From: a virus
Taxonomy: Duplodnaviria > Caudoviricetes
DNA: 40,899 nt
Virus record (IMG/VR): IMGVR_UViG_3300044701_000880
Coordinates: 1-40,899 of that record
Reading direction: 5' to 3' (one strand)
Part shown: piece after piece, positions 1 to 40,899 of the stretch
Position numbering within the stretch: the stretch's first letter is position 1
Layout: each line of letters begins with the position of its first letter
Notes under the pieces: model-generated
What the model was told of the DNA's origin: nothing
Seen by the model: the letters and a program-made list of their open reading frames with translations, nothing else
Databases searched by the model: none
Made by a program: the position numbers and the translations under genes

Positions 1-527
1 CTCAGCTACCTTCCTAGCGATGTCATGGTCTTGACTGAGTAACCAGTCGCCAGTAAAGCTAGGTGCACCCTTAGGTGTTCTTGGATACCAGATGTTTAGC
101 TTATCAAAGGCCTTGCCAAGGTCATCGGCTGACCAAGGTTCTAGCATAAAGCCAGCGGTGTCTCGTAATTCGCCAAGCATCCTTGCTTCGTCTTTTAGAT
201 ACTGATCATTGAGTTGTTCAGCACGGTCAACGTCAACACGGACCCCCTTAAACCGCATGTCAAGCATGATTGGCACTAGGTCTGATTCAAGGGTAAAGAT
301 ATCCCATAGGTCTTCTTGCTTCAAGATCTTTTCTTGGATAGCCCAAATCTTAAGTGGTAAGGCAGCATCAGCCTCGGCGTATGGACCTACAAATCTTGCA
401 GGTAATTTCCATAGACCACTCTTAGGATCAACACCAAAAGCGCTTGCAGCTTGACGCAGCAAGGTCTCATCTTTATCGATGCCAAGATACTTCTTAGCTA
501 ACGCAGACAAGGAATAACTTACTTGGT
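1..527. repeat. Terminal overlap, copy 1 (matches 40373-40899)
   Basis: Direct comparison: 1-126 and 401-527 are identical to the window end, with about 14 substitutions between 127 and 400. Indicates a circular assembly. Confidence 0.97.
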
Positions 528-921
528 TCTCATCAATCAATGGTTCAGCAATTTGAATATCCCAAATCGGACCGTTAACTTGAATGCCTTCAGCGCGTAA
601 CCATTCTAAATCATAGATTAGATTAGCCCCAACTTTCGGAGTTTCTGTCTTAAGGACATCCTCCAAGAATCGAAGTACACTAGCTTTAGGCAGATTATCG
701 CCACCTTCATGCGCAATCGGAAAGTAGCCACAGTAATCCTCAGTCGCGATAGAGACGCCCACAACGTAGCCATCATATCTCACCCCGCCCGGACCGCGCT
801 CCATCAGGAATGGATCTTTTGTCTCGCAGTCGAATGATATGATTTTTGCTGCCGCCAGATTGGGGAATTCCTTTGGGGGAGACCAATCCGATCTCGGCAT
901 AAACATGCTCAATTGGTCCAT
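1..921 (-). CDS. polA: DNA polymerase family A, N-terminal part (3'-5' exonuclease region); continues at the other end of the window
   Basis: Hand translation from ATG at 921: MDQLSMFMPRSDWSPPKEFPNLAAAKIISFDCETKDP... with ExoI-like DxE. In frame with ORF 39425-40882 through the overlap (about 622 aa total). Confidence 0.9.
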   Translation of the reverse strand, partial: MDQLSMFMPRSDWSPPKEFPNLAAAKIISFDCETKDPFLMERGPGGVRYDGYVVGVSIATEDYCGYFPIAHEGGDNLPKASVLRFLEDVLKTETPKVGANLIYDLEWLRAEGIQVNGPIWDIQIAEPLIDENQVSYSLSALAKKYLGIDKDETLLRQAASAFGVDPKSGLWKLPARFVGPYAEADAALPLKIWAIQEKILKQEDLWDIFTLESDLVPIMLDMRFKGVRVDVDRAEQLNDQYLKDEARMLGELRDTAGFMLEPWSADDLGKAFDKLNIWYPRTPKGAPSFTGDWLLSQDHDIARKVAE

Positions 922-1348
922 GATATATCCACTCACCTTTCCATAAATTTTTAGCTTCTAAATTGACGTACTCCTCTAAAAAGACAATACGTTTACAGCC
1001 AGTATTCATCAACAACTTCACACAGGTTACACAGGGACTGACGGTTATATACGCCGTTTGAATCTTACTGGTATCCTTACACTGCAGCAATGCGTTTTGC
1101 TCGGCGTGTATAGCTTCACACTTGTCCAGACCAGTTCCTGGTTCGTAACTCGCGCCAGCACAAGGATGATCGAGACAATGATCAGCCCCACGAGCAACGC
1201 CGTTATAACCAGTAGCAAGTACGTGCCGATTATCGTCCACGAGAATACAGCCAACGCGCCGCCTTCTACACGTCGCACGCAGCGAGACGAGTGCAGCCAT
1301 CGCCAAAAAGTACTCATCACGCTTAGGTCTCCAGTATTCCAGTTCCAT
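773..1348 (-). CDS. dCMP deaminase
   Basis: HAEQNA and SPCVTC zinc motifs, RATCxRRxVGC, TGYNG. ATG at 1348 has a GGGAG RBS (track start 1372 is TTG). Confidence 0.92.
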   Translation of the reverse strand: MELEYWRPKRDEYFLAMAALVSLRATCRRRRVGCILVDDNRHVLATGYNGVARGADHCLDHPCAGASYEPGTGLDKCEAIHAEQNALLQCKDTSKIQTAYITVSPCVTCVKLLMNTGCKRIVFLEEYVNLEAKNLWKGEWIYHGPIEHVYAEIGLVSPKGIPQSGGSKNHIIRLRDKRSIPDGARSGRGEI

Positions 1349-2075
1349 CAGCTTTCTCCCATAGCCATTCAATTAAGTCATCACCATGTTGAAACCATGG
1401 GATCGTTGGTATCTCAAGAATCTCGCATTGACCGCGGACAATTAACTCAGCTAGTGTCCACTGTTCCTCATACAAGTGCATGCTGCCTGCTTGTAAGATT
1501 AACGAACCAAGTTCTGGTTTATGCTTAAGATGACAGATCACGTACCTTGCTAGCATGCTAAAGTTAAAGACATCGTATGGCCAACCGAGCCACAGGTCTG
1601 AACTGCGCATGGTATCAACCACATGCAATAGACCGTCACGGATTAAAAATTGCACACTAACCGTACATGGAATGTCCTTGCTTTTAGCCGGATTAGGGCG
1701 CCAAATCGTAAGGACTGCTTGCCTTGTATCTGGATCATCATTCAAAGCAGCAATGACTGAGTGCATTTGATCGCGGATCATGGGCCCATACGCACCATTG
1801 AAAAAGTAACCATCATCACTAAAATTACTGATGGCTTTACTATAAGGGGCAATCGAGTTAACGCGATTATCGCCACTGAGAATCCATGCAGCTTCGGCTG
1901 CCATAAACTTATAACCTAACTTACGTTCCTTGACCGTTAATACTGGCCATTCCATTGGGATCGAAGTCTGATAACCAATTAGCTCTTTAATACGTTTACC
2001 TCGTGGTGAGGCGATTGTGCCTTGTGTTAAACAAGTTTCAATCGTTTGTAACCATTGACTGTTAGTGGATAGCAT
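1323..2075 (-). CDS. Thymidylate synthase homologue, probable dCMP hydroxymethylase/methylase
   Basis: DIPCT catalytic Cys137, MRSSD, SMHLYE. Asp168 lies at the position of ThyA Asn177. Confidence 0.85.
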   Translation of the reverse strand: MLSTNSQWLQTIETCLTQGTIASPRGKRIKELIGYQTSIPMEWPVLTVKERKLGYKFMAAEAAWILSGDNRVNSIAPYSKAISNFSDDGYFFNGAYGPMIRDQMHSVIAALNDDPDTRQAVLTIWRPNPAKSKDIPCTVSVQFLIRDGLLHVVDTMRSSDLWLGWPYDVFNFSMLARYVICHLKHKPELGSLILQAGSMHLYEEQWTLAELIVRGQCEILEIPTIPWFQHGDDLIEWLWEKADGTGILET

Positions 2076-3063
2076 GACGTAATACCTCTCTCATCTTATC
2101 AACGTGCCCTTCAAATCGACGCATGTATGAGGGGTGTTTGATGTGTTCAAAAATAGTCCAGCCCTGGCTCACTACGTGATCTAGTGATTTTTTACCTGCG
2201 CAAATAACCTTTAAATGATTGTGCTGCCACAAAAGACTATTGACAAGCTCATTCGGTGAGCCATCGGCATGGTAAGCATTGGCCCACATAAACAACTCTT
2301 CGCTGGCAGGAACCCGATGTAAAGCTTCGGACAGGTACAAGCTTGAATGTCCGTAGTCATAGAATGGCCAAGCCATGTTCCTAAACTTAGGGTTGACTTG
2401 ATCACCAACGAATAGATACTTTGCCGTGGCTAAATGACCAAGCATGTTTGGATTATTAGGATCAAGTGCTGGTTGGAACTGAGCAGCACGCCAGCTTTTA
2501 GCTCGCTCAACTGCCCATTCGGTAAACATGCCAAGACGATCACCCCAGGTTTCAATGGTATAGGGTAGATGATCTTGCCGATGGTACAAACCACCGCTGC
2601 GAGTCAGATAGTCAGTGTAGTTCTCGTCATCTTTGTGGTCTTTGTTGCCAAAGAATAGATCACGGTAACGCTTAGCTACGCCAGTTGTGTCGTCGTACAT
2701 CTCATCACGAAGTTCTTTTAATTCGCTAAACTTCTTGTTGTAGTCGACAAGATCAGCTGGCAAACAATAGATGTACATGGCAGCGTGTTTACGCGCAATG
2801 CGATCCATCATGCGTCCCATCATGGGCCATTGACTACCACCACGATATTCAGCGGCATACAGAGCTTCAGAAGGCCACCATCTGTCGATGATCACATCTT
2901 TCTTTTGCCTGATTGCCCACCGTATGGCTGCCGTATGATACAAGAACATCTGGTCTGGCCAGCGATAACTAAGGTGTAGGTACTTAGCATCTAACGTCTT
3001 GGCCATAAATTGACCTAACGTTGTCTTGCCTACCCCATCAGGACCTTCAAGAATAAAGATCAT
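2062..3063 (-). CDS. P-loop nucleotide monophosphate kinase fused to C-terminal uracil-DNA-glycosylase-like domain
   Basis: ILEGPDGVGKTT Walker A and IIDRW (TMK-like). C-terminal LFVGDQ...WANA...VICAGK...HPSY pattern. Confidence 0.75.
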   Translation of the reverse strand: MIFILEGPDGVGKTTLGQFMAKTLDAKYLHLSYRWPDQMFLYHTAAIRWAIRQKKDVIIDRWWPSEALYAAEYRGGSQWPMMGRMMDRIARKHAAMYIYCLPADLVDYNKKFSELKELRDEMYDDTTGVAKRYRDLFFGNKDHKDDENYTDYLTRSGGLYHRQDHLPYTIETWGDRLGMFTEWAVERAKSWRAAQFQPALDPNNPNMLGHLATAKYLFVGDQVNPKFRNMAWPFYDYGHSSLYLSEALHRVPASEELFMWANAYHADGSPNELVNSLLWQHNHLKVICAGKKSLDHVVSQGWTIFEHIKHPSYMRRFEGHVDKMREVLRHAIH

Positions 3064-3425
3064 TGAGCTTCTCCGACGAGGTCACCATGGTAGGGAGGTT
3101 CCCAGCCTTCTGGCTTGATGACGTCGTATTCACCACTACGTTGAGAAGGACCACGCACCTTGGCCATGTTTGCAGCATGGACACGGCGCCAAGCTTCGTC
3201 AAAATCAAAGCCGTGCAAATAAGCAGTGCCCATGGCTACATAGACCAGATCAACAAGTGCATCTAGTTCATCAGCTCGTTTACTGGCTAAGATGTATTCG
3301 TCAGTCTCTTCAATCAGAAAGTTAGTTCTAAAGCTCGCCAGGTCTTGTGGTAACGACCTTGGCGGGCCGTCATAGACAAGACCAAACTTCTCGTGAAAGT
3401 CCTTTATGTCTTGCCATTGACTCAT
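3060..3425 (-). CDS. MazG-like/all-alpha NTP pyrophosphohydrolase (dUTPase/dCTPase-like)
   Basis: FHEKFG, IEETDEY, DALVDLVY, VHAANMAK, KPEGW. ATG 3425 with AAGGAG RBS and ATGA overlap. Confidence 0.85.
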   Translation of the reverse strand: MSQWQDIKDFHEKFGLVYDGPPRSLPQDLASFRTNFLIEETDEYILASKRADELDALVDLVYVAMGTAYLHGFDFDEAWRRVHAANMAKVRGPSQRSGEYDVIKPEGWEPPYHGDLVGEAQ

Positions 3426-4261
3426 ACCATTAACTCCTTCCATTGCTCGCTACTGCCCCAACGACCTTCAACGTCGCGAAGATCAGCAAATTTACGATTG
3501 CCACCTGGATTCCACTTTAGTTGCCATAAGCAATTGCGTGAATATTGTGGATACAAGGGCGCGAAGATGGTAGCAAGGTAGTTGCTATCGTAGTAGTCGC
3601 GCATCGCATCAAAGACCTCCTTGTGGGCAGCTGGTAGTTCGTCTTTGTAATCACGCATCGAGGCAAACGTGCCCCAGTGACCTTCAACACGCCAACCAAT
3701 ATCCTCAAGAAGGGCACCAAATGCAGCATAGGTCATCTCATTGACGTGGTTTGCAGCAGCACCTACATCAGGATCCCAACATGGGGTTGATAAGAACAAC
3801 GTGCCTTCTGGTTCTAACAGGGTGCCAAAGTTAGCCAATAGACGACGACAGTGTTCTGGCTCGATGTGCTCGGCAACCTCAAAACAGACGATCGTATTTG
3901 GTTGCTCCTGAAGTTCTTCAACCTTTAGGATTGCAGCATCACATTCAGATAACAATTGACTAGGTTTCCATGTGCTCTTTGCAAACTGGGCTGGCATCTC
4001 TAACTTAGAGATATCAGCTGCAGCATAAAAAGCAGGTCCTAACCTAGATGAATGCATCAACTTGGCCAACGGCATTTCCTTACCGCAGCCAACGTCTAGA
4101 ATCCTAGCCGTCTTGTAACGACCACCTTGATGTAACCACTTGACGACGTGCGTCCATCTGAGACAATGGGCAATATAATCGCGGTGTAAAAACCCACGAT
4201 CCTCAGCATTGTCAATGCTTAAAAAGGTCTTATCGACCGCCTTACCTCGTTCATTTGCCAT
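3422..4261 (-). CDS. Class I SAM-dependent methyltransferase (small-molecule/nucleotide type)
   Basis: ILDVGCG motif I, CFEVAEHI, LEPEGTLFLSTP. Confidence 0.85.
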   Translation of the reverse strand: MANERGKAVDKTFLSIDNAEDRGFLHRDYIAHCLRWTHVVKWLHQGGRYKTARILDVGCGKEMPLAKLMHSSRLGPAFYAAADISKLEMPAQFAKSTWKPSQLLSECDAAILKVEELQEQPNTIVCFEVAEHIEPEHCRRLLANFGTLLEPEGTLFLSTPCWDPDVGAAANHVNEMTYAAFGALLEDIGWRVEGHWGTFASMRDYKDELPAAHKEVFDAMRDYYDSNYLATIFAPLYPQYSRNCLWQLKWNPGGNRKFADLRDVEGRWGSSEQWKELMV

Positions 4262-4323
4262 ACAATTTCCTTTCTAGGTTGGTCGGGTTCTTTATAGTCG
4301 ACCCCGTAACGACCCGGTAGAGA

Positions 4324-4551
4324 TTACCTAAGCATCGATTTTATAGCCTCGATGCCACTACTTTTAATTAAACTGCCCTGATAATAGCTCAACAAGCGTT
4401 GTGGCTTCTGACGACTCTTGAGGCGAGCTCCAATAAGCGTCAGCAGTTCTGTCTTGCTAATCTCGCCAGCTTCCTCAATGATCGCCAGAATAGCCCTTGC
4501 TTGCTTTGCCAGTTGTACATCAGGTGTCTGAATAAAGCGGTAAGTAACCAT
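4324..4551 (-). CDS. Small basic protein, possible winged-helix; paralogue of 5793-6047
   Basis: AAAGGAG RBS; shares QAR..L / Q.P.R...YY...LI pattern. Confidence 0.7.
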   Translation of the reverse strand: MVTYRFIQTPDVQLAKQARAILAIIEEAGEISKTELLTLIGARLKSRQKPQRLLSYYQGSLIKSSGIEAIKSMLR

Positions 4552-4567
4552 TCTGGTGCTCCTTTAG

Positions 4568-5512
4568 TTAAGCTGCCTGCGCGTATTCGACAGCAAGATC
4601 TAAGGCCTTCCGCTTGAGAGCGGCACGCGGGCCAAACCACGCGGACTGCAAGGAAGCATCGCGGTCACGACCTGCCTTGTGGTCTACGTAATACGTTACA
4701 GCATTTAATGCGGACCACCAAGTACCTTCACTCATCTTAGCACCTGGTTGGGTATGAATGCAATTATACACTTCATCCGCAGTCTTTGCCCACAAGCTCC
4801 GATCTTCGTGCTCGGCAATTAATGCCGGCTGGAAGAGTTGGGTAATGTACTTAGAGACTTGCTTCTCGTCATACGCTACGCGTGCCAGAAGCTCGCTAGT
4901 GACCTTAAAAGCGTCGAGTTGACCAGATGCCAAGCCAAGTGCTTGCGATGCCCTCTGGGCCACATCCTGATCAAAGATCCGAACGTGAGGCATGGTAAAG
5001 CGGTTTGACCGTTGGCCAAGTGCCATGGTGAGCGTATTGTTGCAAACCACACGGATTGGTGTGAACATGATGGTCATGCTCTTGCCCCAGATGTGAGGTT
5101 GACTAAACAGTAAATAACCGTTGACTTCGTCGCCATCAGGCAAACAGAAACCCTTATTGATCGCAGCGAGACCCCATACCTGACGGCCGTCGTCTAACGA
5201 ACCGGCAGTCTCCATCTTCATCGCCCCTGCCTTGACGAACTTGTCAAAGAACGAGAAAACCTCGGCGTTCTGAATGGGAACGTAGTTCTTGCCACAAGGA
5301 CCTAGGATCTTGTTATCAGAATCACGGACAAGCAAGGCCCAATCGTTAGTCTTGAGACCACACTCGGTCACGATCTTACGACGACTGACCGTCCAATCAA
5401 GGTCGGCTGCAATCATCATCTGCTCAGGTGTTAATGAATCACTGACCTTGGTGCCTAGACCATGCCAGGGTACTTCGTTGGCGTATGCCATTGTTTCAAC
5501 CATATGTGCCAT
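4568..5512 (-). CDS. DUF932/DUF945-family phage/plasmid protein
   Basis: PWHGLG, ETAGSL, TPIRVVCNNTL, GTWWSALNAVT motifs; strong RBS. Confidence 0.85.
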   Translation of the reverse strand: MAHMVETMAYANEVPWHGLGTKVSDSLTPEQMMIAADLDWTVSRRKIVTECGLKTNDWALLVRDSDNKILGPCGKNYVPIQNAEVFSFFDKFVKAGAMKMETAGSLDDGRQVWGLAAINKGFCLPDGDEVNGYLLFSQPHIWGKSMTIMFTPIRVVCNNTLTMALGQRSNRFTMPHVRIFDQDVAQRASQALGLASGQLDAFKVTSELLARVAYDEKQVSKYITQLFQPALIAEHEDRSLWAKTADEVYNCIHTQPGAKMSEGTWWSALNAVTYYVDHKAGRDRDASLQSAWFGPRAALKRKALDLAVEYAQAA

Positions 5513-5646
5513 ATTTATTCTCCTTTATGAATGTGCCACAGTTAGATTATACACGGAATAACATCGATCTTACGACAAAAACAACTAACATTAATACTAG
5601 TACAACGATGGGGATGAGGATCATCAACCCCAATGCTTCGTAATCT

Positions 5647-5796
5647 TTAAGGTTTCGCATACTTTGGATCCTTTGCTGAATAACCGGTATGCATCTCAAA
5701 ACACTCGTCGTCTAACGCACATCCGATCCACATACCAAGGTAGATGGTGATTAAGACGAGGACGGTGGCTAGAAAGCCAAGAATAAATTTGATCAT
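5647..5796 (-). CDS. Small membrane protein (49 aa)
   Basis: MIKFILGFLATVLVLITIYLGMWIGC hydrophobic segment; GGAG RBS; ATGA overlap with upstream gene. Confidence 0.65.
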   Translation of the reverse strand: MIKFILGFLATVLVLITIYLGMWIGCALDDECFEMHTGYSAKDPKYAKP

Positions 5797-6047
5797 TTGT
5801 TCTCCACCTTCAAAGCACCGCCGTGAATGAGACGAGACCGGTAATAACAGAAGACGCGCCACGGATCTTGGGTCGTGTACAAAACATCGTCTGGTGCTTG
5901 ATAAAATAAGTTCATCAATTGTTCTTCCGTGTACCGTTGCCCGTTTGTAACTAGGGAAAGCAATTGCCTCGCCTGTGGTGGGAACTTGCACATGGACGCT
6001 TGGAAGGTATACTTCCGATTCTTGTATTGGCCAGCAGGTCTACTCAT
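5793..6047 (-). CDS. Small protein, paralogue of 4324-4551
   Basis: PPQARQLL...LYTTQDPWRVFCYYRSRLIHGG; coupled to neighbours. Confidence 0.7.
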   Translation of the reverse strand: MSRPAGQYKNRKYTFQASMCKFPPQARQLLSLVTNGQRYTEEQLMNLFYQAPDDVLYTTQDPWRVFCYYRSRLIHGGALKVENK

Positions 6048-6240
6048 CTAATAATCCCCAAAAGTTGATTTGCGATGGTTGTGCGTTGTAATCCTCAACG
6101 AGGAAAACAGCACTATTTAACGACGGGTGGACAACACCACGAATATGCGAGACGAACGGTCTGGCAGGATTCATGGCGATCTTCACCTCGGACTGAGGAT
6201 CGTGGTCCTCTAATATTTCAATTAATTCTTCGATTTTCAT
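6040..6240 (-). CDS. Hypothetical early protein (66 aa)
   Basis: MKIEELIEILEDHDPQSEV start preceded by TAAAGGAGAA. Confidence 0.7.
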   Translation of the reverse strand: MKIEELIEILEDHDPQSEVKIAMNPARPFVSHIRGVVHPSLNSAVFLVEDYNAQPSQINFWGLLDE

Positions 6241-6348
6241 ACTTTCTCCTTTATAAACTGCGAATTTACATTGTACCACGGACTTCGGCATATTGGCGCA
6301 TTTTGTTAATAACTTTTGCGGACGATATATATACATGGATTCAAGGAC

Positions 6349-6425
6349 TTATTGGCATATCATATTGATTGGCAAAAGGGACATAAAATGCATTGCAATT
6401 TTTATTTTTTCTCTATACTAATACG
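6349..6425 (+). repeat. 77-bp inverted repeat element, copy A
   Basis: TTATTGGCATATCATATTGATTGGCA-N38-CTATACTAATACG; inverted counterpart at 8056-8132. Confidence 0.8.
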
Positions 6426-6854
6426 GTCAACACGTCTTGCAGATTCCATGGTTCGTTTGACTCGATTGACCGCCTTGATGTCGTATCCACCAATGTGCCA
6501 ATGGTATCCACCGAACGGAGTCTCTCCCGTCTTCCAGTCGTAAATACTTGCCACTGTTCCATCGGCAAACTTTAATCTCCAACAACACGTGACTTTATCT
6601 CCCTGTAAATCGTTTGGTCCATCATCGGGAGGTCCGAATACATCGCATAATTCCTGGTAAGTTGACAGAACTTGACCTTTATACGACGTCATATTGATAT
6701 CCGCATCCGAAGTAAACGGCATGGGATTCCGTAAAATAAACTCTTGACAACAATTAAGAAGGATCTCAATTGCCTGGTCTTCTGGCATTTTTCCTCCATC
6801 TAATTGTTCGTAAACATCATTGACAGATTGGTGTAAATCTTCTATTTGGTACAT
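6402..6854 (-). CDS. Hypothetical early phage protein
   Basis: Strong RBS; FGPP...DKV..W...ASIYDWK...WHIGG pattern typical of small phage proteins. Confidence 0.75.
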   Translation of the reverse strand: MYQIEDLHQSVNDVYEQLDGGKMPEDQAIEILLNCCQEFILRNPMPFTSDADINMTSYKGQVLSTYQELCDVFGPPDDGPNDLQGDKVTCCWRLKFADGTVASIYDWKTGETPFGGYHWHIGGYDIKAVNRVKRTMESARRVDRISIEKK

Positions 6855-6855
6855 A

Positions 6856-7092
6856 TTAATTCTCCTTTATGTTTAACGTTTTGATCCAATTCTGAAGTAA
6901 CTTAGTGCGGAATTTCTCAACGAATTCCATAGAATCTTCATCGTCTAAATTGTTAAAAATATCCGTTACTCCTTGATTCCACTGTAAGAAGTCGTCAAGT
7001 TCAGAATCCATTGATTCATTGAATTCCTCTTGATTATCTTTTACTAATTTGTCGAACCATTCAAGGTTGACTTCTTGCCACACTTTACTCAT
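6856..7092 (-). CDS. Acidic hypothetical early protein
   Basis: TAAAGGAGAA RBS; D/E-rich. Confidence 0.7.
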   Translation of the reverse strand: MSKVWQEVNLEWFDKLVKDNQEEFNESMDSELDDFLQWNQGVTDIFNNLDDEDSMEFVEKFRTKLLQNWIKTLNIKEN

Positions 7093-7123
7093 ACAATTCT
7101 CCTTTATTAGTCCCGCAAATCCT

Positions 7124-7132
7124 ATTCTACCA
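7124..7132 (-). promoter_or_regulatory. Extended -10 promoter (TGnTAGAAT)
   Basis: TGGTAGAAT about 30 nt upstream of the 7092 start, just downstream of a terminator. Confidence 0.5.
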
Positions 7133-7168
7133 CAAAAATCTAACTTTGTTCGATTAAATTTTTAAATT

Positions 7169-7209
7169 AAAAAAGGAAAGTCAATCAACTTTGTTGATCA
7201 ACCTTCCTT
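7169..7209 (-). terminator. Rho-independent terminator
   Basis: Minus strand AGGAAGGTTGATCAAC-AAA-GTTGATTGACTTTCCT followed by a T run, right after the 7214 stop. Confidence 0.7.
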
Positions 7210-7213
7210 CCTC

Positions 7214-7438
7214 TTAAATCACCCAATTGTACAATTCAATCAGTAAATCCGCAATTTCTGAATTTTTCATATTGTCGTATTCTGACAAGTCGATCCAAAG
7301 TGGATCATTACTCATAACTTTTAATCCTTGATAAATTCGTTCATTTATCGGAATTCCCAACATTTCCAGTTGTTTTAGTTCATTGAATATCTCTCTTCTT
7401 AAAATTTGATCTTGTAAATTCTCGGAAAAATCACTCAT
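7214..7438 (-). CDS. Hypothetical early protein
   Basis: ATG 7438 with GAGGAGG RBS, overlapping the upstream stop. Confidence 0.7.
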   Translation of the reverse strand: MSDFSENLQDQILRREIFNELKQLEMLGIPINERIYQGLKVMSNDPLWIDLSEYDNMKNSEIADLLIELYNWVI

Positions 7439-7640
7439 CGTAATCCTCCTCAAACGCGACAATTTCGCCAAAATTCTTCAGAAAAACTTTCTTCAGATTT
7501 TCGTAATCTCCACTTCTCATTTCTGTAATTATCGTTTCGATTCTGTCTTTCTCAAATCCTAAACCTTTACCTAACTTTGTTGCGGTTCCCATAAGTGCGA
7601 ATGCGTTACCTTGTGGACCGTTTAGATCAATGTAATACAT
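7431..7640 (-). CDS. Conserved small phage protein (first leftward gene)
   Basis: IDLNGPQGNAFALMG...SGDYENL pattern; TAAAGGAGAA RBS. Confidence 0.8.
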   Translation of the reverse strand: MYYIDLNGPQGNAFALMGTATKLGKGLGFEKDRIETIITEMRSGDYENLKKVFLKNFGEIVAFEEDYDE

Positions 7641-7670
7641 AAAATTCTCCTTTATTATTTAGTAAGTTTG

Positions 7671-7690
7671 TGTCAATAAACTTATTGACA
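7671..7690. promoter_or_regulatory. Perfect 9-bp-arm palindrome, putative operator
   Basis: TGTCAATAA-AC-TTATTGACA, 30 bp upstream of the first early gene. Confidence 0.55.
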
Positions 7691-7805
7691 TTTGTCCTAC
7701 ATTTATAATATACGAATTATATCCGCAAATTTAAACTAGGACTTGTACCAGTTTGCGTGAATTCCTTTCTTCTTTCTCACTTGAATAAATATCACAATTA
7801 TTCAT

Positions 7806-7875
7806 TCCCATTCCCTCTCACTTCTATCCTCCGTCCCTCGACTTTCGGCCGTTTTCCTTGGTCCTTTGACCTCGG
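7806..7875. repeat. Degenerate heptamer tandem array
   Basis: TCCCATT CCCTCTC ACTTCTA TCCTCCG TCCCTCG ACTTTCG GCCGTTT TCCTTGG TCCTTTG ACCTCGG. Confidence 0.55.
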
Positions 7876-8055
7876 ATTGTTGGCGATTGTTCATGAATTG
7901 TTTGTTTCTATTAGTGGTTCATGATTTTTACTGGCGTAGGTCCGAGCCAGGGTCAGGGGCCCGGGGCGGGCGGTTGTCGGCGCGCGCCCAAAACGCGCCA
8001 AGTCAGTGGTTCTGCGGGGGCATTTAAAGTTAAATCGGCAAAAATCCGTGCATAT

Positions 8056-8132
8056 CGTATTAGTATAGGGAATAAATTTGAATCAACTTGCAATTTTTAC
8101 AGAGAATGCCAATCAATACAATAAGCCAATAA
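8056..8132 (-). repeat. 77-bp inverted repeat element, copy B
   Basis: Reverse complement TTATTGGCTTATTGTATTGATTGGCA-N38-CTATACTAATACG. Confidence 0.8.
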
Positions 8133-8213
8133 CTTATGATCCTAAGAAATATTTACAAAGGGGCTATGTACCACGGTACAATCTTCATATATTATCTGCT
8201 AAGGAGGTAGGTT

Positions 8214-8528
8214 ATGGCTACATTAGGCGGGAAGCGTGAAGGCGCAGGTCGTCCTGCAGGTGCTAAGAACAAGCGGTCTGCTGAGATTGAAGAAAAACTT
8301 GCAGCACTTAACTGCGATCCAATTGAAGGGATGGCAACGATTGCTGCTGACCCAACAGCTAGTCTTGAATTGAAGTTACAAGCGTTTAAGGAATTAGCCC
8401 AGTACGTGGCTCCTAAGCGCAAGGCTGTTGAGATGGAGATCGAGGGCAACGGTTCATTTAATATTAATGTCGTACGGTTTAGCGACGTAGCAAAGGACCT
8501 TGATGGCGGAGATAACGGTACCAGTTGA
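8214..8528 (+). CDS. terS: Terminase small subunit
   Basis: GGKREGAGRPAGAKNK N-terminus, LAQYVAPKRKAVE; AAGGAGGT RBS; directly upstream of TerL. Confidence 0.8.
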   Translation: MATLGGKREGAGRPAGAKNKRSAEIEEKLAALNCDPIEGMATIAADPTASLELKLQAFKELAQYVAPKRKAVEMEIEGNGSFNINVVRFSDVAKDLDGGDNGTS

Positions 8529-9798
8529 TTGGGCTCCAAGGCCTTATCAGTTTCCATTATGGAAATTTTTAGAAGACGGCGGTAAGCGAGCTGTTGCTGT
8601 TTGGCATCGGCGCGCAGGTAAAGACTTGCTGTCAATTAATTGGTGTGCAGTGTCAGCATTGACAAGGCCTGGGTTATACTGGCACTTGTTTCCAACTTAT
8701 AACCAGGGGAGAAAGATCGCTTGGGACGGGATGACCCGTGACGGTAGGAAGTTCATTGACCACTTTCCAAAGGAAACTTGGGAGGCAGTCAACAATACCG
8801 AGATGCGATTAACATTAAAGAATGGCTCGATCTATCAGGTGGTGGGTACCGACAACGTTGACCGATTGGTTGGTGCAAATCCCGTCGGAGTCGTCTTCTC
8901 TGAATACTCCCTCCAAGATCCCCGAGCATGGGATTACATTCGTCCCATCTTGGCTGAAAATGGAGGATGGGCATTATTTATTTATACCGCTCGAGGTCGA
9001 AACCATGGATACGATTTACTCAACATGGCAAGACGAAACGAGAAGTGGTTTCAGCAAACACTGAGTGTTGATGATACCAGGGCCATTAGCCAAGAGGCGG
9101 TAGACGAGGAACGTGAGTCAGGCATGCCTGATGAGATGATCCAGCAAGAGTTTTATTGTAGCTTTGATGCCCCACTAGTAGGTTCTTACTATGGTAACGC
9201 GATGGCTAGGTTACTTGCTGATGGTAAGATTACCGGGGTTCCATATGAGTCACGCCTTGAGGTCCATACATCTTGGGACCTTGGCATGGGTGATTCAACC
9301 TCAATTATCTTCTTCCAGCGCCACGGTGGTGAGATCAGGATCATTGATTACTACGAGAGTAGCGGTGAGGGTTTAGCCCATTACGTTAAGATCTTAAAGG
9401 AAAAAGAATACATCTACGGCGAGCATATTGCACCACATGACATTCAAGTCAGGGAGATGGGCACAGGAAAGAGTCGGTTAGAAGTTGCCCGTGAACTGGG
9501 GATTAGGTTTCGTGTTGCTGCTAACCTTCGGATTGATGATGGTATTGAAGCAGTTCGGACAACCTTACCTAAGTGTTTCTTTGATGAGAAGAAGTGCAGC
9601 CATCTAATTGAAGCCTTGCGCCAGTACCGTAAGGACTTTGACGAGAAGAACAAAGTTTTCCGAGATCGTCCGTTGCACGATTGGACCAGTCACCCAGCGG
9701 ACGCGATGCGTTACCTAGCTGTTGGACTACGCGACCAGTTAAATATGAACGCAAAGAAATTACCGCGGATGGCTGACATGGATTATCAGATCTTATGA
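8503..9798 (+). CDS. terL: Terminase large subunit
   Basis: PRPYQ, HRRAGKD Walker A, VVFSE Walker B, WDLG nuclease motif, HDWTSHPADA. Confidence 0.95.
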   Translation: MAEITVPVDWAPRPYQFPLWKFLEDGGKRAVAVWHRRAGKDLLSINWCAVSALTRPGLYWHLFPTYNQGRKIAWDGMTRDGRKFIDHFPKETWEAVNNTEMRLTLKNGSIYQVVGTDNVDRLVGANPVGVVFSEYSLQDPRAWDYIRPILAENGGWALFIYTARGRNHGYDLLNMARRNEKWFQQTLSVDDTRAISQEAVDEERESGMPDEMIQQEFYCSFDAPLVGSYYGNAMARLLADGKITGVPYESRLEVHTSWDLGMGDSTSIIFFQRHGGEIRIIDYYESSGEGLAHYVKILKEKEYIYGEHIAPHDIQVREMGTGKSRLEVARELGIRFRVAANLRIDDGIEAVRTTLPKCFFDEKKCSHLIEALRQYRKDFDEKNKVFRDRPLHDWTSHPADAMRYLAVGLRDQLNMNAKKLPRMADMDYQIL

Positions 9799-10244
9799 TC
9801 AGACCGTTTACCTTAGACGATCTACCCACCATGGTTGAGCTAGGAAAGATCATGCATGAGGAATCGGTTTACCGTGATCTTGACTTTGATGCGCAAAAGT
9901 TAATTGACCTAGGCCATCACTATATTGCTAACCCCGAAACTTGCTGGTCAGCAGTTGCTGAAGTTGATGGTAAAATCATAGGTATGTACGCCGGATACAT
10001 TACGGAGTACTATTTCGGTAAGGACCTAATTGCACAAGATTTGCTTCTCTTTGTTGATCCTACTAAACGCGGTGGCCTTGCTGCCGTGAAGTTGATTACA
10101 GCATTTGAGGACTGGGCTTTTGCAAAAGGTGTAAAGGAAGTATGTCCTGCGTCGTCGACGATGGTAGCTCCTGAAAGAACTGCCATGTTGTACAACTTGT
10201 TAGGATATACTAACGTCGGTAGTTTATTTAAAAAGAGGAGATGA
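9795..10244 (+). CDS. GNAT-family acetyltransferase
   Basis: MIRPFTLDD, LFVDPTKRGG, AFEDWA, LYNLLGY. Confidence 0.8.
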   Translation: MIRPFTLDDLPTMVELGKIMHEESVYRDLDFDAQKLIDLGHHYIANPETCWSAVAEVDGKIIGMYAGYITEYYFGKDLIAQDLLLFVDPTKRGGLAAVKLITAFEDWAFAKGVKEVCPASSTMVAPERTAMLYNLLGYTNVGSLFKKRR

Positions 10245-10246
10245 TT

Positions 10247-10471
10247 ATGTGCGGTGGCGGCGGCGGTAGTCCCCCTCCTGTACCTCCAGCACCTCCGCCT
10301 CCAGCGGCGGATAATGCTATGGTCCAGGAAACTCAAGCAAAGCAACGTAAATTAGAGCGCAGTGCCGCAGGAAGGTCTAGCACTATCTTGACCGGACCTA
10401 CTGGCATTAGCACCATGGATGAAACAACAAAGAAGAAAACATTAGGTTCTTCATCTTTACTAGGCGGTTAA
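10247..10471 (+). CDS. Small Pro-rich virion/assembly protein
   Basis: MCGGGGGSPPPVPP...GRSSTILTG...LLGG immediately before portal; GAGGAG RBS. Confidence 0.7.
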   Translation: MCGGGGGSPPPVPPAPPPPAADNAMVQETQAKQRKLERSAAGRSSTILTGPTGISTMDETTKKKTLGSSSLLGG

Positions 10472-10472
10472 T

Positions 10473-12146
10473 GTGGATAATCCAAAGGATCTGGTATCAG
10501 TCATCACTGATCGGTTAGGTAAACTAACCACGATTAGGTCACCATGGGAAACCTTGTGGCAAGACTGTACTGATTATGTAAACCCAAGGCGCGGTGATTT
10601 TAATGCTGTACGCGCACAAGGTGACCGTACTCGGTATGATCGCGTGTATGATTCAACCGCTCCTTTGGCTAATGAACAATTAGCTGCTGGTCTTCATGGT
10701 TATTTAACTGCACCTTCTGAACAATGGTTTGGATTGCAAGTTGAAAAACGCATTGACGATGTAGATGATCCTACAAATCTTTGGCTACAGAACGTAAGTG
10801 AACTTATGTTCCGTGAAGTGTTTCACTCACCATCGTCTAACTTTGGTTCCATGGTGCATGAACTATACATTGACTTAGGTGCTTATGGTACTGCGGTGAT
10901 GTATGTTGAAGATCGCCCTGGTAAACCAATTAACTTTAGAACGTATCACCTTGCTGAATGCTATATCTCTGAATCACCTGAGGGTGTCATTGATACCGTG
11001 TATCGCAAGTATAAACATACAGCGCGTCAATTAGTTCAGTTGTATCGTGATAAGCTGCCTGAGAAGTTTATTGAGAATGCATATAAAGATCCACACAAGG
11101 AATTTACTTGCATTCATGCAGTAGAACCACGCGATAGTTTTAATCCTGACTCTGCCCTTGCTAAGGACATGCCTTGGATGAGTGCCTATGTCTTAGAAGA
11201 AGAAAAGATTCTTCTTGATGTTGGTGGCTTTAAAGAGTTTCCATACATGGTACCACGCTGGACAAAGACCGCAGGTGAGGTATATGGTCGTTCACCATCC
11301 ATGACTGCGTTGCCAGACATTAAGATGGTTAATGAGATGAGTAAGACAGTGATCAAGGCGGCGCAAAAAGCTACTGATCCACCACTCATGGTTCCTGACG
11401 ATGGCTTTATGCTGCCATTGCGCACTATCCCAGGTGGTCTTAACTACTACCGTTCAGGTACCACTGATACCGTAAGACCCCTTGTTGAGGGCCTACGCCC
11501 TGACATCGGTCTAGACTTTATTGAATCACGGCGTCAACATATCCTAAAGACCTACCACGTAGACTGGATGCAGATGCGTGAAGGTCCTAGCATGACAGCC
11601 ACCGAAGTATTGCAGCGGCAAGAAGAACGTATGCGGTTGATGGGACCAATGGTTGGTCGCTTACAAACCGAGTTTTTAGGACCCTTGATTGATCGCGTGT
11701 TTAATATTATGAATCGTCGTCGTATGTTACCGCCGGCACCTCCCATGGCGCAAGGACGTAATCTACGTATTGACTACGTATCACCAGTTGCTCGCGCCCA
11801 AAAGACACAACAACTATTTAGCTTCACACGGTTGTTAGAGACCTTAGTGCCACTAGCAAATGTTAAACCTGAGATCTTTGATAACCTCAATGCTGATGGT
11901 ACGGTTCGCTGGGCACACCGATTGTTAGATGCCCCACAAGAAACCTTACTGTCTACTGAAGAAGTTGCTAAGATTCGTGAGGGTCGCGCCCAACAGCAAC
12001 AACAAATGCAAGATGTGGCAACAGGCCGTGAACTTGCAGCTACTGCTAAGGACGCAGCTAATGCAGCCGCCGTAGCCCCTGGTTTAGGTGAACAGCCACC
12101 AAGCCAAGGAATTGATCAACAACAACCGATGGGACCAATGCAGTGA
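10473..12146 (+). CDS. Portal (head-tail connector), T7 gp8/BPP-1-like
   Basis: YDSTA, PYMVPRW, GEVYGRSP, MTATEV, YVSPVARAQ. Confidence 0.93.
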   Translation: MDNPKDLVSVITDRLGKLTTIRSPWETLWQDCTDYVNPRRGDFNAVRAQGDRTRYDRVYDSTAPLANEQLAAGLHGYLTAPSEQWFGLQVEKRIDDVDDPTNLWLQNVSELMFREVFHSPSSNFGSMVHELYIDLGAYGTAVMYVEDRPGKPINFRTYHLAECYISESPEGVIDTVYRKYKHTARQLVQLYRDKLPEKFIENAYKDPHKEFTCIHAVEPRDSFNPDSALAKDMPWMSAYVLEEEKILLDVGGFKEFPYMVPRWTKTAGEVYGRSPSMTALPDIKMVNEMSKTVIKAAQKATDPPLMVPDDGFMLPLRTIPGGLNYYRSGTTDTVRPLVEGLRPDIGLDFIESRRQHILKTYHVDWMQMREGPSMTATEVLQRQEERMRLMGPMVGRLQTEFLGPLIDRVFNIMNRRRMLPPAPPMAQGRNLRIDYVSPVARAQKTQQLFSFTRLLETLVPLANVKPEIFDNLNADGTVRWAHRLLDAPQETLLSTEEVAKIREGRAQQQQQMQDVATGRELAATAKDAANAAAVAPGLGEQPPSQGIDQQQPMGPMQ

Positions 12147-12391
12147 AATCACAAGACTTAATGAAACTGCACGACTCTTATAAGGTTATTTTTTCCACAC
12201 CTGATGGCGAACGAGTATTAGACCATCTATGCAAGATTAGCTTTCTTGCTGATACAAGTTACGTAGCAGGTGATCCCTATGAGACAGCACACCGTGAAGG
12301 TCAACGCCGTCTTGTACTTAGCATCTTGCGGTTTTTGGAAAGAGACCCAAGACAAATCATGAAACAAATGGAGGCAATGCAAAATGAGTGA
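12143..12391 (+). CDS. Conserved small protein after portal (Bbp19-like)
   Basis: FSTPDGERVLDHL...TAHREGQR. Confidence 0.75.
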   Translation: MKSQDLMKLHDSYKVIFSTPDGERVLDHLCKISFLADTSYVAGDPYETAHREGQRRLVLSILRFLERDPRQIMKQMEAMQNE

Positions 12392-13244
12392 AGTAGACAC
12401 AGGGTCCGTAGTAAATGATGGTGGCGCATCCACTGCACCAACCGTCGCAGCGGGCAGCTCGAGTGGTTCTATCGATTGGCGTTCAGCTCTCGATGAGGGC
12501 TTAAGGTCTGATCCTACTCTAGCTGATATTAAAGACTTAAACGGTCTTGCAAAATCTTATGTCCATGCCCAACGCATGGTTGGTAAGGATAAACTAGTTA
12601 TCCCAGGAGAAGGTGCAGATCCTACTGAATGGGATTCTTTTTACGAGAAGCTAGGTAGACCTCAAGATGGTAAGTACAATTTAGATCCTAAGGGTATCAT
12701 CCCTGATGATATGCCGTTTCAACCAGAAGCTATTGATCACTTTAAGAAGGTGTTTCATGAGGCTGGATTATCACAAAAGCAAGCTGAAACTGTATTTAAA
12801 AACTACATGCAGTTTGCCGGTGAGCAACATACTAACATGATGACCACTGGTCAGCAGCAACGTGAGCAATGGGTCACTGATGTTAAAAAAGAATTTGGCA
12901 AAGCCTATGACCAAAAGATTGACCTGGCTGTAAGAGCGGTTGATACCTTTGGGGGTGAAGATATGAAGAAGTGGCTAAATGAAACTGGGCTTGGCGACAA
13001 CCCAATGTTCATTAAAGTCTTTTCTAAGATTGGTGAGAAGATGCAAGAGTCACTAACTCAACCAGGACAGTCTGGTGGCTTTACATTAACACCTGATGCA
13101 GCAAGACAAGAGATTGCAAGGATGCAGCGTGATGATAAGTTTATGGCTGCTTACTTAAGTCCAGCAACAGAAGGACACGCTGAAGCCGTTAAGAAGATGC
13201 ACGAACTTTACGGCTTTGCCTATCCGGAAGAAGTCGGATCTTAA
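12384..13244 (+). CDS. Capsid scaffolding/assembly protein
   Basis: LAKSY, KLGRP, GLSQKQA, GLGDNP; between portal and MCP. Confidence 0.8.
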   Translation: MSEVDTGSVVNDGGASTAPTVAAGSSSGSIDWRSALDEGLRSDPTLADIKDLNGLAKSYVHAQRMVGKDKLVIPGEGADPTEWDSFYEKLGRPQDGKYNLDPKGIIPDDMPFQPEAIDHFKKVFHEAGLSQKQAETVFKNYMQFAGEQHTNMMTTGQQQREQWVTDVKKEFGKAYDQKIDLAVRAVDTFGGEDMKKWLNETGLGDNPMFIKVFSKIGEKMQESLTQPGQSGGFTLTPDAARQEIARMQRDDKFMAAYLSPATEGHAEAVKKMHELYGFAYPEEVGS

Positions 13245-13278
13245 AAAAAGTTTAACTAGTGTACAGTTTTACTGTATT

Positions 13279-13368
13279 ATGCTAGTAACGGGTAACCCGA
13301 AAGGGTCCGGTGGCATCGCCTAGCCAGAAGGGTATGTGGGGGTCCGTTTGGGCAACCTCTGCGAGCAT
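13279..13368 (+). promoter_or_regulatory. Structured RNA leader upstream of major capsid gene
   Basis: Closing ATGCT/AGCAT stem and three hairpins, one with a GAAA tetraloop. Confidence 0.55.
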
Positions 13369-13401
13369 TGTATTTAACTTTAACTGATATAAGGAGGACA
13401 T

Positions 13402-14286
13402 ATGTCCATTCAAATCACTACAGCATTTGTACAACAGTACCGTGCAAACGTAGAACACCTTGTTCAGCAAAAAGGTTCACGCTTGCGCCCGCTGGTTCGA
13501 GCTGAATCTCAGAATGCTGAATTCGACTTCTATGACCGTATTGGTGCTACATTGGCCCAAGAAGTAACTGGCCGTCACCAAGATACTCCGTTGATCAACG
13601 TTCCGCACGATCGTCGTCGCGTTTCTTTGCGCGATTTCGACTGGGCAGATCTCATTGATCGTACAGATCGTATCCGCATGTTGATTGACCCAACCTCACC
13701 TTATAGCCAGAATGCTGCTTATGCATTAGGCCGTAAGATGGACGAAGTCATTCTAGATGCTGCTTTTGCATCCGTTTCCACTGGTAAAACCGGTTCATCG
13801 TCTGTATCATTCCCAAATACCCAACAAGTTGCAGTTGACTATGTTGAGAGTGGATCTGCTGCAAACTCTGGTTTAACCATTGGTAAACTACGTCGTGCTA
13901 AGCAAATCTTGGACGCTAACGAAGTAGATCCGACAGAGCGTCGTTATATTGCTGTAACAGCTAAGCAAATCAACGACCTGCTAAGAACTACTGAAGTTAC
14001 TAGCGCAGACTTTAATACTGTCCGTGCTTTGGTTCAGGGTGAGCTTAACAGCTTTATGGGTTTTGAGTTTGTCCGTACCGAATTGGTTAGAACTAATGCT
14101 TCTAGTCAACGTCGTTGCGTGGCATGGGCACAATCAGGATTGTTGTTAGCTGTTGGTGCTGACATCACTGTTGATATCGGTCCACGTCGTGACAAGCGCA
14201 ATTCCACCCAGGTCTACGTTTCTGCTTCATTCGGCGCAACCCGTATGGAAGAAGAAAAAGTAGTTGAATTAATTTGCGCTGAATAA
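13402..14286 (+). CDS. Major capsid protein
   Basis: QITTAFVQQY...QQKGSRLR, AYALGRKMD, FMGFEF, GATRMEE; TAAGGAGG RBS. Confidence 0.92.
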   Translation: MSIQITTAFVQQYRANVEHLVQQKGSRLRPLVRAESQNAEFDFYDRIGATLAQEVTGRHQDTPLINVPHDRRRVSLRDFDWADLIDRTDRIRMLIDPTSPYSQNAAYALGRKMDEVILDAAFASVSTGKTGSSSVSFPNTQQVAVDYVESGSAANSGLTIGKLRRAKQILDANEVDPTERRYIAVTAKQINDLLRTTEVTSADFNTVRALVQGELNSFMGFEFVRTELVRTNASSQRRCVAWAQSGLLLAVGADITVDIGPRRDKRNSTQVYVSASFGATRMEEEKVVELICAE

Positions 14287-14297
14287 GGAGAACAGAC

Positions 14298-14750
14298 ATG
14301 GCTACTTTTAATTCTACTGAATACGCTAACAACGTTGCAACCCCACCGGCAATGAACGACAGCTGCGATGAGCACGGTCGGGTTCGCGTTAACTCGTTTA
14401 CCTATACCCAATCAGGTGCAGGTTCGTCGGGTGACACTGTAAACCTTTGCATTTTGCCAGGCGGAAATCTTCGCATTGTTGGCTTAGTAGTAACAAGTTC
14501 AGCTTTTGGTGCTTCACGCACTCTAAAAGTTGGACATACTGCTTATGTTAACTTAGCAAAGACAACCGTGGCCGCAAACAGCACGGCGTTTTTAGCGTCA
14601 ACATCCATTGCAACAGCAGTAACTACCACGACTTACGTTACACAAAAACTAACTTCACGCGAAGGTATTCTTGTGCAAGCGTTAATCGAGGGCGGTACAC
14701 TCCCTGATGCAGCAACACTCTCTGGCTATATTTTGTACGCCATTGACTAA
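14298..14750 (+). CDS. Capsid cement/decoration protein (putative)
   Basis: Beta-rich 150-aa protein right after MCP, strong RBS, followed by a terminator. Confidence 0.6.
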   Translation: MATFNSTEYANNVATPPAMNDSCDEHGRVRVNSFTYTQSGAGSSGDTVNLCILPGGNLRIVGLVVTSSAFGASRTLKVGHTAYVNLAKTTVAANSTAFLASTSIATAVTTTTYVTQKLTSREGILVQALIEGGTLPDAATLSGYILYAID

Positions 14751-14767
14751 GTAGTAATGCAGCAATT

Positions 14768-14803
14768 AAGGGGGTCGGGTTCACGTGCCTGATCCCCTTC
14801 TTT
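14768..14803 (+). terminator. Rho-independent terminator after capsid genes
   Basis: AAGGGGGTCGGGT-TCACGT-GCCTGATCCCCTT then CTTT. Confidence 0.7.
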
Positions 14804-14818
14804 ACTTAGGAGCTTGAT

Positions 14819-15418
14819 ATGGCAACATCTGACATTGATATCGTTAACCGAGCATTAACAATGCTAGGTGTAGACCCAATTAATTCCTTGGCTGACTCAA
14901 CTAAGGCAGCAAGTACGGCAAACCGTTTATTTAACGACACTAGGGCAGCGGTCTTTAGAGGACATCCCTGGAATTGTCTTATCAAACGTGCCTCCTTACC
15001 ACAAGAAGCTCAAGCCCCACTGTATGGCTATGCATATGCATTTACCTTACCAGCCGATTTTTTACGTTTACTAAGTGTTGAAAACAATCTTGGTAAATAT
15101 AGTATTGAAGGTCGAAAGATCCTTTATGATGATGAGATTCTTCAAATTACCTATATCGCATTAGTCACTGACGTAATTGCCTATGATACGTTGTTGACCG
15201 ACGCGCTAGCTGCTCGTTTAGCGGCTGATATGGCGCATCCATTGCTACAAAGTACTGAAGCCATGGAGCGGATGTACAACTTATATGAATTAAAACTCCG
15301 TGAAGCTAAGTTCGTTGACGCGCAAGAAAATGCTCAAGACGTACTTGACACAGACTACTGGTTAGATTCAAGAACTGGCGTAACACCTAGCTGGATCTCA
15401 ACACCACCGAGGTATTAA
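14819..15418 (+). CDS. Tail tubular protein A / adaptor (gp11-like)
   Basis: IVNRALTMLG, HPWNC, LPADFLRL, IEGRKI. Confidence 0.85.
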   Translation: MATSDIDIVNRALTMLGVDPINSLADSTKAASTANRLFNDTRAAVFRGHPWNCLIKRASLPQEAQAPLYGYAYAFTLPADFLRLLSVENNLGKYSIEGRKILYDDEILQITYIALVTDVIAYDTLLTDALAARLAADMAHPLLQSTEAMERMYNLYELKLREAKFVDAQENAQDVLDTDYWLDSRTGVTPSWISTPPRY

Positions 15419-17433
15419 TGGCTAAGAGTACCCCGATTCAGACTAACTTTACCGGCGGTGAAATTAGTCCGCGGCTGCATGGCCGGGTTGACCTTGCTAA
15501 ATACGGATCAGCGTTAGAGCGCTGTGAAAACTTTATTGTTTTCCCTCACGGGGGTATGACTAAACGACCTGGTACTAGGTTTATTGCTAGTACTAAGGTC
15601 ACAACGGCCGTCAAGTTAATTCCGTTTATCTTCTCAACCACGCAATCATACATTTTAGAATTTGGGAATTTATACGTCCGTTTTTATCGTAATGAAGGCC
15701 AGCTATACAACGGGGGAAGTATCTATGAAATTGCTACACCATATACAACAGCTGATCTTGATGGCCTAGACTTTACGCAGTCTGCGGACATTTTATATTT
15801 AGTTCATAAAAGTTATCCAATTAAACAGTTAAATCGTCTAGGGGCTACAAACTGGACATTAACTGATTTTGCATTTAAAGATGGTCCGTATGATGCTGTT
15901 AATACAACAGCTACTACTGTAAATCCGCAGCATACTACTGGATCAACTACTATCACGGCAAGTACGGGTATTTTTGCTTCAACTGATGTAGGCAGGTGGA
16001 TTAGGATTGGCCATTCAACGGCTGACTGGGGTGCAGCTAAGATTACGGCTTATACCAGTGCCACACAAGTAACTGCCGCGGTAGATGCAGATTTGCCATT
16101 TCACGCAACAAGCGCAACAGCTACATGGCGACTTGGCAGCTGGTCTAATACCACTGGATGGCCGTCAGCCGTGTCATTCTTTCAAGAACGATTATTCTTT
16201 TCAGGATCCACTCAGAAGCCCTCTACCATTTGGGGGAGCAGGTCTGGTGACTTCCTTAGCTTTAGTCCTACAAATGAAAACGGTGAAGTCCTAGATGATT
16301 CTGCATTGAATTTTACATTGTCGACAGATCAGGTTAATGCCATTAGGTGGATCTATGGCGAAAAGCGCTTACAGATTGGTACATCAGATGGTCCATTTAT
16401 TCTATCGTCTGGCCGAAACTTTGAGGCGCTAACACCAACCAATGTGACCGTATCACGTGAAACAACAGATGGAAGTGCCGACGAACGGGTTGTTGGAGCT
16501 AGTAGAACTACCCTATACATTGACCGGTCAAGATTAAAAGTACGTGAACTTGCCTATGACGTAAATGCCGAGGGGTATACTTCACCAGACATGACTCTGT
16601 TAGCCGAGCATATTACCACTGGTTACATTAAGCAGATTGCTTACGCAAGATCACCAGACAATCTAGTTTGGGTATTACTACAAACTGGCGAACTTCGTTG
16701 CTTAACATACGAGCGTGAACAAGAGGTTGTGGCTTGGCATCGACACATCATTGGTGGCACTAATACGTTTGTAGAATCAATTGCAGTTATTCCTAAAAAT
16801 GACGAGTCGTCTGAACTTCTTTATATGGTTGTGCGTCGAACAATTAATGGGGCTACTGTAAAATATGTAGAATACTTAGAACGATCATTTGATACGGCTA
16901 AAGGTGACACCCTTCAACAAGCCCACTTCGTAGATAGCGGGTTGTCTTACTCTGGTACTGCTACTAGTACATTAACTGGATTAAGCCATTTAGAAGGCCA
17001 GGTTGTTCAAGTCTTTGTTAATGGAGCTGTGCATCCTGATCGAACAGTAGCAAGCGGTCAGATTACTTTAGATCGCCCGGCTACAACGGCAGCCGTAGGT
17101 CTTGGCTACGTAGCTAAAGCCCGCACATTAGACCCGGAAGTTCAGACAGAAAACGGACCAAGTCAGGGTAAAATAAGACGTATTGAACGCGTCACCTTTA
17201 GGGTTGTAGATACGTTTAACTTGAAGTTTGGCGTCAGTGAGAGTAATTTAGAGATTATTCCATTTAGGGAGGCAGGTTCAGCCATGGGTAGTGTTGAATT
17301 ATTTAGCGGAGATAAACGGGTATTATTGCAGCATACGCCAACTCGCGAATTTACTTTGACTATTCAATCTGATACTCCGCATCCCGCCACAATCTTAATG
17401 ATTATGTACGCCATGGTGGTATCTGAACGATGA
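15418..17433 (+). CDS. Tail tubular protein B / nozzle (gp12-like)
   Basis: QTNFTGGEISPRL, TQSADIL, GWPSAVSFFQERL, QEVVAWHRH. Confidence 0.9.
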   Translation: MAKSTPIQTNFTGGEISPRLHGRVDLAKYGSALERCENFIVFPHGGMTKRPGTRFIASTKVTTAVKLIPFIFSTTQSYILEFGNLYVRFYRNEGQLYNGGSIYEIATPYTTADLDGLDFTQSADILYLVHKSYPIKQLNRLGATNWTLTDFAFKDGPYDAVNTTATTVNPQHTTGSTTITASTGIFASTDVGRWIRIGHSTADWGAAKITAYTSATQVTAAVDADLPFHATSATATWRLGSWSNTTGWPSAVSFFQERLFFSGSTQKPSTIWGSRSGDFLSFSPTNENGEVLDDSALNFTLSTDQVNAIRWIYGEKRLQIGTSDGPFILSSGRNFEALTPTNVTVSRETTDGSADERVVGASRTTLYIDRSRLKVRELAYDVNAEGYTSPDMTLLAEHITTGYIKQIAYARSPDNLVWVLLQTGELRCLTYEREQEVVAWHRHIIGGTNTFVESIAVIPKNDESSELLYMVVRRTINGATVKYVEYLERSFDTAKGDTLQQAHFVDSGLSYSGTATSTLTGLSHLEGQVVQVFVNGAVHPDRTVASGQITLDRPATTAAVGLGYVAKARTLDPEVQTENGPSQGKIRRIERVTFRVVDTFNLKFGVSESNLEIIPFREAGSAMGSVELFSGDKRVLLQHTPTREFTLTIQSDTPHPATILMIMYAMVVSER

Positions 17434-17876
17434 TTAGAAAAGCCGGCGTCCCTGATGTTGATGCTATCGTAGCAATGGCAGGACCATTTTTAAATTATTC
17501 GCAGTTCACCGATTACACTGAAATTGAACGCGACGATGTAGTGTTCGGAATTTGTAATTTGATTGATAATGGTATTGTCTTTGTAGCAGAAAAAGAAGGC
17601 CAAATTGTTGGGTGTATTTGCGGGATTATCACAAATTTTTGGTTTGCAAGAAATACAAAGGTAGCCGCTGAATTAGGTTGGTGGGTTAATGAGGAACACC
17701 GAGGGTCTACGGCTTCAATTAGGTTATTGCAAGCATTTGAAAACTGGGCTAAAGAACACGGAGTTAAAGCAATTACAATGTCTGATCTTGTTATTAACGG
17801 CAACACTCCAGCAGGTCCAATCTATAAAAAACTTGGGTATGAGCTTGTTGAACGTGCTCATGTAAAGGGAGTTTAA
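17430..17876 (+). CDS. GNAT-family acetyltransferase (second copy)
   Basis: MIRKAGVPD, WWVNEEHRG, AFENWA, IYKKLGY. Confidence 0.8.
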   Translation: MIRKAGVPDVDAIVAMAGPFLNYSQFTDYTEIERDDVVFGICNLIDNGIVFVAEKEGQIVGCICGIITNFWFARNTKVAAELGWWVNEEHRGSTASIRLLQAFENWAKEHGVKAITMSDLVINGNTPAGPIYKKLGYELVERAHVKGV

Positions 17877-17877
17877 T

Positions 17878-18348
17878 ATGGCAGTTGCAACTAGTACAGC
17901 TATTCTTGTTGCTGCCGCGGTTGGCACGGCAGTTACCGCCTATGGTCAATATCAAGCCGGTCAAGCCCAAGAACGCGCATTAAATTATCAAGCAGCTGTT
18001 CAAGAACGTAATGCGCAAATTGCAAAGCAAAATGCGGAGTACGACGCGCAACGGCAAGAATCTAGGCTAAGACGAGCCATTGGTTCACAACGAGCCGCAG
18101 TATTAGCTTCTGGTATTCAAATGGAAGGTACGGCATTAGAATTACAACAAGATACTGTTCAACAAGCTGAAATGGATCGATTAGCTATTCTTTACGGCGG
18201 CGACATTAATTATCAAAACGCCAAGTCTGAAGCGGAATTATCACGCATGCAAGGTAAAGCCGCCGGTCAAGCAGGAACCACTGCTGCTTTTGGCACGGTA
18301 TTAGGTGGATTTGGCCAAGGTTACATGATGTATAAGAAAATAACTTAA
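17878..18348 (+). CDS. Internal virion protein (gp14-like)
   Basis: Hydrophobic Ala/Gly N-terminus, Q/A-rich helix, SQRAAVLASGI; syntenic position. Confidence 0.75.
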   Translation: MAVATSTAILVAAAVGTAVTAYGQYQAGQAQERALNYQAAVQERNAQIAKQNAEYDAQRQESRLRRAIGSQRAAVLASGIQMEGTALELQQDTVQQAEMDRLAILYGGDINYQNAKSEAELSRMQGKAAGQAGTTAAFGTVLGGFGQGYMMYKKIT

Positions 18349-18355
18349 GGTTAAT

Positions 18356-20641
18356 ATGCCAAGAATTCCAACATATCAAGAAAGTCAAATTAGTGGCCTA
18401 GGTTTAGGTGGTCGTCCTATGTCAGGTCTAGACAGCCGTCAAATTGCGGCAATGGCTGAAACTGCCGGTGGTGGTCTTGTAAAAACTGGCCAAGCAATTA
18501 CGCAACTAGCATCTAATTTTGCAGACGTAGAAGTTCAGCGCCAAAAAGATACTGCAGCAATTGAACATGCTACTATTACTTCTTCCTTTGGCACGGAACT
18601 TACTAAGCGAATTAGTGATCTTCGTGAGACTGACAGCGCAAATACTAAGAAATATTTAGATCCAGACTATGGTGGTACATCACAACCAGATACGCATTTT
18701 AATCAAGTAGATAAAGCTTTTAATGAATTAGTTAATGATCCTAAGTGGAAACATTCTAACCGTTACGCGCAGCAAATGTGGAATCAATATATCGGCCAGG
18801 TAAAGGGGTCGGTTGCAAGAGAAGCTATTCAATTTGAAGCAAATCAACGGGTTGAAGCTCGTCAAATTGGCTTGATGGAAGCTAGAAAATCTGACATTAT
18901 TGCGGTTGGCTCTGATCCAACTAAATTAGACGCCATGATCGCTAAATGGGAAACTTTATACAACACCCTTGATGACCCCAAGACCAAAGAAATTGAAGGG
19001 TACCGTGGGGTTGTTGACAATAAATTTTTAGCAAGAATGCGAGATGCTCGCGGTGATTTTACAATTGCTGCTTATGAAACCATGATTACAAATAGTCCTG
19101 GGGCGGCATATAAATCACTTCAGCAGCTTCAAAAAAATCCAGCCAGAATGGAACAACTTGGTCTAGATCCGAATGAGTTTAATAAATTATTCCGCGCGGC
19201 TAAAAATACGTATGAAGCTGGTAATGTCTTACAGCAGTATAATTTAGAGAAAAATTTTGAATCTCATCTTGCCTTGATTCAAAGCACTGGCACAGGTTTA
19301 CCTCAATTCTCTGGAAAAAATGGCGTAGCGAACGCGGTATCTGGAGTAATAGGTGGTGATCGCGCTGTAGTAATGGCAGATAAAATGCAGCGTCAAGTTA
19401 ATATTGCGCAATCTAGTTGGGATGCCGCATCTAGTTTAAGGTTTTTACCTGTCACCGAAATGATTACTGGCTTTAATAAATTAACACCAACACCAAATGC
19501 TAATGCCGCTGATCAACTTAAGGTTAAAGAAAATGTTGGTCAATTAATAAACGGCTGGATTCAACAACGGGCGCAAGATCCTGGGGCATTTTGGTCGCAG
19601 CATCCCGCTGTACAACAAAGGCAAAGAACTGGCGATATTGCAGGAGCTCGTGACCAGATGCTTGTCTTACAGCGTCAAGCCGGGGTAGAACCATTTAACT
19701 ACGCGGTTTTAAGCCAGCAAGAACGGTCTAGTGAGATTAGTTATCTGCTTAAAGCCCCTCCAAATGAAGTTGCCGGCAGATTACAAAGTTTAAGAACTAG
19801 ATATGGTGGGCAAAACGGTGAATTTAGGGGTCAAGCCGATATTGTTTTTAGGCAGTTAACAACTGGTGAAGGAGCTTTACCTCCTGAGTATATGTTTGCA
19901 GCAAGAGCTTTAGGCACACCAGCTGAAACAAAAATTCTTAATGCATTAAAACTAGACGATAAAACCCTTACTAGTTTAGCGCCAAGCCTTCAAAAAGGAA
20001 TTAGCTATAAGGATATTGAAGGTACTTCCGTGCAAATGGGTGACACATATCTTAAAGCAATTACTGGCGGGTTAAGCAGTCGTCTAGGAACTTTTGAAGC
20101 CGCCTCAAAATTAGTCTCTAAAATGGCAACAGCCGAGTTACTAAGCACAGGTAGCACTAATAGTACTAGCGCAGTAAAACGCGCTTGGCAAGATGTGATG
20201 CAAAGTTTTGACGTCACCGGCGGAACCTACTTTATTCCTAAGGCAAAACCTGGCGAACCTAATACTTACAATATGGCTCAGATCCATGAAAATGCTGCCT
20301 TGATTAAGGCCAATCCAGTATATCTTGCGCAAAAATTTAAGATCGCAGTCCCCGGTTCTATGGATCCAGCGACTGCACAACAACCTGCTTGGATGAGCGA
20401 GAGTTATTTAAAGTCCCTAGCTAAACACGGGTATTGGATTACCAATCAAGATGGCACAGGATTAGATTTAATTATCAATTCAAACGGTGTCCCTGAAAAA
20501 GTACCTACTACCGATGGTGGTACTGTAAGCATTCCATTTTCACAACTAAGTAATAAGCTTCCTGAAGATGTTAGAAAAACGCTTACTACTAAACCAAGTG
20601 GAGTAGGTTTTGGTCGTGGCGGCTTTGGAATCTATAACTAA
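18356..20641 (+). CDS. Internal virion (ejection) protein
   Basis: MPRIPTY start, helical composition, synteny. Confidence 0.7.
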   Translation: MPRIPTYQESQISGLGLGGRPMSGLDSRQIAAMAETAGGGLVKTGQAITQLASNFADVEVQRQKDTAAIEHATITSSFGTELTKRISDLRETDSANTKKYLDPDYGGTSQPDTHFNQVDKAFNELVNDPKWKHSNRYAQQMWNQYIGQVKGSVAREAIQFEANQRVEARQIGLMEARKSDIIAVGSDPTKLDAMIAKWETLYNTLDDPKTKEIEGYRGVVDNKFLARMRDARGDFTIAAYETMITNSPGAAYKSLQQLQKNPARMEQLGLDPNEFNKLFRAAKNTYEAGNVLQQYNLEKNFESHLALIQSTGTGLPQFSGKNGVANAVSGVIGGDRAVVMADKMQRQVNIAQSSWDAASSLRFLPVTEMITGFNKLTPTPNANAADQLKVKENVGQLINGWIQQRAQDPGAFWSQHPAVQQRQRTGDIAGARDQMLVLQRQAGVEPFNYAVLSQQERSSEISYLLKAPPNEVAGRLQSLRTRYGGQNGEFRGQADIVFRQLTTGEGALPPEYMFAARALGTPAETKILNALKLDDKTLTSLAPSLQKGISYKDIEGTSVQMGDTYLKAITGGLSSRLGTFEAASKLVSKMATAELLSTGSTNSTSAVKRAWQDVMQSFDVTGGTYFIPKAKPGEPNTYNMAQIHENAALIKANPVYLAQKFKIAVPGSMDPATAQQPAWMSESYLKSLAKHGYWITNQDGTGLDLIINSNGVPEKVPTTDGGTVSIPFSQLSNKLPEDVRKTLTTKPSGVGFGRGGFGIYN

Positions 20642-23600
20642 TGGCAAAACTTAAAGCTAGGGATCCAAACGTTTCGGCGGAAGATCCACTTTCTCTTAAA
20701 CCATTTACTGGTGAAACCAGTCCTATCAGTTTAAATTTTACTGACGAGGCGCCTTCACGCTGGTTTCAATCATTTGGTTTTGATGGAGTCAGAGCAGACC
20801 GCGCAGAGGTTAGAGGAGCTGCCTGGGATAAAGCAGACTCCGGTCTTAAGTCTATTTTAAATTTAAGTGAGCTTGATAGAGCCGAAGAACTTACAAAATA
20901 TTCTGATGAAGAACTACGATCTTTATATCGTAAACGACATTCAAGCGCTAGAGGCGGCGGAAGTACTGGCGCAAGGCGTCGTCCTACCTTAGAAGAATTT
21001 GGTATTGCCGACCGCCCAGTTTACTTAAGTCCAGATGAAGCAAATCAACAATATGGTATTCCTGGTCACTTAACTTGGGATAAACCTATTAGCAGTCTTG
21101 TGGCATCAATTCAGCACAAACGTAAACTTGATGAAGTTAGATACAGCAATATTGTAGGCCGTGCCCAAGGTTTTGTTGATAACGGCATGGCGCTTGGTAT
21201 TGAAATGGGAGCTTCTTTGTTAGACCCTGTTGGCTTAGCTATTGGTTTTATTCCATTAGTAGGTCAAGCAAGATATGGAAAACTTGCCGAATCTGGTTTT
21301 AAGACAGCATCTAGAATGGCAAGAGGTGCTGAAGCTGGGTTTGTTGGCACATTAGGTGTTGAACCATTTATTTATGCCGATAAGGTACAAAGTAAAGCTG
21401 ACTATGACATGTATGATTCTTTGGCAAATGTGGCATTTGGCACGGTTGCCGGCGCTGGATTGTTTGCAGTAGGTGGCAAGATAGCTGATGGTGTTAGAAG
21501 TCTTCGTAAAGAAAGCCACGTCAAAGCGTTTGATTTATCAATTAAACAATTGGCAGCAGGTAAGAATGTTGAAGTAGGACCAGTTGCTACACATGGTGCC
21601 GGCAACGGAAAAGTTACCGCCATTAACATCGATGACTTTGATACAACCCCAACTTCAATTAATAGCAAGGCTATTGAACCAGCCCCTGAATTAGACCCTG
21701 AACTTAAAAAATTAAGTCCAATTAAAGAATACCCGCCAGCAGCTGACGTAACTAAAAGTCTAGAGTTAATGGATAAGGTTACAACCGGACCTACAAATCG
21801 TATTACTGTGCAGCAAATTAAACAAGCCGTAGATACGCCAGCTCTCAAAGAAGCTATTGATCAAGCAGCTAAGATGAACCTTGGCAATAACATTGCCTTC
21901 TACATTACTACAGCAGATGGAAACGTTGTTGCTGTAAAAGCTGGCAAAGATAAACGTTTAGCCGGGGCTCCAATGTCCTTGATTACTTCGCCTTCGTATG
22001 CGGCTGGCGGAGTAATTGATATGACTAAGGTTACAACACAGTTGCAAGATCTATTGGCTATTCATGGTTTGTCTGGCGATGAGGGTATGGCCATGGCTTA
22101 TAAGGGTTCTTATAAGCTCGACAAAGGCAATATCACGCACATCATTGAAATCAATAAAGTAGCATTTGACCCGCTACAAAATCAGCATAACATTGTCATT
22201 GCGCCATTTGACAATATGAAAGGCATGTTCTCACAAGATCCTGCTGATCAAGTATTTTCAGATTTAAATCCTCGCGGTAAGGAAGGCGTATTAGCCACAG
22301 CGCAAGATTTAAAATCCTTTGTAGCGGATGATACCCCATTAAAGTATAAATCCTTTGGCGGGTTTGACGAAACTTTAGATGTTACACAGTTAAAGAGTGT
22401 TGGGCCACAACAAGGTACTAATCCTGGTGGTTTACATAAAGACCAAGTTACTGGTGGGGATCTTTACGTAAAATACCAAGATCCTAATCGTACGATGAAT
22501 GAATGGATTGCAGCGACACTATATCGCTGGTTTAACGTACCCATGCCAAAAACCACAATTGTTACAGATCAAGGTAAAACAATTGGTGTAGCGTCAGAAC
22601 TAATTCATCAAGGCAAACCCCTGTCTCCAGACGAGTTTGTCAAATTAGATCCAGAAGTACAGCGCGCATTTTTACGTCATTTTATGGTTGACGCATTCCT
22701 AGGTAATTGGGATGTGGTTGGAAACGCACCCAACTGGAATATGCTGTTGATGCCTAGTGGCGAAGTAATTAGGATTGATCCGGGTGGCGCTTTACTTTAT
22801 CGCGCCCAAGGATTGCCTAAAGGTAAGGATTTTGGACCCACGGTTAAAGAGTTTCAAACGTTGCAAAGTTCGTCAATGAACCCGGCAGCCGCTAAAGTAT
22901 TTAAATTAGCAAAAAGTGTTGATGACATTGATGATGCGGTCTACCGTATCTTGCGTGTTCCTGAATCGGAATTTATTAAGTTAGTTGATACAGCAAAGCA
23001 GCATGGTCTGGGTGAAGCCGAAGCGAAAGTTTTACTTGAAACTTTGTTAGCAAGACGTTTAGACTTACAAAATACATACGGTGACGCAGCTAAGAAAGCC
23101 GCCAAGGATCAGAATAAGATTCAATTTACTAGCCAAAAAGAAGCTCTTGATTTTTTAAATACTACTAAAGAAGCGACGTTAAAGCACATTAACAACGATG
23201 AAAAGAGCGTCATTAAACAGTATACTGGTTCTTACTATCAAAACCTAAATAAAGCCCTTTGGGACAAGGCAACTAATGGTACTGCCATTCCAGGTAATCT
23301 ACAGCAAGACATTGATCTGCTTGATTCAGCCATTGCAAAAGCTCCTAAGTTAAGTGAAGCAATTGAGGTATGGCGCGGCAACATTGGTCACAATGCGTTT
23401 AATAGCTTATTAGCAGATGCTGGATTATCTACATTTGGTAAGGGAGCAAAAATTAATGGTGAGGATGCTTATAACATTCTTAAGGCGCTTGAAGGTAAAG
23501 TAATTGAATTACCTGGTTTTACTAGTACATCTCTTAGCTATAACTTTGCTAAAAACTGGCATGGAAGTTACCAGGGTATGAGTTCAATCGCGCAAATTAT

Positions 23601-24114
23601 TGTGCCGCAAGGACAACAAGCCTTGATGGTAGGACCACATCTTGGACTTCAGCAAGAATATGAGGTGCTGTTACCTAGATCTGCTGTATATAGATTAGTC
23701 CAAGTATTACCACCAAAAGGTACTGGGGGTGATCCTACTTTGTTATTACAAGTTGTTGATAAGAATTCGCACTTACCCTTTGAAAAACCAAGCGGGGACA
23801 TGTTAAAAACGGCTAAGCAATGGAAAGAAAGCGGCAGTAATGCAGCTGATACCACGCCATTAGCAAATGAACCAGTTGATGCTGTTGGTGATACTTTAAA
23901 AGGCGGAATGGATGACCTTGCTAAAGTGACACAAGAACTAGAGGATTTACAAACTTCGCTTGATTCACAGATGGCAAACTTAGATCCTGCTTCAATGAAA
24001 GTTTTAGAAAAAGAACTTAAAGCAATTAATGAACAAGCAGATATGGCAGCTGCTGATGCACAAAATCTGTATAAGGCAGCACAAGCTGCCGCTGTTTGTA
24101 TCAATAAGGGATAA
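20641..24114 (+). CDS. Internal virion protein with kinase-like and ADP-ribosyltransferase domains
   Basis: GTNPGG..YVK..NE..GNWD..N..RIDPG kinase-like motifs; VWRG / FTSTS / QEYEVLLPR ART motifs. Confidence 0.8.
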   Translation: MAKLKARDPNVSAEDPLSLKPFTGETSPISLNFTDEAPSRWFQSFGFDGVRADRAEVRGAAWDKADSGLKSILNLSELDRAEELTKYSDEELRSLYRKRHSSARGGGSTGARRRPTLEEFGIADRPVYLSPDEANQQYGIPGHLTWDKPISSLVASIQHKRKLDEVRYSNIVGRAQGFVDNGMALGIEMGASLLDPVGLAIGFIPLVGQARYGKLAESGFKTASRMARGAEAGFVGTLGVEPFIYADKVQSKADYDMYDSLANVAFGTVAGAGLFAVGGKIADGVRSLRKESHVKAFDLSIKQLAAGKNVEVGPVATHGAGNGKVTAINIDDFDTTPTSINSKAIEPAPELDPELKKLSPIKEYPPAADVTKSLELMDKVTTGPTNRITVQQIKQAVDTPALKEAIDQAAKMNLGNNIAFYITTADGNVVAVKAGKDKRLAGAPMSLITSPSYAAGGVIDMTKVTTQLQDLLAIHGLSGDEGMAMAYKGSYKLDKGNITHIIEINKVAFDPLQNQHNIVIAPFDNMKGMFSQDPADQVFSDLNPRGKEGVLATAQDLKSFVADDTPLKYKSFGGFDETLDVTQLKSVGPQQGTNPGGLHKDQVTGGDLYVKYQDPNRTMNEWIAATLYRWFNVPMPKTTIVTDQGKTIGVASELIHQGKPLSPDEFVKLDPEVQRAFLRHFMVDAFLGNWDVVGNAPNWNMLLMPSGEVIRIDPGGALLYRAQGLPKGKDFGPTVKEFQTLQSSSMNPAAAKVFKLAKSVDDIDDAVYRILRVPESEFIKLVDTAKQHGLGEAEAKVLLETLLARRLDLQNTYGDAAKKAAKDQNKIQFTSQKEALDFLNTTKEATLKHINNDEKSVIKQYTGSYYQNLNKALWDKATNGTAIPGNLQQDIDLLDSAIAKAPKLSEAIEVWRGNIGHNAFNSLLADAGLSTFGKGAKINGEDAYNILKALEGKVIELPGFTSTSLSYNFAKNWHGSYQGMSSIAQIIVPQGQQALMVGPHLGLQQEYEVLLPRSAVYRLVQVLPPKGTGGDPTLLLQVVDKNSHLPFEKPSGDMLKTAKQWKESGSNAADTTPLANEPVDAVGDTLKGGMDDLAKVTQELEDLQTSLDSQMANLDPASMKVLEKELKAINEQADMAAADAQNLYKAAQAAAVCINKG

Positions 24115-24116
24115 TC

Positions 24117-26630
24117 ATGGCCTATCAAGATTGCTTAAATATCATTAAAAAAGCTGCCGGTGAAAATAAGATTACCGATCAGCAAGCCGAAGATTTACTT
24201 AGTGAGATTGATTCTTTTATTGCACAAAAGAAAAAGTCATTGCAAGTAGAAAACTTAGATGCAACAATTGCAACCCACTTACAGCAACGATTAAAAGATT
24301 CGATCTTAACGGCAGCTATTGAAAAACGCAACAACCTAATCAATACCAAGGTTATGGCCCAAGCTTTAAACTTTGTTGAAGGTTTTGAGAATCCGGCTGA
24401 CGGGTTGTCTGCTTTAATGGTAGGTAGTGTTAAGAGTGCGCAAAAATCAAAGTTTAGTATTGACGCCCAAGGTAAAGCCTTAGCCAATAAATATTTAGGG
24501 CGCTTGATTGCAGACCTTGAACAAAAAGATTTGTTAGTACATTTCTCTGGTGGTCATATGGATGACGACATTGCTAGAGAATTATTTGAGATTAAACCAA
24601 ACGGAACCCCTGGCGTTACTAATAATTTAGTGGCACAAGATGTAGCAGCTATTATTCATAAGTATCAAATGACGGCTATTACCAGGGCAAATCAAGCCGG
24701 GGCGTATATTCAACCGCGCCCAGGGTATATCTTTAGGCAATCACATGATCAAATCAGAATCAGACGGGCTGGTTTTGAGGAGTGGAAAAACTTCATCATG
24801 GATAAGTTAGATGCTGAAGAGACCTTTAAAGATGCTAATCCTGAGGAATTCTTACGTGGTGCTTACGACGGTTTAATCACTGGTCTACATAAACGATTTA
24901 AAGGTGAAGCAGAAAGCAACTTCTTACACGGGTTTAAAGGACCTGCTAATATTGCTAAGAAGATGAGTCAAGAACGATTGCTGCATTTTAAAGATGCTGA
25001 TGCCTTCATGATGTATAACGAAAAGTTTGGCGTTCAAGATCTTCGTGAAGCCGTGGTTAGCGGCTTAGAGCACATGGCTAGGAATACCGCCTTGATGGAA
25101 GGTCTTGGCACAAACCCGGTTGCCATGTTTGACCGGTTAGTTACCCAGTTAAAACTTAAAAATCGTGATGATCCAAAACTATTTGATCAGTTATCTGACC
25201 GGTCATTAATGAATCAGTTGCGTGAGATTGATGGAACTACTAGAATTCCAGCCAACGTAAGCGTGGCAAGGATTGCCTCGATTATTCGCGGCATTCAAAA
25301 CATGTCTAAGCTAGGTGGTGCCGTGGTTTCCTCAATCACTGACATTCCTAACCAAGCAGCTGAGCTACGATACCAAGGTGTTCCCTTGTTAAATGCCTAT
25401 ACCGAGACATTTATGAACGTGTTTCGCGGTCGTGGTAATGACGAACGTAAGGAACTGGCACGACTACTAGGTGTTGGCTTTGATGGTCTGATTGGCGACG
25501 TAACTGCTAGATTTGGTAGTACGGATTCATTGCCTAATACCATGGCAAAATTGCAGCAACGGTTTTTTAAACTTAATCTAATGAGCTGGTGGAACGATAG
25601 TCATCGTTCAGGAACTGCCATTATGATGAGTAACCACCTTGCCGGTAATGCAAGTAAAGCCTTTACTGATCTAGATCCACGACTAACAAACGTGTTAAAA
25701 CAATACGGGATTAATGAACCTGAATGGGATATCCTTAGAACAAAGACACTCCATACGGCTTCTGATGGCAATCAATACATGGTTAGTCACGCCCTAGAAG
25801 ATCTGACAGATGCCGAAGTTAAGTCATATCTACAATTAACTGGCACACAAAAGCCAACTAAACGCGACATTGCAACCGCGAGAAACGGGTTAATGTCTAA
25901 ATTAGATACGTACTTCCAAGATCGATCAGACTACGCGGTTCCGATGCCAGGGGCTGCTGAACGGGCGATGTTAAACCAGGGCACCGAAGCCGGGACCGTG
26001 GTTGGTGAAGCCTTACGCATGATCATGCAATTCAAGTCCTTCCCTGTAACGATGCTTCGCCGGGGTGTTGGCCGCGAACTGTACGGATCAGATCAGAAAG
26101 ACATTACTGGTTTAGTGCACTTAATGGCAGCAACCACAATCTTTGGCTACGGATCTATGGTCATGAAAGATATCCTCAAGGGCAAAGAACCACGGACCTT
26201 TAGTGGTGATATCGCGAAGGATGCTAAACTGATGTTTGCCGCAATGAGTCAAGGCGGTGGTCTTGGTATTTACGGTGACTTCTTATTTGGTGAATATAGT
26301 CGTTATGGGCGTTCATTCTTGTCTACCTTGGCAGGTCCTACCTTCGGACAAGTTGACGATCTAGCTGAACTATGGACACGCTTTAGGACTGGCGAAGATT
26401 TTGCCGGTAACGCAATGCGAATGGTAATTAATAATACCCCATTTATAAACCTGTTTTATACAAGGCAAGCGCTTGATTATTTATTTTTGTACGAGTTGCA
26501 AGAATTAGCTAATCCAGGGTATCTTCGTCGCATGGAAGGCCGTATAATGAGAGAAAATGACCAGGAATTCTTTATACCTCCTAGTCAACAGGTACCTTAC
26601 GGGGGCAACTTAAGAGGTCTAACACAATGA
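24117..26630 (+). CDS. Large internal virion (ejection) protein
   Basis: QSHD, RLLHFKDAD, QFKSFP, GGGLGIYGDFL, NTPFINLFY motifs of BPP-1/epsilon15-like core proteins. Confidence 0.8.
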   Translation: MAYQDCLNIIKKAAGENKITDQQAEDLLSEIDSFIAQKKKSLQVENLDATIATHLQQRLKDSILTAAIEKRNNLINTKVMAQALNFVEGFENPADGLSALMVGSVKSAQKSKFSIDAQGKALANKYLGRLIADLEQKDLLVHFSGGHMDDDIARELFEIKPNGTPGVTNNLVAQDVAAIIHKYQMTAITRANQAGAYIQPRPGYIFRQSHDQIRIRRAGFEEWKNFIMDKLDAEETFKDANPEEFLRGAYDGLITGLHKRFKGEAESNFLHGFKGPANIAKKMSQERLLHFKDADAFMMYNEKFGVQDLREAVVSGLEHMARNTALMEGLGTNPVAMFDRLVTQLKLKNRDDPKLFDQLSDRSLMNQLREIDGTTRIPANVSVARIASIIRGIQNMSKLGGAVVSSITDIPNQAAELRYQGVPLLNAYTETFMNVFRGRGNDERKELARLLGVGFDGLIGDVTARFGSTDSLPNTMAKLQQRFFKLNLMSWWNDSHRSGTAIMMSNHLAGNASKAFTDLDPRLTNVLKQYGINEPEWDILRTKTLHTASDGNQYMVSHALEDLTDAEVKSYLQLTGTQKPTKRDIATARNGLMSKLDTYFQDRSDYAVPMPGAAERAMLNQGTEAGTVVGEALRMIMQFKSFPVTMLRRGVGRELYGSDQKDITGLVHLMAATTIFGYGSMVMKDILKGKEPRTFSGDIAKDAKLMFAAMSQGGGLGIYGDFLFGEYSRYGRSFLSTLAGPTFGQVDDLAELWTRFRTGEDFAGNAMRMVINNTPFINLFYTRQALDYLFLYELQELANPGYLRRMEGRIMRENDQEFFIPPSQQVPYGGNLRGLTQ

Positions 26631-28180
26631 CAGTACAGACAGAACTAAGACGAGTTGTACAAACTGGTAACGGTGCTACCTCGACTTTCTATTTTAATGC
26701 CCCAGTCCTTGGTCTTGATGACTTAGATATTTATACTGTTACGACTGCTGGTGTACAAACACTTCAAACTAGGGGTGGTGCAGGTACCTTTGACTATACG
26801 ATGACGATTAATTCGTCAACAAAATACGCCACTATTACCTTAAACAATAACCTTACTAACTTGTTTAAGATCGTGATGCTGAGGTCTACTGCCATTACAC
26901 AAGGTGTAGACTATGTTGAAGGTGATCCATTCTTAGCTGAAACCCACGAAGGTGCCTTGGACCGCTTGACCATTATTGCTACGCAATTACAAGAGCAATT
27001 AGATCGTTCAGTTAAGGTTGTTGAAACTAGTACAACTACTGGAATTAAGATTGAAGAATTAGAAGCTGACAAGATCTTAGTGGTTAACTCAGCAGCTGAC
27101 GGCTTAACCATGGGACCTACTTTAGCTGAGGTTGATACAGTAGCTGATCACATAGCGGACGTTCAAACAGTAGCTGCAAGTATTTCTAGTGTAACCACTG
27201 TAGCATCAGACCTTAATGAAGCCGTATCAGAGATTAATACGGTAGCAGTTAACATCACTAACGTCAATAGCGTTGGTACCTATATCAGCAACGTAAATAC
27301 TGTAGCGACTGATATTGCCAATGTTAATACAGTGGCTGATGACCTTAATGAAGCCGTATCAGAGATTCATACCGTTGGTACAAATATTGCTAACGTCAAT
27401 ACTGTAGGTACTGACATTACTAATGTCAACACGGTTGCTAGCGGCATAAGTAATGTAAATACTGTAGCTACAAATATTGCTAACGTCAATACGGCAGCTA
27501 CAAATATTGCATCAATCAATACAAATGCGACAAATATTGCATCAATCAATACAAATGCGACAAATATTGTAGCAATTCAAAATGCCTCAACTAATGCAAC
27601 CAATGCGGCTAGTTCAGCAAGTGCCGCGTCTACAAGTGCAAGCAATGCGTCAACCAGCGCAACAAATGCGGCTAATAGCGCAACAGCGGCTGCTGCTGCT
27701 TTAGATGAATTTACCGATACTTACCTAGGTGCGTTTTCCACGGACCCAACTTTAGATAATGATGGTAATGCACTATCTGCCGGTGACTTATATTTCAATA
27801 CCGTTTCAAATCGCTTAAAGGTATATAGCGGATCTGCCTGGTCATTCGCGATTGTCGATACGTCAACTGTTGTTATCAAGACAAGCGCTACCGGATCTGC
27901 TATCATTCCATCTGGCGCCACGGGAGATCGAGACGGGACCCCAGCTAATGGTTATTTTAGGTATAACTCATCAGTAAATTCATTTGAGGGATATGTTAAT
28001 GGTGCCTGGGGCGGTGTCGGTGGCGCACAAGCTGGTGGTGTTATCTTTGAAAACTCATTAACGATTAGCGCAAACTACACGCTATCAACCAGCAAGAATG
28101 GATTGAGTGTAGGCCCGGTCACAATCAATAGCGGCGTATCGGTAACGGTACCAAGTGGACAAAGGTGGGTAATATTATGA
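26627..28180 (+). CDS. Tail fibre protein
   Basis: T7 gp17-like N-terminus (GNGATSTF, HEGALDRLT), 10-aa repeat stalk, GDLYFNT, FRYN..FEGY..GAWG. Confidence 0.85.
   Translation: MTVQTELRRVVQTGNGATSTFYFNAPVLGLDDLDIYTVTTAGVQTLQTRGGAGTFDYTMTINSSTKYATITLNNNLTNLFKIVMLRSTAITQGVDYVEGDPFLAETHEGALDRLTIIATQLQEQLDRSVKVVETSTTTGIKIEELEADKILVVNSAADGLTMGPTLAEVDTVADHIADVQTVAASISSVTTVASDLNEAVSEINTVAVNITNVNSVGTYISNVNTVATDIANVNTVADDLNEAVSEIHTVGTNIANVNTVGTDITNVNTVASGISNVNTVATNIANVNTAATNIASINTNATNIASINTNATNIVAIQNASTNATNAASSASAASTSASNASTSATNAANSATAAAAALDEFTDTYLGAFSTDPTLDNDGNALSAGDLYFNTVSNRLKVYSGSAWSFAIVDTSTVVIKTSATGSAIIPSGATGDRDGTPANGYFRYNSSVNSFEGYVNGAWGGVGGAQAGGVIFENSLTISANYTLSTSKNGLSVGPVTINSGVSVTVPSGQRWVIL
27131..27600 (+). 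repeat. 30-bp (10-aa) coding tandem repeats in tail fibre
   Basis: VNTVATNIAN-type units; exact 30-bp tandem at 27501-27560; exact 27-bp duplicate at 27209-27235 and 27341-27367. Confidence 0.85.
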
Positions 28181-28734
28181 GTATCATTCTTCAAGGAAGT
28201 ACGTCGGGTAGCGTTACATTACAAGAACCAGCCGTTGCTGGTACTACTGTATTGACCTTACCAGCCGTATCAGGAAATGTTCTTACAGATACATCACCTA
28301 AAGCTGGTAATGTGATTCAGGTGGTTAATGTTGATTATGGAACTGAAACTTCAAGCACATCTACATCTTTTGTCGATACTGGTTTAACAGCATCAATTAC
28401 ACCAACATCTGCAACTAGTAAGATTTTAATTATTTTTACTCAACAAGGTTGTGCAAGGTATTACGATGCTGGAAATGCAATTAGATTAAATTTATTGCGT
28501 AGTTCATCAATTATATTAAATGTTAATGATTTAGGTGGCTATACAGGTACTACTGATGTTAACAATATTTCAATGTCTGCATCGTATTTAGACAGCCCAG
28601 CAACAACATCATCAGTTACATATAAAACTCAATTTGCAGCAAGAATTTCTGGAAATTCTGTTTATGTGCAACAGTATGGAACTAATGCTAATTACACACG
28701 CTCAACAATGACTTTAATGGAGATTGCGGCATGA
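28177..28734 (+). CDS. Fibre-tip/receptor-binding-like protein, cassette 1
   Basis: GNVIQVV..SITPTSATSKILI..YLDSPATTSSVTYK..TLMEIAA; ATGA overlap start. Confidence 0.7.
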   Translation: MSIILQGSTSGSVTLQEPAVAGTTVLTLPAVSGNVLTDTSPKAGNVIQVVNVDYGTETSSTSTSFVDTGLTASITPTSATSKILIIFTQQGCARYYDAGNAIRLNLLRSSSIILNVNDLGGYTGTTDVNNISMSASYLDSPATTSSVTYKTQFAARISGNSVYVQQYGTNANYTRSTMTLMEIAA

Positions 28735-29006
28735 GAATAACAGAAGCTATTTATGCTCTTAATCCACAAGTAGTCCGCACAGTAGGCGAAACAGCTTACG
28801 ATGCAGACGGCAATGAAGTAGCTTATGACAAAGCTGCAGTACAGGCTTATGTAGATGCTCATGCTTATATTGCTAAACGAGCATCAGAATACCCAAGCAT
28901 CACCGATTACATTGATGGTGTAGTAAAGGGTGACCAAGCACAGATTGATAAATACATTGCTGACTGCTTGGCGGTCAAGGCTAAGTATCCGAAGGGAGTA
29001 GCATAA
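28731..29006 (+). CDS. Small chaperone-like partner, cassette 1
   Basis: AIYALNP..KRASEYPSI..VKAKYPK. Confidence 0.7.
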   Translation: MRITEAIYALNPQVVRTVGETAYDADGNEVAYDKAAVQAYVDAHAYIAKRASEYPSITDYIDGVVKGDQAQIDKYIADCLAVKAKYPKGVA

Positions 29007-29608
29007 TGGCCGTCATTATAAACGCAAGTACCAGCACAGGCCTGGTACAAAGTGCCGACACATCAGGCATTATCCAGTTTCAGTCTAACGGGTCAACGAA
29101 GGCCACGCTTAACTCGTCAGGATTCTCTTATCCTGGCGCCGTGTTGCAAGTGGTTAGCGCAACAAAGACTGACACATTTACAACAAATTCTTACAATACA
29201 TGGGTTGATGTTACTGGGCTTTCAGTAACCATTACGCCAGCATCAAGCTCAAACAAAATTTTAGTTTTTGCGGCTATAAATTATAGCGGGTCAAGTGCAT
29301 CAACTGGCGGAGCTTTGCGGTGCGTTCGTGGTAGTACCCCAATTGGTTCAAGTGACGCTTCAGGAAGTAAAACGTCTGCGTTTGGCGGTACAGAAGAAGT
29401 TGGTACCGCTGGAATATATTCCCAATTTGGTGTGCCATTTATTTATTTGGATTCGCCAGCAACAACATCAAGCACTACCTATAAAATTCAAGCAAATTTA
29501 ATTGATAATTATGGAACTTTAGTAATTAATCGAACTGGATACGATGGTGATACTATTTCGTTTCCAAGAAGCTCATCAGCTATTACAGTTATGGAGATAG
29601 CAGCATGA
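29006..29608 (+). CDS. Fibre-tip/receptor-binding-like protein, cassette 2
   Basis: GAVLQVV..TITPASSSNKILV..YLDSPATTSSTTYK..TVMEIAA. Confidence 0.7.
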   Translation: MAVIINASTSTGLVQSADTSGIIQFQSNGSTKATLNSSGFSYPGAVLQVVSATKTDTFTTNSYNTWVDVTGLSVTITPASSSNKILVFAAINYSGSSASTGGALRCVRGSTPIGSSDASGSKTSAFGGTEEVGTAGIYSQFGVPFIYLDSPATTSSTTYKIQANLIDNYGTLVINRTGYDGDTISFPRSSSAITVMEIAA

Positions 29609-29877
29609 ACCATAAAGCAATTTATAAACTCTACCCAACAGTTGTTACTGTTGATGACGGCACCGGCGCATTCGATAAAGACGGCAACAAGGTTGAGATT
29701 GACTTGGCATTAGTAAACGCTTGGGTCGATCCCGATGCTTACAAATTTGCAAGAGTAAAAGAATACCCATCCATCGGCGATCAGCTAGACGCATTGTGGA
29801 AAGGTGGCAACGACGCCGCTGAAATGCTTGCCAAGGTCCAGGCCGTCAAGGCCAAGTATCCGAAAGGAGTAGCATAA
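29605..29877 (+). CDS. Small chaperone-like partner, cassette 2
   Basis: AIYKLYP..RVKEYPSIGDQLDAL..VKAKYPK. Confidence 0.7.
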   Translation: MNHKAIYKLYPTVVTVDDGTGAFDKDGNKVEIDLALVNAWVDPDAYKFARVKEYPSIGDQLDALWKGGNDAAEMLAKVQAVKAKYPKGVA

Positions 29878-30404
29878 TGCCATTAGTCCTAAGTGGTGAC
29901 GGAATCACCAGCGACAACATTACAAGCCTGGCGGCGAGTAAGCTGACTGGCCAGGTGCCGGACGCGAATGCTCCGAGTGGGAGTGTTGTCCAGGTGGTGC
30001 AAACTGCATATACAACAGAAGATTCAACCACTACTGTTAGTCCATCTATGGCAGACACAGGATGTACGGCAACCATTACTCCAATTTCATCATCAAATAA
30101 AATTTTAGTTATGATGTCTTTGCCCACTCATCATGTGGCCGCGTCTCAAAATGCTCATGCTAGAATTATGCGCGGTAGTTCTGCCGCTTTTTCTGGAATC
30201 ACGGGGGATTATTGGTCAACTAGCGGAAGTGGTATTAGTGGAAATATCAATATTCAATGGCTAGATTCCCCAGCAACAACATCAGCAACAACATATACAG
30301 TTCAATTCTCTGTTAATGGTGGTGGAACCTTACGAATAAATAGGGATTATAGCGGCAATAATAATGGAGTTACTTATTTAACCTTGTTGGAGATTGCGGC
30401 ATGA
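29877..30404 (+). CDS. Fibre-tip/receptor-binding-like protein, cassette 3
   Basis: GSVVQVV..TITPISSSNKILV..WLDSPATTSATTY..TLLEIAA. Confidence 0.7.
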   Translation: MPLVLSGDGITSDNITSLAASKLTGQVPDANAPSGSVVQVVQTAYTTEDSTTTVSPSMADTGCTATITPISSSNKILVMMSLPTHHVAASQNAHARIMRGSSAAFSGITGDYWSTSGSGISGNINIQWLDSPATTSATTYTVQFSVNGGGTLRINRDYSGNNNGVTYLTLLEIAA

Positions 30405-30658
30405 ACCACGATGCTATATATAAACTAAATCCATCCGTAGTTACTATTCGTGGTGATAAGGCATACGATATTAACGATAACGAAGTTATATATGATAAAG
30501 CCGCAGTTAACGCCTGGGTCGATCCTGAGATTTACAAGTATCAACGCGCAAAAGAGTACCCCTCATTCGCAGAACAATTTGATACGCTTTATCACGGCGG
30601 CTATGACGCCTGGAAGGCGCAGATCGATGCAATCAAATTAAAGTATCCTAAAGTTTAA
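30401..30658 (+). CDS. Small chaperone-like partner, cassette 3
   Basis: AIYKLNP..RAKEYPSFAEQFDTL..IKLKYPK. Confidence 0.7.
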   Translation: MNHDAIYKLNPSVVTIRGDKAYDINDNEVIYDKAAVNAWVDPEIYKYQRAKEYPSFAEQFDTLYHGGYDAWKAQIDAIKLKYPKV

Positions 30659-30819
30659 TGATGAATGAAACAGAAGCACGTTTAAATAGTCACGAGGCGG
30701 TTTGTGAGCTGCGCTATGATAGCATTTGTGCAAGGTTAAAGCGCCTTGAACAGATCCTATTAGCTACTACTGCATTTATTATTGCCACGCTAATTGCGAT
30801 TGTACTGAAGTTAAATTGA
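30658..30819 (+). CDS. Small membrane protein (53 aa), XhlA/holin-like; not in ORF track
   Basis: Hand translation MMNETEARLNSHEAVCELRYDSICARLKRLEQILLATTAFIIATLIAIVLKLN; TAATG coupling. Confidence 0.7.
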   Translation: MMNETEARLNSHEAVCELRYDSICARLKRLEQILLATTAFIIATLIAIVLKLN

Positions 30820-30820
30820 T

Positions 30821-31276
30821 GTGGCGGACGAACTTGGACTATTAGCCGGGGCTAAAGGACTTAGCGAAGGGATTGCCACTGGTAGAAAAGCCGGTCAAGA
30901 GATTGCAAAGAATATTGAAGATGCCCAAAAAGAAGGCATTGAGTTAGCAAGAAAAAAGACGTTAGATCATATCCGTGAACGTAAGGAAGCGGAGTTTAGA
31001 AAAGAACGAGCAATATTTAAAGCTCTTGATGAGTACCGACAACGAAAGGTAATTAGTGATGAAGAACATCGTCTTAAAACTGATTTCATTAAAAAGTATG
31101 GCACAAAAGAGTGGGAGCAAGTTCTCAGAATTAAAACAGACATTGAAAAACTGGAAAGAGAAGATCAGCAGTTTTTTAACACGGAACTAAAAAAGGTACG
31201 GTTAGTCCAATGGTACTGTTTCCTTGCAGCCTTGATCGTAACCTTGTGGCTAAAATTTATTCTAGGCGTAATATGA
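30821..31276 (+). CDS. Coiled-coil protein with C-terminal TM segment (lysis region)
   Basis: Charged helix followed by LVQWYCFLAALIVTLWLKFILGVI. Confidence 0.7.
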   Translation: MADELGLLAGAKGLSEGIATGRKAGQEIAKNIEDAQKEGIELARKKTLDHIRERKEAEFRKERAIFKALDEYRQRKVISDEEHRLKTDFIKKYGTKEWEQVLRIKTDIEKLEREDQQFFNTELKKVRLVQWYCFLAALIVTLWLKFILGVI

Positions 31277-31368
31277 AGGACGATGACGACTTTAATATGT
31301 TTATGTGGGCTTGGGTTGTTGGAACTTGTTGGATAATCTTTGGTTTTTATTTAGCTTGGGGATCTTAA
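31273..31368 (+). CDS. 31-aa membrane peptide; not in ORF track
   Basis: MKDDDDFNMFMWAWVVGTCWIIFGFYLAWGS fills the gap exactly (ATGA overlap, stop abuts next ATG). Confidence 0.55.
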   Translation: MKDDDDFNMFMWAWVVGTCWIIFGFYLAWGS

Positions 31369-31872
31369 ATGGATGCATTATTAGGAATACTTAAGGGCGT
31401 TGCCCCTGTATTAGCAACTGCAGTTGCAGGACCTGCCGGTGGAGCTGCCGTAGGTTGGATCGCGTCTAAGTTAGGTATTCCAGACGATACAATCGAAGGG
31501 GTTACTCAAGCCCTGACCGGGAACCCTGAGATGGCCATGAAGCTTAAAGAACTAGATCTTGAGTATGCCAAGTTAGATGCCCAAGACCGTGATTCAGCTC
31601 GTAAAGCTTACGCTGCCGTAGCTACCAGTGAATATGCTACTAAACTAGAAAAGTCCGTTGTTCCTGTTCTAGCCTTAGGCGTGGTTGGTATTGCGTTCTT
31701 GTTGATCGGTGTCTTAATGTTTGTCGATACTCCGAATGACCAACAGCAATTAGTTATCTTTGCATTAGGCTTTATCACAAGTGCTGCGGGCCAGGTACTT
31801 TCTTTCTATTTTGGATCTAGTCAAGGCTCCAAGGACAAGACCGAAGAGATCAAAGGAATGATTAAAAAATGA
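31369..31872 (+). CDS. Holin-like membrane protein
   Basis: APVLATAVAGPAGG, QDRDSAR, two TM segments, SFYFGSS; adjacent to endolysin. Confidence 0.7.
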   Translation: MDALLGILKGVAPVLATAVAGPAGGAAVGWIASKLGIPDDTIEGVTQALTGNPEMAMKLKELDLEYAKLDAQDRDSARKAYAAVATSEYATKLEKSVVPVLALGVVGIAFLLIGVLMFVDTPNDQQQLVIFALGFITSAAGQVLSFYFGSSQGSKDKTEEIKGMIKK

Positions 31873-32300
31873 CGAAAATAACAGAACACTTTACGCTTGA
31901 AGAGCTTACTCATACTGACCATCGGCAATTTGATAACACGCCAAACGAATCAGAGTCCAAGAACCTTGAACGTTTAGCCCTGTTACTTGAGCAGGTTAAG
32001 GAGATCCTTGGTGGCAAACCCATCATGATCAACTCAGCTTTTCGCTGCAAGCAAGTCAATGATGCAGTAGGATCAAAGGACACTAGTCAGCACCGCATTG
32101 GTTGTGCTGCCGATATCCGTGTACCAGGGATGACTCCTGACGAGGTAGTAAAAGCAGTTATTGCTTCTGGTATTGGATATGATCAGATCATTCGCGAGTT
32201 TGACCGCTGGACACATATCAGTGTTCCAAACACCGTGGATACCGCGCCTCGTCGTCAGGCATTAATCATTGATAGAGCAGGAACCCGTGCATTTTCATAA
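31869..32300 (+). CDS. Endolysin, peptidase M15 family
   Basis: HFTLEEL, INSAFRC, SQHRIGCAAD, WTHIS zinc ligands. Confidence 0.9.
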   Translation: MTKITEHFTLEELTHTDHRQFDNTPNESESKNLERLALLLEQVKEILGGKPIMINSAFRCKQVNDAVGSKDTSQHRIGCAADIRVPGMTPDEVVKAVIASGIGYDQIIREFDRWTHISVPNTVDTAPRRQALIIDRAGTRAFS

Positions 32301-32314
32301 CCAAGGAGTTAATC

Positions 32315-32464
32315 ATGCCAGCTAAACAAGGACTATACGCAAACATTCACGCTAAACGTGAACGGATTAAAGAAGGTTCAGGCGAAAAGATGCGTAAACC
32401 AGGAACCAAAGGCGCACCTACCGCTAAGGATTTTAAAGACTCGGCTAAGACTGCAAAAAAATAA
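32315..32464 (+). CDS. Small basic protein (49 aa); not in ORF track
   Basis: MPAKQGLYANIHAKRERIKEGSGEKMRKPGTKGAPTAKDFKDSAKTAKK; AAGGAG RBS. Confidence 0.8.
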   Translation: MPAKQGLYANIHAKRERIKEGSGEKMRKPGTKGAPTAKDFKDSAKTAKK

Positions 32465-32472
32465 GGACAACT

Positions 32473-32622
32473 ATGGCAACTAAAGGCGAAAAGAAAGTAG
32501 CAAAGGTTATGCGTGAATTTAAAGGTGGTACACTTCATTCTGGCAAAGGTGGTCCTGTAGTTAAGAATCAAAAACAGGCCGTAGCAATCGCCTTATCAGA
32601 AGCTAGGAAAGCCAAGCGCTAA
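32473..32622 (+). CDS. Small basic protein (49 aa), DUF6496-like; not in ORF track
   Basis: MATKGEKKVAKVMREFKGGTLHSGKGGPVVKNQKQAVAIALSEARKAKR; TAAGGA RBS. Confidence 0.8.
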   Translation: MATKGEKKVAKVMREFKGGTLHSGKGGPVVKNQKQAVAIALSEARKAKR

Positions 32623-34051
32623 TATCCTCGCCAAGGACTTGGGCAGCAATGTTCTTCTTTGCTCTCAAGGCCTTGATGATCTTCTCATCAATCGTACCAG
32701 CTACGGTAAGGTCAACATAGTTCACTGACTTGGTTTGACCGATCCGGTGGGCACGGTCCTCTGATTGTAGGCGATGCTCAAGGTTATAACTATTTGAATA
32801 GTAGACCACGGTCGTTGCTGCGGTCAAGGTAATACCATAGCCTCCCGTCGACGGGTTACCTATAAAGTATCTTACACTGGGATCCTCTTGGAAACGCTTA
32901 ACTGCGTCAGACCTATCATCTGTACTAGTGTCGCCAAAGTAACTAACCACGGACTGCGGACCATAGATCTCCTTTAACTTAGCTTGAATGGTCTTGATGT
33001 CTTCTACATACGTAGCCCAAATGATTACTTTATCATCAGCTTCCTCTAGTACATCAACTAGTTCTGTTAACCGATTGTTAGGTACCTTAATGATCTCGCC
33101 ATCGTCACTCTTAAAATGTCCGCAGGTAATCTGATGCAGTCGAAGGATCTGGGTTAATACATTGTCAATGGTTAAGACCTTACCTTTAAGCACGGCAACG
33201 GCAATGTCAGCTACTTGTTTATATAGTTGTTTCTGTTCCTTGGTTAGTTCAACATATCTATATTGATAGATTTTTGCTGGTAAGTCTAGACAATCTACCT
33301 TCTTAACCCTGTAACTAAAACTCTGTAACGACTTAGTCAACTCATCTAGCTTTCTAAACCCAGTGATCTTCTTAAAGCTGCGGTTGCCAGCCTTGATATC
33401 AACCATGATAGCATAGCGGTTTCTAAAGGTGTAGTAACTGCTAAAGCCTAACAGATGCGGGTTCAAGAACTGGGCTTGACTGTAGATGTCTAATGGACTA
33501 CGGGTCACTGGTTCACCAGTAAGGATACGTCGATACTTGGCATGCATACCGGTCTTGATTACATTCTTTGTGCGCTGTGCTCCTGGGTTCTTAATCGTAG
33601 TTGATTCGTCAACTACCATGATTGTACGTCCGCCAACGTCCATAAATAGCCTGGCAAACTTTGTACCCTTGTCCGTGCTAAAGGCTTCAACGTTCATGAC
33701 TAAGATTCTTAGATCATCTGATTGCTTTAGGATCTGGTCTAATGCCTCTTGTTCTGCCTTTCTAGGTGCTGCATGCCAAGATGCGACCTGATACCTAACA
33801 TGGTCAGGCAAGTGCGTTGGTATCTCCTTGGTAATCCAGTTCATATAGACACCCTTGGGCGCGACAATAAGAGCTGACTGAATCCGACCTGAATCATAAA
33901 GATACGAAATTGAATCAATTGCTACCTTTGTCTTGCCTGTTCCCATCTCCATAAACAAAGCAAACTCATCTTTATCCTTTGACATGTCCCAGGCTTTGGC
34001 TTGATGTGCGTATGGCTTTGTCTTAAAAGGATAAGCGTTACTATTCTCCAT
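32603..34051 (-). CDS. SNF2-like SF2 helicase
   Basis: PYAHQ, MEMGTGKT, VVDES, LTGEP, QSEDRAHRIGQ. Confidence 0.93.
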   Translation of the reverse strand: MENSNAYPFKTKPYAHQAKAWDMSKDKDEFALFMEMGTGKTKVAIDSISYLYDSGRIQSALIVAPKGVYMNWITKEIPTHLPDHVRYQVASWHAAPRKAEQEALDQILKQSDDLRILVMNVEAFSTDKGTKFARLFMDVGGRTIMVVDESTTIKNPGAQRTKNVIKTGMHAKYRRILTGEPVTRSPLDIYSQAQFLNPHLLGFSSYYTFRNRYAIMVDIKAGNRSFKKITGFRKLDELTKSLQSFSYRVKKVDCLDLPAKIYQYRYVELTKEQKQLYKQVADIAVAVLKGKVLTIDNVLTQILRLHQITCGHFKSDDGEIIKVPNNRLTELVDVLEEADDKVIIWATYVEDIKTIQAKLKEIYGPQSVVSYFGDTSTDDRSDAVKRFQEDPSVRYFIGNPSTGGYGITLTAATTVVYYSNSYNLEHRLQSEDRAHRIGQTKSVNYVDLTVAGTIDEKIIKALRAKKNIAAQVLGEDISAWLS

Positions 34052-34081
34052 AATTAATCCCGTTCTCTCGGTTAATCCTAG

Positions 34082-35542
34082 TTATCCGATTTCGTAAAAA
34101 AGGTTGGTTTGAGGTTGAATTAGGTGCAAATTCTGTTTTGCCCTAGTCATTCCCACGTAAAATACCCGAGCTTCATCGTCTGGGTACTGTTGCATATATT
34201 TGTACGACCTTGCAGCCATGTCAGTTAGAATTAAAACATTGTCTGCCTCACCGCCTTTGACGGCGTGGATCGTATTGATCTTGATCCGTGGATCAGCGGT
34301 TAAGCTTTCACCTTGCCTGCGTGCAGCAATGTAATACTCGCGTTCGGCGGCGGAGATGTAAGTTAAACGCTCGTGCCAGATTCCAGGTTCTAACTTAATG
34401 TCAGTTAAAGAATAGGTACGTTCCTTATCAGTTCGTTTTCTAAGACCCATGAACCGGTAAACTAGCTTTAATGCTTCACCATTAATGCGTTCACCTTTAC
34501 ATAGCCTAGTCCAATTAACAATGGCCTTTAATGAATCATTCTGTAAAGGAGACTTCTTCATACTCTCAAACGGATAACCAGACTTCAAACAGGTTTCTTC
34601 AAGTTGTCTTGTGAGATAGGCGTTACGTGCGAGTAAGAGCCATTGTCCTTTGCTGAAGTCGACGGCATCTGGTGTAAAGTGCCAGTTAACGTTACCTTGT
34701 ATCTCTGCTGGTTTGAATCGTTTGGGCACTCGGTTCTGGATACATGAGAGGAGATTAGTTGCCACCGCATGCACTGCCCTGGGCACCCGATAAGACTGAT
34801 CGAGGATAACACGGCGTCCGGGTAGATGTATAAGTCTTTCAACATCGGCTCCGGCCCATCGATAGATAGCTTGATCGTCGTCACCTGCGACATATTTGTC
34901 CTCCACGTTAGTTGTTAATTTTTCAACGAAGTCCCACTGTAAGGCAGATAGATCTTGGGCTTCATCGACAAATACAGAATCTAGTTTAGGACTATGACCA
35001 TGTTCTAACCACTGTTCTAACAGATCTGTAAAGTCGTGCAGCTTGTGGATCTTCTTGTATTGCTTCAAGGTCCGTGAAACCCGGTCTAGTTCGTTCCAAT
35101 CAATCTCATCGTCGCCAGATTCCTCATAGATCTTTCGTAAAGGTTTACGCGTAATCCTAGCTAGATTGTCTAAGAAGAAATACCGGTCGCCAAGCGGCAT
35201 CCCCTGTAATAGACCATCTTCATTGTTAAACGAACCACTGACCTCGATCCCTAGCTTTTCACCTAGTTCGGTATAGTTAGTACGTTGCAGCATGCCAGAG
35301 GGTTTCATCCCTAGTTGCATAAAGGCAAGACTATGAATGGTTCTGAAGTACGGCATATCATCAGCGGTAAAGCCAAACCGTTCGGCTGCCCTAGTCCTAG
35401 CTTCATTTGCTGCCTTACGCGTAAAGGCGATATACCCAATTCGATTAGGTGAGATACCGCGCTCTAAACGTTCTTCAATAAACCGCATACCAGTCGTGGT
35501 CTTGCCTGTGCCTGGTGGTCCGAAGACAATGGTCCACGTCAA
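34082..35542 (-). CDS. UvrD/Rep-like SF1 helicase
   Basis: GPPGTGKT, VDEAQD, GDDDQAIY, QSYR, TIHAVKGGE, YVGMTRA. Confidence 0.93.
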   Translation of the reverse strand: MTWTIVFGPPGTGKTTTGMRFIEERLERGISPNRIGYIAFTRKAANEARTRAAERFGFTADDMPYFRTIHSLAFMQLGMKPSGMLQRTNYTELGEKLGIEVSGSFNNEDGLLQGMPLGDRYFFLDNLARITRKPLRKIYEESGDDEIDWNELDRVSRTLKQYKKIHKLHDFTDLLEQWLEHGHSPKLDSVFVDEAQDLSALQWDFVEKLTTNVEDKYVAGDDDQAIYRWAGADVERLIHLPGRRVILDQSYRVPRAVHAVATNLLSCIQNRVPKRFKPAEIQGNVNWHFTPDAVDFSKGQWLLLARNAYLTRQLEETCLKSGYPFESMKKSPLQNDSLKAIVNWTRLCKGERINGEALKLVYRFMGLRKRTDKERTYSLTDIKLEPGIWHERLTYISAAEREYYIAARRQGESLTADPRIKINTIHAVKGGEADNVLILTDMAARSYKYMQQYPDDEARVFYVGMTRAKQNLHLIQPQTNLFYEIG

Positions 35543-37026
35543 AATACTTCCTCGTTCCCTTGAATCTCAGGCGTATCAAAGTTGCCATCGTGCTTCTCAA
35601 ACTCACTGATTGCCCAGATGTTAATACCCTTTCCTTTGATATTAAAGAAGTGGTGCTCAGCTCCGTTCTCTCGTAAGATTGAAGTAACCTGGTGGACCTT
35701 GTAATCCCTAAAATGATGACGATCTAAGAACGCCATTAAGTCTGCCATCCTAAAGAAGTGCTTGCCTTCATCAGTCCATGGTTTACCAAGAAGGATCTCT
35801 TCTTTAACCTTGGCTTGTACCCTGCCAGTACAGAATCGTTCGATGTATTCAAACAGTTGTCCGACAGGCGAAGCATCTGGTGGTGCTTCAATGATGGTTA
35901 AGTTTTCTAATAGATGATTGACTAACTTAGTCCATGCAATGTCGTTCATCTTGGCTGGCAAGACGTTTAGACGTTCCATGCACTTGCGCTGGAACCTACG
36001 CTGATTATGTAAGTCGTCTGTTTCTAATTCTAAACGACCGCCGCCATCAACGTCGAGGAACCAGATGGGAGGAAGAGTGTTAAACTTAGTAAGACTATGT
36101 ACAGCAGGCATATCAGTAGAAGTCCCGACACCAAACTTACGAAGCTTGCAAACAGCAGCATTGCAATAGGGTGCGACAGGAGGCTTGCTGCACGTGTACT
36201 GGTACTCTTTTCGTTTGGCTGACTTGATGACACCTTGCACCTCACTACTAGATAGGGGAGGATCCATCAAATCGATATTAAAACCTTCGAGCTGAGACTC
36301 CCAGTTGTCCGGACTTTTCTTCCTACAGTATACAGCAATATTGAATAGTCCGTTGTTTCTTGTCCCTTGTGGAAAACCTTTAGTAGATAGATGCTGCAAG
36401 CACGGTGGTCCGTCTTCAAACCCGGCCTTTACATTGATTACTAAATCATCTAGCTGTTTAGCGGTAAAGCGATTGGCCATTACCTTTTCAATAAAAGCTT
36501 CTGGCTTCATACCCTGGCACCATCTGGTTTCGCCAAAGTAAGGCATATTGATCCATTGACCGATATCCCCACGATCCGCGAGGATTTTGGTTTGCTTCGG
36601 AAAAATTTCGCAGCCACCAAAGCCCATGTAAGCTGCTAAGTCCTTTAATCGTTGCTGCATGATGCCAGCATCAACCCATTCAGAAGTAAATAGATACAAG
36701 TGGATTCCACCAGACTTACTAGCACAGGGGAATAACGGAACCTTTAGTTCTTGAATGGCAGCATTAATTTTAGGTAGGTCAATACTGCCGTCGTATGTGT
36801 CAATATCGATAGCACCAAACTTACACATTGACTGGTCGTTAATTGGAATAACGCCAAGTCCTTGTTTACCTTCAAGGTGTTGTAACCACAGATCTTTAGT
36901 GACTGGTTCACGAATTGTAGTAGCTTTGCCAGTTAACTTATTGTCCTGACGACTGCCCTTAATTACGTATGTCCCATGAGCCCGTGGTAACCCCTCGAAA
37001 ATTTCCATGAAATTTTCTACAAGCAT
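35539..37026 (-). CDS. Primase (AEP-like prim-pol with PriCT-like domain)
   Basis: AIDID, SKSGGIHLY, NMPY, PPCL..GTRNNGLF. Confidence 0.8.
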   Translation of the reverse strand: MLVENFMEIFEGLPRAHGTYVIKGSRQDNKLTGKATTIREPVTKDLWLQHLEGKQGLGVIPINDQSMCKFGAIDIDTYDGSIDLPKINAAIQELKVPLFPCASKSGGIHLYLFTSEWVDAGIMQQRLKDLAAYMGFGGCEIFPKQTKILADRGDIGQWINMPYFGETRWCQGMKPEAFIEKVMANRFTAKQLDDLVINVKAGFEDGPPCLQHLSTKGFPQGTRNNGLFNIAVYCRKKSPDNWESQLEGFNIDLMDPPLSSSEVQGVIKSAKRKEYQYTCSKPPVAPYCNAAVCKLRKFGVGTSTDMPAVHSLTKFNTLPPIWFLDVDGGGRLELETDDLHNQRRFQRKCMERLNVLPAKMNDIAWTKLVNHLLENLTIIEAPPDASPVGQLFEYIERFCTGRVQAKVKEEILLGKPWTDEGKHFFRMADLMAFLDRHHFRDYKVHQVTSILRENGAEHHFFNIKGKGINIWAISEFEKHDGNFDTPEIQGNEEVF

Positions 37027-37054
37027 AAATAAACCAGGGATTGTGAGTCCCTGG
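37027..37054 (-). terminator. Terminator after SSB gene
   Basis: Minus strand CCAGGGAC-TCACA-ATCCCTGG-TTTATTT. Confidence 0.6.
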
Positions 37055-37061
37055 CCCTCTG

Positions 37062-37808
37062 TTAAAAGTGTTGCACGGTTTCGGCTTGATCTTGCTCAGG
37101 GGCTGCGGTCTTCACAGTACCTGACGAGACTTGTTGGGCAAAGTCACGAGCAGCTTGATAAATACCGGCGTCAGTAACTGGACCGATTGTATCGATGGTC
37201 CAACCAAACCACGCACCTTTATCATTCTGTTCTTGAATGGTGCCTAACTTATACATATGACTAAACCTTGCAGGAGTAACCATGCCATTAGGACCTTGGA
37301 CTTTTAAGTTGTTCATCAAGCTGTTCCATCGGCGATTCTTCTTCAGTTGCGTGCTTGACATCACAATCAAGCCTGGCTCAATTGAACCTGAATCAGATAC
37401 CGATAGTACAAAATGATACGCTGTTTCAACTAACACGTTGCCAGTTGCTGTAGTCAATTTGCCATCAATATTTTTGGCAGTAGAAACTACGTCGCTGGTG
37501 ATGGTGTGTTGGCCTACTAATCCGCCGCCACTTGCACGTGGGCGCCATTCAACAAACTCACGCTTGTATGCGCAAGGGATTACCTTAATCTCTTTATAAG
37601 ATTGCTCGGTAACAGTATTAAAGATCATGCCAGCCTTGGCACCTTCAATTGTGTCACACTGAGGCGATAGTTTTTGTAGCACATTAAAGAATGGAATAGC
37701 CATATCTTGACTAGTCATATTCTCTAGACCCATACCAGCGTCTGCTGCAAAGTCAATCACCATCAAGGCACCACCTTGATCTTTAGGTTTGATATCATTT
37801 TTAGCCAT
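37062..37808 (-). CDS. Single-stranded DNA-binding protein (putative)
   Basis: LQKLSPQ, MSSTQLKKNRRWNS, NDKGAWFGW, C-terminal Phe; within replication module. Confidence 0.6.
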   Translation of the reverse strand: MAKNDIKPKDQGGALMVIDFAADAGMGLENMTSQDMAIPFFNVLQKLSPQCDTIEGAKAGMIFNTVTEQSYKEIKVIPCAYKREFVEWRPRASGGGLVGQHTITSDVVSTAKNIDGKLTTATGNVLVETAYHFVLSVSDSGSIEPGLIVMSSTQLKKNRRWNSLMNNLKVQGPNGMVTPARFSHMYKLGTIQEQNDKGAWFGWTIDTIGPVTDAGIYQAARDFAQQVSSGTVKTAAPEQDQAETVQHF

Positions 37809-37813
37809 CTGAG

Positions 37814-38344
37814 TTATCCTTTCTTGATGGAAGTTTTTTGCCCAATGTAAATACCTAACAGATCAAAGGGCAGATTTTGACCTGTCTCTACCTGTTCACG
37901 CACAAACGCTTTAAACGTCATTGGATGAACGCCGGTCTTGTCAGTAAAGGAAGTACCTACTTCGACTAAGTGAGCCTTGAATTCAGCTGCACTGCTGTCT
38001 TCACCTTTACCAAAGCTAACGGTCACGTCATTCTTAATCAGGTCTCCATGACCATGATCGCGAAGCCATGACATTGCTTCTTCATACTTTTCTTTTGGCG
38101 GATTTGCCTGGTAATATGGCTTGACAGTAACCTTGCTACCGTCTAGCAACTTAACCTCGGACAATCCACATTCAGCCAAAGCTTCGGGTAGATCCTTCTC
38201 AGAGACCTGAGTTAGTTCTTCTTTCTTAGCCTTAAGCTGATCTTCAAGATCAGTAAGTTCTTGCTCTAATTTAACTTGACGAGCTGCTAATTCGCCAACA
38301 ATCTTTAGACTTTCGTCTGATGCAAAGTGTTCTTCAGAAGTCAT
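37814..38344 (-). CDS. Conserved phage replication-module protein
   Basis: WLRDHGHGDLIKN, VHPMTFKAFVRE pattern; N-terminal coiled coil. Confidence 0.7.
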   Translation of the reverse strand: MTSEEHFASDESLKIVGELAARQVKLEQELTDLEDQLKAKKEELTQVSEKDLPEALAECGLSEVKLLDGSKVTVKPYYQANPPKEKYEEAMSWLRDHGHGDLIKNDVTVSFGKGEDSSAAEFKAHLVEVGTSFTDKTGVHPMTFKAFVREQVETGQNLPFDLLGIYIGQKTSIKKG

Positions 38345-38657
38345 CTTCTCTCCTCATTAAATCATATTCAACTACGTAATACCGCATCTCTTGCCGATCC
38401 CACTTTAATAGTTTCATACGACCGTTGTTTAACATACAAGCCACCGCTCCGGCAGCTGCTATGGCGGCAGGATCGCCAACCATTAACAAGTAATCATTGT
38501 CAGAAAACCTTGCAAGGCCACGTTTTAGGCGGCTGATGGTAGGTCCTGCTGAAAATGCTACGTTGCCCGGGGGTAACAAGATGCGTAAATCGCCATACTG
38601 CTCGGCTGGCAGCAGATTGATTCCACGTGCTTCTTGCACCACATATACTGTCATCAT
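38334..38657 (-). CDS. Conserved small alpha/beta protein
   Basis: VYVVQE, DYLLMVGDP, LKWDRQ..Y; AAAGGAG RBS. Confidence 0.75.
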   Translation of the reverse strand: MMTVYVVQEARGINLLPAEQYGDLRILLPPGNVAFSAGPTISRLKRGLARFSDNDYLLMVGDPAAIAAAGAVACMLNNGRMKLLKWDRQEMRYYVVEYDLMRREDDF

Positions 38658-38675
38658 TTCTCCTTTCTGAATATT

Positions 38676-38684
38676 AGTATATCA
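38676..38684 (-). promoter_or_regulatory. Extended -10 promoter (TGaTATACT)
   Basis: In the 43-bp gap upstream of the RBS of 38657. Confidence 0.5.
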
Positions 38685-38700
38685 CATTATTGCCAATAAC

Positions 38701-39108
38701 TTACAAAGTAAATATTAAATCTGCAATTGATTTCCATGCATACGGTTTTGTAAACACAAACGACTCCTCAAGATGGCTGAGATGCAGCTTACAGGACTTG
38801 CTTGTTACTCCTTCAATCTTATCCATATGGTTCAACAATTCTTCTCCAGTAAAAATTAGAATCTCGTCGCCGTAGCGGGTGACGAAAAAGATTCGGCCTT
38901 TTTCCGCAACGCGTCGTACACAGAATGCCACTTGTGAGGTTCTAAGAAAGATGTAATGTCCCTTAGCAACCTTAAGTTCAAGCCAAACTTCAACGCCCTT
39001 GTGACAGATGTTAACATCAGGTGTTCCTATGCCAGCTGTGTTTTCAATACGTGTAACGTGGCCAGGAAGATTCGTCTTCATCAGGGCCCAAAAGGTAGAC
39101 TCTTTCAT
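38701..39108 (-). CDS. PD-(D/E)xK nuclease (Holliday junction resolvase/VRR-NUC-like)
   Basis: MKES, RIEN..GTPDV..WLELK..SQ. Confidence 0.8.
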   Translation of the reverse strand: MKESTFWALMKTNLPGHVTRIENTAGIGTPDVNICHKGVEVWLELKVAKGHYIFLRTSQVAFCVRRVAEKGRIFFVTRYGDEILIFTGEELLNHMDKIEGVTSKSCKLHLSHLEESFVFTKPYAWKSIADLIFTL

Positions 39109-39412
39109 TTACTTTCTCCAAGGCAAGTCCATCAGCCCACACATTACTGTAAACGCTTTTTAGTGCGGGGTTTGCTGCGTCTTTAAAATTGTCATAGTCA
39201 ATATTAGCAATCATCTGGATAATGACCGCTTGCACCTGACCACGAGGTAAACTAACACGCCAATGGTAATCAGCGTTTGGTGTATACTTAGGCAGCGAAT
39301 GTGGAAATACCTTAGTGATATGCTCTGACTTACGAGCGCGCACTAATAAGAAACTCTTATCGTTTCGGTTTTCAACAATGCTTAACAAGCCTTCGGTGTG
39401 GAAGATCCACAT
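39044..39412 (-). CDS. Hypothetical protein
   Basis: MWIF..GLLSIV..LLVRAR..DYHWR..IDYDNFK; TAAAGGAGAA RBS. Confidence 0.7.
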   Translation of the reverse strand: MWIFHTEGLLSIVENRNDKSFLLVRARKSEHITKVFPHSLPKYTPNADYHWRVSLPRGQVQAVIIQMIANIDYDNFKDAANPALKSVYSNVWADGLALEKVNERVYLLGPDEDESSWPRYTY

Positions 39413-39424
39413 ATCAATTCTCCT

Positions 39425-40899
39425 TTATCTAATCTCACCCCAATTAGGTCCTATTTCTAAATCGACCTTTAATGGAACATTTATTTTAACACAGTTTTCC
39501 ATAATCTCTTGAATCTTTTTGCCTTCATTACTGTCAGTGATACTGAAGTCTAGTTCATCATGGACTTGCAAGTGAGCAACATAACCTTCTTTATATAAGT
39601 CAACCATTGCCTTCTTAGTCATATCAGCAGCACCACCTTGAATGAGCGCATTCAATGACTTATGGACCATGGACCGTCTCAAGGGTCTACCAGCCCATAC
39701 ACGTTCAGCATCTTCCCTGGTCAATGGCTGTTCACGGTTTGGCCAAGTGTTTTGTGCATCAGCCGGTTCCCAAAGATTAAAGTGACGCTTACGACCTAGC
39801 AATGTCTTAATAAATCCCTTGTCAGCTACTGATTGGCTGCACTTGTGAGCAAGTTGCCTTACAAACGGAACACGTTGATGATACTGTTCAAACAAAGGTC
39901 TTGCCTCTTCATTACTTAAACCTAGTTGGGTAGCAAGCTTATACACACCCATGCCATAAAACATGCCTAAGTTAATCACCTTGGCTTGCTTACGTTTAAT
40001 GCCTGCCATATCCGCAACCATTTGATGGAAGTCGGTGTCGCCAGTGTATTGCTGCACAGCTTCATCAGCACCTCGTAAACCTAACAAGTCCGCGTAATGC
40101 ACAAGGACCCGGGGCTCTTGTTGGCTGTAGTCGCAGACTGCCCATTGTTTGCCTTCATCTGGCAAGAATAAACCGCGGATCAATGGACCCCAATGTTCGT
40201 CGCGTGCAGGTACTTGCTGCAAGTTAGGTGTGCTGCTGCTAAACCTACCAGACCTTGTACCGTCAGCGTCCTTACGAAGGGCGTGGAATTGACAATGGAT
40301 CCTGCCTGATACATTCATCTTCAGTACCATGCCTTCAATAAAGTCACGACGCATCTTATTGATCTTGCGGTACTCAGCTACCTTCCTAGCGATGTCATGG
40401 TCTTGACTGAGTAACCAGTCGCCAGTAAAGCTAGGTGCACCCTTAGGTGTTCTTGGATACCAGATGTTTAGCTTATCAAAGGCCTTGCCAAGGTCATCAG
40501 CTGACCAAGGTTCTAACATAAACCCAGCGGTGTCTCGTAATTCGCCAAGCATCCTTGCTTCGTCTTTTAGATACTGATCATTGAGTTGTTCAGCACGATC
40601 AACGTCGACACGGACCCCTTTAAACCGCATGTCAAGCATAATTGGCACTAGGTCTGATTCAAGGGTAAAGATCTCCCATAGATCTTCTTGCTTTAAGATC
40701 TTCTCTTGGATTGCCCAAATCTTAAGTGGCAAGGCAGCATCAGCCTCGGCGTATGGACCTACAAATCTTGCGGGTAATTTCCATAGACCACTCTTAGGAT
40801 CAACACCAAAAGCGCTTGCAGCTTGACGCAGCAAGGTCTCATCTTTATCGATGCCAAGATACTTCTTAGCTAACGCAGACAAGGAATAACTTACTTGGT
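39425..40899 (-). CDS. polA: DNA polymerase family A, polymerase domain (continues from 921..1)
   Basis: SGRFSSSTPNLQQ, motif A DYSQQEPR, motif B AKVINLGMFYG, motif C QVHDEL. Confidence 0.95.
   Translation of the reverse strand, partial: QVSYSLSALAKKYLGIDKDETLLRQAASAFGVDPKSGLWKLPARFVGPYAEADAALPLKIWAIQEKILKQEDLWEIFTLESDLVPIMLDMRFKGVRVDVDRAEQLNDQYLKDEARMLGELRDTAGFMLEPWSADDLGKAFDKLNIWYPRTPKGAPSFTGDWLLSQDHDIARKVAEYRKINKMRRDFIEGMVLKMNVSGRIHCQFHALRKDADGTRSGRFSSSTPNLQQVPARDEHWGPLIRGLFLPDEGKQWAVCDYSQQEPRVLVHYADLLGLRGADEAVQQYTGDTDFHQMVADMAGIKRKQAKVINLGMFYGMGVYKLATQLGLSNEEARPLFEQYHQRVPFVRQLAHKCSQSVADKGFIKTLLGRKRHFNLWEPADAQNTWPNREQPLTREDAERVWAGRPLRRSMVHKSLNALIQGGAADMTKKAMVDLYKEGYVAHLQVHDELDFSITDSNEGKKIQEIMENCVKINVPLKVDLEIGPNWGEIR
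40373..40899. repeat. Terminal overlap, copy 2 (matches 1-527)
   Basis: Direct comparison. Confidence 0.97.

Follow-up and report, generated by a model that had tools for sequence, protein, structure and literature searches.

In T4, hydroxymethylcytosine (hmC) DNA is made with a dCMP hydroxymethylase (gp42), a dCTPase (gp56), a dNMP kinase (gp1) and a dCMP deaminase (cd), which achieve full replacement of C before replication, and the DNA is then glucosylated by alpha- and beta-glucosyltransferases. The phage locus described here has predicted counterparts of those four enzymes, including a thymidylate synthase (TS) homologue with Asp143/Asp169/Asp177 as in T4, and full C replacement is predicted here too. 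It differs from T4 in having a SAM-dependent methyltransferase instead of a glucosyltransferase, in a TS of the MilA-like clade (~25% identical to the gp42-like clade), and in belonging to a podovirus with Pol A. The 5hmC carbamoyltransferase system (5cmdC; Yang et al. 2021, PMC8670742) shares the TS, PRA-PH and dCMP deaminase neighbours; its tailoring enzyme modifies the hmC hydroxyl, on the triphosphate too, but belongs to another family and uses carbamoyl phosphate as donor rather than SAM. The 5mC pathway of Xanthomonas phage Xp12 also has an Asp177 TS adjoining a deaminase and replaces C at the nucleotide level, whereas it differs in Asn143, a DHFR, the lack of the methyltransferase family found here, and DNA that is cut by KpnI. 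Finally, the 5-hydroxy-dCMP/arabinosyl-hC pathway (RB69, DLP3; PMC13326640) shares Asp177 and an acidic residue 143 but requires D169N, whereas here we find Asp169 and no arabinose genes.

At the level of the whole pathway, we propose that the operon converts C to 5hmC genome-wide at the nucleotide level, the hydroxyl then likely being O-methylated to 5-methoxymethylcytosine, and we put the chance of this at about even. Evenly balanced in our judgement is also the broader claim that 5-methoxymethylcytosine is a natural DNA base replacing C in a large phage group, AXL3 included, made by a metal-dependent O-methyltransferase resembling Hen1, which has changed partners among no fewer than four unrelated hmdCMP-synthase lineages. 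The basis of the proposed pathway is the genes, their order, their residues and their co-occurrence.

The two ends of the window (the whole stretch of 40,899 nucleotides that was analysed) repeat each other over 527 nt with 14 mismatches, and its source is a complete ~40.4-kb podovirus genome from freshwater. Pol A is split across the window because of this repeat: it leaves at base 1 and resumes at 40372-39425. The five operon ORFs overlap one another and lead into Pol A, as in the preliminary description, apart from a small correction: the deaminase probably starts at ATG 1348 rather than TTG 1372. Its variable tail overlaps the start of Pol A by ~149 nt. A promoter and terminator scan gave counts at chance level.

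Table 1. Coordinates of the operon and of the two parts of Pol A in the window.
Feature	Coordinates	Strand	Details
Methyltransferase	4261-3422	(-)	279 aa; Pfam Methyltransf_23, E 6.5e-13
All-alpha PRA-PH/MazG-type nucleotide pyrophosphohydrolase	3425 (or 3443)-3060	(-)	Pfam PRA-PH, E 2.3e-12; PHROG 671
NMP kinase + UDG-fold tail	3063-2062	(-)	PHROG 761, thymidylate kinase, E 1.7e-13
TS homologue	2075-1323	(-)	E 1.5e-22
Zn-dependent dCMP deaminase	1348-773	(-)	Pfam, E 4e-22
Pol A N-terminal part, 3'-5' exonuclease	1..921 (start approximate)	(-)	continues via end repeat
Pol A C-terminal part	39425..40899	(-)	40373-40899 repeats 1-527

The same five genes, in identical order and with the same TS signature, are present in two cultured phages, Stenotrophomonas phage AXL3 (genes 27-31; PMC7504290) and Pseudoxanthomonas phage PW916, and the order recurs in many IMG/VR contigs, so the arrangement is not due to chance. 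Both cultured phages are siphoviruses with 30-49% protein identity to the podovirus studied here; the AXL3 methyltransferase is 30% identical to ours.

PDB alignments place D134, C137, D160 and D168 of the TS homologue at ThyA positions 143, 146, 169 and 177; the catalytic Cys146 (C137) and Glu58 (E61) are kept, and position 143 is acidic. In the published residue code, Asp177 denotes dCMP, an acidic 143 denotes hydroxymethyl (a rule given as a correlation) and Asp169 excludes 5-hydroxy (PMC13326640). Our homologue matches the 5hm-dCMP synthase code and neither the 5-methyl nor the 5-hydroxy code, D160 being Asp where 5-hydroxy-dCMP synthases carry D169N, and these residues predict a 5hm-dCMP synthase. 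Asp143 and Asp177 were found in all readable TS sequences (206 of 208 rows, the other 2 being gapped). A ribonucleotide substrate, hinted at by MilA as the best PDB match, was rejected in view of R118 and S158, which correspond to the deoxyribose determinants Arg126/Ser167; MilA has Lys/Ala there.

The AXL3 authors interpreted the genes as a dTMP pathway (PMC7504290), and deaminase, PRA-PH and Pol A genes also adjoin 5m-dCMP synthases (bioRxiv 2024.12.05.627091). Both facts, together with the correlational nature of the position-143 rule, would suit a TS homologue making either 5-methyl-dCMP as in Xp12, with the deaminase leading on to dTTP, or ordinary dTMP, the methyltransferase being incidental. 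We consider this very unlikely: the two aspartates are constant, the Xp12 enzyme used as control carries Asn143 and is encoded next to a DHFR, a gene found in only one of five records searched (Xp12) and not in this genome, and AXL3 has a separate ThyX. Two suggestions of the preliminary description are thereby disfavoured, namely substitution of T and a dCMP to 5m-dCMP to dTMP route, since Asp177 indicates dCMP and Asp143 hydroxymethylation. Its T4-like dCMP hydroxymethylase route replacing C, with a linked SAM enzyme, is supported by the active-site residues, the co-occurrence and the AXL3 resistance presented below.

In the proposed hmC pathway, the TS homologue would convert dCMP and methylene-THF to 5hm-dCMP. 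The PRA-PH/MazG pyrophosphatase is predicted, from its family and by analogy with T4, to be a dCTPase that would destroy dCTP, and the deaminase is predicted to turn spare dCMP into dUMP for the host thymidylate synthase to make dTMP. The kinase would phosphorylate the modified monophosphate onward for Pol A to put into DNA. In the kinase fusion (model pLDDT 95), residues ~1-190 have a YorR/thymidylate-kinase fold (Foldseek match to YorR, E 4e-6) and residues ~205-333 a UDG fold matching family-4 uracil-DNA glycosylase (Foldseek E 7e-4), with HPS kept and motif A divergent. In this scheme the tail is optional, with a possible role in excising deaminated modified C or uracil. Activation of the 5-CH2OH by the methyltransferase would rely on a divalent-metal site of the Hen1 type. 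Its target is more probably the free nucleotide than DNA, as the protein is predicted to be acidic (pI 5.7) and is encoded within a nucleotide-pool operon. The resulting methyl cap would block type II enzymes and hmC-dependent nucleases more cheaply than a sugar.

The methyltransferase is a class I SAM-dependent enzyme of a virus-specific family (structure model pLDDT 91). E128, E131, H132 and H172 are invariant in 127 aligned sequences and align with the EVIEH and DH motifs of Hen1 (hhalign probability 94%, E 9e-8), in which four such ligands hold the metal for RNA 2'-O-methylation (PMC10781085). The two enzymes share the class I fold, the ExxEH plus distal His site and an (S/T)TP motif. Unlike Hen1, the phage family has no Pnkp partner or RNA-binding domain, presents extra conserved N- and C-terminal motifs, is tied to hmdCMP synthases, and scores far under the cut-off of the Hen1 model TIGR04074 (18 vs. 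340 bits, with comparable weak matches in 11 of 14 control genomes). The top fold matches, ChlM (Z 18.8) and CmoM (18.5), and also Hen1 (16.6) all methylate oxygen; N-methyltransferases score just 2-3 Z lower, so the structure matches leave the substrate unfixed. The ExxEH motif is present in coclaurine N-methyltransferase as well. Foldseek searches of PDB and viral models returned generic class I methyltransferases and one uncharacterised phage protein (47% identical). PF00145 (C5-cytosine DNA methyltransferase) had zero matches in the genome; Cys161 varies, being Asn in several relatives, and there is no invariant catalytic Pro-Cys.

We predict from these residues an hmC O-methyltransferase, the best supported option for the further methylated pyrimidine of the preliminary description; that the enzyme acts on the base at all is something we infer. 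Rather unlikely, in our assessment, is the same hmC pathway with other chemistry on the modified C: N4-methyl-5hmC, carboxymethyl or aminocarboxypropyl transfer with SAM or a derivative of it as donor, or sugar methylation in glycosylating relatives. It would fit the co-occurrence and AXL3 evidence equally well, N-methyltransferases are near in the fold ranking, and some family members are fused to a possible glycosyltransferase. DPPY/NPPY is the motif type of amino-methyltransferases, and its absence from the family consensus argues against this chemistry, as does the Hen1-type metal site, which indicates a hydroxyl acceptor. Phages do use carboxy-SAM on DNA cytosine (PMC12783734), which would suit it. 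Against it, no CmoA-like family was recognised among the neighbour families scanned, and no glycosyltransferase was recognised in the window.

The absence of a glycosyltransferase, noted previously, was upheld within known families, which is the reach of these searches, as one of an unfamiliar family could escape: there was none in 47 ORFs against PHROGs, none in 48 window ORFs against Pfam, no match to the T4 beta- and alpha-glucosyltransferase models in a six-frame search of the window, and none among the 77 neighbour-family representatives scanned (of 153 from methyltransferase loci).

The gene-neighbourhood check proposed in the preliminary description came out in favour of a link between methyltransferase and TS. 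Among methyltransferase-queried loci, counting each distinct sequence once and requiring 3 kb or more of flank on both sides, the TS was present in 57 of 57 and the D143/C146/D169/D177 signature in 56 of 56 readable TS, counts that represent non-independent events, the loci sharing ancestry. Within the AXL3-type subfamily, 29 of 30 well-flanked loci have an adjoining TS, and the sole exception encodes a signature-bearing TS elsewhere in its genome. From the TS side, 57 of 63 loci carry the methyltransferase, and none of ten TS-bearing records without a nearby copy has one anywhere (four being complete or at least 95% complete; a positive control was run); thus, the methyltransferase depends on the TS in one direction. 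Its partners span four TS clades, mutually 22-31% identical, and the methyltransferase tree (a quick version with midpoint root) requires three partner switches, each onto the identical signature. In one locus (L133), a carbamoyltransferase of the family proven to modify the hmC hydroxyl (PMC8670742) occupies the methyltransferase slot; no relatives of it were found among the neighbour families of 124 methyltransferase loci.

These patterns bear on whether the DNA contains plain 5hmC, the methyltransferase being a support enzyme that acts, for example, on RNA ends as Hen1 does, on a ribonucleotide, on a pathway protein or on a by-product such as 5hm-dUMP formed by deamination. Complete relatives do use the core without the methyltransferase, the deaminase and UDG-fold domain indicate by-products that need handling, and the likeness to Hen1 could point to an RNA or ribose substrate. 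We regard this as unlikely, since the methyltransferase sits where L133 has an enzyme type proven to tailor hmC, and has tracked the hmC signature through four TS clades.

AXL3 DNA withstood all 35 G/C-site enzymes tried (PMC7504290), and plain 5hmC alone accounts for nearly all of this resistance. KpnI (13 sites in AXL3) and PdmI (21 sites) both fail on AXL3 DNA, whereas KpnI cuts Xp12 5mC DNA completely and XmnI, an isoschizomer of PdmI, partly cuts T4gt hmC DNA and leaves glucosylated T4 DNA uncut, a comparison that spans separate studies with differing enzyme sources and conditions. The KpnI result speaks against a 5-methyl-dCMP product and the PdmI result against plain 5hmC, so that "more than hmC" hangs on one informative enzyme. 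XbaI was dropped because AXL3 has a single site. Restriction-site avoidance was also set aside: palindromes are slightly depleted (mean O/E 0.98 for 4-mers and 0.94 for 6-mers), in this genome alone and without a control set.

If O-methylation of hmC is true, it would give a new phage DNA base, described in no paper found, and a third hmC cap beside sugars and carbamoyl. It would account for the puzzling restriction resistance of AXL3, predict escape from hmC-dependent nucleases, and provide a SAM enzyme marking 5hmC, of use in labelling and sequencing. If just the core holds, this is an ordinary hmC phage. The cultured AXL3 makes the hypothesis directly testable. The openly accessible papers searched described neither this methyltransferase nor methoxymethylcytosine in DNA.

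Some observations on the wider family fit less easily. The vicinal diol that is chelated by Hen1 is missing from hmC. In two distant members the methyltransferase is joined to a domain of 335 aa that had no PDB match and, in 1 of 14 members, a faint Pfam hint of a glycosyltransferase (E 7e-4); such a fusion would suit sugar methylation. Five other members are fused to a C5-DNA-methyltransferase-like gene and five further loci adjoin one, a puzzling presence in an hmC genome.

The family comprises at least 1,298 protein clusters, widespread in aquatic and soil phages. Read layering drew on four runs in all: freshwater DNA runs span the operon, and RNA-library contigs match pieces of it, which falls short of showing transcription.

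At the genome level, the 527-nt ends of the window recur with 14 mismatches, all substitutions, so that the genome unit is about 40,372 bp and the window holds one complete phage genome; the repeat probably reflects two strain variants overlapping in the assembly. Its genes for head-tail connector, capsid and nozzle, together with Pam3-like replication genes, identify the phage as a podovirus, and the sequencing runs containing the operon were in most cases labelled freshwater metagenome. The preliminary description of five overlapping genes running into Pol A was borne out. The deaminase tail, where Pol A starts, varies in length among relatives (proteins of 147-202 aa). The kinase model (pLDDT 95) combines a YorR/thymidylate-kinase N-domain with a UDG-fold C-domain, a tail missing from several relatives. 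Our searches of the window's genome agreed with the earlier reading in detecting no glycosyltransferase, and they gave no C5-DNA methyltransferase or DHFR either.

Coordinates of the operon, its surroundings and selected loci of relatives (positions in the window unless a locus, L, or protein, P, is named)
Feature	Position	Strand	Remark
Class I SAM methyltransferase	4261-3422	-	overlapping operon gene
PRA-PH/MazG pyrophosphatase	3425-3060	-	overlapping operon gene
Kinase	3063-2062	-	overlapping operon gene
TS homologue	2075-1323	-	overlapping operon gene
dCMP deaminase	1348-773	-	overlapping operon gene
Pol A	start near 921, through end repeat	-	starts within deaminase's variable tail
Pol A start/deaminase tail overlap	773-921	-	about 149 nt, different frames
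Basic 75-aa ORF	4324-4551	-	directly upstream of methyltransferase
DUF932/TIGR03299 gene	4568-5512	-	directly upstream of methyltransferase
GNAT acetyltransferases	9795-10244; 17430-17876	+	virion gene block
Internal virion protein, 1157 aa	20641-24114	+	ADP-ribosyltransferase domain (Alt-like; Pfam E 7e-27)
End repeat	1-527; 40373-40899		
Methyltransferase fused to or directly 5' of C5-methyltransferase-like gene	P0123, P0124, P0126-P0128; L285:4768-6687, L286:4669-6678; L227:8867-9901, L275, L276, L279, L292		
Stand-alone 335-aa domain	L162:1167-2174		
PALP enzyme and two further genes upstream of kinase-TS-deaminase	L159:2763-6010		

The closest solved structure to the thymidylate-synthase (TS) homologue was the CMP hydroxymethylase MilA (E 2e-25), with thymidylate synthases ranking behind. 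A code of three residues, numbered as in ThyA, was given by Lee et al. 2026 (PMC13326640) and links Asp177 to the choice of dCMP, an acidic 143 to hydroxymethylation and D169N to 5-hydroxylation. The window protein has Asp at all three positions (D168, D134 and D160 at 177, 143 and 169), together with deoxyribose residues R118 and S158, whose MilA counterparts are given as Lys133 and Ala176 (PMC5175136). From these residues, its predicted product is 5hm-dCMP, which would lead to 5-hydroxymethylcytosine (hmC) replacing cytosine. The control, the 5m-dCMP synthase of the 5mC phage Xp12, shares Asp177 but differs by Asn143, and it adjoins a DHFR gene, whereas the window genome has none; among five records searched, only Xp12 gave a DHFR match. 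The hmC-type core proposed earlier stands as very probable, and a 5mC or dTMP route is highly improbable.

The methyltransferase belongs to a virus-specific family (1,298 clusters among 2,256 candidates), with 366 IMG/VR matches versus just four loci, each on a MAG contig, from a set of 185,579 prokaryote genomes; its atlas neighbours are for the most part viral clusters. The co-occurrence with the TS homologue expected in relatives was found. The 150 methyltransferase-queried loci, less one that was truncated, gave 98 distinct sequences, 84 with a TS within the fetched DNA and the other 14 all short-flanked. The TS was present in 57/57 distinct loci with 3 kb on both sides, carrying D143, C146, D169 and D177 in all 56 readable cases. 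A scan of the subfamily typified by the Stenotrophomonas phage AXL3 (44 loci, two truncated removed, 34 distinct) found the same signature in 29 of 30 well-flanked loci, and the single exception has such a TS elsewhere in its genome. These counts are not independent events, since loci share ancestry. The reverse linkage is looser (methyltransferase in 57/63 TS-queried loci with 4 kb upstream), and a controlled whole-record search found the gene in none of ten records lacking a nearby copy, including four that are complete or close to it. The TS partners form four clades, 22-31% identical, one of them presumably T4 gp42-like by its motifs. In a quick tree of 107 methyltransferases, three minor groups were separate clades (support 100), requiring three partner switches. 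In locus L133, where pyrophosphatase, kinase, TS and deaminase follow in turn, the place of the methyltransferase is taken by a carbamoyltransferase; its family carbamoylates the hmC hydroxyl, 5hm-dCTP included (PMC8670742). Such a distribution is that of an optional tailoring enzyme tied to hmC rather than of a gene hitch-hiking on a single neighbour.

The methyltransferase model (pLDDT 91, class I) best matched ChlM (Z 18.8, rmsd 2.7, 188 aligned), CmoM (Z 18.5, rmsd 3.7, 216 aligned) and plant Hen1 (Z 16.6, rmsd 2.8, 187 aligned); N-methyltransferases reach Z 16-16.7, and therefore fold alone does not settle the substrate class. Each of 127 sequences has E128, E131, H132 and H172, and AXL3 retains all four. 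Against eight bacterial Hen1 domains, the family profile (probability 94%, E 9e-8) pairs EVAEH with EVIEH, STP with TTP and NHVNE with DHRFE. In Hen1, these four residues bind the metal activating a hydroxyl (PMC10781085). Hen1 membership itself was rejected (18 bits vs a cut-off of 340). The ExxEH motif by itself is not specific. The enzyme is acidic (pI 5.7; family median 6.5), as would suit a substrate at the nucleotide level more than DNA. Gene order, residues and linkage were observed directly, and from them we infer each reaction: the methyltransferase likely acts on the modified cytosine, and the chances are roughly even that it would O-methylate it to 5-methoxymethylcytosine, as suggested earlier. 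As a synthetic compound, 5-methoxymethyl-dC is a known drug analogue.

By tblastn, the methyltransferase occurs in 5 of 50,697 phage records, including AXL3 and the Pseudoxanthomonas phage PW916, both with the five operon genes in the window's order. AXL3 DNA was cut by 2/37 enzymes, both with A/T-only sites (PMC7504290). In Flodman et al. 2020 (PMC7653180), KpnI fully cuts Xp12 5mC DNA, and XmnI partially cuts T4gt hmC DNA while leaving the glucosylated DNA of T4 intact. AXL3 resisted KpnI despite 13 sites and PdmI, an XmnI isoschizomer, despite 21, in a cross-study comparison where enzymes and conditions differ. Because KpnI cuts Xp12 but not AXL3, AXL3 DNA is not plain 5mC. Its resistance to one enzyme, PdmI, hints at more than plain hmC; with the rest of the panel, plain and capped hmC look alike. 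For the operon, plain hmC with the methyltransferase in a support role is unlikely, and so is other SAM chemistry on the base.

Gene fusions connect the family with cytosine modification but leave room for other substrates, such as a sugar. In five long members the fusion partner is a C5-DNA-methyltransferase-like domain, in most cases with its PPC motif intact, and such a gene adjoins the methyltransferase in several further loci, where hmdCMP synthase is also present; this partner may deal with leftover unmodified C or carry out a reaction on hmC. Two members (P0121, P0122) are fused to a 335-aa domain of unassigned family with a faint glycosyltransferase hint only. Neither partner was found in the window's genome. 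In L162 the 335-aa domain is a separate protein, encoded upstream of a pyrophosphatase-kinase-TS-deaminase-Pol A run.

The hmC core is an already known kind of system. The literature searched, including passages of PMC12783734, PMC13229309 and bioRxiv 2024.12.05.627091, gave no description of the tailoring methyltransferase or its predicted base; Iyer et al. 2013 and the supplements of the MetaGPA and 5hoC papers may list the family. The Hen1 metal-site alignment, partner-switch tree, fusions and AXL3 enzyme comparison are results of the present analysis.

Among other relatives, the cultured T7-like Pelagibacter phages HTVC119P and HTVC200P (L004, L005) carry the kinase and a TS with Asp143, Asp169 and Asp177 but lack the methyltransferase, pyrophosphatase and deaminase, and a related uvMED phage (L247) has all four core genes, which predicts hmC in SAR11 phages. 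In L159, a PLP-dependent (PALP) enzyme and two unassigned genes lie upstream of kinase-TS-deaminase in the usual methyltransferase place, possibly another hmC tailoring set. In marine T4-like contigs (L045-L047, L229), the methyltransferase lies between a gp42-like TS and a deaminase and adjoins UDP-glucose dehydrogenase, epimerase, cupins and cytidylyltransferase; L229 additionally has ThyX and a TauD dioxygenase.

Finally, the window's virion genes include an Alt-like internal protein and two GNAT acetyltransferases, and DUF932, directly upstream of the methyltransferase here, occurs in 64 of 132 clustered loci.

Follow-up and report, generated by a model that had tools for sequence, protein, structure and literature searches.

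Why would a phage nucleotide kinase carry a domain that resembles a DNA glycosylase? The question is raised by one gene in the window, which is the whole stretch of 40,899 nucleotides analysed here (IMG/VR record IMGVR_UViG_3300044701_000880). The window is an entire circularly permuted, podophage-like genome, in which genes for portal, capsid, nozzle, and PolA were found and whose ends overlap by 527 nt (513 identical). An earlier note, made from the sequence, had described the gene as a nucleotide kinase fused to a glycosylase of altered specificity, and had offered three roles for the latter: repair of a deaminated modified base, attack on unmodified host DNA, or action on free nucleotides that are channelled to the kinase. 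The analysis points to a real, widespread, and uncharacterised kinase-UDG fusion, assembled from parts already known, that marks hmC-type phages. Here, we focus on its architecture, active site, genomic setting, and possible function.

Architecture and fold of the fusion protein

The gene is a single unbroken frame, and the frame together with the two predicted folds confirms that one 333-aa protein comprises a kinase and a UDG-superfamily domain (Table 1). The AlphaFold model of the full fusion has a mean pLDDT of 95.7 and a pTM of 0.93. A sequence search with the fusion protein retrieved 86 homologues, and since most of them span both domains at a length of 320–350 aa, the fusion is no assembly artefact. 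The four motifs named in the earlier note, LFVGDQVN, WANA, VICAGK, and HPSY, are all present in the order claimed.

Table 1. Features of the kinase-UDG gene and its neighbours in the window (aa numbers refer to the 333-aa protein)
Feature	Position (nt)	Strand	Residues and remarks	Basis
Family A DNA polymerase, N-terminal part, after the cassette	1..936	(-)	rest at 39425-40897 via the end overlap	profile matches
dCMP-deaminase-family gene	773..1372	(-)		profile matches
TS homologue, predicted 5hm-dCMP synthase	1323..2075	(-)	D134/C137/D160/D168 = ThyA L143D, C146, D169, N177D	
Kinase-UDG fusion gene (P0001)	2062..3063	(-)	333 aa	single unbroken frame
Minimal UDG-superfamily domain, without Fe-S cysteines	2065..2481	(-)	aa 195-333 (about)	structure comparison
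Motif B HPSYMRRF	2113..2136	(-)	H310, P311, Y313, R316, F317; HPSY at aa 310-313, nt 2125-2136	alignment
VICAGK motif	2191-2208	(-)	aa 286-291	sequence
WANA strand	2275..2286	(-)	aa 260-263, with N262 (= N80)	alignment register
WPF	2362..2370	(-)	F234 at the family-4 PF aromatic position	alignment register
Motif A LFVGDQVN	2392..2415	(-)	aa 217-224	alignment register to family 4
YorR/thymidylate-kinase-type NMP kinase domain	2488..3063	(-)	aa 1-192 (about)	sequence and structure matches
Kinase P-loop GPDGVGKT	3022-3045	(-)		sequence
PRA-PH/MazG-like nucleotide pyrophosphohydrolase, inferred dCTPase	3060..3443	(-)		profile matches
Class I SAM methyltransferase, UbiG/Hen1-like	3422..4261	(-)		profile matches

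The N-terminal portion of about 200 aa, previously called TMK-like, is a P-loop NMP kinase. VIA matches aa 1-197 of the full model to YorR (2axp; Z 13.5, rmsd 3.4, 166 aligned) and to TMKs, and 2axp is also its PDB match (E 1.6e-10). It has the features of the YorR/TMK type, namely a P-loop of the form GxxxxGK[TS], a DR motif (D60-R61, invariant), and the NMP-kinase fold. Pfam Thymidylate_kin matches the N-terminus of the fusion protein at E 1.8e-5, under the cut-off, and the score against the dTMP kinase equivalog TIGR00041 is 30.6 bits against a curated cut-off of 83.25. No further kinase was found among the genome ORFs scanned. YorR of SPbeta (2AXP/3KB2) shares the kinase fold, P-loop, and DR motif but is a stand-alone protein. 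The YorR-like kinases DLP3_078 and RB69p045 of phage cytosine-modification clusters, which adjoin a dCMP-type TS in passages of PMC13326640, are stand-alone as well, and here a UDG domain is appended. For T4-like phages, the same passages describe a modified dNMP tested with a different kinase, not of the YorR type.

Searched by sequence alone, the C-terminal domain of the window matched nothing in Pfam, PHROG, or PDB, nor did the UDG domain alone find a match among cultured phages. Pfam UDG (PF03167) matched 12 of 48 aligned domains at E<=1, all of them relatives (best 2.5e-6) and none the window's own. Structure prediction followed by Foldseek and VIA searches finds the UDG fold. All 21 Foldseek matches of the domain model at E<=0.001 are family-4 UDG/UdgX, and UDG-superfamily chains occupy VIA ranks 1-12, led by UdgX 6ail (Z 12.0, rmsd 3.1, 135 aligned), TthUDGb (11.5), and TmUDG (11.5); the best chain titled as another fold reaches only Z 6.1. 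In the full model, aa 192-333 match UdgX (Z 11.6) and T. maritima UDG (Z 11.2). The earlier note had staked its claim on such searches finding a UDG fold, and since Foldseek and VIA both give the UDG superfamily, that claim holds.

Active-site residues and relation to UDG families

The order of motifs is that of the UDG superfamily: motif A (Gly plus a polar or acidic residue), the Asn strand, and the His-Pro of motif B. In register with T. thermophilus UDGa (1ui0), G220/D221/F227/P233/F234/N262 correspond to G40/E41/E47/P53/F54/N80, and H310 is the motif-B His. A profile comparison places GDQVNPK on UdgX GEQPGDK and WANA on VTNA, at an E of 0.054 that is weak by itself. The G220-P233 spacing is 13 in 38 of 48 domains, and G40-P53 in 1ui0 is also 13.

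Residues were counted in three sets. Alignment A1 holds 60 of the 86 fusion homologues, near-duplicates and partial matches being omitted. Alignment A2 covers the UDG domain only, with the window and 47 of 50 candidate loci (48 rows; one 99%-identical, one mis-cut, and one truncated row omitted). A profile search gave 2,137 clusters of relatives (50% identity, E<=0.001), and the best 150 of the 2,137, almost all kinase fusions, were used for counting; these counts are partly circular, as the ranking profile itself contains the counted residues. With that proviso, D/E221, N262, and H310 are all intact in 148 of the 149 representatives covering all three, N262, H310, and P311 occur in 150 of 150, R316 in 149 of 150, and P233 is invariant. 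Equivalent residues are essential in DR0022, in which Glu at the E47 position abolishes activity on hmU and Ala permits it, while Asn80 of family 4 reads N3/O4 of uracil (PMC9796141, in part). Glu is found at this gate position in none of 60 A1 sequences, none of 48 A2 domains, and 4 of 147 sequences in a wider set. The acidic GEEED loop of family 4 is replaced in the kinase-UDG domains by a family-specific N-P-K-x-R loop, and Lys226 is conserved. The gate position of the fusion homologues is frequently taken by a bulky Tyr, Phe, or His, which could still exclude C5 groups. The N262-G290 stretch is 28 residues long against 41 in family 4; being 13 residues shorter, it has lost a loop near the sugar. 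The Y313 position is aromatic in 57 of 60 A1 sequences. The active UDG domain of the phiLo polymerase uses E53 and H178, and its F181 and R185 grip the DNA backbone (passages of PMC13697223). In an offset comparison (made without superposition), Y313 and R316 come three and six residues after the His, at offsets like those of the two phiLo residues, which favours DNA as the probable substrate.

Family membership was judged by published motif definitions (PMC5449639, in part). The family-4 motif A, GE(A/G)PG, is not present in the kinase-UDG domains, the relatives carrying G[DE][QRK][VILS]NPK, nor are GINPG of MUG/TDG and GMNPG of SMUG1. The KCRPP loop, which belongs to the 4Fe-4S site of family 4, has no counterpart; there is no conserved Cys in the 48 domains, and the Cys count ranges from 0 to 5, with none in 29 of the best 150 of 2,137. 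The covalent capture loop of UdgX, in which we take His109 to lie at the position compared, is absent: the Asn-to-Gly stretch of the 48 domains has 20-34 residues and no conserved His. By its motifs, the domain is outside family 4, UdgX, MUG, and SMUG1.

Comparison with known systems places the domain nearest to family 4 (T. maritima 1L9G, T. thermophilus UDGa 1UI0) and UdgX, which have the same fold (VIA Z 11.5-12.0), the motif A register, the PF aromatic, the Asn80 and His155 equivalents, and motif B of the HP-x-Y/aromatic type. It differs from them in size (~135 aa versus 190-205), in being kinase-fused and devoid of 4Fe-4S cysteines, in its motif A (G[DE]QVNPK versus GE[AG]PGEEE), in having no gate Glu47, and in the shortened post-Asn loop. 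Polymerase-fused UDG domains are known from SPO1-like phages, from SP15-like phages (phiLo and YerA41, active), and from N4-like phages (inactive), as described in passages of PMC13697223. Like these, the present domain is fused to a phage replication or nucleotide gene in a modified-pyrimidine phage (phiLo 9qhs, VIA Z 11.0); unlike them, it has an NMP kinase partner, serves a phage predicted to modify C and not T, and forms a separate sequence family. An open C5 pocket through gate loss, and the role proposed below, are shared with the hmU-excising SMUG1, DR0022, and BdiUng, which differ in motif A (GMNPG, LEAP, and GQDPA, respectively) and are cellular and unfused (VIA Z 8.9 for SMUG1 and 7.6 for BdiUng).

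Taken by its residues, the domain resembles a glycosylase of the family-4/phiLo type whose C5 pocket has been remodelled, and it is predicted to be active. The proposal of altered specificity thus stands as to the fold, the conserved catalytic-type residues, and the missing family-4 gate Glu, the activity itself being a prediction. Comparison with the related locus L002 (dN 0.074, dS 0.65) gives a dN/dS of ~0.11 for the domain versus ~0.09 for the kinase, so that purifying selection, judged by substitution rates, acts on the UDG domain as it does on the kinase.

The gene cassette and the distribution of the fusion

The gene order methyltransferase, PRA-PH, kinase-UDG, TS, and dCMP deaminase (plus PolA) recurs across IMG/VR loci. 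The TS homologue has MilA CMP hydroxymethylase as its best PDB match (E 1.7e-25). Synthases of hm-dCMP have Asp at ThyA positions 177 and 143 and keep Asp at 169 (PMC13326640, in part), and the window TS has Asp at all three. Two other modification schemes were considered and rejected: a 5mC/Xp12-type genome with T:G repair is ruled out by Asp at TS position 143, and a 5-hydroxycytosine pathway is ruled out since the TS keeps Asp169. The methyltransferase presumably modifies the hydroxyl of hmC; in one locus (L131), a carbamoyltransferase occupies its slot. The cytosine-modification cassettes found by MetaGPA share TS, PRA-PH, dCMP deaminase, carbamoyltransferase, and PolA, and the passages that describe them mention neither a kinase-UDG fusion nor this methyltransferase (PMC8670742, bioRxiv 2024.12.05.627091). 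Palindrome avoidance in the window's genome is weak and uninformative.

The association of the domain with this type of TS is tight. We collected 195 UDG-bearing loci (92 groups at 90% identity) and counted TS signatures by alignment. A TS is present in 189 of the 195, with the D/C/D/D signature in 188 and the remaining one truncated; the 6 loci without a TS end at contig edges. Because many loci had been retrieved through the fusion or the TS, the fair subset consists of the 27 non-redundant groups for which UDG motifs were the sole query, and all 27 show the hm-dCMP signature. No dUMP-type (Asn177) TS lies beside the domain among these loci, as expected if hmU is a substrate. Part of the association may be hitch-hiking, because the kinase to which the domain is joined has its own link to the TS. 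The other neighbours are less constant. The methyltransferase is found in 55 of 57 close groups; its absence from the locus in 21 of 24 distant groups rules out that the domain depends on it. The deaminase is absent from the locus in 12 of the 88 groups with enough flanking sequence.

Each half of the fusion also occurs without the other. Among the best 150 of 2,137 representatives, the kinase match is full in 106, truncated in 23, and missing in 21. Seven of these 21 have an eroded kinase-like N-terminus from which, as judged by eye, the P-loop is gone while the UDG site is intact; one carries the domain N-terminally on another protein, and 13 are apparent fragments. In two jumbo-phage loci (L188 and L192), the domain is a separate gene of 168-169 aa near the kinase and TS. 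Short viral clusters resembling this stand-alone form exist in the Atlas (a lead only). At the other extreme, PRA-PH, kinase, and UDG form one protein in P0173. Conversely, the kinase lacks the UDG domain in 14 of 106 non-redundant TS rows, and a quick TS tree requires at least 8 label changes for domain presence, only 2 of them forced by starred branches. No separate UDG copy was found in the 10 UDG-less records searched, 4 of which are >=90% complete (positive control 5/5). It follows that the domain has its own job, which is useful and not essential. In GTDB genomes (22 of 64 parts), none of the at least 15 matches listed has the UDG motif B region.

Cultured carriers are AXL3, PW916, DSL-LC01, and Bacillus phage G. 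The five-gene order of AXL3 and PW916 is identical to that of the window, and DSL-LC01 also has the cassette. AXL3 gp29 and phage G gp315 are annotated merely as thymidylate kinase. The latter, reached by a structure search of viral proteins, is likewise a kinase-UDG protein (331 aa, motif B HPAYVKRF) encoded beside a D143/D177 TS and a dCMP deaminase; it passes the Pfam UDG cut-off (48.2 versus 24.3 bits) and matches the A2 domain profile (hhalign prob. 89, E 2.2e-6). It differs in its motif A (AQNPG, closer to the MUG/SMUG1 motifs), in a longer post-Asn loop, and in a locus with glucosyltransferases in place of the methyltransferase. We found no published description of a kinase-UDG fusion, although supplements may list it; passages of PMC7824862, PMC7504290, PMC13326640, PMC13697223, bioRxiv 2023.12.21.572611, bioRxiv 2025.10.29.685425, and PMC13160076 make no mention of it.

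What the UDG domain may do

The reading we prefer, with about even confidence, is that hm-dCMP is passed on by the kinase and that the UDG domain cuts hmU-type bases, probably uracil too, out of phage DNA. In the proposed scheme, PRA-PH would remove dCTP, the TS homologue would make hm-dCMP, and the kinase would phosphorylate it, the dCMP deaminase supplying dUMP to the host. hmC, perhaps methylated further, would replace C in the phage genome, and its deamination in DNA would create mutagenic hmU:G pairs. Leakage of the deaminase onto hm-dCMP would yield hm-dUMP, which the same kinase could pass into DNA; this route may be small because activity on hmdC in vivo was seen for only 7 of 90 cassette deaminases (bioRxiv 2024.12.05.627091, in part). 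The fused domain, with its open C5 pocket, would remove hmU from the phage's own DNA, and the host would complete the repair with its AP endonuclease, polymerase, and ligase; no AP endonuclease or ligase match was obtained among the genome ORFs scanned. The phage would carry its own glycosylase because uracil-specific glycosylases of the host cannot accept a C5-substituted base, and UNG-type and family-4 pockets are described as excluding hmU (passages of PMC9796141 and PMC5449639). In human cells, thymidylate kinase phosphorylates hm-dUMP, which is then incorporated into DNA and removed by SMUG1 of the UDG family (PMC10603095, in part). Of 37 enzymes tried on DNA of the cultured carrier AXL3, 35, all with G/C in their sites, failed to cut, and the two that cut have A/T-only sites (PMC7504290, in part). 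Among the three roles suggested earlier, repair of a deaminated modified base fits best, as a predicted activity. A mutational trace of such repair was not seen: a close relative without the UDG domain (G001) has no excess of GC-to-AT transitions (58 GC>AT versus 59 AT>GC, at 1,476 four-fold sites near saturation), its GC4 is 0.407 against 0.354-0.457 in five carriers, and locus GC of UDG-less loci is bimodal, so the mutation-spectrum and GC tests lend no support to the repair role. That the domain is dispensable in some lineages is a further point against it.

Several other readings need to be weighed. The domain could, though this is unlikely, be an ordinary uracil-only DNA glycosylase comparable to the polymerase-fused UDG domains of SP15-like phages: dCTPase and deaminase would raise dUMP, the kinase would make dUTP, and the domain would clear the resulting uracil. 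The nearest structures are indeed those of family-4 enzymes specific for uracil and of the phiLo domain, which acts on dU and not on a bulky C5-linked T (PMC13697223, in part), and the bulky residue often found at the gate would suit such an enzyme; moreover, ThyX was not found in the genome and no second TS-type gene is present among the ORFs scanned, so that dUMP must be cleared by the host. However, a uracil-only enzyme leaves unexplained why an hm-dCMP-type TS lies beside the domain in all 27 UDG-motif groups, and it sits poorly with the loci that lack the deaminase and with the exchange of the gate Glu for an N-P-K-x-R loop. More doubtful is that the UDG fold acts as a proofreader of the kinase, a phage analogue of DNPH1 that would hydrolyse free hm-dUMP (or dUMP), or a deaminated methylated-hmC nucleotide, before the kinase lets it enter DNA. 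All fusion partners are pool enzymes (the kinase, and PRA-PH with the kinase in P0173), the domain is pared down with one loop lost, the conserved Lys226 could hold a phosphate, and a crystal structure of UdgX with dUMP exists (6ajp); in human cells, DNPH1 does this job with a different fold (PMC10603095, in part). On the other hand, we know of no UDG-fold enzyme with nucleotide-pool hydrolase activity. The basic and aromatic motif-B helix, which contacts DNA in phiLo, is retained, and the two halves are not obligatorily coupled, since some domains have outlasted a working kinase. Base flipping in DNA is described as the driving force of UDG-fold catalysis (passages of PMC10603095). Channelling of nucleotides to the kinase, as the earlier note envisaged, is made less likely by domains whose site is intact although the kinase has decayed (7 of the best 150) or is encoded separately (L188, L192). 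The fusion likely serves co-inheritance and co-expression of both activities rather than channelling.

Improbable is a non-catalytic module that binds pyrimidine or DNA and regulates or localises the kinase, in the manner of the inactive N4-like polymerase UDG domains. The confident packing of the two domains (pTM 0.93), the existence of inactive phage UDG domains (PMC13697223, in part), a motif A that differs from all named families, and the dispensability of the domain in some lineages would agree with this; yet the residues lost in the inactive domains are the best conserved here, and the UDG site is intact where the kinase P-loop is gone (7 of the best 150 of 2,137). Least probable of all, and hardly to be expected, is an offensive glycosylase directed, in the manner of Brig1-3, against foreign DNA, be it that of a host with unmodified C or of co-infecting phages with modified thymine or hmU. 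Glucosyl-hmC, hmC, and modified T are excised by UDG homologues that have taken on new roles (passages of bioRxiv 2025.10.29.685425 and PMC13160076), and modified phages often degrade unmodified DNA (PMC7824862, in part). Against this, the gene is located in a nucleotide-supply operon, and excision of C would presumably free the base and not the dCMP needed by the TS. Attack on unmodified host DNA, in particular, fits poorly because the Asn that reads N3/O4 of uracil-type bases, and thus disfavours cytosine, is invariant (Asn262 in 150 of the best 150 of 2,137). An hmU glycosylase would incidentally attack hmU phages, and in this respect repair and offence look alike in these data.

If hmU repair is the role, the fusion would matter beyond this phage. 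Phages with hmC in place of C evade restriction yet fall outside host uracil repair, and the kinase-UDG proteins look like a widespread, unannotated answer to that loss, hidden under the name of thymidylate kinase. Pool editing, if true, would make the domain the first member of the UDG superfamily to act on free nucleotides; phages would then have their own equivalent of DNPH1, at work for genomes in which hmC may be O-methylated to a base not yet described. The UDG domain could serve as a marker, having always accompanied an hm-dCMP-type TS in these data, and a metal-free glycosylase of 135 aa with an open C5 pocket could become a tool for mapping hmU/hmC. Excision of hmU is a specific prediction, for which AXL3, PW916, DSL-LC01, and phage G are available as cultured carriers.

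Putative modification genes beside the kinase-UDG fusion

The cassette methyltransferase has five invariant residues (E128, E131, H132, H172 and E175) and may O-methylate hydroxymethylcytosine (hmC), giving a base that was not among the matches listed in a search for it. Its slot is held by other enzymes at related viral loci. For example, a carbamoyltransferase occupies it at L131, and the PALP enzyme and two ORFs of L157 are a candidate for a different hypermodification of hmC. At L080, the C5 cytosine DNA methylase is fused to a UbiG/Hen1-like methyltransferase.

In Bacillus phage G, gp315 has the motif A AQNPG, and its neighbours are two alpha-glucosyltransferases, a deaminase and a thymidylate-synthase homologue with D143/D177 (ThyA numbering). 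This cluster predicts glucosylated hmC in phage G.

Features in the window and at related viral loci
Feature	Location	Strand
UbiG/Hen1-like SAM methyltransferase, conserved	window 3422-4261	-
PLP-dependent enzyme (PALP) plus two ORFs of unknown function, replacing the methyltransferase before the kinase-UDG gene	L157:4084-5007	
C5 cytosine DNA methylases inside the cassette	L080:6022-8001; L182:4191-5702; L183:4458-5972	
Kinase-UDG fusion gp315, Bacillus phage G	L229:6928-7923	
Kinase without UDG domain, G001	L038:8001-8534	
Stand-alone UDG domain, motif A GDTPG	L188:7893-8399; L192:7875-8378	
1157-aa protein, internal-virion block	window 20641-24114	+
Two GNAT acetyltransferases within the virion gene block	window 9795-10244; 17430-17876	+

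Kinase and UDG domain apart

G001 is a close relative (76% identity in the TS) and a natural comparison strain. Its kinase stops cleanly after 177 aa and has no UDG domain, while methyltransferase and deaminase are still present. The stand-alone UDG domains (L188, L192) lie on phage contigs of 184 kb and 350 kb, near sugar-nucleotide genes (UDP-galactopyranose mutase, epimerase). In seven cluster representatives (P0184, P0189, P0207, P0215, P0223, P0228 and P0229), an eroded kinase that has lost the P-loop is fused to an intact UDG site.

Genome ends and virion block

The window ends overlap over 527 nt (1-527 and 40373-40899, 14 differences). The genome is circularly permuted, and the polymerase gene crosses the join.

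At its C-terminus, the 1157-aa protein has an ADP-ribosyltransferase domain (PF03496, E 7e-27), and its region 620-760 appears kinase-like by eye. It is possibly an Alt-like injected enzyme acting against the bacterial host.
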